Shown piece after piece: positions 1-64,000 of a stretch of DNA of 64,000 nucleotides. Made by a program: the position numbers and the translations under genes. Positions within the stretch are counted from its first letter, which is position 1. Every line of letters starts with the position of its first letter. The notes beneath the pieces were generated by a model. The model ran no database searches. It was not told the origin of the DNA and worked only from the letters and a program-made list of their open reading frames with translations. This stretch comes from Chthoniobacter sp. (lineage in GTDB: Bacteria > Verrucomicrobiota > Verrucomicrobiia > Chthoniobacterales > Chthoniobacteraceae). Where the stretch lies: the NCBI GenBank assembly GCA_021414005.1, contig JAIOPH010000031.1, forward strand, positions 111,973 to 175,972, written 5' to 3'.

Positions 1-9279: not shown

Positions 9280-9716
9280 CGCGGCTTGCAGTAGCCATCG
9301 CTCGCGCAGGCGGCGGCGGGAAAGGCGTCGAGTTTTTCGCGCAGATCTCCGTCGCTCGCGCCGAAAAGCCAGCGGCTGATTTTGTGGCGGTTTTCGGAAA
9401 CGACCTCGCACGCCCGGCGGGCGAGCGGGAGCAGCGCGGGATGCGCGAGGCGGAGCGACCATTCGCGATACTCGCGCAGCGCCCACAGGCACATGACCCA
9501 CGCGCTGCCGCCCTGCCACACGTCGCCGGTGTCGCTGATGACAACGATTTCGCGCTCGGGATGAAGCGCGCCGATGCCGGGGAAGCGGCAGGCGATTTCA
9601 GGCGATTGCAGCGGGATGAAAACCAGCGGTACGAAGGCGGGCTGCTGGTCGAGCCACGTCCGACAGCGCCGGCAGACGTGGCAGGTGCCATCGTAAAGGA
9701 TGTAGAGGCGCTTCAT
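9276..9716 (-). CDS. DCC1-like thiol-disulfide oxidoreductase (DUF393)
   Basis: ILYDGTCHVC (DxxCxxC) at the N-terminus; ATGA overlap with the next gene. Confidence 0.8.
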   Translation of the reverse strand: MKRLYILYDGTCHVCRRCRTWLDQQPAFVPLVFIPLQSPEIACRFPGIGALHPEREIVVISDTGDVWQGGSAWVMCLWALREYREWSLRLAHPALLPLARRACEVVSENRHKISRWLFGASDGDLREKLDAFPAAACASDGYCKPR

Positions 9717-9726
9717 AAATTTGCGG

Positions 9727-10125
9727 TTAGCCGGCGACGTTGACGCGGGCTTGCGGCGCGAGCGGTGGCGGCGCGCTGTGCAGGAGGGCGCGTTTCCGCA
9801 TTTTACTGAAGACGTAGAGGTTGAAGAAGTGCATCGCACCGAGGATCAGGAGGACCGCGCCGATCTTGGTGCTGAGAACTTCCAGCAATTCCTGCAGGTT
9901 GGCGGCCTTGTCGCCATATTTCAGTGCGAGACTCACGTAGCCGACATTGACAAGGTAGAAGCCGACGAGCAGCAGATGATTGATGGAATCGGCGAGGGCC
10001 TCGTTACCGTGGAAGGCATCGACGAGAAAAAGGCGGCCGTTTTTGTGGAGCGTTCGCGCGACCCAGACGGTGAGAGCGATGCTGATGGCGAGGTAAAGGG
10101 CGTAGGTCCCGACGATGTAGTTCAT
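9727..10125 (-). CDS. Conserved small membrane protein (about 3 TM segments)
   Basis: Hydrophobic segments; NGRLFLVDAF...ADSINHLLLVGFYLVNVGY motif. Confidence 0.75.
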   Translation of the reverse strand: MNYIVGTYALYLAISIALTVWVARTLHKNGRLFLVDAFHGNEALADSINHLLLVGFYLVNVGYVSLALKYGDKAANLQELLEVLSTKIGAVLLILGAMHFFNLYVFSKMRKRALLHSAPPPLAPQARVNVAG

Positions 10126-10158
10126 GGTTGTTTGGTTTCTAGTTTGGTTGTTTTTGTG

Positions 10159-10178
10159 TTTTCAGAATTCTGTGAAAA
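10159..10178. promoter_or_regulatory. Putative operator TTTTCA-N8-TGAAAA (copy 2)
   Basis: TTTTCAGAATTCTGTGAAAA upstream of the membrane-protein gene. Confidence 0.65.
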
Positions 10179-10200
10179 TTGTTGGCAAAAAAAGGGTCGG

Positions 10201-10746
10201 TCATTTGAGAAACTTCAGCGCCCAGGGAACGATGCTGCTCTGCTCGGAGCGGACGACTTTGCTGAGCACGCCGTCGGCCATCTCCATGAACTCGCAAAGC
10301 GCTTTGGTCTGTTTGGTGAAGGCGACGGCATCCGGCGATTTCAGGCCGTCGGCGCGGTCAATGCAGTCCTTGAGGACGTTGATCGCCGGTCGAATTTCGC
10401 GGCGTTTTCGCTCGCGGACGATGATGCAGAACATCTTCCAAACGTCCTTTTCCGCTTCAAAATACTCTTTGCGTTCGCCTTTTCGGATGACGCTGCGGAC
10501 AAGCCCCCAGCCGACGAGTTCGCGCAGGTTGGTGTGGGCGTTGCCGCGACTGATCTTGAGCTCCTCCATGACCTCGTCTGTGGTCAGTGGGCCAGAGGTG
10601 ATGATGAGAAGCGCGTGGATCTGGGCCATCGTGCGGTTGATGCCCCAAGCGCTGCCGATGCTGCCCCATTGGGTGACGAATTCATCGCGCGCCACGTCGA
10701 GTTGCAGGCCCTCAGCGGTGGGAGTCGGGCGGCTGATCTTTTTCAT
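10201..10746 (-). CDS. GbsR/MarR-family wHTH transcriptional regulator
   Basis: FVTQWGSIGSAWGINRTMAQIHALL...ISRGNAHTNLRELVGWGLV..GERKEYF. Confidence 0.9.
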   Translation of the reverse strand: MKKISRPTPTAEGLQLDVARDEFVTQWGSIGSAWGINRTMAQIHALLIITSGPLTTDEVMEELKISRGNAHTNLRELVGWGLVRSVIRKGERKEYFEAEKDVWKMFCIIVRERKRREIRPAINVLKDCIDRADGLKSPDAVAFTKQTKALCEFMEMADGVLSKVVRSEQSSIVPWALKFLK

Positions 10747-10752
10747 TTTGTA

Positions 10753-10772
10753 TTTTCAGTATTTAATGAAAA
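10753..10772. promoter_or_regulatory. Putative operator TTTTCA-N8-TGAAAA (copy 1)
   Basis: TTTTCAGTATTTAATGAAAA just upstream of the regulator start. Confidence 0.65.
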
Positions 10773-10939
10773 CATAAATTCGGCAAGTGCTTTTTTGGGG
10801 GCCGCGAGCCCGGCCTGTCGTCCTGAGTTCCCGACCGCCGGCTCCCACCGGTAACTCCACTCTAGGATGACCGGCGTTTTCCGGTCGATTCGGTCTAGCG
10901 TTTGACAAACGCGGTGCCCCCGGCTTGCCTACCGCCCCG

Positions 10940-11536
10940 ATGAAACGATTCCTCTCCATCTTTACCGTCTCCCTCGCGTTCGCCCTCCTCGGCGGATGCG
11001 TCACCGCGCCTTCTGGCGGCGCTTATAAGGTGACGGCCTTTAAGCCACATAACCCGGCGAACGTTCGCGTGAAGGTTTCCACCTCCACGCAGAACATCTA
11101 CGTGCTCGAAGGCGACCGTCTGCTCATGGCCGTGCAGGGCTGTGTGGGCAAGGCCGATTCACCGACGCCCGCGGGCAATTTTCACATCAACGCCAAGAAC
11201 AAAACCAAGCGCCGCGTGAGCGAGCCGGATGCCGGTTACCCAATGGCTTACTGGTGCGAGTTTTTGCCCGCGTATGGGCTGCACGAAGGCTTCGTGCATC
11301 CGTATCCGCGCACGCACGGCTGCATCCGCCTGCACAAGGAGGCGGCGGCACGGCTATTTGCTCTCGTGAAAGTGGGCACTCCGATCAACATTTCGCGCAC
11401 CCAGCCGGAGGATTCGCAATATGGTCACTTCGTCCGCAAGCTCGACCAGAGTCGCGACCCAGATCCACCGCGCTCCTACATGCTGTCGCCGGCCTGGTTC
11501 AAAGATCCCGCCGGTCCGTTGCTGATCGAAGGCTGA
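10940..11536 (+). CDS. L,D-transpeptidase (YkuD family) lipoprotein
   Basis: Lipobox LLGGC; PTPAGNF; THGCIRL catalytic motif. Confidence 0.85.
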   Translation: MKRFLSIFTVSLAFALLGGCVTAPSGGAYKVTAFKPHNPANVRVKVSTSTQNIYVLEGDRLLMAVQGCVGKADSPTPAGNFHINAKNKTKRRVSEPDAGYPMAYWCEFLPAYGLHEGFVHPYPRTHGCIRLHKEAAARLFALVKVGTPINISRTQPEDSQYGHFVRKLDQSRDPDPPRSYMLSPAWFKDPAGPLLIEG

Positions 11537-11553
11537 TTTTCAAAAACGGTTTA

Positions 11554-11597
11554 TATGCGGTCGCTGATGCTGGAAACTCCGGCTCAGCGACCGCATA
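11554..11597. repeat. Long hairpin between the L,D-transpeptidase gene and ispH
   Basis: TATGCGGTCGCTGA / TCAGCGACCGCATA perfect 14-bp stem; the loop region also pairs (GCTGGA/TCCGGC). Confidence 0.7.
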
Positions 11598-11608
11598 GTT
11601 TCCAGACC

Positions 11609-12829
11609 ATGAGCACACCCGCCGCACCTGCCAAACGCGTCAACCTCCGCACGCCCGATGTCATGGCTGCCGTGCAGGCGCAGGTGGAGTCGCACTACCG
11701 CAGCGAGGTGGTGGAGCGGCTCCGCGTTTCCGGCGGGAGCCTGACGTGCGACGGCCTGACGGTGCGGCTGGCGAAGCAGTTCGGTTTTTGTTACGGCGTC
11801 GAGCGCGCCATTGATCTCGCCTACGCGGCGGCGAAAGTTTTTACCGATCGCCGACTCTTCATTCTCGGCGAAATCATCCACAACCCCGAGGTCAACGAAC
11901 AGATTGCCGCGCTCGGCATCAAAAATCTCATCCCGCCGCACCAGCAGGCCGAGGTCGACGATCTCACGGCGGAGGACGTGGTTATCGTCCCCGCGTTTGG
12001 CACCGACGTGAAAACGCTCGCGCGCATCAAGGAACTAGGCTGTCAGATCGTCGATACGACGTGCGGCGATGTGATGAGCGTGTGGAAACGCGTGCGCCAG
12101 AACGCCAGTGATGACGTGACCTCGATCATCCATGGCAAAGCTGCGCACGAGGAGACCAAAGCCACGGCTTCGCGCGCGGTTGTCGGGGGGCGCGGACACT
12201 ACCTCATTGTGCTCACGCTGGCGGACACGGATTACGTTTGCGACTACATCCGTCGCGGCGGGGACAAGGCAGCGTTTTTGGAAAGATTCCGCGGGGCCCA
12301 CAGCGAGGGCTTCGATCCCGATCTCCACCTCCGCCGCATCGGCGTGGCCAACCAGACGACGATGATGCGCGGCGAAACCGAGGAAGTGCAGCGCCGCGTA
12401 GAAGTCGCCATGCGCGACCGCGACGGCGCGGAAAAAGCACGCGAGAGTTTTCGCTTTTTCGACACGATCTGCGGGGCCACGCAGGAGCGGCAGGATGCCT
12501 TGCGCGACATGCTGGCCGCGCCGATGGACCTGCTCATCGTCGTGGGTGGTTACAACAGCTCGAACACGTCCCACCTCGCTGAAATGGGCGAGGCCAAGCT
12601 CCCCACCTACTTCATCCGCAACGCCACCCGCCTGGAATCGCGCGAGCGGATCACGCATTTCGACCAGCACGCGAAACGCGAAGTCACCACCGAAGGCTGG
12701 CTGCGCCCCGGTCCGCTGGTGGTCGGCATCACCGCCGGCGCGAGCTGTCCGAACAACCTCATCGAGGAAACCATTCTTCGTCTCTTCCAGCTCCACGGAG
12801 TCGCCCCGGAGCGGCTGCTTGGCGCGTGA
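11609..12829 (+). CDS. ispH: 4-hydroxy-3-methylbut-2-enyl diphosphate reductase
   Basis: FGFCYGVERAI, GEIIHNP, VDTTC, NQTT, DTICGATQERQ, GGYNSSNT, GITAGASCP. Confidence 0.95.
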   Translation: MSTPAAPAKRVNLRTPDVMAAVQAQVESHYRSEVVERLRVSGGSLTCDGLTVRLAKQFGFCYGVERAIDLAYAAAKVFTDRRLFILGEIIHNPEVNEQIAALGIKNLIPPHQQAEVDDLTAEDVVIVPAFGTDVKTLARIKELGCQIVDTTCGDVMSVWKRVRQNASDDVTSIIHGKAAHEETKATASRAVVGGRGHYLIVLTLADTDYVCDYIRRGGDKAAFLERFRGAHSEGFDPDLHLRRIGVANQTTMMRGETEEVQRRVEVAMRDRDGAEKARESFRFFDTICGATQERQDALRDMLAAPMDLLIVVGGYNSSNTSHLAEMGEAKLPTYFIRNATRLESRERITHFDQHAKREVTTEGWLRPGPLVVGITAGASCPNNLIEETILRLFQLHGVAPERLLGA

Positions 12830-12882
12830 GCGGTGACGGTGGACGCATTTACAATGCGGGGGCGCATGCTAGCTTCCCCGCC

Positions 12883-14166
12883 ATGAAAAAACGACTTTTG
12901 CAAAGTCTGGGCCTCGTGCTCGTGGTGTTCAACGTCGCGGTCGGGTTCCGCGTTTACCAGGCGACGGGCGCGCAGGAGAAGGAAGACTCGGGCTACGCGA
13001 GCATCGCGGTTTTTGCCCGCGCTTTGCAGCTCGTCCGGCAGGACTACGTGGACGAGAATAAGGTGAGCTACGAGGCGCTCACGCACGCCGCCATGCGGGG
13101 CATGCTGAGCCAGCTCGATCCGCATTCGCAGTTCATGGAGCCGCGCGATTTCAAAGGCATGCAAGACGATACCAACAGCCGCTTCGGCGGGCTCGGCGTG
13201 GTCGTCTCGCAGCGCGAGGGCAATCTCATCATCGTGACCCCAATGGAGGACACGCCGGGCTTTCGCGCGGGCCTTTTGCCGAATGACCAGATCATCAAAA
13301 TCGACGGAACGGCGACCGAGCGGATGGATCTGAACGAGGCGATCAACCTGCTGCGCGGGGAGGCCGGGCAAAAGGTGACGCTGACCATCCTGCGGCCCGC
13401 GACGAAGGAGATCAAAGATTTCGCCATGGTGCGGGAGAACATCAAGGTCGCCAGCGTGAAGGACGCGAAAATCCTGCCTGCGGAACTCGGCGGCGAATTC
13501 AAGGTCGGCTACGTGCGGATCACGCAATTCAACGTGCCGACGGCCGATGATCTCGGGAAGAAGCTCGACGAGCTGGAGAAAAAGGGGATGCAGGCGCTCG
13601 TGCTCGATCTGCGCTACAACCCCGGCGGGTTGCTCAACTCCGCCGTGGATGTCGCCGGCCAGTTTCTCCCGCCGAAGACGCTCGTCGCCTCCACCGAAGG
13701 CCGCGTGGCGTCCCAGAGCAGGTCGTATCGCACCGCTGACAAGGTGAAGCCGCGTCCGCAGTTTCCGCTGGCGATCCTCACGAACACCGGCTCCGCCAGC
13801 GGCTCGGAGATTGTCGCCGGCGCGCTGAAGGATTTGAACCGCGCGATCATTGTCGGCGAGACTACTTTCGGCAAAGGCTCGGTGCAGAGCGTCATCCAGC
13901 TTCAGGATGGGTCGGCGATGCGGCTGACCACGGCGAAGTATTACACACCGAGCAAACAGGTGATCCACGAGCACGGCGTCTCTCCCACCATCCGCGCGAC
14001 GCTCACGCCCGAGCAGGAGCGGATGCTCATGCTCCAGCGCCGCGAGGATTCCATGAGCGAATCCGAGCGGAAGGATCTCGCCAACTTCCGCGACCCGCAG
14101 CTCGAGCGCGCGGTGGATGCGCTGAAGGGTGTAATGATCTACGCTGACAAGGCGGGGAAGAAGTGA
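12883..14166 (+). CDS. ctpA: Carboxyl-terminal processing protease (S41, PDZ)
   Basis: LDPHS, FGGLGV, LDLRYNPGG, SASGSEIVAGAL, TFGKGSVQ. Confidence 0.9.
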   Translation: MKKRLLQSLGLVLVVFNVAVGFRVYQATGAQEKEDSGYASIAVFARALQLVRQDYVDENKVSYEALTHAAMRGMLSQLDPHSQFMEPRDFKGMQDDTNSRFGGLGVVVSQREGNLIIVTPMEDTPGFRAGLLPNDQIIKIDGTATERMDLNEAINLLRGEAGQKVTLTILRPATKEIKDFAMVRENIKVASVKDAKILPAELGGEFKVGYVRITQFNVPTADDLGKKLDELEKKGMQALVLDLRYNPGGLLNSAVDVAGQFLPPKTLVASTEGRVASQSRSYRTADKVKPRPQFPLAILTNTGSASGSEIVAGALKDLNRAIIVGETTFGKGSVQSVIQLQDGSAMRLTTAKYYTPSKQVIHEHGVSPTIRATLTPEQERMLMLQRREDSMSESERKDLANFRDPQLERAVDALKGVMIYADKAGKK

Positions 14167-14251
14167 TTGGTGAGGGGCGGGAGGTGATTGGTAGAAAGGC
14201 ACCGCTGCTTCCCATCCGTGCCTAATCACGCATCACCAATCACCAATTACG
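14163..14251. repeat. Head-to-head heptamer arrays (GTGATTG... / AATCACC)
   Basis: GTGATTGGT at 14163 and 14184 (21 bp apart); aatcacg catcacc aatcacc aattacg at 14224-14251. Confidence 0.6.
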
Positions 14252-15246
14252 CCGCCTGCATCCTTGCGATTGAAACGTCGTGCGACGAAACGGCGGCGGC
14301 GGTGCTGCGGGGCGGGAAGTTGCTGGCGAGCGAGGTGGCGTCGCAGATCGCCGTTCACGCGCAATATGGCGGGGTGGTGCCGGAGGTGGCTTCGCGCCAG
14401 CATCTGCGGGCGCTGCGACCGGTGATCGCGCAGGCGCTGGCGGCTGCGGGCGTGGCGCTGGCTGAGGTCGATGCTTTTGCCGCGACCTGCGGGCCGGGGC
14501 TCGCGAGTTCGCTCATGATCGGCACGTCGGTGGCCAAAGGGCTCGCGGTGGCGCTGCGCAAGCCCTACCTCGCAATCAACCATCTCGAAGGTCATCTGCT
14601 CTCGCCTTTTTTCGGCACGCATGAAGGCGTGCGACCGGCGGTGGCGCTCATCGTCAGCGGCGGGCATACCCTGCTGGTCGAGATCGAGGCGTTTGGAAAA
14701 TACCGGCTGCTCGGTCAGACGCAGGACGACGCCGCCGGCGAGGCTTTCGACAAAGTGGGCAAGCTGCTCGGCCTGCCATATCCTGGCGGGCCAAACGTGA
14801 ACCGGCTGGCGACCAGCGGCGATCCGGCGCGCGTGGATTTTCCGCGCAGCATGCTGCACTCGGACGACTTCGCCTTCAGCTTCAGCGGCCTCAAGACCTC
14901 CGTGCGCTACCTGCTCCCGAAGCTCGGCGACATCAGTCTGCCGGATGTCTGCGCCTCGTTTCAGGAAGCCGTGGTGGACGTACTCGTGGCCAAAACCCTG
15001 CGCGCCGCCGAAGCCACGGGACGCCGACTCATCGCCGTCAGTGGCGGCGTGAGCTGCAACACCCGCCTGCGCGAAAAGCTCCGCGCGGCCTGCGCGGCGC
15101 GGGGCTGCGAGTTGCTCGTCGCGGAGCCCGCGCTTTGCACCGACAACGCCGCCATGATCGGCTACGTGGCCAGGCTGATGCTCGCCCACGGTCAAAGTTC
15201 CGCGCTGACCGTGGACATTGATCCGAACCTGCGGCTGGTGGCGTAA
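14218..15246 (+). CDS. tsaD: tRNA N6-adenosine threonylcarbamoyltransferase TsaD
   Basis: ILAIETSCDET, GGVVPEVASRQH, NHLEGH, SGGHT, DDAAGEAFDK, FSFSGLKT, CTDNAAMI; GTG start inferred. Confidence 0.95.
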   Translation: MPNHASPITNYAACILAIETSCDETAAAVLRGGKLLASEVASQIAVHAQYGGVVPEVASRQHLRALRPVIAQALAAAGVALAEVDAFAATCGPGLASSLMIGTSVAKGLAVALRKPYLAINHLEGHLLSPFFGTHEGVRPAVALIVSGGHTLLVEIEAFGKYRLLGQTQDDAAGEAFDKVGKLLGLPYPGGPNVNRLATSGDPARVDFPRSMLHSDDFAFSFSGLKTSVRYLLPKLGDISLPDVCASFQEAVVDVLVAKTLRAAEATGRRLIAVSGGVSCNTRLREKLRAACAARGCELLVAEPALCTDNAAMIGYVARLMLAHGQSSALTVDIDPNLRLVA

Positions 15247-15297
15247 ACGGGCGGGGCCGTGCTTGCCAGCTTCCGGGACGTGTGGCACTTCTCCGGC

Positions 15298-15972
15298 GTG
15301 CGTTTTTTCCTCCCCATCCCGCTCGTGCTTGCGCTGCTTTGCGCGGGCTGCGCTTCTGCGGGCAAGCAGGCGAAGGCACCGGGCAGCGAGGACGAGAACA
15401 GCCGGCTCGCGGAGCAGCGGAGGGTGATGGCGGTGGAACGCGGCGACGTGGCCTCGGCGCGCGGGGCGGAGATCCTGGTTTTTGATCCGAACAAGAAATA
15501 CGACCCGACAGCCCACGCCGTGGGAGGCCGAACTTACGGGACGGGCGAGGCGCGGACGAAGGCGTATTCCTTCGTGCAGAAAGCCAACCCCGGCACCTAC
15601 AAAACGCGGGACTTTTACGGGTCGCGGGCCTCGTCGGCGAACGGGATGAAATACGCGACGAAGGAAGCGGCGACGCGCGGTTCGGAGGGGATTCCGCACG
15701 CAAACACGCCCGCCGCGACGAAGACGGCGGCGACGAAGGAAGCGTGGGATGCGAACCGGGCCTCGGAGGTGAGCTACCTGCACGACGGCAAGCGCGAGTA
15801 TCTCGGGAAGGAGAGCAAGAAGCTACGGCAGGGCATTGATCCGGCGACCTTGGGCGACTGGCGCAATGCCGGCGAGACGGTGTCGAACGGCGCGACCTCG
15901 GTGGAGAAGTACGGGACGATGAAGCAGCTCACGGTCGAGGACATCCGCGAGTTGCTGAACAAGAGCAAATAG
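15298..15972 (+). CDS. Hypothetical lipoprotein
   Basis: Lipobox LCAGC; Thr/Lys/Ala-rich body. Confidence 0.6.
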   Translation: MRFFLPIPLVLALLCAGCASAGKQAKAPGSEDENSRLAEQRRVMAVERGDVASARGAEILVFDPNKKYDPTAHAVGGRTYGTGEARTKAYSFVQKANPGTYKTRDFYGSRASSANGMKYATKEAATRGSEGIPHANTPAATKTAATKEAWDANRASEVSYLHDGKREYLGKESKKLRQGIDPATLGDWRNAGETVSNGATSVEKYGTMKQLTVEDIRELLNKSK

Positions 15973-16048
15973 GCGGGTTTCCGGTCGGCGGCATTTTCCT
16001 GCTCGCCTCGCGCGCGGCGCGGCCTTTATCCCACACGGGCTACGCCTT

Positions 16049-17221
16049 ATGCCGTCACCCGAAGAGCAGCTTGAAATCCTGAAACGCGGTTCCGCAAAAA
16101 TCCTCAGCGAAGAGGAATTACTGGCGAAGCTGCGGCTCGGGCGTCCGCTGAATATCAAGCTCGGCGTCGATCCGACCGCACCGGACATCCACCTCGGTTT
16201 CACTGTGGCGCTGCAAAAGCTGCGGCAGTTTCAGGATCTCGGGCATCAGGCGATCCTCATCATTGGCGACTTCACCGCGATGATCGGCGACCCGACCGGG
16301 CGCTCGAAGGCGCGCCCGCAGCTTTCGCACGACCAGATCATGGGCAACGCGAAAAGCTTTCAGGCGCAGGCGTTCAAAATCCTCGATCCCGCGCACACGC
16401 GCACGGTCTTTAATGGCGAGTGGTTCGAGATGATGACCTTTGAGCAGGTGATGAAGCTGAACTCGCGCGTGACGCTCCAGCAGATGCTCCAGCGCGAGGA
16501 TTTCAAAAATCGCGTGGACCGCGGCGAGGCGGTGCATTTGCACGAAATCCAGTATCCGATCATGCAGGGCTGGGATTCCGTGGTGGTGAAGGCGGATGTG
16601 GAAATCGGCGGGAACGATCAGCTTTTCAACATCCTCGTGGGGCGCGATCTCCAGCGCGAGGAAGGCCAGCCGCAGCAGGTGGTCTTTCTCATGCCGCTGC
16701 TCGAAGGGCTGGACGGCGTGCAGAAGATGTCGAAGAGCCTCGGCAATTACGTCGGCGTGAACGAGCCGCCGGTGGAGATGTTTGGCAAGCTGATGAGCAT
16801 TTCGGACGAGCTGATGGCGCGCTACTATCTGCTGCTGCTTGGCGAGCCGGTGCCGGACGGGCACCCGATGGATGCGAAGAAGCAACTCGCGCGGCGCATC
16901 GTGGCCCGCTACCACGGCGATGACGCCGGCACGGGGGCTCTGGAGGATTTCAACACGCGGTTCAGCAAGCGTGATCTGGCGAGTGCGGAGCTGCCGATCC
17001 TGTCGCTGTCAGACGTCGCGGGCGACATCGTCTCGGCGGTGGTCGCGGCCTACGCGCAGTGTTTTCAAATCACCAAATCCCGAGGCGATGCGCGGCGGCT
17101 GGTGGAGCAGGGCAGCGTGCAGCTTCGGGAGGAAAAGGTCACCGACCCGAAAGCCGCGCCCGCTTTCCAGTCCGGCGACGTGCTGAAGCTCGACAAGACG
17201 CGCGCGGTGCGGATCGGGTGA
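16049..17221 (+). CDS. tyrS: Tyrosine--tRNA ligase
   Basis: [14 protein letters not shown] (HIGH-like), [19 protein letters not shown]-terminal S4 domain. Confidence 0.97.
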
Positions 17222-17760
17222 AAAAGGTCACGGTGCATACGGACGGCGGCTGCGAGGGCAACCCCGGTCCCGGCGGCTGGGCGGCGGTGCTGGAATATGG
17301 CGGACGGACGAAAGAGGTGAGCGGTGGCGAGGCGGCGACGACGAATAACCGGATGGAATTGCAGGCGTCCATCGCGGCGCTCGCAGCGCTGACCGAACCG
17401 TGCGAGGTCGAGCTTTTCACCGACTCCACGTATCTGCGCGACGGCATCACGAAATGGATCAAGTCCTGGAAAGCGCGCGGCTGGATGACCACGACAAAAC
17501 AGCCGGTCAAAAATAAGGATCTCTGGCGTGCGCTCGACGCGGCGGCGACGCCGCACCGGGTCCACTGGCGCTGGTTGAAAGGCCACGCCGGGCACGCGGG
17601 CAATGAGCGGTGCGACGTGCTCGCGGGCGCGGAGATCGCGCGCATTAAAAGGCAGTTCACGCGGGAGCAGTTGCGCGCCGCGGTGGACACGTTGCAGGCC
17701 GCGCGGGCACCCGGCGCGGGACAACCGGGCCTGTTTCTGATCGGCGGCGCACGGCCATGA
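17218..17760 (+). CDS. rnhA: Ribonuclease HI
   Basis: [46 protein letters not shown]. Confidence 0.95.
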
Positions 17761-17869
17761 AACGCCGCAACTGCGGCATGGCGCCGGCGTTACGGCGTAA
17801 GGGGGAAATAAGCATTGCCTTACTGCGAAAGGCGACCTTACGGTGAAGCCGTCATCCCCCACGCCTCTT

Positions 17870-18148
17870 ATGATCGAAGTCGAAATCTACGCCGCCGGTG
17901 TTCGCCAACTGGAAAAAATTCTCGAACTCGACCACGAGTTCGAAACGGTTCCGGGACTGCGTTACAAGGTCGATAGCAATCACGACATCGTGTACCTGGA
18001 TTTTGAGGAGCCAGCGCTCACGATTCAGCAAATCCGGGCGATTTTCCGCAAACTCGGGCTCGAGCCGCGGATCGTCGGCGGGGTGCCGGCGGAACTGAAC
18101 CCGAAGAGCAAGACCCAGCCGATCCGCATCGGCGATTTGCAGAACTAG
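17870..18148 (+). CDS. Small hypothetical protein, possibly HMA/ferredoxin-like fold without CxxC
   Basis: beta-alpha-beta-beta-alpha-beta-like pattern; normal codon usage. Confidence 0.55.
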   Translation: MIEVEIYAAGVRQLEKILELDHEFETVPGLRYKVDSNHDIVYLDFEEPALTIQQIRAIFRKLGLEPRIVGGVPAELNPKSKTQPIRIGDLQN

Positions 18149-18216
18149 AGCTTGCGCCGCGCGGACCGCGGGCGGTGGACAACCGTGGATGGCCCCGCTA
18201 GCTTCGCGCGCTTCGC

Positions 18217-18999
18217 ATGGTTACGGCACTCGGGCGCCTCGCGCTTCAATTTCTCCAGTATCTCGGTGAACTCGCCTTACTCGTCTATGAGACGTGCGTG
18301 GCCTTGGTCGTGGCTCCGATCCGCTGGCGTCTGGTCATGCGGCAGATCGTGGAAGTGGGCTGGCGTTCGCAGTTGGTGGTCATCGTCACCGGGATGTTCA
18401 CGGGCGCGGTGCTCACGGCGCAGATGTATTTCCAGTTCGCCGTGCTCGGCATGGAGTCGGCGACGGGCTCGGTGGTGGCGGTGGCGCTTTTCCGGGAACT
18501 TGGGCCGGTGCTGACCGGGCTGATGGTCGCGGGCCGGGTCGGCGCGACCAGCGCGGCGGAAATTGGCACCATGAAAGTCACCGAGCAGATCGACGCCCTG
18601 CGGGCGCTGGCAGTGCATCCCATCGACTACCTCGTCATCCCGCGGGTGCTCGCGCTGGTGCTTTCCATGCCGCTGCTCGTGGCCCAGTCCGTCGGGCTCG
18701 GCATCGTTTCGAGCTACTTGGTGGGAGTGCATTTGCTGAACATCCCCGGCCCGTTTTTTCTCGAAAATCTCTACAGCTACGTCCGCCTGCGCGACCTCAA
18801 GATGGCGCTCTCCAAGGGCTTCTGCTTCGGCGTGGTCATCATCTTTGTGAGCTGCCACCAGGGGCTCAATGCCAAGGAAGGCGCGGTCGGAGTGGGCCGC
18901 GCGCCCACGGAGGCGGTGGTCATCAGCTCGCTGGCGATTCTGATCATGAATTTCTTCCTGACCTTCCTGCTCAACATGGTCTTTCCGTATGGCAAATGA
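18217..18999 (+). CDS. mlaE: MlaE-family ABC permease
   Basis: RELGPVLTGLMVAGRVGA..AEIGTMKVTEQIDAL. Confidence 0.9.
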   Translation: MVTALGRLALQFLQYLGELALLVYETCVALVVAPIRWRLVMRQIVEVGWRSQLVVIVTGMFTGAVLTAQMYFQFAVLGMESATGSVVAVALFRELGPVLTGLMVAGRVGATSAAEIGTMKVTEQIDALRALAVHPIDYLVIPRVLALVLSMPLLVAQSVGLGIVSSYLVGVHLLNIPGPFFLENLYSYVRLRDLKMALSKGFCFGVVIIFVSCHQGLNAKEGAVGVGRAPTEAVVISSLAILIMNFFLTFLLNMVFPYGK

Positions 19000-19753
19000 G
19001 GTGCCGGCCACGCGCATGATCTCCATCCGCCAGATGACCAAAACCCTTGGCACCCAGCAGGTGCTGCGCGGCGTCGATCTGGAGATCGAGCGCGGCGAGA
19101 CGTGCGTGATTCTCGGGCGTTCCGGCTGCGGAAAAAGCGTGCTGCTCAAACATCTGATTGGTCTCTTCCAACCGACGTCGGGCGAGGTCTGGGTGGATGG
19201 CGACGAGATCACCAAACTGCGCGAACGGCAGCTCGGCGGCATCCGCAAAAAAGTCGGCATGCTCTTTCAGGGCGCGGCGCTTTTCGACTCGATGAACGTG
19301 GAGGAAAACCTCGCGTTTCCGCTGCGCGAGGCCGGGGTGAAAAGCGAAGCCGAAATCCGCGACCGCGTGGCCGAGGCACTCGAGATGGTGGATCTGGCGG
19401 GCGAGCAGAAAAAGATGCCCGAGAAACTCTCCGGCGGCATGCGCAAGCGCGTGGGTCTCGCGCGCACCATCGTCGGCCGCCCGGCGTGCCTCCTTTACGA
19501 CGAGCCGACCACGGGCCTCGACCCCATCGCCTCGGACTCGATCAACCACCTGATTCGTCGCTTGCAAAAGCGGTTGCAGGTGACTTCCGTGGTCGTCACG
19601 CACGACATGAGAACCGCCTTCACCACCGCTGACCGGGTCGCGTTTCTCCACGAGGGGCGCACGTATTTTCACGGCACCGTGGACGTGCTGAAAAAGGTGG
19701 CCGACCCGATCATCACGGACTTTATCGAAGGCCGCTCGGGAGACGTGAGCTAG
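18989..19753 (+). CDS. mlaF: MlaF-family ABC ATPase
   Basis: GRSGCGKS, MLFQGAALFDS, LSGGMRKRV, YDEPTTGLDP. Confidence 0.9.
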   Translation: MANEVPATRMISIRQMTKTLGTQQVLRGVDLEIERGETCVILGRSGCGKSVLLKHLIGLFQPTSGEVWVDGDEITKLRERQLGGIRKKVGMLFQGAALFDSMNVEENLAFPLREAGVKSEAEIRDRVAEALEMVDLAGEQKKMPEKLSGGMRKRVGLARTIVGRPACLLYDEPTTGLDPIASDSINHLIRRLQKRLQVTSVVVTHDMRTAFTTADRVAFLHEGRTYFHGTVDVLKKVADPIITDFIEGRSGDVS

Positions 19754-19764
19754 CCACCGAACCC

Positions 19765-20706
19765 ATGAACGCCGAAGGACATAAGACAGAATTTCTCGTG
19801 GGGCTGTTCGTGCTCATTGGCCTGACGTTCATCGCGGCGATGGTCATCATTTTTGGCCGGGTCGGTCAGGGTTTTGAGAAGACCTACCTCATCACCGTCG
19901 AGTTTCCCGATGGCAGCGGACTGGTGAAAGGCTGCGACGTGATGCTCTCGGGTGCCAAGGTCGGCACACTTACCGAAGCGCCGCGGCTCGTCGGCGGGGA
20001 GGATTACGTCGTGGCCGCGCCGCTCAAGATCCGGGAGGACGTCAAAATTCCGAAGCATGCGCTCTTTGTCATCCGCACGCGCGGCATGCTCGGCGACGCC
20101 TTTGTCCACGTCGTGCCGCCGGAAACCTACACGCCCAAGGACTTTCTCCAGCCGGGCGATACCGTCGCCGGATCGCGCGCCGCCGGACTCGACCAGATCA
20201 TGGATACGGTCAAAGGCGAAGTGCTGCCCAAGGTCACGGCGGAACTCGACGAACTGAACAAGGCCACGAAGAGCATTAACGAGCGCCTGCTCGCCGAGCA
20301 AAACATGAAGAACCTGGAAGAAACCCTTGCCAGCTTGAAGGCGTCGTCCGCAGGCTTCGCGCAGGCTTCGAAAAATCTCGACCCGGTGGTCGCGAAGGCG
20401 GGTGAGGCCGTGGATTCCGCCAAGACCGCGCTCAAGTCCATGGACGGCGCGGTCTCCGACGCGCGGGTGACGCTCGGCGACTACCGCAAGGTGGCCGACT
20501 CCGCGAACGCGCTCATCAAGAAAGCCACCACCGGCGACGGCACCCTCGGCACGCTGATCTCCGACAAGCAGTCCGCGGAAAACTTCCGCGCCCTCGTCGC
20601 CAACCTCCGCCGCTCCGGCGTCCTGTTTTACAAAGACCGCACCCTGCCGGGTCCGGCACCCGCGGCAACCCCGCCGCCCGCTTCCGCCCGTCCGCGGGTC
20701 CGGTAA
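19765..20706 (+). CDS. mlaD: MlaD/MCE-family protein
   Basis: N-terminal TM; GLVKGCDVMLSGAKVG MCE motif; helical C-terminus. Confidence 0.85.
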   Translation: MNAEGHKTEFLVGLFVLIGLTFIAAMVIIFGRVGQGFEKTYLITVEFPDGSGLVKGCDVMLSGAKVGTLTEAPRLVGGEDYVVAAPLKIREDVKIPKHALFVIRTRGMLGDAFVHVVPPETYTPKDFLQPGDTVAGSRAAGLDQIMDTVKGEVLPKVTAELDELNKATKSINERLLAEQNMKNLEETLASLKASSAGFAQASKNLDPVVAKAGEAVDSAKTALKSMDGAVSDARVTLGDYRKVADSANALIKKATTGDGTLGTLISDKQSAENFRALVANLRRSGVLFYKDRTLPGPAPAATPPPASARPRVR

Positions 20707-20792
20707 AAATTCGCGGTCAGCCGGCGTGGTTGGTTCGCCGCCTGCTAAAAGGGAAGGGGCTTTTTGCAGTAAGCCCCCCCTCCTTTGCCCAC

Positions 20793-21782
20793 ATGACGCC
20801 GATCCTCACCATCAATCTCCTGCGGACGCTCTTCGTCACGCTGGCGGCCTGCGTGGGGCTGATGATCGCCGAGGAGGAGTTCGTCGGCATGGCGGCGGGG
20901 GCGGCGTTTGGGCTCGCCATCGTGCTCTGCGACAAGCTGGTCAAAGGCATCACCCTGCGCATCTTTTCCTCGGCCACCTTCGGCCTGCTGGTCGGTTTCA
21001 TTTTCGCCAAACTGCTCCTTTCCTCCCGTGTCCTCGCCGTAGCCCCGCCGCAGACGCAATGGGTCTGCGGGCTCATCGTGTATGCCACTTTCAGCTACCT
21101 CGGCATGATGCTCGCCATCCGCAGCAACCGCGACGAGTTCGCGCTCATCATCCCGTATGTGCGCTTCCGGCAGGCCACAGTGCAGGACGCGCCGCTGCTC
21201 ATCGACTCGAACATCATCATCGACGGTCGCATCGCCGGTATTTGCGCCACCGGCTTTCTCAGCAGCTCGCTGGTCGTGCCGCGTTTTGTTTTGGAGGAAC
21301 TCCAGCGGCTCGCCGATTCGGGCGACACCCTCAAACGCGAACGTGGGCGCGCCGCGCTCGACCGCCTCCAGCAGATGCAGCGTGACCCCGCGCTCACCGT
21401 CACCATTCACGAAAGCGAAAGCGCGGACGGTGTGGCCGTCGATACCCGGCTCCTGCTCGCCGCCAAGATGCTCGACGCACGGCTGCTCACCAATGACGGC
21501 AACCTCTGCGCGCTGGCCCGGCTGCAGGGCGTGTCCGTGCTCAACCTCCACGACTTGACCAAGGCGCTCCGCCCCACGCTGGCGGCGGGCGAGGCGCTCG
21601 ACATCGCGCTGGTGAAAGAGGGACGCGACGCTCATCAGGCTGTCGGCTACTTGCCGGATGGCACCATGGTGGTGGTCAATCACGCCCGCCAGCACATGGG
21701 CAAAACGGTCCCCGTGGTCGTCGCCAGCACGCTGCAAACTAGTGCCGGGCGGCTCTTCTTTGCCGATCTGCGGGCGGCGTGA
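20793..21782 (+). CDS. PIN/TRAM-domain membrane protein (YacL-like)
   Basis: Four TM segments; LIDSNIIIDGRI PIN start; LLTND; QAVGYLPDGTMVVV TRAM. Confidence 0.9.
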   Translation: MTPILTINLLRTLFVTLAACVGLMIAEEEFVGMAAGAAFGLAIVLCDKLVKGITLRIFSSATFGLLVGFIFAKLLLSSRVLAVAPPQTQWVCGLIVYATFSYLGMMLAIRSNRDEFALIIPYVRFRQATVQDAPLLIDSNIIIDGRIAGICATGFLSSSLVVPRFVLEELQRLADSGDTLKRERGRAALDRLQQMQRDPALTVTIHESESADGVAVDTRLLLAAKMLDARLLTNDGNLCALARLQGVSVLNLHDLTKALRPTLAAGEALDIALVKEGRDAHQAVGYLPDGTMVVVNHARQHMGKTVPVVVASTLQTSAGRLFFADLRAA

Positions 21783-21863
21783 GGTTTCCCCGCGCGGGGC
21801 ACGGCGTCGCCCCGGAGCTTGCCAATAGCGGCGCGCGTGCGGATTCTCCCCGCCCGAAACTCC

Positions 21864-22742
21864 ATGACCTCAACGCGCCTCGTCTTTCTCCGCCGCCTCG
21901 GCAGTTCGCTGGCGCTGTGGACGGTGGCGCTATGGATCATCTTTTCCGGCTACGAGCCCGGCTTTCTCTTCCTCATCACTACGCTCGGCATCGTGGGCTT
22001 GTGGGAGTTTTACACGATGCTCGATCACAAGCGGCTGCCGAACTTCAAGTTCATCGGCATGTGGTGCGGCCTGCTCTTTAGCTGGGGCAGTTTCTACTAC
22101 TTCAGCAAGGTCGGTCCGGTGCAGTCCTACGACTTCGAGGTGGCCACGCTGCTCTTCTTCATGCTGGTCGTCTTTGGGCGGCAAATGTTCCAGAAGACGC
22201 GCGACATTTCGCCGCTGGAGACAATGGCTTACACCGTATTCGGCCTGCTCTACGTGGTGTGGCTGTTCGGCTTCGTGACGAAGATCGTCTATGTCTTCCC
22301 GCGCGTGAACGGGCACGTCGCCGGCCATTTCTATGTGCTGTGGCTCATCGTCGTGACGAAGTTCAGCGACATGGGCGCCTACCTCACCGGCTCGCTCATT
22401 GGCAAGCATCCGCTCGTCCCGCACATCTCGCCGAAGAAAACGTGGGAGGGCTTTTTTGGTGCGCTCGCCTTTTCCACCGGCGGCGCGTGCGGTCTGCTCG
22501 CACTCATGCCGCAGCAGCTTTCCTATTTGCGGCAAATGGACGCCGTGATCCTGGGCCTCGTACTCGGGTTGGCGGCGATCATCGGCGACCTTGCCGAGTC
22601 GATCATCAAGCGCAGTTGCGACGTAAAAGACTCCGGCAAATTCCTCCCCGGCATTGGCGGCGCACTTGATCTCATCGACTCGATCCTCTTCACCGCGCCC
22701 CTGCTCTTTTTCTACCTCCGCTTCGTCCTCGGCGTGTCATGA
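21864..22742 (+). CDS. cdsA: Phosphatidate cytidylyltransferase
   Basis: SDMGAY, ISPKKTWEG, GDLAESIIKR..VKDSG..LPGIGGALDLIDS. Confidence 0.95.
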   Translation: MTSTRLVFLRRLGSSLALWTVALWIIFSGYEPGFLFLITTLGIVGLWEFYTMLDHKRLPNFKFIGMWCGLLFSWGSFYYFSKVGPVQSYDFEVATLLFFMLVVFGRQMFQKTRDISPLETMAYTVFGLLYVVWLFGFVTKIVYVFPRVNGHVAGHFYVLWLIVVTKFSDMGAYLTGSLIGKHPLVPHISPKKTWEGFFGALAFSTGGACGLLALMPQQLSYLRQMDAVILGLVLGLAAIIGDLAESIIKRSCDVKDSGKFLPGIGGALDLIDSILFTAPLLFFYLRFVLGVS

Positions 22743-22771
22743 GGATGTCTCGCACAAAGGCCCTCTGCCCC

Positions 22772-23878
22772 ATGAGAAGGCGCCGCGTCGTCATCCTCGG
22801 AGCCACCGGTTCCATCGGCGAGAGCGCGCGGAAAGTCGCACGCGACATCCCCGAGCGGATGGAAATCGTCGGCATGTCCGCCCATTCCAATGCCGATAAA
22901 CTCCACGCCGCGGCCAAGGATTTTCCGAACGCGAAGCTCGCCATCTCCAGCGGCCCCGACGGCGTCGAGCGCCTCGTCGAACTCGCCACGCTCCCGGAGG
23001 CCGATCTCGTGCTTATTGCCATCGTCGGCACCGGCGGCTTGCGGCCCGCGCTGGCGGCGATCGAGGCGGGGAAAGACATCGCCGTGGCCAGCAAGGAAAT
23101 CCTCGTCATGGCCGGCGAAGCCGTGATGACCGCCGCGCGCCGCAAGGGCGTGCAAGTGCTGCCCGTCGATAGCGAGCACAACGCCATTTTTCAGTGCCTC
23201 GAGGGCCGAGACTCCCGCGAGGTGCGTCGGCTCATCCTCACCGCCAGCGGCGGCCCGTTTCGCCAAATGCCCGCCGCGCAGCTCGCCAGCGTCACCGTCG
23301 AGCAGGCGCTGAAACATCCCACCTGGACGATGGGCGCGAAGATCACCATCGACTCCGCCACGCTCTTCAACAAAGGCCTCGAAATGATCGAGGCCCGCTG
23401 GCTTTTCGATGTCGAAATGGCCCGCGTGGAGGTCATCGTCCACCCGCAATCCATCGTGCATTCGATGGTCGAGTTCATCGACAGCTCCGTGCTCGCGCAG
23501 CTCTCGACGACCGACATGTGCTTCCCCATCCAATACGCCGTCACCTGGCCCGAGCGCGTGCCGAATTCTCTTCCGCCGCTCGACTTCGCCAAACTCGCCC
23601 GGCTCGACTTCGAGGCCCCGCGCCTCGCCGACTTCCCCGCCCTGACCCTCGCCCGCACCGCCGGCGAAACCGGCGGCACCCTCCCCGCCGTGCTCAACGC
23701 CGCCAACGAAATCGCCGTCGCCGCCTTCCTTGCGCGTCGCTGCAGTTTCCCCGCGATATGGGAAACCGTGGCGCGTGTCATGGGCGAGCACCGTTCCATT
23801 GCGGGCGCGGACCTCGATGCTATCCTCTCCGCCGATTCCTGGGCGCGCACCCGCGCTGCGGAAGTGCTCGGTGTTTGA
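22772..23878 (+). CDS. dxr: 1-deoxy-D-xylulose-5-phosphate reductoisomerase
   Basis: LGATGSIG, ASKE, LPVDSEHNAIFQ, LTASGGPF, WTMGAKITIDSAT, NAANE. Confidence 0.97.
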   Translation: MRRRRVVILGATGSIGESARKVARDIPERMEIVGMSAHSNADKLHAAAKDFPNAKLAISSGPDGVERLVELATLPEADLVLIAIVGTGGLRPALAAIEAGKDIAVASKEILVMAGEAVMTAARRKGVQVLPVDSEHNAIFQCLEGRDSREVRRLILTASGGPFRQMPAAQLASVTVEQALKHPTWTMGAKITIDSATLFNKGLEMIEARWLFDVEMARVEVIVHPQSIVHSMVEFIDSSVLAQLSTTDMCFPIQYAVTWPERVPNSLPPLDFAKLARLDFEAPRLADFPALTLARTAGETGGTLPAVLNAANEIAVAAFLARRCSFPAIWETVARVMGEHRSIAGADLDAILSADSWARTRAAEVLGV

Positions 23879-23914
23879 ACTTCACCGTCCGTCCGGCGTC
23901 TCACCTCTCCTCAC

Positions 23915-25597
23915 ATGGCTATCCTTAAAATCATCGGCATCCTTCTGGAAGTCGTTCTCCTGTTCAACCTGCTCATCGTCGTCCACGAACTCGGGCACTT
24001 CTTCGCCGCGAAATGGCGCGGGGCGATCATCGAGGGCTTCGGCATCTGGTTCGGCAAACCGTTTTGGCAGAAAAAAATCAACGGCGTGAACTACAGCCTC
24101 GGCTGCATCCCGGCCGGCGGTTTCGTGAAGCTGCCGCAACTCATGGATTCCGCCATCGAGGGCGACAGCGAGTATGCGGGCCGGGAGATGCCGAAGCTGA
24201 AACCGCTCGACAAAATCATCATCGCCTTCGCCGGGCCGCTCTTCAGCTTCGGCCTCGCGTGCGTCTTTGCCGTGCTGGTTTGGCAAGTGGGACGGCCGGT
24301 TTCGGAAGGCGAGCGCACCACACGGGTCGGCTACGTCGCTCCGGGCATGCCAGCCGACCTGGCCGGGGTGAAAGCGGGCGACGTCATCCAGAAGATCGAC
24401 GGTTTCCCGATCACCCGCTGGGGCGGCCAAAGCGAAGGCAGTGTGACGTGGCGGATCGCCGGCGGTGAGGAGCCCAAGGTGAAACTCGAAATTTTACGCG
24501 GCGAGGAAGTGAAGACCCTCGAAATCACGCCTGAGGTGGAAAACACGAAATGGTATCAGCGGCGCGGTCTCCGCCACATCGGCATCGCCGGCATGAGCCG
24601 CCCGATGGTGGCGAAAATCGAGCCCGGCACCGCTGCGGAAAAGGCCGGCTTTAAACCGAACGACGTCCTCACACAGGTCGGCGGCGAACCCATTTTCGAC
24701 GACAGCACGATCAGCCTTTGGGCCAAGGCGCATCCCGGCCAGCCCATTCCGATAACCGTCGAGCGCGGAGCCAAGAAGACCGACGGCACGATTCCCACGG
24801 CGGAGATTTCGTTTGAACCGCGCGGCTTCGTCGTCAGCAAAGTCCTCCCTGACAGCCCAGCCTCGCACGCGGGACTGCTCCCCAAGGATCGGGTGCTCGC
24901 CGTCGATGAGCAGCCAGTTTCCTTCGGCGAGAGTTTCACGAACTACATTTGGGCGCACGACGGCCAGCCCATCGCCCTTACCGTGGAGCGCGGCGCGGAA
25001 AAAAAGACGCTCACCGTCACGCCGGAGATTCCGCTGGAAGGCGGCGGCGAAAAGCCAAAGCCGAGCATCGGCATCGTTTACGAGCGCGGGGACGGTTTGG
25101 TCTTCGATGCGCGGGGAAAATTGGACCCGATTTACCCGACGCCCATCGAGCAGATCGGCGAGGCCACCGGCATGATCGTCGAGACTCTGAAAAAACTCAG
25201 CCCGACCTCGAAGAGCGGCATCGGCGTGGGCCACATGGGCGGCCCGGTGATGATGATGCGCGTCTATTACCTCCTGTTTGAGAGCCCCGAAGGCTGGAAG
25301 CTCGTGCTGTGGTTTAGCGTCGTCATCAATGTGAACCTCGCGATCATGAACATGCTGCCCATCCCGCCGCTCGATGGCAGCCACATCACCCTCGCGCTGA
25401 TCGAAATACTCCGCGGCCGTCCGCCCGGTACGCGCACGCAAAAGATGGTCGAATATCTCCAGATTGGCGGCACCATGCTGGTCATCGGGTTCATGCTCTT
25501 CGTCACCATGTACGACGTGCAGGATGTCTTCGGTGGAAAGAAGGAACCGACGCTGCGCTTCAAGCCGCGCCCGCCTGCGGTGCAGCCCGCAGCCTAG
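23915..25597 (+). CDS. rseP: RIP metalloprotease RseP with several PDZ domains
   Basis: VHELGH, FAGPLFS, repeated PDZ motifs, NMLPIPPLDG. Confidence 0.93.
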   Translation: MAILKIIGILLEVVLLFNLLIVVHELGHFFAAKWRGAIIEGFGIWFGKPFWQKKINGVNYSLGCIPAGGFVKLPQLMDSAIEGDSEYAGREMPKLKPLDKIIIAFAGPLFSFGLACVFAVLVWQVGRPVSEGERTTRVGYVAPGMPADLAGVKAGDVIQKIDGFPITRWGGQSEGSVTWRIAGGEEPKVKLEILRGEEVKTLEITPEVENTKWYQRRGLRHIGIAGMSRPMVAKIEPGTAAEKAGFKPNDVLTQVGGEPIFDDSTISLWAKAHPGQPIPITVERGAKKTDGTIPTAEISFEPRGFVVSKVLPDSPASHAGLLPKDRVLAVDEQPVSFGESFTNYIWAHDGQPIALTVERGAEKKTLTVTPEIPLEGGGEKPKPSIGIVYERGDGLVFDARGKLDPIYPTPIEQIGEATGMIVETLKKLSPTSKSGIGVGHMGGPVMMMRVYYLLFESPEGWKLVLWFSVVINVNLAIMNMLPIPPLDGSHITLALIEILRGRPPGTRTQKMVEYLQIGGTMLVIGFMLFVTMYDVQDVFGGKKEPTLRFKPRPPAVQPAA

Positions 25598-25611
25598 CCC
25601 GAGAGCGTCGT

Positions 25612-27477
25612 GTGAACTACTGCGCCTCACCTTTCGCCTACCAGCGCCGCGCCACTCGCGAGGTGCGCGTCGGCCACGTTGGCATCGGCGGGAGCAATCC
25701 CATCCGCGTCCAGTCCATGATCACCTGCGACACCATGGACACGGCGGCGAGCATCCAGCAGACGCTCGACCTCGCGGCGGTCGGCTGCGAGATCGTCCGC
25801 ATCACCGCGCCCACGGTGAAAGATGCGGCCAATCTCCAGCACATCGTCGCCGGGCTGCGCGAACGCGGGTGCAACGTGCCGATCGTGGCCGACATTCATT
25901 TCAAACCCGAGGCCGCGCTGGAGGCCGCGAAATGGGTCGAGAAAGTCCGCATCAATCCGGGCAACTACGCCGATTCGAAGAAGTTCAAGATCCTCGAATA
26001 CACCGACGCGCAATACGCCGCCGAGCTGGAGCGTATCCGCGAGCGCTTTACGCCACTCGTCCTTTTCATGAAGGAGCACGGCCGCGCGATGCGCATCGGC
26101 ACGAACCACGGCTCGCTCAGCGACCGCATCATGAACCGCTACGGCGACACCCCGCTCGGCATGGTCGAGAGCGCGCTGGAGTTCGCCCGCATCGCCCGCG
26201 ACCTCGGCTTCCACGACTTCATGTTCTCGATGAAATCGAGCAATCCGAAGGTGATGATCGAAGCCTACCGACTGCTCGTGGCCCGCCTTTACGAACTCGA
26301 AGCGGGTGAGGCGAGCAGCCGGAATGACGAACCCGCGTCAAACGTGGATTCCGATCCTCGTTGTTCGTCATTCGTCATTCGTCATTCCTCCTGGCTCTAC
26401 CCGATCCACCTCGGCGTCACCGAGGCAGGCGATGGCGAGGATGGGCGCATCAAAAGCGCCATCGGCATCGGCAGCCTGCTCAACGACGGCATCGGCGACA
26501 CCATTCGTGTTTCGCTCACCGAGGACAGCGTCCACGAGATTCCCGTGGCGCAGGCGCTCGTCGCCAGCGTCGCCGCACGAATCCCCAACTCCGATTTCCG
26601 ATCTCCGAATTCCGCGCTGAGCTACGATCCTTTTTCCTACACCCGCCGCGCCACCGGACGCCTGGAGCGCGACGGCGTGGCGCTCGGGGCCGAGGAACTC
26701 GTCCGCGTCGTGATCCGGCAGGCGTCCTTCGCCCAGATCGCCCACAAGGTGAAGGCGATGGGCGACTATCAGCCCGAGATCATCTACGAAAACGCCCGCA
26801 TCGCCGAGATCGACCCGCGCGATCCCGGCGCGTTTGTGCAGATCAACGCCAGCATCCTGCCGCAATTCGTCACCGTCTGCGACGGCCTCGACCTCCCGGT
26901 GATCGCCGCCTTTCGCCTCCTCGCCGCCCGGCTCGACCCACGCCACCCGATCCTGCTCAAGGACACGCTCGAAAATTCCGAACTCCGACCTCCGAATCCC
27001 GAATTTCTCCCCACGCTCCTGACCGCCGCCACGAACATCGGCGCGCTGCTCTGCGACGGGATCGGCGACGCCGTCCTCGTCCAAGGCGAACCCGCTCCCG
27101 GCCAGTCGCTCCGCCTCGCCTACAACATCCTCCAGGCTGCTGGCAGCCGCATTTTCAAAACCGACTACGTGGCCTGCCCGAGCTGCGGCCGCACGCTCTT
27201 CAACCTGCAAATCACCACCGCCAAAATCAAAGCCGCCACCGCGCATTTGAAAGGCGTGAAGATCGCCATCATGGGCTGCATCGTGAATGGCCCCGGCGAA
27301 ATGGCCGACGCTGATTTCGGCTACGTCGGCGGCGCGCCGGGCAAGGTGAACCTCTACGTCGGCAAGACCCCCGTGAAATTCAACATCCCCGAAGCCGAAG
27401 CCGTCGATCGGCTCCAGGACCTGATCCGCGAGCACGGCAAATGGGTAGATGCTCCTCTGCCGGTCCTGGCGGTCTGA
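25612..27477 (+). CDS. ispG: (E)-4-hydroxy-3-methylbut-2-enyl-diphosphate synthase, long form
   Basis: VQSM, VADIHF, RINPGN, RIGTNHGSLS, HLGVTEAG, GDTIRVSLT, ACPSCGR, MGCIVNGPGE. Confidence 0.97.
   Translation: MNYCASPFAYQRRATREVRVGHVGIGGSNPIRVQSMITCDTMDTAASIQQTLDLAAVGCEIVRITAPTVKDAANLQHIVAGLRERGCNVPIVADIHFKPEAALEAAKWVEKVRINPGNYADSKKFKILEYTDAQYAAELERIRERFTPLVLFMKEHGRAMRIGTNHGSLSDRIMNRYGDTPLGMVESALEFARIARDLGFHDFMFSMKSSNPKVMIEAYRLLVARLYELEAGEASSRNDEPASNVDSDPRCSSFVIRHSSWLYPIHLGVTEAGDGEDGRIKSAIGIGSLLNDGIGDTIRVSLTEDSVHEIPVAQALVASVAARIPNSDFRSPNSALSYDPFSYTRRATGRLERDGVALGAEELVRVVIRQASFAQIAHKVKAMGDYQPEIIYENARIAEIDPRDPGAFVQINASILPQFVTVCDGLDLPVIAAFRLLAARLDPRHPILLKDTLENSELRPPNPEFLPTLLTAATNIGALLCDGIGDAVLVQGEPAPGQSLRLAYNILQAAGSRIFKTDYVACPSCGRTLFNLQITTAKIKAATAHLKGVKIAIMGCIVNGPGEMADADFGYVGGAPGKVNLYVGKTPVKFNIPEAEAVDRLQDLIREHGKWVDAPLPVLAV
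26321..26388. repeat. In-frame heptamer element in ispG (TTCGTCA x3 plus an inverted copy)
   Basis: TTCGTCA at 26364, 26371 and 26378; GGAATGACGAA (26321-26331) is the reverse complement of TTCGTCATTCC (26378-26388). Confidence 0.8.
26580..26614 (+). repeat. In-frame degenerate heptamer array in ispG (AATTCCG type x5)
   Basis: aatcccc aactccg atttccg atctccg aattccg. Confidence 0.75.
26974..27001 (+). repeat. In-frame degenerate heptamer array in ispG (AATTCCG type x4)
   Basis: aattccg aactccg acctccg aatcccg. Confidence 0.75.
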
Positions 27478-27504
27478 AGCCCGCTGCCGGAGACGTTCCG
27501 CCCC

Positions 27505-28335
27505 ATGCTCCGTCCCCGCAAAAAATACACAGTCCACGACCTCCAGCAGCTCAAGGGCAAACGCGTCCTCTCGCACATCCACGTCAAATCACCCGAGGAA
27601 GCCGCCGCCGCGGAAGAGGCCGGCGTCGATCTGATGAGTTGCAGCTTCGACAGCCCCGAAGCGCAGGCGCGCCTGCCCGCGCTCGTCGCCGCCGCTCCGC
27701 ACAGCTTCCTCTCCTGCGCCACACCACACGGGCTCGCTTCGCCGGAGGAGGCAATCCGCGTCGCCTTCCGCGCGCTCGAGATCGGCGCGAGCAGCGTCTA
27801 TTGCTCGGCCAGCCCGCTCACCATCGAGGCGATGGCGCGCGAACGCATTCCCGTCGTCGGCCATCTCGGCCTCGTCCCGCGGCACGTCACCTGGACCGGC
27901 TACCGCGCCATCGGCCGCACCGTCGAGGAAGCCACGCAGCTCTTTCACCGCATGAAGGAACTGGAAAACGCCGGCGCCTACGCCGCCGAACTCGAAGTCG
28001 TCCCGCACAACCTCGCGCGCTTCCTTTCGTCGCATACGAAGATGCTCCTTATGTCCCTCGGCTCCGGCCCCGGCTGCGACACGCAGTTCCTCTTCTCCGA
28101 CGACATCCTCGGCGACTACGAAGAACGCCCGCCGCGCCACGCCAAAGCCTACCGCAACTTCGCCGCCGAACACCGCCGCCTCCAGCAGGAACGCCTCGCC
28201 GCCTTCCGCGAATACATCGCCGATGTGCAAGAGGGCCGCTTCCCCGAGCACGGGCATCTGGTGGAAATGGAAGGGCCGTTGCTCGACGAGTTGGTGCGTG
28301 CGATCGGCGGAGTGGGTTCGGGCGAAAAAGGTTGA
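27505..28335 (+). CDS. Divergent PanB-like protein (ketopantoate hydroxymethyltransferase fold)
   Basis: GHLGLVP, ELEVVP, GSGPGCDTQFLFSDDILG and the C-terminal DV..G.FP match PanB, but the GDS and K-x-E motifs are absent. Confidence 0.7.
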   Translation: MLRPRKKYTVHDLQQLKGKRVLSHIHVKSPEEAAAAEEAGVDLMSCSFDSPEAQARLPALVAAAPHSFLSCATPHGLASPEEAIRVAFRALEIGASSVYCSASPLTIEAMARERIPVVGHLGLVPRHVTWTGYRAIGRTVEEATQLFHRMKELENAGAYAAELEVVPHNLARFLSSHTKMLLMSLGSGPGCDTQFLFSDDILGDYEERPPRHAKAYRNFAAEHRRLQQERLAAFREYIADVQEGRFPEHGHLVEMEGPLLDELVRAIGGVGSGEKG

Positions 28336-28387
28336 GCGCCGTCGTGATTGCGTGTCGTCTTCGTTTCTTGTCCTGTCTCGGCAAACT

Positions 28388-29467
28388 ATGCGCCCAACCA
28401 CCGTCTTCGATTGCTTCTGCGGCCTAGGGGGACTCTCCCTTGGGGCTCAGCTTGCCGGATGTGAAGTCTTGGGTGGAGTGGATGCAGATGCCTCTGCTGT
28501 CGAAGTATTTGCTCGAACCTTTCCGAAGGCGCATGCGCTAGGACACGATCTCTTGAAAGAGAAGCCCAGCGCCATTTTGCGGAAGGCTGGTCTTGTTCGT
28601 GGTGACGTCGATATTCTCGTCGGCGGACCGCCATGTCAGCCATACAGCGTCAATAATCATCAACGCAGCACGCACGATGTCCGGTGTGGGCTTGTTGAAC
28701 GCTACTTGGAATTTGTGACGACACTTCAACCAGCTTGGCTGGTAATTGAAAACGTTCCGGGCTTTGCATCAATCGAACGCGGCAAGTTTCTGCGTACTCT
28801 ACTTCGTTCACTTCGCGCACGACGATACACTGCCGACTTCGTGCTCGTTGACGCAGCAATGTTCGGCGTGCCTCAGCGGCGTCGCAGGCTAGTGATTCTC
28901 GCTAGCCGCGATTCAGCCAAAGTTGAACACGCGATCAATGATCTGGCCGCTTGCCGATCCAAGGTGGTAACAGTCGGTCAGGCGATTGGTGATCTGCCAG
29001 ATCACCCATCGATAGAGGCATCATACTGCGGTCCTGCAAAATCCATTTTTCGCAAAGCGATGCGCGATCAAGCACAACTTAAGGTGGAATCTCATGTAGG
29101 GGCAGGTCTTGGCGCAAAGAACTTGCGGCGAATCAGCCATGTCCCGCCTGGTGGCAACTGGCGAGACATTCCTCGCCGCCTCCTTCCGCCTGGCATGAAG
29201 CGTGCCCGATTAAGCGACCACACCACACGCTATGGGCGTCTCCATGAAGGCAGGCCAGCCTATACGCTTCTTACCAAGTGCGATCCGCATTGGGGATGCT
29301 TTGTGCATCCCGTCCAAGATCGCGTCATAACTATTCGTGAAGCAGCACGCTTGCAGTCCATCCCCGACCGCGTTTCTTTCCCAAATTCTTTGAGCGATAG
29401 CTATCGCCTCATAGGAAACGCAGTGCCACCACTTCTGGCTAAAGGCATCCTAGAGCTTCTCAAATGA
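28388..29467 (+). CDS. DNA (cytosine-5)-methyltransferase
   Basis: FCGLGG (motif I), GGPPCQ (IV), ENVPG (VI), QRRRR (VIII), TIREAARLQS (IX), GNAVPP (X). Confidence 0.95.
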   Translation: MRPTTVFDCFCGLGGLSLGAQLAGCEVLGGVDADASAVEVFARTFPKAHALGHDLLKEKPSAILRKAGLVRGDVDILVGGPPCQPYSVNNHQRSTHDVRCGLVERYLEFVTTLQPAWLVIENVPGFASIERGKFLRTLLRSLRARRYTADFVLVDAAMFGVPQRRRRLVILASRDSAKVEHAINDLAACRSKVVTVGQAIGDLPDHPSIEASYCGPAKSIFRKAMRDQAQLKVESHVGAGLGAKNLRRISHVPPGGNWRDIPRRLLPPGMKRARLSDHTTRYGRLHEGRPAYTLLTKCDPHWGCFVHPVQDRVITIREAARLQSIPDRVSFPNSLSDSYRLIGNAVPPLLAKGILELLK

Positions 29468-30612
29468 AAAAACGCATCTCACCCAGAAAGACTGTGGAGA
29501 AACCGCCATCAAAGGCCGTCCTCGATATCGCAGCCTATCATCTCACGGAAAAGGAAAAGAGGCCCGAGCCAGAGAAGGTAGACGACCTTCATCTGGATCC
29601 GAAAAACCCGCGACTTGCCGATACCGCGCATACAGGAACTCAGGCTTCCATTTTGAAAGTCATGGGGCGCGAGTTCGATCTGCAACCGCTCATCGACTCG
29701 ATGTATAGAAACGGCTACTTCTACGAAGAGCCTTTAGTTGCAGTGCGTGAACCGTTGCCTGAACTCAATAACCGAGAAGTCCTTCTCGTAATCGAGGGTA
29801 ACCGTCGGTTAGCCGCCCTTAAGACCATCCTGCACAATCCTGACGTCTATACCGATGAAGCGGCGCGGGCGCGCTTAAAGAAAGTTCCGGTGATTGTTCG
29901 AGACGAGCGCAAGGAAACATTGCCGTTCGTCGGTTTCAGGCACATTACAGGAATTCTCGCGTGGGATGCGGCTGCAAAAGCGCAGTATGCTCATGACTTG
30001 GTGAAGCGCGGACTTACGCTTGATGAAATTGCCCAGACAATTGGGGACAAAACAAGGGACATCGCACGATGGGTTCGCACGCAATCGCTCCTTGAAACAG
30101 CGCACGAACATGGTCTGAACGAATCCGACGCTGCAAAGAAGTTCTATTTTTCCTACCTTTTGACCTGCACCGATGCTCCGGCGACGAAGCGGTGGATGGA
30201 ACTCAAGTCCGACGACAAGTCTGGCTTGGTCAAAAGTATCAATGCCGAACGGTTGGAGGAAGTGTGGCTGTGGCTGTATGGCAGCAAAGCCCGAGAGATT
30301 GCGCCGGTGATTCCTGAATCACGCCAAATCCACAAGCTTAACCGAGTCATCGCATCGCCGCGCGCCGTCCAAGAGCTTAAGAATACTGGAAACTTGGATC
30401 GCGCCTTGGTCGAGACTAAGGAGCGTGGAGAGTATGTCGTCGACACCCTCGTTTCGATTCGCTCATTACTTCAGGACTTGTCTGGAAATCTTACCGGTGA
30501 TGCGAAATTTGCGGAGAGCCTGGCCGACAGTGCTAGAATTCGCGATGCAAAAGTGGAGTTTGGTCGCGTTGAAAAGGCACTAGGCGAAGTTAAGGAGAAA
30601 CTCGGTTTCTAG
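29464..30612 (+). CDS. ParB/Sulfiredoxin-fold protein with HTH-like middle region
   Basis: LHLDPKNPR, LIDSMYRNGY..EPLV, VIEGNRRLAALK; ATGA overlap with the MTase. Confidence 0.7.
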   Translation: MKKRISPRKTVEKPPSKAVLDIAAYHLTEKEKRPEPEKVDDLHLDPKNPRLADTAHTGTQASILKVMGREFDLQPLIDSMYRNGYFYEEPLVAVREPLPELNNREVLLVIEGNRRLAALKTILHNPDVYTDEAARARLKKVPVIVRDERKETLPFVGFRHITGILAWDAAAKAQYAHDLVKRGLTLDEIAQTIGDKTRDIARWVRTQSLLETAHEHGLNESDAAKKFYFSYLLTCTDAPATKRWMELKSDDKSGLVKSINAERLEEVWLWLYGSKAREIAPVIPESRQIHKLNRVIASPRAVQELKNTGNLDRALVETKERGEYVVDTLVSIRSLLQDLSGNLTGDAKFAESLADSARIRDAKVEFGRVEKALGEVKEKLGF

Positions 30613-30615
30613 CCT

Positions 30616-31515
30616 ATGGTCCTTCCGGATACGGTCAGTCTGAGCGACGCAGTGGAACTTGCCGCTATGGCGATAGGAAAAACTCTTTCTGAAAAGGACC
30701 TCGGAAAGCAATTTTTTCCGAGCCAAGACATGGCAGATGTAGAGGCCGATCTGCACGATGCGCTGGAACTCGCGCGAAGCCGACAAGCAGCCTGCCCAGT
30801 AGCTTATCCCTTTGAAGTTACAGATCGATCGATAACGTTTAAGGGGCTAGACGGATTCAATCCGTACGCTTTTTTGTTGCTGGGACGCTCTCTTAACTTT
30901 GGCGGCCCGTTGGAATGCGAACACTTGCTGGATCGTTTTCGTGATCGATTTGAGGACGTGGTTTGCTGGGCGATGCGAAAATACGGATTTGCAGCCGAGG
31001 TGCTGAGTATTCCACGCGCTCCGCGGGGCCTACCCACCCAGCTTGCTCCGGCACTACGTGAGATAGGTGTACGCTTTCGGGAGCCGGCCGTGCTTCGTGA
31101 TGATCACTTGATGCCAAACGACAACGACCTCGACGTGGATGTGCTCGGTGTCCCAATAGTTGGAAATGGAGATCGGGGAGGCTGGCCAGTATTTCAAATT
31201 CAATGCGCAACGGGAGCAATCGGAGGCTTGGAAGCCAAGGTTAGCGAAGGTGCGACTAATTTTGCTACTGTGTGGGAGAAAGGATTTTTCATTGGCTCTC
31301 GCCTCCGGGGTGCCGCAACCCCTGACGATCTTCTTACGCTTCACGAGACTTATTGGCTTCGACTCGGTCAGGTGGGGTGGATAATCGACAGAACTCGCCT
31401 CGCATATTTGGCTTCGGGTGACCGCGACGTTCCTTTGCCCGACGCCGTGGTTGAATTTTGGGATCAGCTTTGGGCTGTTCGAGGAGACATTTCGTGGCAG
31501 ACCGGCTGGCAGTGA
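30616..31515 (+). CDS. Hypothetical protein, probable PD-(D/E)xK restriction-endonuclease-like fold
   Basis: RFEDVV helix, DNDLDVDV strand, FQIQCATG (QC variant of the E-x-K motif), IDRTRL; starts 3 bp after the previous stop. Confidence 0.55.
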   Translation: MVLPDTVSLSDAVELAAMAIGKTLSEKDLGKQFFPSQDMADVEADLHDALELARSRQAACPVAYPFEVTDRSITFKGLDGFNPYAFLLLGRSLNFGGPLECEHLLDRFRDRFEDVVCWAMRKYGFAAEVLSIPRAPRGLPTQLAPALREIGVRFREPAVLRDDHLMPNDNDLDVDVLGVPIVGNGDRGGWPVFQIQCATGAIGGLEAKVSEGATNFATVWEKGFFIGSRLRGAATPDDLLTLHETYWLRLGQVGWIIDRTRLAYLASGDRDVPLPDAVVEFWDQLWAVRGDISWQTGWQ

Positions 31516-31825
31516 TTTGCCACTCGCTGCGCCCCAACCTCCTCCCCGTTGCTGGTGCAGTTCCTCGTGCGTCTGCCTACTTCTTCTCTCCCGCGGGCGG
31601 CAGATTCGGCACCAGCGTCGGATCGTATTTCGCACCCGCGGAGACTTGGATGAGGGTCATGCGGACCTTGGGTGGGGAAGAGCACGACCAGGTGGGCAAC
31701 GGGAACTTTCCTCGGGAACCCTTTCTCCAAAGCCGGGCGCTGCCGGGGCGGCGCTTTGCCGGTGGGAATCCCCATGCACTTTCCCCTTCCGCCCTCCCGC
31801 CCGCGCTGGTAGTCATCCCCGCCTT

Positions 31826-32176
31826 ATGCATACGCGCGAGTTTTCCGAAGACGGGCTGCACATTCTCGCCATTGAGGGGGAGATCGACCTCGCCCGCTCG
31901 CCGGAGCTGCGCGAAGTGCTGCACGCGCACGCCAAGGCGCGCCGGCCAGTGCTGGTGCTGGATTTCGCGGGCGTGAGCTACGTGGATTCCTCCGGCCTTG
32001 CCACGCTCATCGAATACGTCCGCAAGGCACAGCCCTATGGCGGACGTTTCGCGCTGGTGAACGTGAACGAGCGCGTGCAGACCATTTTCGATCTCGTGCG
32101 GCTGGGTGAGTTTCTCTCCATTTATCCGACGCTCGTCGAGGCCCGGGTTGCGCTCCTCGCCCCCCCCGGCGCGTGA
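31826..32176 (+). CDS. STAS-domain protein (anti-sigma antagonist/MlaB-like)
   Basis: IEGEIDL, LDFAGVSYVDSSGLATL. Confidence 0.9.
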   Translation: MHTREFSEDGLHILAIEGEIDLARSPELREVLHAHAKARRPVLVLDFAGVSYVDSSGLATLIEYVRKAQPYGGRFALVNVNERVQTIFDLVRLGEFLSIYPTLVEARVALLAPPGA

Positions 32177-32910
32177 AAAACTACCTCACGCTCAACGGCC
32201 AGATCCTTTACTGGACGCTGCTCGCCCCCTTTCGCGGGCAGCCGTTCAAGATCGGCGAAGTCTTTCGCCAGATGGTCGCCATTGGCGTGCGCGCGCTGCC
32301 CATGGCGGCGCTCACGTCCTTCAGCATCGGCCTGACCATGGCCATGCAGGGGGCCGGCGCTTTGCGCAAAATGGGCGGGCTGAGCTACGTGCCGGACCTC
32401 GTCACACTCTCGCTGCTGCGCGAACTCGGCCCGCTCATCGTCGCCGTCATCGTCATCGGGCGCAGCGGGTCGGCGGTCACTGCAGAACTCGGCACGATGA
32501 AAGTCTCCGAGGAGATCGAGGCGCTGGAGGTCATGGCGATCAATCCGATCCGCTTCCTCGTCGTCCCGCGGTTTCTCGCCATGCTCATCATGCTCCCCGT
32601 ACTCACCGTTTTCGGCGATTGCGTGGGCATGGTCGGCGGCTGGTCCATCTGTCACTTCGCCCTCGATTTTGAAACCTCCGCCTACATCTTCCGTTCGGTC
32701 ACGCGCGCGGAGACGTGGGATCTGTATTCCGGCCTGATCAAAAGCGTCATCTTCGCGTGGCTCATCATCACCATCGCCTGCCACAAAGGCCTGGCGGTGG
32801 AAGGCGGCGCCGAGGGTGTCGGCCAGGCGACCACCGATTCCGTGGTCTGGTCGCTGCTCGTCATGCTCATCGCCAACGCCATCCTCACCGGCATTTTCTT
32901 TTTCTCGTGA
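32173..32910 (+). CDS. mlaE: MlaE-family ABC permease (second copy)
   Basis: RELGPLIVAVIVIGRSGSAVTAELGTMKVSEEIEAL. Confidence 0.9.
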   Translation: MKNYLTLNGQILYWTLLAPFRGQPFKIGEVFRQMVAIGVRALPMAALTSFSIGLTMAMQGAGALRKMGGLSYVPDLVTLSLLRELGPLIVAVIVIGRSGSAVTAELGTMKVSEEIEALEVMAINPIRFLVVPRFLAMLIMLPVLTVFGDCVGMVGGWSICHFALDFETSAYIFRSVTRAETWDLYSGLIKSVIFAWLIITIACHKGLAVEGGAEGVGQATTDSVVWSLLVMLIANAILTGIFFFS

Positions 32911-33758
32911 GCGACCCCGCCGAAAACATCCCGGTCATCGAAGTCACCGACCTCGTTCGCGAGTTTCACGGGCGCAGGGTGCTCAACGGCATTTCGTTCA
33001 AGGTGATGAAAGGCGACACCATGATCATCATGGGCGGCTCCGGCTGCGGAAAATCCACGCTCCTGCGCCACGTCATCGGCTCGATGAAGCCGACCAGCGG
33101 TTCGATCAAACTCTTCGGCGAGGAGATCACCACGATGGACGAAGCCGCGCTCGCACGCGTCCGCCGCCGCTTCGGCATGCTCTTCCAAAGCGGGGCGCTG
33201 CTCCAGTCCATGACCGTCGGCGAAAACGTCGCACTGCCCATCGTCGAGCACAGCAAACTCGATCCGGGCATCGTGGATCTCATGGTGAAGCTAAAGCTCG
33301 AGATGGTCGGCCTCACCGGGTTCGAGCACCTCAAGCCCGCCGAGATCAGCGGCGGCATGAAAAAACGCGTGGGTCTCGCGCGGGCGCTGGCGCTTGATCC
33401 CGAGCTGCTTTTCTCCGACGAGCCGACCGCCGGCCTCGACCCGATCATGGTGAGCGTCGTCGATATTTTGACCAAGGACATGACGCGCAAACTCGGCGTG
33501 ACCGCTGTCGTCGTCACGCACGACATGACCAGCGCCTTCCGCATCGGCACGCGCATGATCATGCTCGGCACGGGGCCGAATCAGGGCAAGATCATCGCCG
33601 CCGGCACGCCCGAGGAAATCCGCGCCAGCGCGAACGGCGAGGTTCAGCAGTTCATCAATGGCGAGCCCGACGGCCCGGTGCCGTTCAAGCTTTCCAAGGA
33701 CGATTACGTCACCCGCCTGCTCGGCCATCCCCGCACCAAGAATAACGCGTTCACATGA
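32907..33758 (+). CDS. mlaF: MlaF-family ABC ATPase (second copy)
   Basis: GGSGCGKS, LFQSGALLQS, ISGGMKKRV, SDEPTAGLDP; GTG start inferred. Confidence 0.9.
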   Translation: MSDPAENIPVIEVTDLVREFHGRRVLNGISFKVMKGDTMIIMGGSGCGKSTLLRHVIGSMKPTSGSIKLFGEEITTMDEAALARVRRRFGMLFQSGALLQSMTVGENVALPIVEHSKLDPGIVDLMVKLKLEMVGLTGFEHLKPAEISGGMKKRVGLARALALDPELLFSDEPTAGLDPIMVSVVDILTKDMTRKLGVTAVVVTHDMTSAFRIGTRMIMLGTGPNQGKIIAAGTPEEIRASANGEVQQFINGEPDGPVPFKLSKDDYVTRLLGHPRTKNNAFT

Positions 33759-34708
33759 AAAAAAATCTCAACGATTACGTCATCGCCTTTCTCGTCATCG
33801 TCTGCAGCCTCGTCCTGCTCGCGGCGCTCGCCTTTGCGCTCTCCGGCTGGGGCGGCAGAAAAGGCGGACGCACCGTCGAGATCGATTTTCCCGACGTCAC
33901 GGGCATTCATCTGCACTCGGAAATCCGCTACGCCGGCGCGCCCGCCGGCAGCATCACCGCGATCCGCCTGCTCACGTTCGAGGAGCGCAACGCGGCAGAA
34001 TCCGACGACCAGAAACGCAACGCCGTCCGTGTCACCGCCACCCTCCGTCCCGAAGTGCCGCCGCTGCCTGCGGATGTCCGCACTTCCATCTCCTCCGACA
34101 CTTTGCTCAGCGACAAATTCGTCGCGCTTTCGGCCGGTGCTCCCGACGGGCCGAAGCTCGCCGAGGGAGCTGTGTTGCAAGGCCAGGCCGGCGGCGGACT
34201 GGACGCACTCCTCGACCTCGGCCCCGTGCTCAAGACCGCGCTCGAAGACGTCCCGCCGCTCTTGAAAAACACCAAGGAAGCGATCGACGTTTTCAAGGAC
34301 GGCATCGGCGACGCGCTGCCCAAAGTTTCCAAGCTCCTCGTCGGCCTGAACACGACGTCCGACTCCGCCGACACGGCCTTGAAGCGGTTCGACAAGCTCA
34401 TCGCGGATGCCGACCAGCCGATCAAGGATGACCTCATGCAGATCAAAAAACTGCTGATCCAAATCGAGCAAACAATGGGCACCGCCGACCAGCTTTTGTC
34501 GCGCACCGACCGCAACCTCAATGGACGGATGCAGGAACTCGGCGTCGTCCTGGAAAACCTCAAAGTCGTCTCCACCCACGCCAAGGCGCTGACGCAGCAA
34601 CTCGCGGAAAAGCCCAACCGACTCATCTTCAGCGGCAAAGCCCAGAAACTCACCAGCGAGGAGGAAATCCTCCGCAGCAAGAAGCCCGTGCCGGCGGTGA
34701 AGCCGTGA
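33755..34708 (+). CDS. mlaD: MlaD/MCE-family protein (second copy)
   Basis: N-terminal TM; GIHLHSEIRYAGAPAG MCE motif; coiled C-terminus ending KPNRLIF. Confidence 0.85.
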   Translation: MKKNLNDYVIAFLVIVCSLVLLAALAFALSGWGGRKGGRTVEIDFPDVTGIHLHSEIRYAGAPAGSITAIRLLTFEERNAAESDDQKRNAVRVTATLRPEVPPLPADVRTSISSDTLLSDKFVALSAGAPDGPKLAEGAVLQGQAGGGLDALLDLGPVLKTALEDVPPLLKNTKEAIDVFKDGIGDALPKVSKLLVGLNTTSDSADTALKRFDKLIADADQPIKDDLMQIKKLLIQIEQTMGTADQLLSRTDRNLNGRMQELGVVLENLKVVSTHAKALTQQLAEKPNRLIFSGKAQKLTSEEEILRSKKPVPAVKP

Positions 34709-34719
34709 TCGGCGCACGG

Positions 34720-35433
34720 ATGAGGCGGTTCGTTTTGCTGAGCTTGGCGCTGGTCTCGGTCGTCCACGGAGCAGAGGAAAAGGCACGCGCCGTCAAGGTC
34801 CAGCCGAAGCTGGGCAGTCGAAAGGACGAGCCCATGGTGGATGTGGCGCAGGTTTGTCCGACGATCGTCATCGAGCTGCGCTACGCCACCGCGCGGAACG
34901 TCACGGGCAAACCGATCTATCCGGCCAATGCCCGCTGCCTCGTGCGGCGCAGCGTGGCAGAGCGGCTGAAAAAGGCGCAGGAGGAACTCCAGACGCTCAA
35001 GCTGCGTTTGAAAATCTGGGATGCGTATCGCCCCGCGTGGGCGCAGCAGGTGTTGTGGGATGCGATCAAAAATCCCGAATACGTGGGCGAGCCATCGCGG
35101 GGTGGATCGCTGCACACATTTGGCGCGGGAGTGGATGTCACGCTCGTGGATGCGCGGGGGCGCGAACTGAAGATGCCCACGGATTTCGACGACTTCACCC
35201 CGGCCGCGAGCACGCGGTATCGCGGCACCGATCCGGTCATCGCCACGAACCTGCACACCTTGCAGCGCGCCATGTCTCAGGCGGGTTTCTGGGTGCTGCG
35301 CGACGAGTGGTGGCACTTCGTTTCCGAGGATGTGAAAGGCTTCGCGCCGATCGACTACCCCCTCACGCCCGAGCCCGCTGCCCTCCCGGATGGCAAGGCA
35401 CCCGCCTCCACTCCAAGCGTTGGTCCGCGCTAA
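34720..35433 (+). CDS. D-alanyl-D-alanine dipeptidase (M15D, DdpX/VanX family), exported
   Basis: LRYAT..N, IWDAYRP, SLHTFGAGVDVTL, EWWHF; signal peptide. Confidence 0.88.
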   Translation: MRRFVLLSLALVSVVHGAEEKARAVKVQPKLGSRKDEPMVDVAQVCPTIVIELRYATARNVTGKPIYPANARCLVRRSVAERLKKAQEELQTLKLRLKIWDAYRPAWAQQVLWDAIKNPEYVGEPSRGGSLHTFGAGVDVTLVDARGRELKMPTDFDDFTPAASTRYRGTDPVIATNLHTLQRAMSQAGFWVLRDEWWHFVSEDVKGFAPIDYPLTPEPAALPDGKAPASTPSVGPR

Positions 35434-35547
35434 GATTGTTCCGCTCTTAACGCGGGCGCTGCAACCGGACCATTTAGGCGAGTTTTCAGCGGTCGAAGGT
35501 GGCGGCGAACTCGGACCGGCCCGGATAGCCGTACTGTTCACCGGTCG

Positions 35548-37620
35548 CTACGTCTTCGCCTGAGCGGCTGTGGCGGCTTTCGATTTAACGTCGGCGGCGA
35601 TGGTCGCTTCCAGCTCGGCTAGGTCGGGGTTGCCCTCGGCAATTTGGATGCCGCCTTTGTCGGAGATGAGCAGACTGAGGAGCGTGTTGAGCAGGTTGAG
35701 CGAATTCGCTTCGCCGCTCTTTTCACCGCCGGTGATGAAGACGCGCTCGGGCACGAGCGGCTGGGTGCTCTTGCTGAACTGGTCGCTGAGATGGTTCAGC
35801 GAGAAGAGGCGGGCGTCGCCGTAGGCTTTGATCTTTTGCAGGAAGACAGCGGCTTCCGCCAAACCGGTCTGCGAGATGCGCGCGGCTTCGCCTTCGCCGA
35901 AGAGGCGCTGCGATTGCGACTGGCCCTCCGCGAGCGCGATGTCGCGTTTCGCGAGGCGCTGGGCTTCGGCGAGCTGGGCTTCGCCGCGGTTGGCGGCGAC
36001 GTCGATCTCGATGCGGGATTGGGTCAGCTCGGATTGTTTCTCCGCCGCGGCCTGGGCCTGCATGAGTTCTTTCAAATGCACGGCGGCCTCCTGCTGTTTC
36101 GCGTAGGTTTCACGCTGCTCCTGCGCGAGCCGGCGCACGCGGAGCTGGTCGAAGAGCGTCTCGATGGGATCAACGCCGCCGGGTTGGAGGCGGCCCGTCT
36201 CGGGGCGACCGATGAGGACGGCGACGCAGTTGATGTCGAAGTCGGTGAAGCGGCGGCCAAGTTCGGCGGTGGCGCGCTTTTGGATTTCCTCCCGGTGGGT
36301 GAGCAGGTCGAGCATGTTCGAGCTTTGCGCCACGTCGCGGAAATACGCGGTGAGCACGGGGTCGAGCGTCTGCGTGATGAGCCGGCGCACGTCGCCGAAA
36401 CGCTGTACGACGCTCGGCGCTTTTTGGTAGTCGATGTGCAGGACGAGCGAGAGCGGCAGGAGCGGCTCGTAGCCGTCGGCGGTGATCATCTCGATGCTGG
36501 CGAGGTCCTTGTCGTACTGATGCGCCTCGGTCTGGCCGGTGATCCAGCGCAGGACAAAGTTCACCGTGGGCACGAGCTCAACTTTGAGCGCGTAAGGATT
36601 GAGCGCGTACTTGCCGGGCGCGAGCGCTTGGCGCCACACACCGCGCGAGCCGGGATCGACCTGCTCGCCGTAGCGGAAAGCCGCGCCCGTGGTGTCCATG
36701 CCTTGAGCGCCGTAGTAGCTCACGACCACACCGACAAAGCCTATTGGGATGAGCGTCTTCGGCTTGATCTCGACGGTGGCGAACCAGCGGTTGATGAAGA
36801 ACGTGCCGTCGGTCAGCACCTGGAGCTGGCGACCGCGCTTTCCGCCGAGCATGAGGAAACGCTCGGTGTCTTGGAAATAGTTGTGATCCGGTTCCCCGGC
36901 GGGCGCGATGATCTCGGGCGCGATGATTTCGCCGGACGGAATGGTCGGGCCGTCATGCACGGAGACGACGCCGATCGTGTCGGTCGGGAGCAGGTCGCTC
37001 GCGGTCTGGCCCGGCGGGAGCGAGGGCGGAGCGTTCGGCGTGATTTTTCCCGCGCCGATGACCACGGGGCGGAAGCCGTTCATGCTGGCGATTTCCTCCT
37101 GCCACTGTGCATAGACCTCCGGCTTGTCGCTGCCGAGCCCGCCATAGACTTTGTCCTCGGTGATGACGACGAAGAGCGCGGGGTTAATCGCGAAAACACC
37201 CTCGCGCAAGATCGCCCGCTGGCGTCCGCGCTGGCCGCCGTTTCGGATGAAAGCGGCGGCGTCCTGGAAGGTATTGCTTTCCACCACCGCGCCGAGCGTC
37301 TGGGTGGGCGGCAGTGGCGCGCCGTCGCGCGCATAGACGTAGCCGATGCGGCCTTCGGAAACGGTCACGAGATGCGTCTCGTGGATGCGATACTGCCACG
37401 GGAAATACCAGAATTGCAGACCGCCGCGCAGCAGTTGCGTCTGGAAGCCGGCCTCGCCATTGAGCGCAACGATCCGTCCCTCGGACAGCGAGCCGCGCGC
37501 CGACCATAGCTTTTCGATCACGCCCACGCGCTGATGCGGAATGTAACGCAGCCCCACAATCCAAAGCCCCAAGAGAACGACTGCCGCCAGCAGCCCCAAC
37601 CCGATTAGTATGTTGCTCAT
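35548..37620 (-). CDS. SPFH/flotillin-family membrane protein
   Basis: N-terminal TM, repeated LxPGxYxxNP motifs, ITADGY...SPFH core, Ala/Glu/Gln coiled-coil tail. Confidence 0.85.
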   Translation of the reverse strand: MSNILIGLGLLAAVVLLGLWIVGLRYIPHQRVGVIEKLWSARGSLSEGRIVALNGEAGFQTQLLRGGLQFWYFPWQYRIHETHLVTVSEGRIGYVYARDGAPLPPTQTLGAVVESNTFQDAAAFIRNGGQRGRQRAILREGVFAINPALFVVITEDKVYGGLGSDKPEVYAQWQEEIASMNGFRPVVIGAGKITPNAPPSLPPGQTASDLLPTDTIGVVSVHDGPTIPSGEIIAPEIIAPAGEPDHNYFQDTERFLMLGGKRGRQLQVLTDGTFFINRWFATVEIKPKTLIPIGFVGVVVSYYGAQGMDTTGAAFRYGEQVDPGSRGVWRQALAPGKYALNPYALKVELVPTVNFVLRWITGQTEAHQYDKDLASIEMITADGYEPLLPLSLVLHIDYQKAPSVVQRFGDVRRLITQTLDPVLTAYFRDVAQSSNMLDLLTHREEIQKRATAELGRRFTDFDINCVAVLIGRPETGRLQPGGVDPIETLFDQLRVRRLAQEQRETYAKQQEAAVHLKELMQAQAAAEKQSELTQSRIEIDVAANRGEAQLAEAQRLAKRDIALAEGQSQSQRLFGEGEAARISQTGLAEAAVFLQKIKAYGDARLFSLNHLSDQFSKSTQPLVPERVFITGGEKSGEANSLNLLNTLLSLLISDKGGIQIAEGNPDLAELEATIAADVKSKAATAAQAKT

Positions 37621-37708
37621 TTGAGTACGGGCAGTTTGACGGGGCGGCAGGAAATGTCAAAACTCCGCGCCGCGCCGGCTCAGAAGCGATCCAGAGTCGA
37701 AATTTTTC

Positions 37709-38539
37709 ATGAAAATCATCCGCTCCCAATCGCCCGACGGCACCATCGGACTCGTTGAGCAGCACGCCAACGGCACGGCCACGAAATTGCGCGGCACGCT
37801 TTTTGAAAAGCTGGAGCCGACAAGCGAAACGGCCGTGATCGCGAAGGTGCTCGCGCCGGTGGAGCCGCAGGCGGTGGTGTGCATCGGGTTGAATTACCGG
37901 CAGCACGCGGCGGAGACGAATGCGCCGCTGCCGAAGGTGCCGGTGGTCTTTTTCAAAAACCCGGCGGCGGTCCAGAATCCGGGTGATGAGATCGAGCTGC
38001 CGCGGTGGCTGGCGAGCGGGAAAGTGGATTACGAATGTGAACTCGCGGTGGTGATCGGACGGCGCTGCAAGAATGTGTCGCGGGCCGACGCGCTCGACTA
38101 CGTGCTCGGTTACACCTGCGGCAACGACGTGAGCGCGCGCGACTGGCAGAAGGAGGGCGGCGGTTCGCAATGGTGTCGGGGAAAATCATTCGACACCTTC
38201 TGCCCGCTCGGACCAGCGCTCGTGACGCCGGACGAAATCTCGAATCCCAACGCGCTCCGCATTTCCACGAAAGTGAACGGTGAGACGCTGCAGGACTGCT
38301 CGACCGCCGACATGATCTTCGACGTGCCCGCGCTGATCGAGTTTCTCAGCGGCTCGACGACGCTGCTGCCCGGCACCGTGATCCTCACCGGCACGCCGCA
38401 CGGCGTGGGTATGGCGCGCACGCCGCCGCGCTGGTTGCAGGCGGGCGACGTGGTCGCGGTGGAGATCGAAAAGATCGGCACGCTGTCGAATCCGGTCGCC
38501 GAGGAGCGCGCGGCGGGTGGGTCGAGTTTCCGTTTGTAA
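37709..38539 (+). CDS. Fumarylacetoacetate hydrolase family protein
   Basis: CIGLNYRQH, FFKNP, DYECEL, NDVSARDWQ, KSFDTFCPLGP, ILTGTPHGVG. Confidence 0.93.
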   Translation: MKIIRSQSPDGTIGLVEQHANGTATKLRGTLFEKLEPTSETAVIAKVLAPVEPQAVVCIGLNYRQHAAETNAPLPKVPVVFFKNPAAVQNPGDEIELPRWLASGKVDYECELAVVIGRRCKNVSRADALDYVLGYTCGNDVSARDWQKEGGGSQWCRGKSFDTFCPLGPALVTPDEISNPNALRISTKVNGETLQDCSTADMIFDVPALIEFLSGSTTLLPGTVILTGTPHGVGMARTPPRWLQAGDVVAVEIEKIGTLSNPVAEERAAGGSSFRL

Positions 38540-38567
38540 AGCAGGGCACGCGGCGAATAGTGCGCCC

Positions 38568-39638
38568 ATGCACACGCTCCAATTGCTCGCCGTGGCGCTC
38601 GGTCTGGCCTCGCTCGCGGGCATCAATCTGTATCTCACAGTCTTTGCGTCGGGCCTCGCGATTCAGCAGCACTGGATCGATGTGAGCCAGACGTATCCCG
38701 AACTCGTGATCCTCGGCCATCCCGCGATCGTCATCATCTCGGGCGTGCTCTTTTTCCTGCAATTTTTTGCCGACAAAGTGCCGTGGGTGGACTCGCTGTG
38801 GGACACGGTGCATACGGTCATTCGTCCGGTGGGCGGCGCGTTTCTTGCCATCCGCGTGCTGGGTAATCCTGATCCCGTTTTCGACGTGGTGGCCGCGCTG
38901 CTCGCGGGCGGGGTGACGCTGATGACCCACAGCGTGAAGGCCGGCACGCGGCTCGTGGTGAATCATTCGCCCGAGCCTTTTTCCAACATCGCCGTGAGCC
39001 TCACGGAAGACGCCGCCGTGCTCGGCGGGCTCGCGCTGGTCAAATACTCCATCGTCCACAGCGATCCCTGGCTGCTACTGAGCGTCTTCGGCACGATCCT
39101 GCTCTGCATCGCGTATTTCGGGCCGAAACTTTTCCGCGCGGTGAGGGCGAACGCCTGGCTCGTTTGGAAAAAGCTGTCGTCGCCCGCGGCGGATCATGTC
39201 GAAACGGAACTGCCCGCGACGCTGCCGCACGAACTGGAAATCGCCTTTGCCACCGTGAACCCCGCGCGCGAGGCCATCGCGTGGGCCGTGCCCTGCCTGA
39301 GCACGTCCGCGCGCAATATTCCTGGCAATTGTTTCGGCTACCTCGTCGCCACGAAAGAGCCGACGCCGAAGCTCGTCTTCCTCGCTAAGCGCCGCTTCCG
39401 CCATCTCGCTGAGGAACTCGATCTCACGACCTACAAAGTCGCGCACGAGCCGAAATTTCTGAGCGAAAACGTGGTGCTCTACAGCTTGGAGAAGAAACCG
39501 AAATACGTCTTCGCCTTTGCCCGCAGCCAGCGTCCGTTGGTCAAGGGGATCGCTACCTCGCTGCGGATGCGCCTGGGTTTTCTGGCACCAACGCCGGAGT
39601 CCGTGCCGGCACCCGCCGCGCCTGCGGGTGTCGCGTAG
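38568..39638 (+). CDS. DUF4126-family membrane protein with C-terminal extension
   Basis: LASLAGINLYL, FFADKVPWVDSLWD, SPEPFSNIAVSLTED. Confidence 0.85.
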   Translation: MHTLQLLAVALGLASLAGINLYLTVFASGLAIQQHWIDVSQTYPELVILGHPAIVIISGVLFFLQFFADKVPWVDSLWDTVHTVIRPVGGAFLAIRVLGNPDPVFDVVAALLAGGVTLMTHSVKAGTRLVVNHSPEPFSNIAVSLTEDAAVLGGLALVKYSIVHSDPWLLLSVFGTILLCIAYFGPKLFRAVRANAWLVWKKLSSPAADHVETELPATLPHELEIAFATVNPAREAIAWAVPCLSTSARNIPGNCFGYLVATKEPTPKLVFLAKRRFRHLAEELDLTTYKVAHEPKFLSENVVLYSLEKKPKYVFAFARSQRPLVKGIATSLRMRLGFLAPTPESVPAPAAPAGVA

Positions 39639-39642
39639 GCGC

Positions 39643-40341
39643 TCAATCCACGCCGAAGCACGCCGGGCTCGCGGTCCGGCACATTTCGAGGAAATCCTCC
39701 CACTGCAAGTCCAGCCACGGGTCGGTGGCCTTGAGTTGCTGCCGTGTCGTTTCATTGATCGCCTCGCCCGCGAGCTTCAGCCGTTGACCAATCGCGCGGT
39801 TGGTGCAGCCAAACATCGGGGCCAATTCCACCGCCCGCAGACCCCCGAGATGCGCGAGCTGGAGGAGAACGAAATCCTCCGCCGGACACGCCCGGAAAGC
39901 CGCCTCGATGGCGTCGCGCATGAGCGTGAGCAGCGGGATTTCCACGCGCCAATTGGAGGCATCGGCCGCATCGGCGTCCTCCGCTTTGACCTCCGCGCCG
40001 TCCGGACGGAAAGCGGCGGGCAGCAGCTCTCTGCGGCGCCGGGTCTTGCGGCGACGGCCCAGAAAGTCGTTGAGGAGAATCCCTGTCAAAAAAGTCTTCA
40101 GGGAGCAGGCTCCATTGTAGTGGGCGAGTTTTGGCCGCCGACCATCGCGCGGCGCGACGCAGTCGGCCCAGAGGTCGGCCACGATTTCCTCGGCCTCGTG
40201 CGGTGACGCCTGGGACTTCTGAAGCATGGCGAGGAGCGGTTGCCGATAGTGCGCCTGCAGGTGCTCCAAAGCCGACGATTTTCCTTCGAGACACTCGTGC
40301 ACGAGGTGAAAGTCATGGTGGTGGAATGGTTCGGGAGGCAC
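39643..40341 (-). CDS. ECF-like sigma-70 factor
   Basis: DFHLVHECLEG, AEEIVADLW, YNGACSLKTFL (region 2); C-terminal HTH AVELAPMFGCTNRAIGQRL. Confidence 0.7.
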   Translation of the reverse strand: MPPEPFHHHDFHLVHECLEGKSSALEHLQAHYRQPLLAMLQKSQASPHEAEEIVADLWADCVAPRDGRRPKLAHYNGACSLKTFLTGILLNDFLGRRRKTRRRRELLPAAFRPDGAEVKAEDADAADASNWRVEIPLLTLMRDAIEAAFRACPAEDFVLLQLAHLGGLRAVELAPMFGCTNRAIGQRLKLAGEAINETTRQQLKATDPWLDLQWEDFLEMCRTASPACFGVD

Positions 40342-40384
40342 GGCGCAAAGGGATAGGACGGTCGCTGGCTATGACAACGAGAAA

Positions 40385-40417
40385 GTAGGGGCGCGACCGC
40401 CCCCACGGTCGCGCCCC
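40385..40417 (+). repeat. REP-like palindrome with GTAG tetranucleotide
   Basis: GTAG then GGGGCGCGACCG-CCCCCA-CGGTCGCGCCCC (12-bp perfect stem). Confidence 0.5.
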
Positions 40418-40596
40418 CGTCCCGAAACCGCAGCCGACGAACGCCCGGAACCGCCAACCCACCGCCCCCCTCCTCCGCTAACCCGCATTCCCCCGCTTCC
40501 GACCTCTGTCCTCCGTATCCGACCGCCCACTTCCGGGAAGCGTTCATCGACTGAAGTTCGAAGGAATTCACTCCGACTCATCACGTCCTTCATCCG

Positions 40597-40720
40597 TTAA
40601 ACGGGCGAGATTGCGCCTTTTCCAAAAAATCTGCCGCGCGGACGAAGAAAGTTTCGTCGCGGAAAGAAAATCAGGAAATTCCCGACATTTTTCGGCAAAG
40701 GCGCAATCTCGCGCGTTTAA
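40597..40720. repeat. 124-bp element with 34-bp terminal inverted repeats ending in TTAA (MITE-like or structured)
   Basis: 40597-40630 versus the reverse complement of 40687-40720: 3 mismatches in 34 bp; inner hairpin GACGAA/TTCGTC. Confidence 0.75.
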
Positions 40721-40727
40721 GGAAACG

Positions 40728-41000
40728 GTGAGCAACGACTTCAAAATATTGACCGAGTTTCTGGAACGCCTCGGTCCGGAAGTTTCCGGCAGGGAACTGA
40801 CCGTCCCGCTCGGTGAAACCGCCCTCAAGCTCCAGCGCTTCGCCGCAGGCGAGTGTGATCCGGCGGAGCGAGGCGAAGTGTGCGAGCTGCTCCGACTCCA
40901 CCCCGCGTGGCTCCGCTGGGTGGCGAACCGGGTGAAGATGGCGCGCGGCGGTGATGCCGGCCACGGAGTGGCTACGCGCCTGCAGACCGATTCCGAGTAA
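40728..41000 (+). CDS. Small hypothetical protein divergent from the ECF sigma (anti-sigma-like N-terminal motif)
   Basis: LQRFAAGECDPAERGEVCELLRLHP; GTG start after GGAA. Confidence 0.6.
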   Translation: MSNDFKILTEFLERLGPEVSGRELTVPLGETALKLQRFAAGECDPAERGEVCELLRLHPAWLRWVANRVKMARGGDAGHGVATRLQTDSE

Positions 41001-41045
41001 TTTCCCGCGGCGTCTCGATCCCGGTTGCCAGCCACCGCCGTTCGC

Positions 41046-41096
41046 AAAAAGAACCCGCCGGTCTGCGGCGCTGTGGCACGCGCGGACCGGCGGGTT
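41046..41096 (-). terminator. Intrinsic terminator for the minus-strand DUF3467 gene (possibly bidirectional)
   Basis: AACCCGCCGGTC / GACCGGCGGGTT stem; an AAAAA run on + gives a U tract on -. Confidence 0.6.
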
Positions 41097-41124
41097 GGTC
41101 TGAATGGTTAAAAGCGGCGCTCGC

Positions 41125-41436
41125 TTACTCGCTCGCGGGCTCGACCGGCGTGGGCGGGGTTTGCGGCGGCGGGTTGAGCTGCACGACCTGGAAGTTCTGC
41201 GTAGTCTGCGCGAGGAGCTGCGCGAGGCGGACGACGCCGGATGGCGTCATGGCGATGCGCGTGTGGATGGGCATCACGGACACGCCGGGGCGATCGGCGA
41301 CGATGCCGGAGGTGAAGTCGAGATAGACTTCCTCGGCACCGACGCTGACGAGCGCGTGGTTCGCGTAGCGGGCGGTGAAGTTTTCGTAGCGGATCTGGAG
41401 GTTCTGCTGTGGAGCTTGTGGTTGTTCGTTGGACAT
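41125..41436 (-). CDS. DUF3467-domain protein
   Basis: YANHALVSVGAEEVYLDF...RIAMTP...RLAQLL. Confidence 0.8.
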   Translation of the reverse strand: MSNEQPQAPQQNLQIRYENFTARYANHALVSVGAEEVYLDFTSGIVADRPGVSVMPIHTRIAMTPSGVVRLAQLLAQTTQNFQVVQLNPPPQTPPTPVEPASE

Positions 41437-41558
41437 AGGGCCGCCTGCTTTAGCAGCCCGGAGCGGCTTTGCAATCGGGTTTCGTAAATTTTTTTCACGC
41501 AGGGACGGTGCGTTGAAAAGTTCGCGCAGTCGGGAGCTTCTGCGCTAATCCGCTGGCC

Positions 41559-42689
41559 ATGTCTGCCGACCGGATAGCCACACTTTTTCACGAGAACTTC
41601 ACTGCCTACGGGGAACTCGGCGCTTCCGTCTGCGTCTGGCGCGAAGGACGTGAAGTGCTCTCGCTGGCTGGCGGTTTCCGCGATCGCGCGCGAACGCTGC
41701 CGTGGACAGACGAGACGCCGGTGCTGTTTTGGTCGGCGACCAAGGGCCTGGCCGCAGCGTGCCTGCTCCATGCGTGCCAGGAGCATGCCATTTCGCCGCT
41801 CCGGCTGGTCGCCGAGGTGTGGCCGGATTTTTCCCAAGCCGGCAAAGAGCGGGTGACGATCGCGGAACTGCTCTCACACCAGGCCGGGCTCCCCGCGCTC
41901 ACGCCGACGGTCGATGTGCTGGACCACGCCGCCGTCGCCGCGGCGCTGGCGGCGGAGACACCGCACTGGCCGCCCGGCATCGGGCACGGCTACCACCCGC
42001 GCACGTTTGGCTACCTCGTGGATGAACTCCTCCGCCGGATCACCGGCACGGCGCTGCGCGAGTACTGGCGCGATCAGATCGCCGAACCACTCGGTCTGGA
42101 CGTCTGGATCGGCCTGCCCCCCGAACGCGAGGCCGCGGCCGTCTTTCCCGCCAAAACCGCCCCGCCCAAAGGCGACCCGTTTTACACCGCCTTCCTCACG
42201 CCCGACTCGCTCACCGCCCGCGCCTTTGCCACCCCGCGCGGCCTGCACAGCGTGGCTTCGATGAACTCCCCCGAGGCCCGCGCCGCCTCGCTCGGCGCGT
42301 TCGGCGGCATCGGCACCGCTCGTGGGCTCGCGAAATTCTACGCCCTGCTCGCGGGCGGAGGCGAGTGGGCGGGCCGGCGTTTTTTTCAACCCGCCACACT
42401 CGACTGGATGACGACCACCCTCACCCAGGGCCTCGACCGCGTGCTGCTCGCCGAGACCGCCTTTTCAGCGGGCTTCATGCGCGACCCCGCTGACGCCCGC
42501 GGCGCGAAACGCCGCACCCATTTCGGCCCGTCGCCCCGCGCGTTCGGACATCCCGGCGCGGGCGGCAGTCATGCCTTCGCGGACCCCGACACCGGCCTCG
42601 CCTTTGCCTACGTCATGAACCAAATGGAGCCCGGCGTCTTCCCCGGCCCCAAGTGCCTCCGGCTCGTCGCCGCGCTCTACGGCGATTGA
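41559..42689 (+). CDS. Serine hydrolase, beta-lactamase/esterase family
   Basis: WSATKG (SxxK), LLSHQAGLP, HGYHPRTFG, FGHPGAGGS..FADP. Confidence 0.9.
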   Translation: MSADRIATLFHENFTAYGELGASVCVWREGREVLSLAGGFRDRARTLPWTDETPVLFWSATKGLAAACLLHACQEHAISPLRLVAEVWPDFSQAGKERVTIAELLSHQAGLPALTPTVDVLDHAAVAAALAAETPHWPPGIGHGYHPRTFGYLVDELLRRITGTALREYWRDQIAEPLGLDVWIGLPPEREAAAVFPAKTAPPKGDPFYTAFLTPDSLTARAFATPRGLHSVASMNSPEARAASLGAFGGIGTARGLAKFYALLAGGGEWAGRRFFQPATLDWMTTTLTQGLDRVLLAETAFSAGFMRDPADARGAKRRTHFGPSPRAFGHPGAGGSHAFADPDTGLAFAYVMNQMEPGVFPGPKCLRLVAALYGD

Positions 42690-42695
42690 GCCGAG

Positions 42696-43115
42696 CTATG
42701 CCCCGAGCACCGTCACGACCACCGTCCGGCGGTGCGGCGCACGGCGGTGCTCGAAAAGGAAGATGCCCTGCCAGGTCCCGAGCTGCATCCGCCCGCGCGT
42801 GATCGGCACCACCTCACTGGTCCGCGTCAGCACCATCCGCAGGTGCGAGGGCATGTCGTCCGGCCCTTCCGTCGTGTGGGTAAAATAGTCTTCATCCTCC
42901 GGGCAAAGCCGCGCGAAAAACGCATGCAAGTCGGTGCGCGCGGATGGGTCCGCATTTTCATAGATGACAAGCGACGCGCTGGTGTGCTGGACAAAGACGG
43001 TCACGGTCCCAGTCTCCACGCCGCTATCATGGACGACGCGCGCGACTTCACCGGTGATCTCGCGGGTGCCTTGGCCGCGAGTCGCGATGGAGAGAGTGGC
43101 GGTATGGGCTTTCAT
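42696..43115 (-). CDS. yjbQ: YjbQ/UPF0047-family protein
   Basis: HTSASL..ENADP, HTTEGPDDMPSHLR, LGTWQGIFLFEHR. Confidence 0.92.
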   Translation of the reverse strand: MKAHTATLSIATRGQGTREITGEVARVVHDSGVETGTVTVFVQHTSASLVIYENADPSARTDLHAFFARLCPEDEDYFTHTTEGPDDMPSHLRMVLTRTSEVVPITRGRMQLGTWQGIFLFEHRRAPHRRTVVVTVLGA

Positions 43116-43157
43116 CCGAAGGCGGAGAAATTCGCCGTTGCGCGGGTGCCCGGCGAA

Positions 43158-44159
43158 TTACGACCGGTTAACGACCGAGGTTCCGTCCGCCTGTTCGCGG
43201 ACGATCTCGTCGTAAATCCACGCGTAGGTGCGCTCCAGACCGGCGCGCAGTTTGGTGCTGGGTTCCCAACCAAAAACTTTTTGAATCAGCGTGTTGTCGG
43301 AGTTGCGACCGTTGACGCCTTTGGGCGCGTCGAGCTTGTAGCGACGCTGGAGCTTCACCCCGGCGATGTCCTCGACGAGGTCCACGAGCTGATTGATCGA
43401 GACCATTTCGCTGCTGCCGATATTGATCGGTTCGATAAAGTCGCTGTTCAAGAGCATCTGGGTGCCGTGAACGCAGTCGTCGATATACATGAAGCTGCGT
43501 GTCTGATGGCCGTATCCCCAAATCTCGATGTCGTGGTTTCCGCTCAGTTTCGCTTTGATGACCTTGCGACAGACGGCAGCCGGCGCTTTCTCGCGTCCTC
43601 CGTCGTACGTGCCGTTCGGTCCATAGACGTTGTGGTAGCGGGCCACGCGCGTCTGGATGCCGAAGTCCTCGCGGAAATGCCGGCACATGCGCTCGCTAAA
43701 GAGCTTTTCCCAGCCGTAGCCGTCCTCTGGCAGCCCGGGATACGCGTCCGCTTCCTTGAGCGCGGTGACGTTCGGATCGCGCTGCTTGTCGGCGTTATAG
43801 ACGCAGGCACTGGAGGAGAAAAAGAACCGCTTGGCCCCGAATTTTTTCGCGGCCAACAGGAGGTGCGTGTTGATGAGCACGCTGAGCATGCAGAGCGCTT
43901 TGTTCAGCTCGATGAAACCCATGCCGCCCATGTCTGCGGCGAGGTTATAGACTTCGTCGCAGCCCTCGACGGCCTTTTCGCAGGCATCGAGATGTTCGAG
44001 GTTCAGCTCGAAATTTTCCACGTCGTCGAATTTCTGATACCACTCGCCAAAAGGTTTCTTGTCCACGGCCCGAAGGTTCGTGTGGCCTTGGCGACGCAGA
44101 TCGCTGATGAGATGACCGCCGATGAAACCGCCGGCGCCGCAAACGAGGATTTTTTTCAT
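43158..44159 (-). CDS. NAD-dependent nucleotide-sugar epimerase (GDP-mannose 3,5-epimerase-like)
   Basis: GAGGFIG, NLAADMGGMGFI, SSACVY, YGWEK, GREKAPAAVCRK. Confidence 0.9.
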   Translation of the reverse strand: MKKILVCGAGGFIGGHLISDLRRQGHTNLRAVDKKPFGEWYQKFDDVENFELNLEHLDACEKAVEGCDEVYNLAADMGGMGFIELNKALCMLSVLINTHLLLAAKKFGAKRFFFSSSACVYNADKQRDPNVTALKEADAYPGLPEDGYGWEKLFSERMCRHFREDFGIQTRVARYHNVYGPNGTYDGGREKAPAAVCRKVIKAKLSGNHDIEIWGYGHQTRSFMYIDDCVHGTQMLLNSDFIEPINIGSSEMVSINQLVDLVEDIAGVKLQRRYKLDAPKGVNGRNSDNTLIQKVFGWEPSTKLRAGLERTYAWIYDEIVREQADGTSVVNRS

Positions 44160-44189
44160 GTGAGATCGAGGAGGGTTGGGGGGCTTGGA

Positions 44190-44990
44190 CTAAAGGGCGG
44201 AGACATTCTCCGGGGTGGATGGCACTTCAAGCGGATATTTCCGCAGGCCGAGCAACTGGCCGGCGATGCGCCAAACGAAGAGCGGATTGTTGACCAGATA
44301 CCGCCGGGCGAGGCGGCGCGGTTCGCAGCACATCCGGTAGAACCACTCGAAGCCGCTGCGCTGAATCCAGCGCGGGGCCTGCCGGACGCGACCGGCGTGG
44401 AAGTCGAAGGCTGCCCCGACGCCGAACATCAGGGTGGTGTTGAGCCGCGCCAGATAAGCGGCCATGAAGCGCTCCTGCTTCGGCGTGCTCAGCCCGACCC
44501 AGATGATGTCCGGATTTTTCTCCCGGACGAGCGCGGTGAGAGCGGTCTCCTCCTCGGCGGTGAGCGGGCGAAAAGGCGGGCAATACGTGCCGCAGATCGT
44601 CACGCCGGGGAAGCGCGCTTCGAGCCTGGCCTGCAGTTCCTCCGCCACGCCCGGCGCGCCGCCATAGAAAAAGTGGCGGAACGGCGTGGCTTGGGTAGCC
44701 GCAAAGATCTCCAGCATCAGGTCCGGGCCGTACACGCGATCCACGAAGCTGCCGACTGCGCGTTTGCCCAGCCAGACGAGCGGCATGCCGTCGGTGGTGT
44801 TGAGGAAAGCGCCATTCAGAATGCGCCGAAATTCCGCATCGCCCTGCGCCTCGGTGATGCCATGCACGCCGGTCACACAGACATAGCCCTTGCGGCGTTC
44901 GCGCAGCGCGGCCAGCACGGCGTCCGTGGCGATGCGGAGATTCATCGCGCTCACGCCGACACCGAGGACATTAAAGCGTTGGATCGTCAT
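44190..44990 (-). CDS. WecB/TagA/CpsF-family glycosyltransferase
   Basis: TDGMPLVW, RVYGPDL, WVGLSTPKQE, GVGAAFDF, EWFYR..EPRRL. Confidence 0.93.
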   Translation of the reverse strand: MTIQRFNVLGVGVSAMNLRIATDAVLAALRERRKGYVCVTGVHGITEAQGDAEFRRILNGAFLNTTDGMPLVWLGKRAVGSFVDRVYGPDLMLEIFAATQATPFRHFFYGGAPGVAEELQARLEARFPGVTICGTYCPPFRPLTAEEETALTALVREKNPDIIWVGLSTPKQERFMAAYLARLNTTLMFGVGAAFDFHAGRVRQAPRWIQRSGFEWFYRMCCEPRRLARRYLVNNPLFVWRIAGQLLGLRKYPLEVPSTPENVSAL

Positions 44991-45099
44991 GGATGCCATG
45001 CAGGGCGGGGACGCTAGTGGCGTGCCCGGCGCGTGACAAGTTGCGGACGCGGGAGCGCCGGATTGCAACTGGCGAAACCCTCTCTACATTCCCGCCGCG

Positions 45100-46122
45100 A
45101 TGCCCACTGAACCGCCCGCCCCAAAGCCCGAACCCGTGCCCCCGCTCGAATTTGGGGACATGTGCTCGCTTTTTGGCAAATGGTGCCGCGCTAATGTCGC
45201 GTCCGCCGTCCTCCTCGCCAGCTCCTTCGGCCTGCTCGTCTATTTCTACGGTTACTACTACGCATTTCATAACGGTACCCAGAGCACTGCGCTCTGGGCC
45301 TCGCTGGCGTGGAATTCGGAGAATAATCAGGAGCACTCCTGGTTCGTCCTCCCTATCTCCATCGGCCTGCTCTGGTATCACCGCGAAAAGATCCGCGAGG
45401 CGCGCAAGGAGCCATCCAATCTTGGCCTTGTCTGGCTGCTCTTTGGCGTCGCTACCTTTGTCGCGGGCGTCCGTATGATCGACGCACGCACGGCCGTCAT
45501 CTCGTTCCCGATTATCATCTATGGCTGGGTGCTCTTTTTGTGGGGGAGGGAAGTCGCACGCGTGTTCGTTTTTCCGTGTATTTTCCTGCTTTTCATGGTG
45601 CCCGTCGGTGCCCTTTTACATAACACGGTGTTCTTGCAGTTGCTTGTCGCGGATACGGTTAAGTTCCTTGCTTCGCTGATTGGCGTGGGCGTTGAACAAA
45701 TCGGAACTTCGCTCCGGGCTTCGGATGGCAAATTCAATTTCGACATTGCCGAAGGTTGCAGCGGCATCCGCTCGCTGATGGCGATGATTACATTGAGTAC
45801 GCTCTATGTGCATTTCACCCAGCGCGAGACTTGGAAGCAGTGGGTCATCATCGCCGGCTCGGTGGTTTTTGCGGTGATCGGTAATGTCGGTCGTATCTTT
45901 AGCGTGGTCTTGGTTGCTCGTTTCATTGACGAAGGGTTCGCCGCAGGTCGTTACCATGACTATTCGGGTTTAGTGGTTTTTTTCCCCTCGGCCGTCGGCG
46001 CGATGTTGGGCTTTGCCAAGCTCCTCAATACAGACTGGCGCGCTGTCGCGAAGGAAGCCGTCAAGCCAGAGCGTGCGGCGGTGGGCAGAAAAACGGGAGG
46101 ACCAATTTCGTATGACTACTAA
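45100..46122 (+). CDS. Exosortase/archaeosortase-family transpeptidase
   Basis: Multi-TM; IAEGCSGIRSL (Cys), GNVGR (Arg), YHDYSG (His). Confidence 0.9.
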   Translation: MPTEPPAPKPEPVPPLEFGDMCSLFGKWCRANVASAVLLASSFGLLVYFYGYYYAFHNGTQSTALWASLAWNSENNQEHSWFVLPISIGLLWYHREKIREARKEPSNLGLVWLLFGVATFVAGVRMIDARTAVISFPIIIYGWVLFLWGREVARVFVFPCIFLLFMVPVGALLHNTVFLQLLVADTVKFLASLIGVGVEQIGTSLRASDGKFNFDIAEGCSGIRSLMAMITLSTLYVHFTQRETWKQWVIIAGSVVFAVIGNVGRIFSVVLVARFIDEGFAAGRYHDYSGLVVFFPSAVGAMLGFAKLLNTDWRAVAKEAVKPERAAVGRKTGGPISYDY

Positions 46123-46798
46123 ACGGACTCTCGTCCTCTTTGCCGCACTGCTCGTGATGGGCGCGGTGTTCTTCCTGCCAAAGTTCTTTTTTCAGCCGCT
46201 CGGCATCGAACTCAAGTTGCCTGAAACGCTCGGCGCGTGGAGCGGCACGGATGGCAAAATTACGGAAGAAGAAATCGGAATTCTGGGAAAGGAGACCGAG
46301 TTCGCGCGGAAGATCTACAGCAACGGGCAAGGGGACGAGTTGCTCGTGACCATCGTGCTCTCGGGGCATGACATGAATACTAGCATTCACCGTCCTGAGC
46401 GCTGTCTCGACGCCCAAGGCTGGTCGCTTGCCGGCTCGCCGACCGTGCGGGTGGATGTGTCTACGCGCGGCCAACTCGACACGAAGGCGCTTAAAGTCGT
46501 CAGGATGGTGAAGACTGGTGATGGTCGGCAGATTCCCCAAATGATGCTGAATTACTATTGGTTTACTGGCCAAAGCCGCACCACGGCCTCGCATTTCGAC
46601 CGGTGGCTCATTGACAAATGCGACCGCCTTTTCCGCGGATACAACCAGCGCTGGGCTTACTTCACCGTGGCGGCGACGATCACGCAGGGTTTGAAACCGA
46701 ACGGACGTTCCGAGGCGGAAACTGCCGCGATGATCGAGGATTTCATCAAGGGCCTGGTCCCGCCTACGCATCTGGCGTCAGTGAAAATAGGGAAGTAA
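46112..46798 (+). CDS. EpsI-family exosortase-associated protein
   Basis: LPETLGAWSG, IHRPERCL..QGW, YWF. Confidence 0.85.
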   Translation: MTTKRTLVLFAALLVMGAVFFLPKFFFQPLGIELKLPETLGAWSGTDGKITEEEIGILGKETEFARKIYSNGQGDELLVTIVLSGHDMNTSIHRPERCLDAQGWSLAGSPTVRVDVSTRGQLDTKALKVVRMVKTGDGRQIPQMMLNYYWFTGQSRTTASHFDRWLIDKCDRLFRGYNQRWAYFTVAATITQGLKPNGRSEAETAAMIEDFIKGLVPPTHLASVKIGK

Positions 46799-46817
46799 GC
46801 AGGCGGCCAAACGTCGC

Positions 46818-47948
46818 CTACTTTGGCGGAGCCGGGGCCTCGGCGATTTCCGTTACAACCGTCAGTTCGCGTCCGTCGCGCAGGATGCCGAGTTCGATTT
46901 TCGTGTTCAGCTCGGCTTCGGCCACGCGCTCGCGGAGCGCGTAAATGTCCGTGATCGGCTGGCCATTGAACCGCCGAATCACGTCGCGCTCGCGGAGCCC
47001 AGCGCGCTCGGCCGGGGAGCCGGGAAGCACGGCGATGATCAGAGATCCCTGGGCATCCGGCAACCGCAGTTCGCGGACGATTTCCGGAGTGAGGCTGAGC
47101 ATCTGCAAGCCGAGGTAGCCGCGGACGATGCGACCGGTTTTTAGCACGCTCTCCAGTGCCCGGCGCGCCACGTTGGCCGGGATGGCGAAGCTGATGCCCA
47201 GCCAGCCGCCTTCGCGCGAGGTGGAAAAAATCGCGCTGTTGATGCCGATGATTTCGCCCCGCAGGTTGAGCAGCGGCCCGCCAGAATTGCCCTGATTCAC
47301 CGCCGCGTCCGTCTGGAGAAACTCCACGCCGCTGTCGGCAATGGCGCGGCGGCCCTTGGCGCTCACGATGCCACGCGTCACCGTTTCCTGCAGGCCAAAG
47401 GGATTGCCGACCGCGATGACCATCTGGCCGACGCTCACCGCGTCGCTGTCGCCGAGCGGCAACGGCACGATGTCCGGCGCGTTGATCTTCAGCACCGCAA
47501 TGTCCGTGGCCGGGTCGGTGCCGATGACGTGCGCCGCCAGGTTGCGCCCGTCCGTCAGTTGCACCGCGATTTTTTCCATGCCCGTTACGACGTGGTGATT
47601 GGTGAGGATGTGCCCCTCTTTGGAAACGATGACGCCGGAGCCCATGGACTGCTGCTCCTGGGGCCGGCCATTGCCAAAGAGCAGCGCGCGCGGATCCTGC
47701 ACCGGGGCCGTGCGCGAGCTGGTGATGCTCACGACCGACGGTACCACCGCCGCGACAAGCCGCGTGTATTCGGCATCCATCGCGATGAGCACCTGCACAT
47801 CTTTCGGGTCGATTCGAGGCCCTTCGGCGGGCGTGTATTGTTTCGTGCCCGCGGCTGCCGGGCGCAGCGGAGAGTTCAACCGCTGCCAGCGGAAAAAGCC
47901 AAACGCGACGAGGGCGGTGAGGAGGACGAGGAAAAGCGAGCGGCGCAT
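46818..47948 (-). CDS. HtrA/DegP-family trypsin-like serine protease with PDZ
   Basis: GSGVIV, TNHHV, TDIAVLK, QTDAAVNQGNSGGPL. Confidence 0.93.
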   Translation of the reverse strand: MRRSLFLVLLTALVAFGFFRWQRLNSPLRPAAAGTKQYTPAEGPRIDPKDVQVLIAMDAEYTRLVAAVVPSVVSITSSRTAPVQDPRALLFGNGRPQEQQSMGSGVIVSKEGHILTNHHVVTGMEKIAVQLTDGRNLAAHVIGTDPATDIAVLKINAPDIVPLPLGDSDAVSVGQMVIAVGNPFGLQETVTRGIVSAKGRRAIADSGVEFLQTDAAVNQGNSGGPLLNLRGEIIGINSAIFSTSREGGWLGISFAIPANVARRALESVLKTGRIVRGYLGLQMLSLTPEIVRELRLPDAQGSLIIAVLPGSPAERAGLRERDVIRRFNGQPITDIYALRERVAEAELNTKIELGILRDGRELTVVTEIAEAPAPPK

Positions 47949-48050
47949 GGCTATCGGTGAGACCACGAAGAACACGAAAGCGCCCGCGCGGGGCAACCGA
48001 AACCGGCGCCTCCCCTCGAGGCCGCGCGTGATATTTGCAGTGGTGTCAAT

Positions 48051-50123
48051 TTAGCTGACTTGGGAAAGCGTGAGCTTGCGCCCATCGGCGAGCACGCGGC
48101 GGTAGCGACCATTCTCCGGGGCGGCGAGTTGTGGGTCGCGCTCGAAAAGCAGAAACGCCGCGTTGCGCGCGAGACGCATGAGTTCGTGATCGGCGAGCGG
48201 GTTGCCGAGTTTGAGCGGCGGCAGGCCGCTCTGCGCTGTGCCGAGGATGTCGCCGGGCCCGCGCATTTGCAGATCGGCCTCGGCGATTTTGAAGCCATCG
48301 GACGTCTCCTCAAGAATGCGCAGCTTTTCCAAAGCCTCGCCCTCCGCCTTCGCCGAGCGCAGCAGGATGCAATAGCTCTTGTGTTCGCCGCGTCCGATGC
48401 GCCCACGGAGTTGATGGAGCTGTGCGAGGCCGAACCGCTCGGCGTTTTCAATGAGCATGATGTTCGCGTTCGGCACGTCGATGCCCACCTCAATGACCGT
48501 TGTGGCAATGAGCGCCTGCGCCTCTCCGCGCCGGAAGCGCTCCATGATGGCGTCCTTTTCTTCCGGCGCGATGCGCCCGTGGAGCAGCTCGCATTTCATC
48601 GGCGCGAGTAGCTCCTGCCACTTCTTGGATTCGCCCGCCGCCGCTTTCGCCTCCAGCTTCTCCGTCTCGTCAATGAGCGGATAGACGATGTAGGCCTGCC
48701 GCCCCGCCGCCAGATGCTCGCGCAAAAATTTTACGGCCTCCGGGAGCTTCGCCGCATCGCGCGCGGCGGTGACGATTTTGCCGCGATTCTTCGGCAGTTC
48801 GTCGAGCGTGCTCACGTCGAGATCGCCGTAGAGCGTCATGGTCAGCGTGCGCGGGATCGGCGTCGCCGTCATCACCAGCACGTCCGGTGCGACGCCCTGA
48901 TCCCGCAGCCGCGCGCGCTGCATCACGCCGAACTTGTGTTGTTCATCGATCACCGCCAGCCCCAGCCGCGAAAACCCCGCGCCTTCGTAGAGCAGCGCGT
49001 GGGTGCCGACGAGGATGTGAGGGTCGTCGATCTCTTTCGAGGACTCGAAAAGAGGCAGCGGCCCGCTTTGCTCGGTGCGCGCAGCGGTGCGGAGGGCGAT
49101 GCGCAACCCGAGCGGTTCGCAGAGGTGGCGCAGCGTGAGGTAGTGCTGCTCGGCGAGGATTTGCGTGGGGGCCATGAGGGCGGCTTGGAAACCGGCCTCG
49201 ACGGCCAGAAGCATGGCACTCAGCGCGACGAGCGTTTTTCCGCTGCCGACATCGCCGTGTAGCAGCCGATTCATCGGACGCGGCGCGGCGAGGTCGGCGC
49301 GGATCTCCGCGATCGACCGGAGCTGTGCGCCCGTCAGCGGAAACGGCAGCGCGGCGTGCAGCCGGCGCATCAGCGCATCGCCAGTGGCATGCACCGCGCC
49401 GGGTTGCGCGGTCTGCTCGGCGCGCTTCGCGGCGATACTCACCTGCATGGCGAAAAACTCGCACAGGACGAGATGCCGCCGCGCTTCGTCGCGCCGCGCC
49501 CACGACTCGGGGAAATGAATCTGCCGCAGCGCCCACGCCCGCGGCATCGCGTCGAGCGTCGCCGGGAGGAGCGGCTCCACTTCGTCATCGCACAAACGCT
49601 CCAGCACCTCCCAAATCAACGCGCGCAGCAAGCGCGGTGACAGGCCCTCAGTCGCGGGATGAATGGGCACGATCCGTTTCAGGTGGATGGAAACCTCCGC
49701 GTCATCCTCCACCACCTCAAACTCAGGATGTGCGATGACCACGCCGGAGCCGCTCGGTTTCGGTTTTCCGTAAACGACCAGCCGCTGGCCGTGGATAATC
49801 ATCTTCTCGACCCAGTGCGCGTTGAACCACCGGCAGAGCAGCGGTGGGCTCAGCGCGTGCGCGGCTTCCTCTTCCAGCACCACGTCGAACATTTTCTGGG
49901 AACCGCGGATGCGCCGGACGCTGGTTTTTTTCACGATACCGCACACGCACACCGGCTCCGCAGTATCGCCGCTCGGGAAGCGGTCGAACTGGTTGCGATC
50001 CTCGTAGCGCTTCGGAAAATGCGTGAGCAGCGCCCCGACCGTGCCGAGCCCGAAGCGTTCGAGCTGCCGCTGCCGCTGCAGCGGAAGCCATTTCAGCGCG
50101 TTCAGCGGCGTGTCGAGATTCAC
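48051..50123 (-). CDS. recG: ATP-dependent DNA helicase RecG
   Basis: LLHGDVGSGKT, APTQILAEQH, DEQHKFG, MTATPIPRTL, AERFGLAQLHQLRGRIGRG. Confidence 0.97.
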   Translation of the reverse strand: MNLDTPLNALKWLPLQRQRQLERFGLGTVGALLTHFPKRYEDRNQFDRFPSGDTAEPVCVCGIVKKTSVRRIRGSQKMFDVVLEEEAAHALSPPLLCRWFNAHWVEKMIIHGQRLVVYGKPKPSGSGVVIAHPEFEVVEDDAEVSIHLKRIVPIHPATEGLSPRLLRALIWEVLERLCDDEVEPLLPATLDAMPRAWALRQIHFPESWARRDEARRHLVLCEFFAMQVSIAAKRAEQTAQPGAVHATGDALMRRLHAALPFPLTGAQLRSIAEIRADLAAPRPMNRLLHGDVGSGKTLVALSAMLLAVEAGFQAALMAPTQILAEQHYLTLRHLCEPLGLRIALRTAARTEQSGPLPLFESSKEIDDPHILVGTHALLYEGAGFSRLGLAVIDEQHKFGVMQRARLRDQGVAPDVLVMTATPIPRTLTMTLYGDLDVSTLDELPKNRGKIVTAARDAAKLPEAVKFLREHLAAGRQAYIVYPLIDETEKLEAKAAAGESKKWQELLAPMKCELLHGRIAPEEKDAIMERFRRGEAQALIATTVIEVGIDVPNANIMLIENAERFGLAQLHQLRGRIGRGEHKSYCILLRSAKAEGEALEKLRILEETSDGFKIAEADLQMRGPGDILGTAQSGLPPLKLGNPLADHELMRLARNAAFLLFERDPQLAAPENGRYRRVLADGRKLTLSQVS

Positions 50124-50275
50124 GCGCGCAACTTAGCCGGGGAGCGCGGCGCGCTGGCAAAGAAAATCTCCGCCGGACAGGCCGGCTTCCTGCTACTGGA
50201 AGACGTTGCCCATGCGGAAAACCCGTTGACCAGTGGAGGTGCAGAGCTAGCCTCGCGCCTCCCCAATCCATCCGT

Positions 50276-50791
50276 ATGACCAACAAAATTCGTATCTGCC
50301 TCATCGCCGTCGCCTTCATCCTCAGTGCGCCGGGGATCTTCGCTGCCGAGAAATCGCTCTATGAGCCGAAAACCGCGCAGAAGCTGGACCTCCACAAGCT
50401 CTCGTTCTTTGGCCCGCAGGCCTCGAAATTCAAGTATGACGCCCGCATGATCCACGCGGCCGAGATTGCCTCGGCCCGCGCGCGATCGCACTCCACCAGC
50501 CGCTGCTGGCACTACGTCAAAGACGCGCTGCTCGCGGCCAAGATCGTCGAGACTCGGCCGACCACCGGCTACGCCAAGGAAGCCGCTGCGGAACTCACAA
50601 CAGACTACGGCTTTCGCAAAATCAAGGAGACCAACCCCTACAACGCGCCCCTCGGCTCCGTGCTCGTCTATGGCGGCAAAGGCGCGGGCCACGTGGAGTT
50701 CCGTACGCGGCTCGGCTTCGTGAGCGATTTCGTTTCGCTCAAGCCCTCGCCACGCCCGCTCATCGGCATCTACGTCAAGCCGCGCGCGTAG
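50276..50791 (+). CDS. Secreted hypothetical protein, possible NlpC/P60-CHAP-like Cys-His hydrolase
   Basis: Signal peptide; RCWHYVKDAL (Cys) and LVYGGKGAGHVE (His). Confidence 0.55.
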   Translation: MTNKIRICLIAVAFILSAPGIFAAEKSLYEPKTAQKLDLHKLSFFGPQASKFKYDARMIHAAEIASARARSHSTSRCWHYVKDALLAAKIVETRPTTGYAKEAAAELTTDYGFRKIKETNPYNAPLGSVLVYGGKGAGHVEFRTRLGFVSDFVSLKPSPRPLIGIYVKPRA

Positions 50792-50826
50792 TCGGCGCGA
50801 GCGCGTGTCATAACGCAAATCCTCCC

Positions 50827-50854
50827 TTGCCGGGGCGCGCGGCCCCGCTAGTTT
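50827..50854 (+). promoter_or_regulatory. Candidate sigma-70 promoter upstream of the riboswitch
   Basis: TTGCCG-N16-TAGTTT, about 30 nt before the aptamer. Confidence 0.4.
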
Positions 50855-50882
50855 CCGCGCCAGTTCTTTTCAACACGCAACT

Positions 50883-50977
50883 GCATCACGAGTGCCCGGG
50901 CGATTTCCGCCGGGGCTGCCAACCTGGTTGGAGAAACCAAGGTGGAACCGAGCGACCGAGTGAGTCGCCCGCGATGT
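50883..50977 (+). ncRNA. SAM riboswitch aptamer (SAM-I clan, SAM-I/IV-like)
   Basis: P1 GCATC/GATGT; J1/2 ACGAG; P2 GCCCGGG/CCGGGGC; P3 GCCAACC-TGGTT...AACCA-AGGTGG; P4 GCGAC/GTCGC. Confidence 0.8.
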
Positions 50978-51047
50978 GCGCACCGGCCCTCTGCCGGGAG
51001 CGAACCGAAATCTCCCGCGATGCTCTTGTCCAATCGCACCACGCATC

Positions 51048-51269
51048 ATGTTTCAATTCTCGCTCCGGGTGAACCCGGCGAATCCCAATCATCATCTCTG
51101 GAACAACAACGGCACTTGGTTCATCCACTACGTCGTCCATCCCACGCCCTTCACGAAGGAGCGCATCCGGCGCACGCTCGGCACCAAATCGCTCGCCGAA
51201 GCCCGCGCGCGTCGCGACGCCATCCTCGCCGCTGCCGAAGCGCCGGTGCCGCTGGCGCTCGCCGCGTGA
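51048..51269 (+). CDS. 73-aa protein resembling an integrase Arm-type (DUF6538-like) DNA-binding domain, with no catalytic domain
   Basis: HLWNNNGTWFIHYVVH..KERIRRTLGTKSLAEARARRDAIL: three beta strands, then LGT, then a helix. Confidence 0.7.
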   Translation: MFQFSLRVNPANPNHHLWNNNGTWFIHYVVHPTPFTKERIRRTLGTKSLAEARARRDAILAAAEAPVPLALAA

Positions 51270-51302
51270 GGCGACCGCTTCTCGGGGAGTGACAGGTGGC
51301 GG

Positions 51303-52370
51303 GTGGCGGGCGAAAAGGACGGCGTGAACGTCATCGCCGCATATCGCCAACTCGAGGCGCGCATCCTCGCGGCGCTGCGCGCGGATTTACGCGAGGAGGA
51401 ATTCGGCGCGCTGGCGCTGGAGGCGCACGTTTTTCAAAAGCGCTGGAACACGCCCTACGCGAATTTTTGTGCGACGCGTCCCGCGGCGGCGCACTGGCGG
51501 GAGATTCCAGCGGTGCCGCAGAACATTTTCAAAAGCGCGCGCCTCTCGGTCGCGCCGCCAGATCTGGTGACGCGGACGTTTCGCACGAGCGGGACCACGG
51601 GCGAAACGCGGGGCGAGCACCATTTCATCGACACGCAGCTATACGACGCGGCGATGCTGCGCGGCTGGGATTTGCTGACGGCGCGCCGCGCGGACGCCAC
51701 GATCCTGCTCGTGCCGGCGGACACCGACGCACCGCATTCCTCGCTCGCGCACATGCTGGGTGTGCTGGCGCGCGAACGGTCGGGCGGGATGGCCTGCGCG
51801 GCGGTCGGCGCGGACGGGCGGCTTGATGGAGAGAGAGCGCGCGCGGCGCTGGCGGAGGCGTTTTCCCGGCGTCAATCCGTGGCGTTGCTCGGGACGGCGC
51901 TGGCATTTTTGCATCTCTCCGAGCAACTCGGCGAGGCGCGTCTGGCGGTGCGTCCGGGAAGTTTTGCGCTCGAAACCGGCGGCTACAAGGGCAGCGGACG
52001 CGATGTGCCGAAGACGGAGCTGTACGCGGGGATGAGCGCGCTTTTTGGGCTGCCGCCCGGCGACATTTTCAACGAATACGGTATGACGGAACTCAGCTCG
52101 CAGTTCTACACGCGCGGGCTGGGAGGCGCGCACGAGGGGCCGCCGTGGTTGCGCGCGGCGGTCTTTGATCCCGAGACAGGCGGCGAGGTGGCGGTGGGCG
52201 AAACGGGGGTGCTGCGGATTTTTGATCTGGCAAATCTCGGCTCGGTGCTGGCAGTGGAAACACAGGATCTCGCAGTGCGGCGGGAGGGCGGTTTTGAACT
52301 GCTCGGGCGCGACCCGGCGGCGCTCCCGCGTGGCTGCTCCCGCGCGGCCGATGAAAGGATGCGCGCGTGA
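51303..52370 (+). CDS. LuxE-like acyl-protein synthetase
   Basis: FRTSGTTG, LETGGYKG, NEYGMTELSSQFY, ELLGR...PRGCS; start uncertain (GTG 51303 or 51324). Confidence 0.85.
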   Translation: MAGEKDGVNVIAAYRQLEARILAALRADLREEEFGALALEAHVFQKRWNTPYANFCATRPAAAHWREIPAVPQNIFKSARLSVAPPDLVTRTFRTSGTTGETRGEHHFIDTQLYDAAMLRGWDLLTARRADATILLVPADTDAPHSSLAHMLGVLARERSGGMACAAVGADGRLDGERARAALAEAFSRRQSVALLGTALAFLHLSEQLGEARLAVRPGSFALETGGYKGSGRDVPKTELYAGMSALFGLPPGDIFNEYGMTELSSQFYTRGLGGAHEGPPWLRAAVFDPETGGEVAVGETGVLRIFDLANLGSVLAVETQDLAVRREGGFELLGRDPAALPRGCSRAADERMRA

Positions 52371-52422
52371 AGGCGCCGGGTCGCGTGCTCCCCCGGAACA
52401 TCGGGCGACAGTCTCCCTTACC

Positions 52423-53499
52423 ATGAACACCGCTACGCGCGCCGCCCACCTCGCCGCTCCCGCAGCGGGCTTCCCGTTTCTCGGACGCACGACGGCAGAC
52501 GAACTCCTCGCGCTGGTGCGCGCGGAGCTGGGGCACCCGGAGGCGCTGGATGATTTCGTCCCGTATGCGGGCCACATGGCGCAAGCCGTCGCCGTAAAAA
52601 CGATCCTTCATGTGATCAGCGGCAACACCCCCGCAGCGGGGTTGCAAAGTGTGATTCGCGGGCTGCTGCTCGGGGCGCACAATCTTTGCAAAGTGCCGTC
52701 CGCCGGGCTACCGGAGCTGGCGGAGTTTCGCGCGGCGCTGCCGCCGGAGCTGGCGGCGCGCGTGGAACTCGCTGGCGAGTTGCCGGACGCCTGGCTGGCG
52801 CGGGCCGAGGCGGTCATCGTCTTCGGGCACGATGCGACGATCGCACATTTCCGCGCTCTGGCGCAGCCTGGCCAGCGTTTTATCGCGCACGGACACCGGT
52901 TGAGTTTCGGCGTGGTTTTCGAGGATACTGCGGGCGCATCCGCGTCACTCGCGGCGCGCGACGCGTCGCTTTTCGACCAGCAGGGCTGTCTCTCGCCGCA
53001 CGTCTTTTATGTGGCCGGCGACGCCCGCGCGTATGCCGCACGGCTGGCGGAGGCGATGGCCGCCTTTCAAGCACTGGAGCCGCGCGCCCGCGTGGCGCTT
53101 GCCGCGGCGAATTCCATTCGCACGCGTCGCGAAGAGCTGGCCTTTCGCGCCGCGCAGGGCGAACCGGTGGCGCTTTGGGCCAGCGCAGATTCGACCGCGT
53201 GGACGGTGGCGTACGACGAAGCCCCCGGCTTTCCGCGCTCGCCGCTGAACCGCTTTGTCTTCGTCAAGCCGCTGCCGGCGGACTTCGCGGCGGAACTCCG
53301 CGAGGTGCGCCCGCACCTGAGCTGCGCCGGGCTCTGGCCGGCCACGCTCGCACACGCGCGCCAGCTTGCGCCGCTGGGCGTCTCGCGCCTTTGCCCGCTC
53401 GGGCAGATGCAAGTGCCACCGTGGACCTGGCTGCAGGACGGCGCGCCTGCGCTGACTCCGCTCGTCCACTGGATCGGTGCGGAAGAGTTGTGCGAGTAG
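52423..53499 (+). CDS. LuxC-like acyl-CoA reductase (short form)
   Basis: HVISGNTP, AVIVFG.DATI, FDQQGCLSPH (catalytic Cys), RLCPLGQMQ.P.W. Confidence 0.8.
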   Translation: MNTATRAAHLAAPAAGFPFLGRTTADELLALVRAELGHPEALDDFVPYAGHMAQAVAVKTILHVISGNTPAAGLQSVIRGLLLGAHNLCKVPSAGLPELAEFRAALPPELAARVELAGELPDAWLARAEAVIVFGHDATIAHFRALAQPGQRFIAHGHRLSFGVVFEDTAGASASLAARDASLFDQQGCLSPHVFYVAGDARAYAARLAEAMAAFQALEPRARVALAAANSIRTRREELAFRAAQGEPVALWASADSTAWTVAYDEAPGFPRSPLNRFVFVKPLPADFAAELREVRPHLSCAGLWPATLAHARQLAPLGVSRLCPLGQMQVPPWTWLQDGAPALTPLVHWIGAEELCE

Positions 53500-53538
53500 A
53501 GAGTTGCATTGCGCGCGGGTGCCGCGCAATTTTCCCGC

Positions 53539-53757
53539 ATGTCGAAAGAAGACGCGATCAAGACAGAAGGCGTCGTCCAGGAAGTTCTCCCCGGAACCAT
53601 GTTCCGCGTGAAGCTGCCGAACGGCACGCTGGTCCTCGCCCATATTTCCGGAAAAATGCGCAAACACTTCATTCGCATTGTGCCCGGCGACAAAGTCGAG
53701 GTCGAACTGTCGCCTTACGACTTGTCGAAGGCGCGGATCATCTTTCGCGAAAAATAA
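53539..53757 (+). CDS. infA: Translation initiation factor IF-1
   Basis: MSKEDAI...LPGTMFRV...[26 protein letters not shown]. Confidence 0.98.
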
Positions 53758-53814
53758 ACGCGGCGACCAAGCACCCTTTCACCAACAAGAAACCAGCCCA
53801 ACCCATTACGCACC

Positions 53815-54183
53815 ATGTCCGACGAAACGCATCCGAAACCCGCGGCGAGCAATCTCGAAAACGCCAAAGCCCACGCGAAAGACGCCGTGGAGTCCACCAA
53901 AGCCCACCTCAGGGAGGCCGTGGGCGATACCAAGGAGCACCTCAAAAGCGCCGCCGATGACCTCCGCGCCGCTGCCGAGGCCAAGGCGCGCGAACTGCGC
54001 GAGACAGCGTCGGCGCGCACGGCTGAACTCCGCGGTCGGGCCGAGCAAACCTACGGCGAGACGCGCGAACGCGTGCGCACGCTGCAGGAGGATGGCGAGG
54101 CTTACGTCCGCGCGAATCCGACGAAGGCGGTGCTGACCGCCGTGGCTGCGGGCTTTGTGCTCGGGCTGATTTTCCGCCGCTAG
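53815..54183 (+). CDS. DUF883/YqjD/ElaB-family tail-anchored protein
   Basis: Ala/Glu-rich helices; YVRANPTKAVLTAVAAGFVLGLIFRR tail. Confidence 0.85.
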   Translation: MSDETHPKPAASNLENAKAHAKDAVESTKAHLREAVGDTKEHLKSAADDLRAAAEAKARELRETASARTAELRGRAEQTYGETRERVRTLQEDGEAYVRANPTKAVLTAVAAGFVLGLIFRR

Positions 54184-54193
54184 GACCGGCGCG

Positions 54194-54619
54194 ATGCCCG
54201 ACCCTGTGTCCGAAGATTTCCGCGCGACGGAGGCAGCCGGAATCTTCGGCCACCTCACCGCACTCGTCTCCGCTAAGCTCGCGTATCTGCGCGCGCGCCT
54301 GGAACTCGCGGGACTGGAGGGCCGCGAGGCGGCGGTGCATTACGGCGTCATCTTCGGACTGGCGATCGGCGGGCTCATCGCGGTGACCTTCGGCTACTTC
54401 TTTTTTGTCATCGCGGTCGTCTTTCTCGTCGCTCATCTGATCGGCGGGGCGACCGCGTGGATCTGGGTGACGCTGGGCGCGGCGGCGGTGCATTTTCTCG
54501 GCGCGGCGGTGCTGCTGATCATCGCCAAATCGCGGCTGGGGACGCCGATGTTTTCCGCTTCGCTGCATGAACTCAAACACGACCAGGAATGGCTGAAGAC
54601 CAACGCAAAGCCGAACTGA
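54194..54619 (+). CDS. YqjE-like membrane protein (holin-X/DUF1469 superfamily)
   Basis: RLELAGLE, two TM segments, ELKHDQEWL; follows the DUF883 gene. Confidence 0.8.
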   Translation: MPDPVSEDFRATEAAGIFGHLTALVSAKLAYLRARLELAGLEGREAAVHYGVIFGLAIGGLIAVTFGYFFFVIAVVFLVAHLIGGATAWIWVTLGAAAVHFLGAAVLLIIAKSRLGTPMFSASLHELKHDQEWLKTNAKPN

Positions 54620-54978
54620 CCACCGAACTCGCCCAAGCCCGCGCCCGCCTGACCTCGAATTTCGGCGCACTGCGGCGCGAGCTGGATTTTCCCGGACGGG
54701 TGAAGGGAACCGTCAGGAAACATCCCGCCGTGTGGCTGGGCGGAGCCACGCTCTTTGGCATGCTGCTTTCCAAACTGCCGGCGCGGAGAAAAAAGATTGT
54801 CGTCACCACCGACGGGAAGCCGGCGAAATTCGCCGCCACCGCCGGTCGAACCGGTCTGCTTTTAGGTTCCTTAAAAATTGCCTTCGATCTCGCGCGGCCC
54901 GCGCTTGCGAAGTGGGCCGGCCAGCGCGTGGCGGATTACATGGACGGCGCGCAGCGAAGCCGGCGTCCGCCCGAGTGA
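54589..54978 (+). CDS. YqjK-like hypothetical protein
   Basis: Third gene of the DUF883-YqjE-YqjK-type operon; RKHPAVWLGGATLFG. Confidence 0.6.
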   Translation: MAEDQRKAELTTELAQARARLTSNFGALRRELDFPGRVKGTVRKHPAVWLGGATLFGMLLSKLPARRKKIVVTTDGKPAKFAATAGRTGLLLGSLKIAFDLARPALAKWAGQRVADYMDGAQRSRRPPE

Positions 54979-55075
54979 ACGGCCCGCAAACCCTGCAAGC
55001 ATCAGCTTTTCGCGGCGACGCGGAAAGTTTCCTTTGCATTTCATTCGCCCGCCGATAGCAGTCACGAAAAGCGCC

Positions 55076-64000: not shown

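Follow-up and report, generated by a model that had tools for sequence, protein, structure and literature searches.

Among the described systems, PD-lambda-5 is the nearest to the locus studied here. It guards E. coli from many phages and was termed a compacted RM+Abi system by Vassallo et al. (2022, PMC9519451), and it has been listed among the systems with HEPN RNase domains. PD-Lambda-5_A is the sole non-methylase protein of this working system, so that the ParB-like module is there fused to the effector. ParB-like domains accompany DNA-modification enzymes elsewhere, as in DndB, DpdB and ParB-methylase fusions (PMC10853773, PMC10164549, PMC12704722), and the choice of NTP by a ParB fold is not reliably predicted by sequence analysis or AlphaFold3 (PMC12704722). 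When SspE or DndI senses the self mark, it hydrolyses NTP and is released from self DNA (PMC13251355, PMC11662687, PMC12065111, PMC4619093). We have analyzed a three-gene cassette from Chthoniobacter sp. within a window of 64,000 nucleotides, the whole stretch of DNA considered, and read it as a probable R-M-like defence system whose cutting half would consist of a ParB-like switch and a putative nuclease.

The cassette comprises three open reading frames on one strand at the coordinates given in the first-pass annotation of the sequence (Table 1). The stop codon of gene 1 and the start codon of gene 2 share an ATGA overlap (..CAAATGAAAA..), and a 3-bp gap separates the stop of gene 2 from the start of gene 3 (TAG CCT ATG). 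The lower GC content that the annotation had pointed out was borne out, with 0.51-0.56 across 28250-31500 against 0.63-0.68 in both flanks. The same annotation described the genes as inserted between a panB-like and a STAS gene; the identity of both flanking genes stood, but a clean empty insertion site could not be demonstrated. Congeners are without the cassette at either flank, the ispG-STAS slot of a congener is occupied by different cargo, and in relatives the panB-like gene is located elsewhere, adjoining another accessory gene. Integrase, tRNA and meaningful flanking direct repeats are all absent from the island, and upstream of the cassette neither an operator-like palindrome nor a promoter was detected. 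No replicon functions are encoded near the cassette, which is chromosomal, and the small, foreign island is best read as horizontally acquired.

Table 1. Position of the cassette, its predicted domains and the flanking genes in the window.
Feature	Coordinates	Strand	Size or basis
Left flank, PF02548 ketopantoate-hydroxymethyltransferase-like (panB-like) gene	27505-28335		
Low-GC island with cassette	28336-31550	.	GC contrast, absence in congeners
Gene 1, C5 cytosine DNA methyltransferase (predicted)	28388-29467	+	359 aa
Gene 2, ParB-like protein	29464-30612	+	382 aa
Gene 2, predicted ParB/Srx nucleotide-binding fold, residues ~35-146	29566-29901	+	motifs, PADLOC, Foldseek
Gene 2, predicted helix-turn-helix DNA-binding region, residues ~166-215	29959-30108	+	model helices, ParB alignment
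Gene 3, putative nuclease partner protein	30616-31515	+	299 aa
Gene 3, predicted helical, winged-helix-like N-terminal domain, residues 1 to ~95	30616-30900	+	model, Foldseek
Gene 3, predicted restriction-endonuclease-like core, residues ~101-262	30916-31400	+	model, BFVD/PDB matches
Right flank, PF01740 STAS gene	31817-32176		

Gene 1 is predicted from its sequence to encode a full C5 DNA methyltransferase, with a presumed role in marking self. It passes the profiles PF00145 (E = 5.5e-51, residues 5-356, 174 bits with a cut-off of 22) and TIGR00675 (154 bits, curated cut-off 100.65) and matches the PADLOC model MTase_II with E = 4.8e-89. The complete motif set that had been reported for this gene is readable in the translation, where FCGLGG, PPCQ, ENV, QRRRR and GNAVP represent motifs I, IV, VI, VIII and X.

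For gene 2 the AF2 model (pLDDT 82) and the motifs place the protein in the ParB/Srx superfamily, with a predicted HTH, as had been proposed for its fold. As evidenced by Foldseek, the nucleotide-binding domain and HTH of ParB, Noc and KorB are matched with a probability of 1.00 and E = 5e-5; sulfiredoxin was also retrieved, more weakly, and SspE with E = 0.56 only. The motifs LDPKNPRL (42-51) and IEGNRRLAALK (110-120, of the Box II GxxR type), from which the original proposal started, recur throughout the family with LDPKNPR and EGNRRLAALK invariant, and D45, N48, P49, R50, E111, G112, N113, R114 and R115 are invariant in close and remote clades alike. The modeled helices at 166-181, 186-193 and 197-215 contain the invariant residues I193 and G194 or border on them, and the alignment to ParB, Noc and KorB runs through their HTH. 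This region is well conserved between loci whose methylases share just 23-44% identity. Behind it, a helical or coiled-coil C-terminal domain extends up to residue 380, and the proteins of this family have 360-400 aa. Gene 2 further matches phrog_3694 (E = 1e-58) and, with residues 66-336, positions 53-330 (of 715) of PADLOC PDC-M38A (E = 4e-22); the other PDC-M38 models matched none of the three cassette proteins, and no mention of PDC-M38 was found in the literature. Pfam ParB_N remained below threshold for the gene 2 of the window and is 'faint' in one homologue. Note that some sources label gene 2 homologues 'predicted transcriptional regulator', and that PGAP names one plasmid-borne homologue 'ParB/RepB/Spo0J family partition protein'. 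An assignment as partition-type ParB was rejected, with no CbiA/ParA among the 25 families listed for 67 neighbours and no Pfam match to the ParB C-terminal dimerisation domain. The DndB/DUF262 branch (GmrS, SspE, NsnA) was rejected likewise, as there was no Pfam or NCBIfam match and the motif is EGNRR in place of DGQHR or DGQQR.

Gene 3 yielded no match in Pfam, NCBIfam, PADLOC or the PDB sequences, and its relatives form 558 representative clusters at E <= 1e-3. Its AF2 model (pLDDT 94.8, pTM 0.92) suggests a winged helix followed by a PD-(D/E)xK-like core. In the N-terminal domain D11, E14, R56, Y64-P65-F66 and Y84 are fully or almost fully conserved, and partial Foldseek matches were obtained to ROQ, E2F-DP, Rpa2 WH, GntR-type and Fur winged helices. 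The modeled core has the order alpha-beta-beta-beta-alpha-beta and would thus fit a PD-(D/E)xK core, with E113 on alpha1, D171 just upstream of beta2, D175 at the start of beta2, Q196-C-A198 on beta3 and K208 on alpha2, followed by beta4; a D258-R-x-R261 motif comes after these elements. The FE(D), D-x-D...D and QCATG features read from the sequence beforehand were all recovered, and across 94-136 homologues with ~22% identity the residues E113, D171, D175, Q196, C197, A198 and K208 vary hardly or not at all. Where (D/E)xK would be canonical, beta3 carries Q196-C197-A198, so that a lysine of the following helix, K208, would have to take over, and with Q196 and A198 at these positions the earlier label 'atypical' is a fair one. 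The only BFVD match below 1e-3, and the best, is a 'Restriction endonuclease' (E = 8.9e-4, probability 1.0), and Mrr-type, VRR-NUC and PD-(D/E)xK entries rank lower. Matches in the PDB are weak (best E = 0.056, TM ~0.30; MspJI with probability 0.89), and the top neighbours are mostly restriction enzymes, namely MspJI, BsmI, EcoT38I, AspBHI, SgrAI and Bse634I. The first-pass annotation as a PD-(D/E)xK nuclease agrees with the order of elements, the placement of the acids and the restriction-enzyme neighbours, but the scores are weak and the motif is non-canonical. We consider the support for a nuclease fold moderate, and the predicted catalytic residues a plausible variant of PD-(D/E)xK.

The association of the genes was surveyed in 80 metagenome loci picked by gene 2 alone, 66 of which have room for gene 3. 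In 63 of these gene 3 lies immediately downstream of gene 2, and over 64 loci the pairwise identities among gene 2 proteins rise and fall with those among gene 3 proteins (r = 0.91). Genes 2 and 3 form a near-obligate, co-evolving unit, and the correlation together with the start/stop coupling suggests a complex of both proteins. Two loci (L043 and L091) contain gene 2 and a methylase without gene 3. A DNA methyltransferase abuts the pair in 28 of the 31 loci (90%) that were assessable, with 1 kb or more of sequence to either side. The genes of the cassette thus occur together outside the window as well. Among 67 immediate neighbours there are 22 D12 methylases, 18 N6_N4 methylases and seven members of UPF0020 (methyltransferase domain), followed by AAA_16 with two members, the only recurrent ATPase family among the neighbours listed, and by other listed families with one each. 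In the clade of the window a C5 methylase is present in 8/8 loci, in three different positions and orientations, and one remote branch of the pair adjoins dndC-dndD-dndE. Four kinds of partner, C5, N6/N4 and D12 methylases and dndCDE, thus occur beside the pair, and a tree of genes 2 and 3 shows at least 8 switches from one partner to another. Such repeated swaps of the methylase family are hard to reconcile with a hard-wired sequence-specific nuclease. The near-universal presence of an adjoining modification gene is a signature of self/non-self discrimination at the DNA level. On two plasmids (L037 and L038) the pair is found without an adjacent methylase.

The distribution of the cassette is wide, patchy and mobile. 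Within the phylum 2 of 401 genomes contain it; it is further present in ~2% of complete E. coli genomes, E. coli W included, and is carried by prophages and islands. In the P2-like coliphage Wphi it consists of gp98, gp96 and mth and forms the cargo from gene A/orf91 to the genome end. Defence-type neighbours, SIR2, TIR-NACHT, Vsr, SNF2, DUF262 and Z1 genes, were observed at other loci.

None of the named systems is an exact match, and the nearest, PD-lambda-5, has only the first two thirds of the gene 2 protein in common with the cassette, to which the D12 methylase is added in sister clades. With hhalign, gene 2 aligns to a PD-Lambda-5_A-like protein over ~250 residues (probability 99.3%, E = 5e-20), covering residues 11-251 of 485 in the latter. 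The PADLOC PD-Lambda-5_A models match residues 38-146 of gene 2 with profile positions ~7-180 of 440-500, while true PD-Lambda-5_A proteins (L107, L039) match the A profiles end to end. The D12 methylases that adjoin the pair in the sister clades match PD-Lambda-5_B in full length (E = 1e-96 to 1e-111). By these profile comparisons gene 2 is homologous to the ParB-like portion of a defence protein that has been validated, and gene 3 is without a counterpart in PD-lambda-5: no relation was found between it and the C-terminal part of PD-Lambda-5_A, it is not HEPN-like, and in no clade was it matched by a PADLOC model. An assignment of the cassette to PD-lambda-5 itself was rejected, as gene 2 covers only the N-terminal portion of the A profiles and the methylase of the window is C5 and not D12.

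In the reading that we consider probable, the gene 1 product would methylate cytosine at C5 in its target sites and so mark host DNA as self, and genes 2 and 3 would jointly constitute the restriction half. The gene 2 protein, composed of a switch domain that binds nucleotides, an HTH and a helical tail for dimerisation, would bind DNA and, controlled by NTP, report or scan for unmodified DNA, and gene 3 with its winged helix and PD-(D/E)xK-like core would be the effector that cuts unmarked DNA. From the predicted folds and the gene associations we infer that gene 2 binds NTP and associates physically with gene 3, that gene 3 cleaves DNA, that methylated DNA is spared and that the cassette protects from phages. 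The three-component R-M-like arrangement put forward at the outset, with a ParB-like subunit that may gate or load the nuclease, held in the computational tests of folds, pairing and methylase coupling. Note that the loci with the pair but without a methylase, and those that lack gene 3, count against this reading, as do the moderate support for a nuclease fold, the replacement of (D/E)xK, the frequent methylase swaps, the conservation of the HTH among loci with divergent methylases, and the company that ParB-like domains keep with modification enzymes.

Other divisions of labour have to be weighed. C proteins control expression upon entry into a new host in classic R-M systems, and gene 2 might be an oversized controller of the KorB/ParB type, a repressor or timer, with gene 3 alone acting as a type II-like endonuclease. 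KorB, a transcriptional repressor of the ParB family, is indeed among the best structural matches, the regulator label given to some homologues points the same way, and an HTH that is near-constant despite differing methylases would suit a constant operator more than a target site that varies. DndB, also of the ParB superfamily, is reported to regulate the transcription of dnd (PMC10853773). Nevertheless, the ParB-like module of PD-lambda-5 is fused to an effector, the co-evolution and start/stop coupling suggest a complex with gene 3, and no operator-like element was detected upstream. Known R-M controllers, moreover, are small, in contrast to the length of gene 2 and its invariant nucleotide-pocket motifs, and we regard this explanation as unlikely. 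Because ParB-like domains accompany modification enzymes, gene 2 could instead serve the methylase, as a factor that depends on NTP and loads, directs or restrains it, leaving gene 3 as an independent nuclease. Fusions or partnerships of such folds with DNA-modifying enzymes are frequent (PMC12704722, PMC10164549), PD-lambda-5 pairs a ParB-like protein with a methylase, and two loci retain gene 2 and the methylase but not gene 3. This assignment to the modification half is nonetheless improbable, as the methylase varies in family, position and strand while gene 3 is fixed behind gene 2, whose sequence it tracks, and as two plasmids carry the pair with no methylase adjacent to it.

It is similarly improbable that the pair is toxin-like and acts in abortive infection or addiction, damaging the DNA of the host or any DNA upon a lapse of methylation or the sensing of infection, in which case the cassette would serve to stabilise a mobile element no less than to protect the cell. 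The designation of PD-lambda-5 as RM+Abi (PMC9519451), its place in the list of HEPN RNase domain systems and the carriage of the cassette by prophages and islands would be in line with this, and partner swapping would be easier with a non-sequence-specific nuclease; on the other hand, gene 3 is neither HEPN-like nor related to the C-terminal part of PD-Lambda-5_A, and the near-universal coupling to a modification gene points to discrimination at the DNA level. That there is no single system at all, but an orphan methyltransferase beside a ParB-like protein and its partner that serve a mobile element, for instance in partition or replication control, seems very improbable to us: the PGAP name of a plasmid homologue would agree with it, but CbiA/ParA does not occur among the neighbour families listed, the methylase association reaches 90% with four kinds of modification, and the cassette is chromosomal and without replicon functions close by.

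Within the preferred reading of an R-M-like system with a joint cutting half, a more specific proposal can be made, albeit a speculative one that we think rather unlikely as it stands. Genes 2 and 3 may be a restriction module of the plug-in kind, with a ParB-type DNA clamp gated by NTP as its basis. Gene 2 would load onto DNA, close with CTP or another NTP and slide, linking remote unmodified sites with the nuclease, gene 3; upon meeting the self mark it would hydrolyse the nucleotide and let go. Type III enzymes make a comparable use of ATP as a switch for one-dimensional diffusion. One and the same core would then read chemically unrelated marks, m5C, m6A or m4C, or phosphorothioate, from interchangeable enzymes and would, if the proposal is true, represent a new class of nucleotide-dependent restriction enzyme.

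No description of the cassette was found in the papers and family libraries searched, and its relation to known systems is one of partial likeness. Nucleases of classic type II R-M systems act on their own, usually as homodimers, at the sequence guarded by their methylase and need no NTP. The cassette resembles these systems in that it is compact, mobile and of patchy distribution and that a stand-alone methyltransferase adjoins a putative PD-(D/E)xK-like protein. It differs, as the first-pass annotation had stated for its layout, by the extra conserved ParB-type protein of ~370 aa that is tied to the nuclease-like protein, and by the retention of this pair while the methylase family was exchanged repeatedly. 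For a nuclease with a fixed recognition sequence of its own such an exchange would not be expected, and together with the obligate ParB-like partner (63/66) it argues against simple membership in type II. With enzymes of the Mrr/MspJI type gene 3 shares a predicted N-terminal DNA-binding-like domain and a predicted C-terminal Mrr/PD-(D/E)xK-type core, but no sequence similarity, and the structural scores are low (TM ~0.3). MspJI itself uses D...QxK, with glutamine replacing the acid.

GmrSD/DUF262-DUF1524, SspE and Menshen NsnA, as is proposed here for genes 2 and 3, combine an NTPase module of ParB/Srx fold with a DNA-binding domain and a nuclease effector. GmrSD, SspE and NsnA belong to the DUF262 branch with DGQQR or DGxQR, whereas gene 2 has EGNRR and no DUF262/DndB match, and its best structural matches are the partition-type ParB, Noc and KorB. 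GmrSD is moreover a type IV system that attacks modified DNA; type IV enzymes, which cut modified DNA, are not known to be accompanied by a cognate methylase, while the partner in the cassette is a methylase, implying that modified DNA is spared. ParB, Noc and KorB, as CTP-gated DNA clamps, have the same succession of an N-terminal nucleotide-binding fold, a GxxR of the Box II type and an HTH, but gene 2 has another C-terminal helical domain, no ParA partner among the neighbour families listed, and as genomic partners a nuclease-like protein and a modification enzyme. With PD-lambda-5, finally, the cassette has in common a ParB-like protein that has an HTH and the motifs LDxxNPR and EGNRRLAAL and is accompanied by a DNA methyltransferase, as well as carriage by prophages and islands, a kinship that reduces its novelty somewhat. 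PD-lambda-5 consists of two genes, and its A protein of ~470 aa has a C-terminal domain of its own, listed as HEPN and unlike gene 3; in the cassette, gene 2 is without this domain, and a separate putative nuclease-like protein of ~300 aa is found instead.

The first-pass annotation had described three tightly coupled genes of visibly lower GC content than their flanks, and both features are confirmed. The stop codon of gene 1 and the start codon of gene 2 share the sequence ATGA, 3 bp separate the stop of gene 2 from the start of gene 3 (TAG CCT ATG), and a GC content of 0.51-0.56, against 0.63-0.68 around it, is confined to the three genes and is back up by about position 31550. Gene 1 encodes a complete C5 cytosine methyltransferase of 359 amino acids (PF00145, E = 5.5e-51; TIGR00675 over its cut-off), and the full set of catalytic motifs claimed for it is readable in the translation. 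Coordinates of the cassette, its surroundings and the comparison loci are collected in the table.

Coordinates of the cassette and of the features discussed with it
Feature	Sequence	Position	Strand	Remark
Cassette, three genes	window	28388-31515	+	ORFs in window
Gene 1, C5 methylase	window	28388-29467		
Gene 2, ParB-like	window	29464-30612		
Gene 3, putative nuclease	window	30616-31515		
panB-like gene, ketopantoate-hydroxymethyltransferase-like	window	upstream of cassette		PF02548
STAS gene, with Mla-type transporter genes	window	downstream of cassette		PF01740
Interval between ispG and STAS/Mla	window	27478-31816		panB-like gene and cassette
Same interval in a congener	L120 (G410:C59)	4977-8759		about 3.8 kb, five other ORFs
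Non-coding stretch right after gene 3	window	31551-31681		131 bp
Copies of this stretch in a congener	L032 (G410:C66)	6810-6939; 5904-6007		90% and 86% identity
AAA_21/AAA_15 ATPase gene in a congener	L032 (G410:C66)	4042-5832		596 aa
Second C5 methyltransferase	own genome, C13	163191-164342		
Vsr (very-short-patch repair) gene	own genome, C13	172475-172681		
Gene 2 homologue, C5 methylase, GHKL ATPase	L091	5968-10217		
PD-lambda-5-like operon beside the pair	L107	1301-5936		
PD-lambda-5-like operon beside the pair	L039	2-4492		
Phage Wphi cassette	L119	96-3266		gp98, gp96, mth
Wphi cassette in E. coli W	NC_017635.1	4338703-4341873		

That the genes occur together elsewhere was borne out by a survey of gene neighbourhoods. 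Close homologues of gene 2 and gene 3 share contigs. In every close locus examined, among them those of Opitutaceae TAV1, a Didemnitutus MAG and a Chitinophagales MAG, the two are neighbours in unchanged order and a C5 methylase accompanies them, placed either upstream and co-directional, upstream and divergent, or downstream and convergent. Two of them combine a gene 2 of 55-57% identity with a methylase that shares only 23-24% with gene 1, so that the methylase must have been exchanged. A full profile search for gene 3 relatives yielded 558 representative clusters at 50% identity, all of about 300 amino acids and not one with a Pfam domain; here too the remote members come after a gene 2 homologue, and the modification gene varies between dndE-dndD-dndC, an overlapping N6_N4 methylase and a D12-class methylase. 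Metagenome contigs were scanned with gene 2 motifs as the only seed, a scan seeded with gene 3 having been dropped for want of a sufficiently conserved stretch in its broad alignment, and this makes the test of co-occurrence independent of gene 3; 528 stretches were confirmed as relatives by tblastn. Where at least 600 nt were available downstream, gene 3 directly followed gene 2 (63 of 66 loci), and where at least 1 kb was available on both sides a methylase abutted the pair in 28 of 31, with one further case, L100, whose abutting methylase was masked in gene picking. Among 67 immediate neighbours of the pair assigned by Pfam, D12 (22) and N6_N4 methylases (18) prevail, and the only other recurrent families are UPF0020, a methyltransferase domain (7), and AAA_16 (2). 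Pairwise identities of gene 2 and gene 3 are correlated with r = 0.91 over 64 loci, and when the two are concatenated for a tree, the window belongs to a fully supported clade of eight loci, all with C5 methylases, while over the whole tree the kind of modification partner switches at least eight times. Pairing, co-evolution and partner switching together identify genes 2 and 3 as the stable core and the modification enzyme as an exchangeable partner, as one would expect for an effector relying on a self-mark.

Gene 2 (382 amino acids) has no match in Pfam or NCBIfam. Its AlphaFold model (pLDDT 82) resembles ParB, Noc and KorB over the N-terminal nucleotide-binding domain and the HTH (probability 1.00, E = 5e-5), with sulfiredoxin as a weaker structural match, and its C-terminus forms a helical domain with a long helix at the end. 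The motifs LDPxNPR, (V/I)EGNRRLAAL (Box II, GxxR type) and G(F/Y)(R/K)H(I/V)xG, two of which had been read from the sequence as LDPKNPR and EGNRR, stay unchanged throughout, from the close clade to relatives with about 25% identity. Assignment as a partition-type ParB was rejected, as no ParA is among the families listed for the immediate neighbours and these are of other kinds.

The 299-residue product of gene 3 had no match as a single sequence in Pfam, NCBIfam, PADLOC, PHROGs or the PDB sequences, sequence searches with a 94-sequence profile were likewise empty, and remote members match only phrog_3984 and phrog_14650, two families of unknown function. Its structural model, of very high confidence (pLDDT 94.8, pTM 0.92), comprises a helical, winged-helix-like N-terminal part and a core in the order alpha1, beta1, beta2, beta3, alpha2, beta4. 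Over 94-136 homologues with about 22% identity, the invariant or nearly invariant residues of the N-terminal part are D11, E14, R56, Y64-P65-F66 and Y84. Farther on, alpha1 carries F112-E113, beta2 has D171 and D175 at its start, beta3 ends in Q196-C197-A198 and alpha2 carries K208; P236 and D258-R-x-R261 are conserved to a like degree. As modeled, the conserved residues of the core occupy the positions of a PD-(D/E)xK site in which glutamine and alanine replace the acid and the lysine, and K208 on the next helix would be available. The top match of the model in BFVD is a 'Restriction endonuclease' (E = 8.9e-4, probability 1.0), followed by Mrr-domain, VRR-NUC, endonuclease I and PD-(D/E)xK entries. 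Against the PDB nothing scored below 1e-3, but the top of the list consists mostly of restriction enzymes and related nucleases, with MspJI (probability 0.89), VC1899, Card1 and BsmI and further EcoT38I, AspBHI, SgrAI, Bse634I and HamA. The structure searches agree with a restriction-nuclease fold, but with modest scores. In line with the initial proposal of an atypical PD-(D/E)xK nuclease, we describe gene 3 as a probable, atypical nuclease of this type. The likeness to Mrr and MspJI also raised a type IV, modification-dependent enzyme, which is unlikely because about 90% of the loci carry a coupled modification enzyme.

Some loci depart from the common arrangement. Two plasmid loci contain the pair with no methylase adjoining, and two others lack gene 3 but have gene 2 with a methylase; in one of the latter, L091, a C5 methylase and, in place of gene 3, a 660-residue GHKL (HATPase_c_3) ATPase follow the gene 2 homologue, and this ATPase might serve the ParB-like protein as another effector. 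At L107 and L039 a complete PD-lambda-5-like operon, with a full-length A protein of about 485 residues and a D12 methylase matching PD-Lambda-5_B, directly adjoins the pair, and the two related ParB-based modules may share one methylase. Several copies lie in apparent defence islands: next to an SNF2 helicase, Vsr, PIN_12 and DUF5682/VWA in Opitutaceae TAV1, to SIR2 and a TIR-NACHT protein at L016, and to DUF262, Z1 and a PD-(D/E)XK motif protein on a Neorhizobium plasmid (L037).

Of 401 genomes from the window's phylum, 2 have the cassette, which is single-copy in the window's own genome, and members come from Verrucomicrobiota, Bacteroidota, alphaproteobacterial plasmids and P2-like phages. 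In phage Wphi, gp98 corresponds to gene 2 (E = 1e-95) and gp96 to gene 3 (E = 4e-36), and together with the convergent mth, annotated as a DNA cytosine methylase, they are placed between gene A/orf91 and the genome end. Of 5,426 complete E. coli genomes, 104 (about 2%) contain these 3.2 kb with no less than 99% identity and 36 more contain part of them; PGAP labels them 'ParB N-terminal domain-containing protein | hypothetical protein | DNA cytosine methyltransferase'. Among the carriers is the laboratory and industrial strain E. coli W, which makes the Wphi cassette a convenient experimental model.

Around the cassette of the window no integrase was seen, no flanking direct repeats were found at the island borders and no sigma-70-like promoter at the island, and terminator-like sites were at the level of shuffled sequence (4 observed, 4.2 expected), all four inside genes 2 and 3 and none at the borders. 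The congeners examined are devoid of the cassette and none offers a clean empty site; what lies between ispG and STAS varies, and so do the surroundings of the panB-like gene. Among the five other ORFs of this interval in L120, one of 459 residues has a serine-hydrolase/beta-lactamase look, judged by eye (ASMTKP). In relatives the panB-like gene sits elsewhere and adjoins an AAA_21/AAA_15 ATPase gene, in L032 directly followed by one of the AbiEii/OLD-type ATPase family. As either the cassette or an ATPase follows the panB-like gene, this position seems to collect varied accessory, possibly defence, genes. The 131-bp stretch after gene 3, present once in the window's own genome, has two copies in L032 that flank a PNPOx-family gene, and may represent a conserved regulatory RNA, the end of a gene or a site of recombination. 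Note that the only Vsr gene of the genome lies about 8 kb from its second C5 methyltransferase, and that none adjoins the cassette methylase.

As far as computation reaches, pairing, methylase coupling and folds support the three-component reading of the first-pass annotation, and we consider it reasonably probable that the cassette is a restriction-modification-like system in which the methylase would mark self DNA and the ParB-like and nuclease-like proteins would jointly attack unmarked DNA. A classic type II nuclease with a fixed sequence is hard to reconcile with the repeated exchange of methylase families and with the conserved HTH, which fit better with two alternatives for reading the mark: target recognition might be supplied by the methylase, like Mod in type III systems, or contact with modified DNA might reset an NTP switch in gene 2, like in SspE or DndI. 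That a ParB-type sliding clamp acts as the communication subunit of a restriction enzyme is the boldest form of this reading, and an unlikely one at present.

Other roles for the three genes were weighed against the same data. Gene 2 as a KorB-like controller of expression is unlikely; KorB is among the structural neighbours of its model. We give little credence to gene 2 as a helper of the methylase, given the plasmid pairs that stand without one, and equally little to an Abi or addiction mode of action, although Abi figures in the published description of PD-lambda-5. That the three genes are unrelated is very improbable.

If the favored restriction-modification reading is true, a fold known mainly from chromosome segregation has come to serve a widespread restriction system as its sensing or communication subunit, and a single two-protein core that occurs with C5, N6/N4 and D12 methylases and with Dnd phosphorothioation genes raises the question of how self is told apart across these chemistries. 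Defence-finding tools currently register only an orphan methylase at such loci, and unrecognised restriction of this type may hamper genetics in Verrucomicrobia and other hosts.

In the literature searched neither a description of the trio nor experimental work on it was found, Pfam, NCBIfam and PADLOC contain no model for gene 3, and the cassette has no exact match to a named system. In PADLOC, the N-terminal part of PD-Lambda-5_A matches gene 2, and so, in part, does the unpublished candidate PDC-M38A; PDC-M38 was set aside, the match being partial and the candidate neither a named nor a published system. A profile comparison with a genuine PD-Lambda-5_A protein revealed homology over about 250 residues (probability 99.3%), covering the ParB-like domain and HTH with the same motifs, and the D12 methylases ahead of the pair in many loci are full-length PD-Lambda-5_B. 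Judged by these sequence relationships, the cassette is a relative of PD-lambda-5. It can be described as a widespread, putative restriction-modification-like defence; its PHROGs counterparts are of unknown function. PD-lambda-5 was obtained by functional selection, protects E. coli against most phages tested and was termed a 'compacted RM+Abi system' by its authors (PMC9519451); a survey preprint names it among HEPN-domain systems. A literature search found no mechanistic study of it, and the cassette offers a possible way into its mechanism. In PD-lambda-5 the effector is fused to the A protein, whereas the ParB-like protein of the cassette lacks it and is followed by a separate restriction-nuclease-like protein. 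Note that gene 3 is not the split-off C-terminal domain of PD-Lambda-5_A, an option rejected as the remaining 235 residues gave an hhalign probability of 0.1%. The fusion lends indirect support to a ParB-like module that would act physically with its effector. GmrSD, SspE, Menshen NsnA and DndB belong to the DUF262/DGQHR branch and are unlike gene 2 in sequence and in best structural neighbours, but the logic of such ParB-superfamily defences is the closest mechanistic analogy: NsnA is a putative DNA sensor, proposed from comparative genomics (PMC12065111), and in SspE and DndI sensing of the self-mark increases NTP hydrolysis and releases the protein from self DNA (PMC13251355, PMC11662687).

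Follow-up and report, generated by a model that had tools for sequence, protein, structure and literature searches.

A SAM-I/IV-class riboswitch upstream of an unannotated, integrase arm-domain-like miniprotein in Chthoniobacter and other Verrucomicrobiota

In the stretch of Chthoniobacter DNA analysed here (64,000 nt, hereafter the window), positions 50883-51023 are, by sequence and covariation, a SAM-I/IV-class riboswitch (Rfam RF01725) located upstream of a 73-aa ORF, and this ORF is a real gene under purifying selection. The cassette formed by the riboswitch and the miniprotein gene recurs across Verrucomicrobiota and is common in Chthoniobacterales and Opitutaceae. The whole model that we favour, to which we give a probability of roughly 0.6, is that the RNA acts as an OFF switch on a short-lived, arm-domain-like miniprotein signalling SAM shortage. 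The textbook role of SAM riboswitches is to regulate sulfur and methyl metabolism, and here a well-conserved one is paired with a tiny unannotated protein which probably binds nucleic acid and ends in a tail resembling a degradation tag. If true, the model would describe a compact two-stage sensor, with the RNA as detector of the metabolite and an unstable protein as relay of the signal, and it would give a family with no fewer than 940 sequence clusters its first function. The miniprotein family and its pairing with a SAM-I/IV riboswitch appear to be undescribed, although the RNA class itself is known, and literature searches found no description of a SAM riboswitch-miniprotein pairing. The features of the locus are collected in Table 1.

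Table 1. Coordinates of the riboswitch, its expression platform and the miniprotein gene (positions of the window).
Feature	Position	Strand	Remarks
Conserved upstream block	50826-50882	+	TTGCCG...TAGTTT promoter-like pair (by eye) and CAGTTCTTTT motif; kept in same-genus orthologues
P1 5' strand, GCAUC (GCATC)	50883-50887	+	cmscan alignment; near-invariant
J1/2, ACGAGU (ACGAGT)	50888-50893	+	GA conserved
P2 hairpin	50894-50916	+	continuous 9-bp stem, without internal loop or kink-turn
P3 with CAAC / GGUG ligand-pocket nucleotides	50919-50945	+	cmscan alignment
PK-2 5' strand, GGAGA, in P3 loop	50930-50934	+	pairs with 51011-51015
P4 hairpin within junction	50949-50971	+	insertion in Rfam model
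P1 3' strand, GAUGU (GATGT)	50973-50977	+	cmscan alignment; paired in orthologues
P5 hairpin, 3' of P1	50979-51002	+	covariation
PK-2 3' strand, UCUCC (TCTCC)	51011-51015	+	pairs with P3 loop
Anti-P1 tail, CGCGAUGC	51016-51023	+	complementary to P1 5' strand and J1/2, or to start-codon region
Start-codon region, GCAUCAUG	51043-51050	+	P1 5' strand repeated; no Shine-Dalgarno visible
73-aa miniprotein gene	51048-51269	+	ATG 51048, stop 51267-51269
Variable tail ending LALAA, candidate ssrA-like degron	51240-51266	+	tmRNA-tag identity, homologue endings

Class and structure of the RNA

A preliminary description of this locus, made from the sequence, had proposed a SAM-clan riboswitch with P1, J1/2, P2, P3 and P4 in the 5' UTR of an ORF starting at 51048. 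All these elements lie where it had placed them, and the proposal itself was borne out by the consensus match, by covariation and by orthologues scoring above the Rfam cut-off, the class being SAM-I/IV ('SAM-I-IV-variant', RF01725; Weinberg et al. 2010, PMC2864571). The cmscan that it had recommended was less straightforward: at the gathering score, which is 41.1 bits for SAM-I/IV, the Rfam scan of the whole window gave no match, and the permissive search returned SAM-I/IV with 28.9 bits and an E-value of 0.013 (span 50878-51018, whole model covered). The window copy loses score mainly over P4, a stretch that the Rfam model handles as an insertion. An orthologue from the same genus (L019) reaches 42.1 bits against RF01725 and the orthologues L041-L049 reach 45.6-48.3 bits, all above the gathering score. 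The Rfam SAM-II family was also searched for in this genome and none was found.

In the cmscan alignment, the window copy keeps the uppercase SAM-I/IV consensus nucleotides CAUC, GAG, CCAACC, GGUGG and GAUG, which we take to be SAM-contact positions by mapping them through the SAM-I sequence; the 5' strand of P1 would presumably contain the A-U-C nucleotides contacting SAM in SAM-I. P3 likewise agrees with the consensus (GCCAACC...AAGGTGG for gcCAACC...GGUGgc). PMC6890682 lists the ligand-contact positions of SAM-I and also describes a P4 helix for the SAM-I/IV class. SAM is very probably the ligand of the 50883-51023 aptamer. A drift of the aptamer towards another ligand, SAH or a SAM derivative, would explain the atypical cargo in this locus and in sister SAM-I/IV loci, where the cargo is an AAA_5 ATPase or unknown proteins, and it would fit with the score of the window copy under the Rfam cut-off. 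However, all the nucleotides at SAM-contact positions agree with the SAM-I/IV consensus, the relatives score above the cut-off and one genome (G123, see below) links the cassette to metK, and we hold such a drift to be very unlikely.

The architecture is that of the class: a P1-P2-P3 core with a SAM-I-type pocket and a P2 without internal loop, followed by P4, by the P5 hairpin 3' of P1 and by a pseudoknot, PK-2, that joins the P3 loop to the 3' tail. The SAM-I-type pseudoknot (PK-1, between the P2 loop and J3/4) was considered and rejected, as the P2 loop varies and has no conserved partner by eye. The crystal structure of env87, a representative of SAM-I/IV, was reportedly determined by Trausch et al. 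in 2014. The window copy departs from the norm of the class through its score and through its cargo, an uncharacterised miniprotein instead of a gene for Met/Cys/SAM metabolism or transport; also in contrast with the SAM-I/IV riboswitch, this genus has a predicted sequestration of the start codon and no visible Shine-Dalgarno sequence.

About 20 genomes of the genus carry the element in conserved form. Pairing amounts to 95.3% among 20 orthologues, where 12 pairs show changes on both sides; in an alignment of 72 sequences these figures are 95.8% and 24 of 35 pairs. The observed covariation was reached by none of 500 shuffles in either test, and when the partner columns were slid, pairing fell in both to about 40% or less. 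The genus-wide conservation and the two-sided changes of pairs thus put the element far beyond chance, while folding the leader as a single sequence was uninformative (z-score of 0.03). Two-sided changes are found at 8 of the 9 pairs of P2 among orthologues and, in the 72-sequence alignment, at all five core pairs of P4 and all eight pairs of the two helices of P5. P3 is invariant within the genus and covaries phylum-wide (UA/GC and UA/CG swaps in the 72 sequences). The strands of P1 are always paired in both alignments, three of its pairs being invariant and two varying on one side only (at one position of the 5' strand, a one-sided C-to-U change turns C-G into U-G); since no pair changes on both sides, P1 has no covariation of its own. 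The second nucleotide of J1/2 covaries with the downstream anti-P1 segment.

The preliminary description had also placed two further hairpins at 50983-51016. The first stands, as the covarying P5; in place of the second, we rather read the PK-2 3' strand and, after it, a segment able to pair with the 5' strand of P1. The pseudoknot itself, the logic of the expression platform and the ssrA-like LALAA ending are additions to that description. PK-2 covaries as GGAGA:UCUCC, AGGAGU:ACUCCU and CGGGAGCG:CGCUCCCG, with a mean helix of 6.4 versus 3.7 with shuffled tails.

Expression platform and linkage to the miniprotein gene

We infer that the block at 50826-50882 is probably the promoter with the 5' end of the transcript. 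A strict sigma-70 promoter scan of 50700-51400 returned no promoter, and a terminator scan of the same interval found none within the leader. Downstream of the aptamer, the segment complementary to P1 is kept in 72 loci with a mean length of 7.5 (versus 5.1 +/- 0.9 for shuffles) and covaries at three pair types. Unprompted, RNAalifold predicted an outer anti-P1 helix with a change from C-G to A-U. Under folding constraints that keep the aptamer formed, the tail base-pairs with the start region. The unconstrained minimum-free-energy fold of the window pairs the start region as well, so that the folding contrast is weak in the window and clearer in its relatives. In family f13, as in sister SAM-I/IV loci from other genera, an intrinsic terminator comes after the aptamer; in addition, a U5 run is present in 40 of the 72 named leaders, most of them from Opitutaceae, and is read as a terminator tail.

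The anti-P1 segment, the terminators of the relatives and the start-codon helix of the window together make it likely that the riboswitch is an OFF switch. In the SAM-bound state, the aptamer would be kept closed by P1 and the pseudoknot, and the tail CGCGAUGC would be available to GCAUCAUG, forming a helix over the start codon and blocking translation; in relatives, an equivalent logic would close the intrinsic terminator. At low SAM, the 5' strand of P1 and J1/2 would take up the tail, the start codon would be freed and the protein made.

The preliminary description had asked whether the UTRs of homologues keep the aptamer, and most of them do: it lies directly upstream of the miniprotein gene in 72 of 80 loci from named genomes (Chthoniobacter and Opitutaceae) and, at the level of the phylum, in 19 of 23 loci. 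Taken from the side of the RNA, the miniprotein gene comes next after 35 of 37 aptamer matches in the order. These counts support the miniprotein as the conserved cargo of the riboswitch. It is usually also the sole cargo: in at least 12 of 20 loci from the same genus, no more than about 120 nt separate the miniprotein stop from the end of a convergent gene, and the miniprotein gene is monocistronic in many species. In genome G123, the riboswitch, the miniprotein gene and metK form an operon in which the last two genes share an ATGA stop/start overlap, and this operon ties the switch to SAM biology; among the inspected loci, metK linkage was seen at this one only, and the downstream neighbours otherwise vary. 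In lineage g97, with genomes of 2-3 Mb, the miniprotein is present and the riboswitch absent. The position of the cassette varies among species of one genus, and riboswitch-less paralogues adjoin tRNA genes in some genomes.

The miniprotein family, its homology and its tail

Between orthologues, third codon positions of the miniprotein gene vary at 49 of 52, first positions at 27 and second positions at 19, and dN/dS is about 0.11. A family search recovered 809 homologues, and at 50% identity the family comprises at least 940 clusters; its best 150 representatives are stand-alone proteins of 67-155 aa. All members are unannotated and no NCBIfam family was found for the miniprotein. The gene is single-copy, with no paralogues in this genome. 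The protein is basic, and in 53 diverse members the residues H15, W18, N20, G22, H27, R39, R41, L44, T46, A52 and R53 are invariant, H16 and H31 being conserved in at least 90%. An integrase scar was rejected as an explanation of the ORF on the dN/dS of 0.11 and on the breadth of the family. More generally, a decaying integrase fragment or a mere leader without protein function is suggested by the resemblance of this short, unannotated ORF to the first domain of integrases only, but it is close to refuted by this low dN/dS, by the clusters of free-standing proteins with comparable lengths and by the conservation of gene and riboswitch across orders, with the gene monocistronic in many species.

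Concerning the nature of the protein, an integrase Arm-like domain had been proposed. Pfam scores of the window protein, 21.7 bits for DUF6538 (PF20172) and 15.6 bits for Arm-DNA-bind_3 (PF13356), both stay below the 27-bit cut-off, and DUF6538 is matched weakly by 52 of the 53 family members (E below 0.1; best E 7e-6). The proposal holds at the level of profile homology: the family profile matches the N-termini of two Phage_integrase proteins of 439 and 457 aa (E about 1e-6 per genome), and hhalign against the N-terminus of the true 439-aa integrase gives a probability of 96.2% and an E-value of 2.7e-9, with 47% identity over 47 columns. In PHROGs, 'integrase' is touched by 3 of the 53 members only, with E about 0.006, and a sequence-profile search of the PDB gave nothing beyond a chance DtxR match (E 1.6). 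In predicted folds, the picture was mixed. AlphaFold model 2 (pLDDT 76, pTM 0.58) does present three predicted strands (17-20, 23-31 and 38-43), a helix (49-64) and a disordered tail, which is the expected strand-strand-strand-helix order, but model 1 has another topology with lower confidence, and Foldseek found no match at E <=0.001 for either model against the PDB or for model 2 against viral structures (BFVD).

These comparisons support the miniprotein as a stand-alone homologue of the arm-type domain found at the N-terminus of tyrosine integrases, and not as an integrase, the ORF ending after 73 aa without a catalytic domain. With the arm domains (DUF6538 and Arm-DNA-bind_3, or the N-domains of lambda Int and Tn916 Int), it shares the hhalign profile homology, a G-T-W-[FW]-x-H-Y strand and an R-x-S-L-G-T-K-x-x-x-x-A-R motif, and the three strands and a helix predicted in model 2 would be their topology. 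It differs from integrases in being free-standing, without core-binding domain, and from their arm domains in a 5-residue insertion (HPTPF), in the additional invariant or near-invariant residues NHHLWNNNG, H27 and H31, and in the degron-like C-terminal tail; unlike recognised arm domains, it scores below the Pfam cut-off and has no significant fold match.

The homology places the odds slightly on the side of DNA binding. Alternatively, the miniprotein may have RNA or a protein partner as its target, or may use its conserved histidines to bind a metal. The structure searches without significant DNA-binding match would agree with this, as would the histidines (H15 and H27 invariant, H16 and H31 in at least 90%) and the WNNNG motif, which the N-termini of integrases do not have; the sole significant homology, however, is to a DNA-binding domain, and the basic protein keeps the helix-cap motif of arm domains, R-x-S/T-L-G-T...A-R, so that a function away from DNA seems rather unlikely to us. 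In the model that we favour, the miniprotein would most likely bind DNA or another nucleic acid and relay the SAM shortage to its targets.

The C-terminus of the miniprotein reads ...PLALAA, and the tmRNA tag of this genome is ADHEDLALAA, the last five residues being identical. Among 120 homologues, 64 end in LAA and 76 in AA, about 37% thus having another ending than AA, while in the genome background LAA ends 8 of 5181 long ORFs and ALAA none, so that the LAA ending is strongly enriched. This ending is conserved behind a linker of freely varying length and sequence, and residues 65-73 have a pLDDT below 50 in model 2 and are predicted to be disordered. Like the ssrA tag and natural ClpX substrates, the protein ends in LAA, here as LALAA on a variable, predicted-disordered tail. 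Unlike the ssrA tag, the tail of the miniprotein is encoded by the gene and not added via trans-translation, and unlike host-matched tags, the endings of the Opitutaceae copies (AVA, VAA or AFA) differ from the local tmRNA tags, which end in PLAA or LMAA. Weighing these points, we consider it reasonably probable that the tail is an ssrA-like degron. It would then probably bring about a quick, ClpXP-type degradation, by which the protein level would track SAM closely.

Possible roles of the miniprotein

A riboswitch-to-regulator relay is already known from the Vc2 c-di-GMP riboswitch, located before tfoY in Vibrio cholerae. The likeness is that a leader sensing a metabolite would control how much of a putative DNA-binding regulator is made, instead of an enzyme or a transporter; the differences are the ligand, which here would be SAM, and the putative regulator, a member of an uncharacterised miniprotein family whose own sequence includes a degron-like tail. 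The miniprotein could be the transcription factor of a methionine/SAM regulon, the riboswitch acting on Met genes through it, and its gene lies under a SAM riboswitch, precedes and overlaps metK in G123 and encodes a protein homologous to a DNA-binding domain. Yet a canonical SAM-I riboswitch is already present in this genome, upstream of a threonine-synthase-like (ThrC-like, Met-type) gene, as is an ArsR-methyltransferase regulator of SahR-like architecture divergent from metK, so that the miniprotein is not needed as primary methionine regulator. The neighbourhood of metK was moreover seen at only one of the inspected loci and the other downstream neighbours vary, and a dedicated factor of the Met regulon is, in our opinion, doubtful.

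Another role suggested by the homology to integrase N-termini is an action on mobile DNA, where the miniprotein would compete with tyrosine integrases or assist them, as a decoy or a directionality factor, and couple integration and excision to SAM. The tRNA genes next to riboswitch-less paralogues and the variable position of the cassette would also fit. Against it stand the single-copy state of the gene, its strong purifying selection and its vertically widespread distribution, together with the 5-residue insertion and the additional invariant histidines that set the protein apart from integrases; in the inspected loci, the miniprotein gene had neither an integrase gene nor any other mobile-element gene as a neighbour. 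We judge this role improbable.

The sister SAM-I/IV riboswitches of the same order score 41.7-51.4 bits, above the Rfam cut-off, and lie upstream of the AAA_5 ATPase and of unknown proteins instead of Met genes. A PADLOC search of the miniprotein and of the cargo genes of these sister riboswitches returned nothing meaningful, which leaves a defence role unsupported. It is at most a faint prospect that the miniprotein is a short-lived alarm of SAM depletion acting on DNA transactions and not on metabolism, for example as an arm-site-binding factor linking mobile-element or defence behaviour to a collapse of SAM (such as that caused by phage SAM-degrading enzymes), with the sister riboswitches taking part in the same response. 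Irrespective of the role of the miniprotein, the presence of above-cut-off SAM-I/IV riboswitches before AAA_5 ATPases and unknown proteins suggests that the order has a wider set of SAM-responsive genes.

The aptamer and its conservation

The core observation of the preliminary description, a riboswitch leader in front of a small gene, was confirmed by an Rfam-class match, covariation, dN/dS and linkage, and control of a conserved miniprotein gene by a SAM-I/IV riboswitch is, in our view, very probable (about 0.93). The SAM-clan riboswitch seen in the 5' UTR was borne out as SAM-I/IV through a permissive RF01725 match, orthologues above the cut-off and covariation. At curated Rfam thresholds the 64-kb window gave no match, but a permissive scan returned a single plausible one within 50780-51320, to SAM-I/IV (RF01725, 28.9 bits, E 0.013), which falls below the gathering score of 41.1 bits. 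The window copy matches this model over its full length, with an insertion of about 30 nt between P3 and the 3' strand of P1. Homologous copies pass the cut-off, L019 (a locus of the window's genus) with 42.1 bits and five other loci with 45.6-48.3 bits.

The contact positions of SAM-I were placed on the window sequence by reference to the SAM-I sequence, a placement that we presume to be correct. All nucleotides at these SAM-contacting positions are present in the window aptamer (contact positions: PMC6890682). Its architecture combines a plain P2 with a P4 set in the junction, a P5 and a PK-2 pseudoknot and lacks PK-1, as described for SAM-I/IV in distinction from SAM-I and SAM-IV (PMC2864571 and its supplement; PMC6890682). 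Architecture and contact nucleotides together identify the RNA, as judged from sequence, as an ordinary member of this known class, and its "extra" hairpin is P4.

Folded as a single sequence, the window leader was uninformative (z = 0.03), so that the case for the RNA rests on comparison across genomes. When relatives were searched at the DNA level, leader and ORF turned up together in some 20 genomes belonging to the genus, at 72-90% identity. The MAFFT alignment of 20 orthologues backs helices P1, P2, P3, P4 and P5 and the pseudoknot, with 95.3% of cells paired and 12 pairs changed on both sides; the observed values were reached by 0 of 500 shuffles, and sliding the partner columns left pairing at about 40%. 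The covariance model made from this alignment found full-length matches in 62 of the 401 genomes and 23 of the 93 genera of the order, and it matches 72 of 80 named loci, which were retrieved via the protein. In the resulting 72-sequence alignment, which was fitted to that model and is biased toward the proposed structure, two-sided changes affect 24 of 35 pairs, and the paired share of cells is 95.8% (equalled by 0 of 500 shuffles); the MAFFT-based count and an independent RNAalifold prediction of P2, P3 and P4 agree with this result. The pseudoknot between the P3 loop and the 3' tail covaries (GGAGA:UCUCC, AGGAGU:ACUCCU, CGGGAGCG:CGCUCCCG), its mean helix length being 6.4 versus 3.7 with shuffled tails.

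Upstream of P1, a short motif is kept across the genus; certain species combine it with an AACTG immediately 5' of P1 into an inverted repeat. The motif may be a transcription start, part of a P0 helix or an operator.

Coordinates of features in the window and at related loci (G, genome, G000 being the window's own; C, contig; L, locus)
Feature	Location	Strand	Remarks
Upstream motif CAGTTCTTTT	window 50862-50871		about 12 nt 5' of P1
SAM-I/IV aptamer	window 50878-51018		RF01725 match
Tail CGCGAUGC	window 51016-51023		3' of pseudoknot
Start-codon region GCAUCAUG	window 51043-51050		complementary to tail
Miniprotein ORF	window 51048-51269	+	73 aa
Miniprotein residues 15-31	window 51090-51140		four histidines and WNNNG motif
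LuxE-like acyl-protein synthetase and LuxC-family acyl-CoA reductase	window 51303-53499	same as miniprotein	Pfam
Canonical SAM-I riboswitch	L200, G000:C27:356493-356617	-	RF00162, 71.7 bits; Rfam match
ArsR-type HTH and SAM-methyltransferase fusion, 308 aa	G000:C23 ~110190-111114	-	divergent from metK (~111214-112389)
SAM-I/IV riboswitch, 86-aa miniprotein, metK	L071 (G123:C54) 6986-8435, same as L034		miniprotein stop and metK start overlap (ATGA)
Miniprotein of lineage g97	L178 (G506:C1) 483-689	-	ends GIAA; ~230 nt after rpmB
Second miniprotein subfamily (NPNHNIWNNNGTYWCHYTVHNDDYTK...)	L039 ~1150-1472; L071 1396-1698; L048; L036		no riboswitch

The miniprotein gene and its product

The ORF is under strong purifying selection, with a mean dN/dS of 0.11 over 347 pairs and with 49 of 52 third codon positions variable, against 27 first and 19 second positions. 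Its 809 homologues of similar length are all "hypothetical" and assigned to Chthoniobacter or Chthoniobacteraceae. A search of 1.84 billion representatives with the family profile gave 940 clusters, the best 150 of which are all 67-155 aa long. The miniprotein is present in 114 of 401 genomes of the order and, at the level of the phylum, in 71 of 401 genomes and 30 of 185 genera; named records include Chthoniobacter, Lacunisphaera, Opitutus, Didemnitutus and Oleiharenicola.

The aptamer is kept at most of the homologous loci sampled. Named loci have it directly upstream on the same strand in 72 of 80 cases (contig edges account for four of the other eight) and phylum-level loci in 19 of 23, and in the order 35 of 37 aptamer matches are followed directly by the miniprotein gene on the same strand. 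Of 20 same-genus loci, at least 12 have a convergent gene whose end lies no more than about 120 nt from the miniprotein stop, which makes the miniprotein the sole cargo there. In the window, a LuxE-like gene with weak AMP-binding and LuxE matches starts 34 nt 3' of the stop on the same strand, accompanied by the LuxC-family reductase (Pfam E 1e-46); this neighbourhood is not kept in other species of the genus.

The likeness to an integrase Arm domain held for the sequence and is less clear for the structure. Pfam placed DUF6538 and Arm-DNA-bind_3 on the miniprotein below threshold, DUF6538 being weakly matched by 52 of 53 family members. The family profile matches two tyrosine integrases of full length (439 and 457 aa, with a Phage_integrase domain) at their N-termini, and hhalign against one of them gave a probability of 96.2% (E 2.7e-9, 47% identity over 47 columns), the miniprotein carrying a 5-residue insertion. 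These matches support homology to the arm-type N-domain of tyrosine integrases. Structural support for the fold is less clear: a first AlphaFold model (pLDDT 72.7, pTM 0.36) has three strands and two helices, and a second, built from an alignment of greater diversity (pLDDT 76.3, pTM 0.58), predicts three strands (17-20, 23-31, 38-43), one helix (49-64) and a disordered tail (65-73). Foldseek found nothing significant in PDB for either model, nor among viral models for the second. What sets the family apart from the integrases is an NHHLWNNNG motif together with conserved histidines, of which H15 and H27 are invariant while H16 and H31 are conserved in at least 90%. Four histidines and WNNNG, all absent from the aligned integrase N-terminus, lie within residues 15-31 and might together make up a binding site for a metal or a ligand.

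Expression platform and degron-like tail

The promoter and terminator scan found no terminator in the window's leader, and no Shine-Dalgarno sequence is visible there on direct reading. The tail 3' of the pseudoknot has two potential partners by complementarity, the start-codon region and the stretch GCAUCACG, which is made up of the P1 5' strand and J1/2 (the P1-P2 junction). RNAalifold predicted unprompted that 5' strand and tail form a long-range helix, in which one C-G pair is swapped for A-U. A downstream segment able to pair with the P1 5' strand and J1/2 is conserved over the 72 loci, in the versions GCAUCAGG:CCUGAUGC, GCAUCAAG:CUUGAUGU and GCAUC.CG:CG.GAUGC; the complementarity has a mean length of 7.5 versus 5.1 +/- 0.9 in shuffles, and the second nucleotide of J1/2 covaries with it (C-G, A-U or G-C). 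In family f13 of the order and at sister SAM-I/IV loci, the anti-P1 segment lies inside or adjoins an intrinsic terminator. A U5 run, which we read as a terminator tail, occurs in 40 of 72 named leaders, mostly of Opitutaceae. When folding was constrained to keep the aptamer formed, tail and start region paired with each other in most relatives; for the window's own leader this contrast in folding is weak. We infer a SAM-OFF design of the usual kind, translational in the window's genus and transcriptional elsewhere, in which the folded aptamer would leave the tail to pair over the start codon, anti-P1 pairing being the alternative.

The C-termini of the homologues end in LAA in 64 of 120 and in AA in 76 of 120, behind a linker variable in length and sequence; in the window's genome, LAA ends 8 of 5181 long ORFs and ALAA none. 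The miniprotein ends ...PLALAA and the tmRNA tag of its own genome is ADHEDLALAA, LALAA also ending other Chthoniobacterales tags. In Opitutaceae, the tags end PLAA or LMAA and the miniproteins AVA, VAA or AFA. We read the tail as a built-in ssrA-like degron, a reading that some lineages support better than others. Such a degron would make the miniprotein short-lived, and we propose that its level would then follow the riboswitch.

A riboswitch-to-regulator relay through a putative DNA-binding miniprotein is plausible, and the full model, in which an OFF switch drives a signal protein that is unstable and binds nucleic acid, we rate at somewhat better than even. The RNA class is already known and the miniprotein family is unannotated; the searchable literature yielded nothing on this family paired with a SAM riboswitch, nor on the degron-like tail.

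Methionine context, sister riboswitches and copies without aptamer

The canonical SAM-I riboswitch of the window's genome precedes a 467-aa threonine-synthase-like PLP enzyme, so that this genome holds two different SAM-clan riboswitches with different cargo. The small ORF after the PLP enzyme gene resembles a ThiS/MoaD-type sulfur carrier. The ArsR-HTH and methyltransferase fusion divergent from metK has what we take to be the architecture and position of a SahR-type SAH-responsive methionine regulator. Together with the SAM-I riboswitch, it indicates that ordinary SAM/SAH control of methionine genes exists without the miniprotein. The order of riboswitch, miniprotein and metK in genome G123 supports SAM as the ligand.

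SAM-I/IV riboswitches above the Rfam cut-off (41.7-51.4 bits) also occur in other genera of the order, where an intrinsic terminator accompanies each of them (loci L052-L065; genomes G149, G303, G317, G288, G082, G323, G277 and G346). Their cargo genes, unrelated to methionine, encode an AAA_5/MoxR-like ATPase, a protein starting around "YPGIDY", a HEAT-repeat protein and several unknown, some small, proteins. Neither this cargo nor the miniprotein matched known defence families. One of these genera has two or three near-identical riboswitch copies per genome, and the "GIDY" gene also lies downstream of the miniprotein in some genomes.

In the g97 lineage (complete genomes, 2-3 Mb), the miniprotein follows rpmB without a riboswitch, and the rpmB-miniprotein spacer of L178 contains no SAM-clan aptamer. 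Copies of the second subfamily sometimes lie directly after a tRNA gene, just 5' of the riboswitch-bearing copy, and some small genomes have up to six copies of the miniprotein family.
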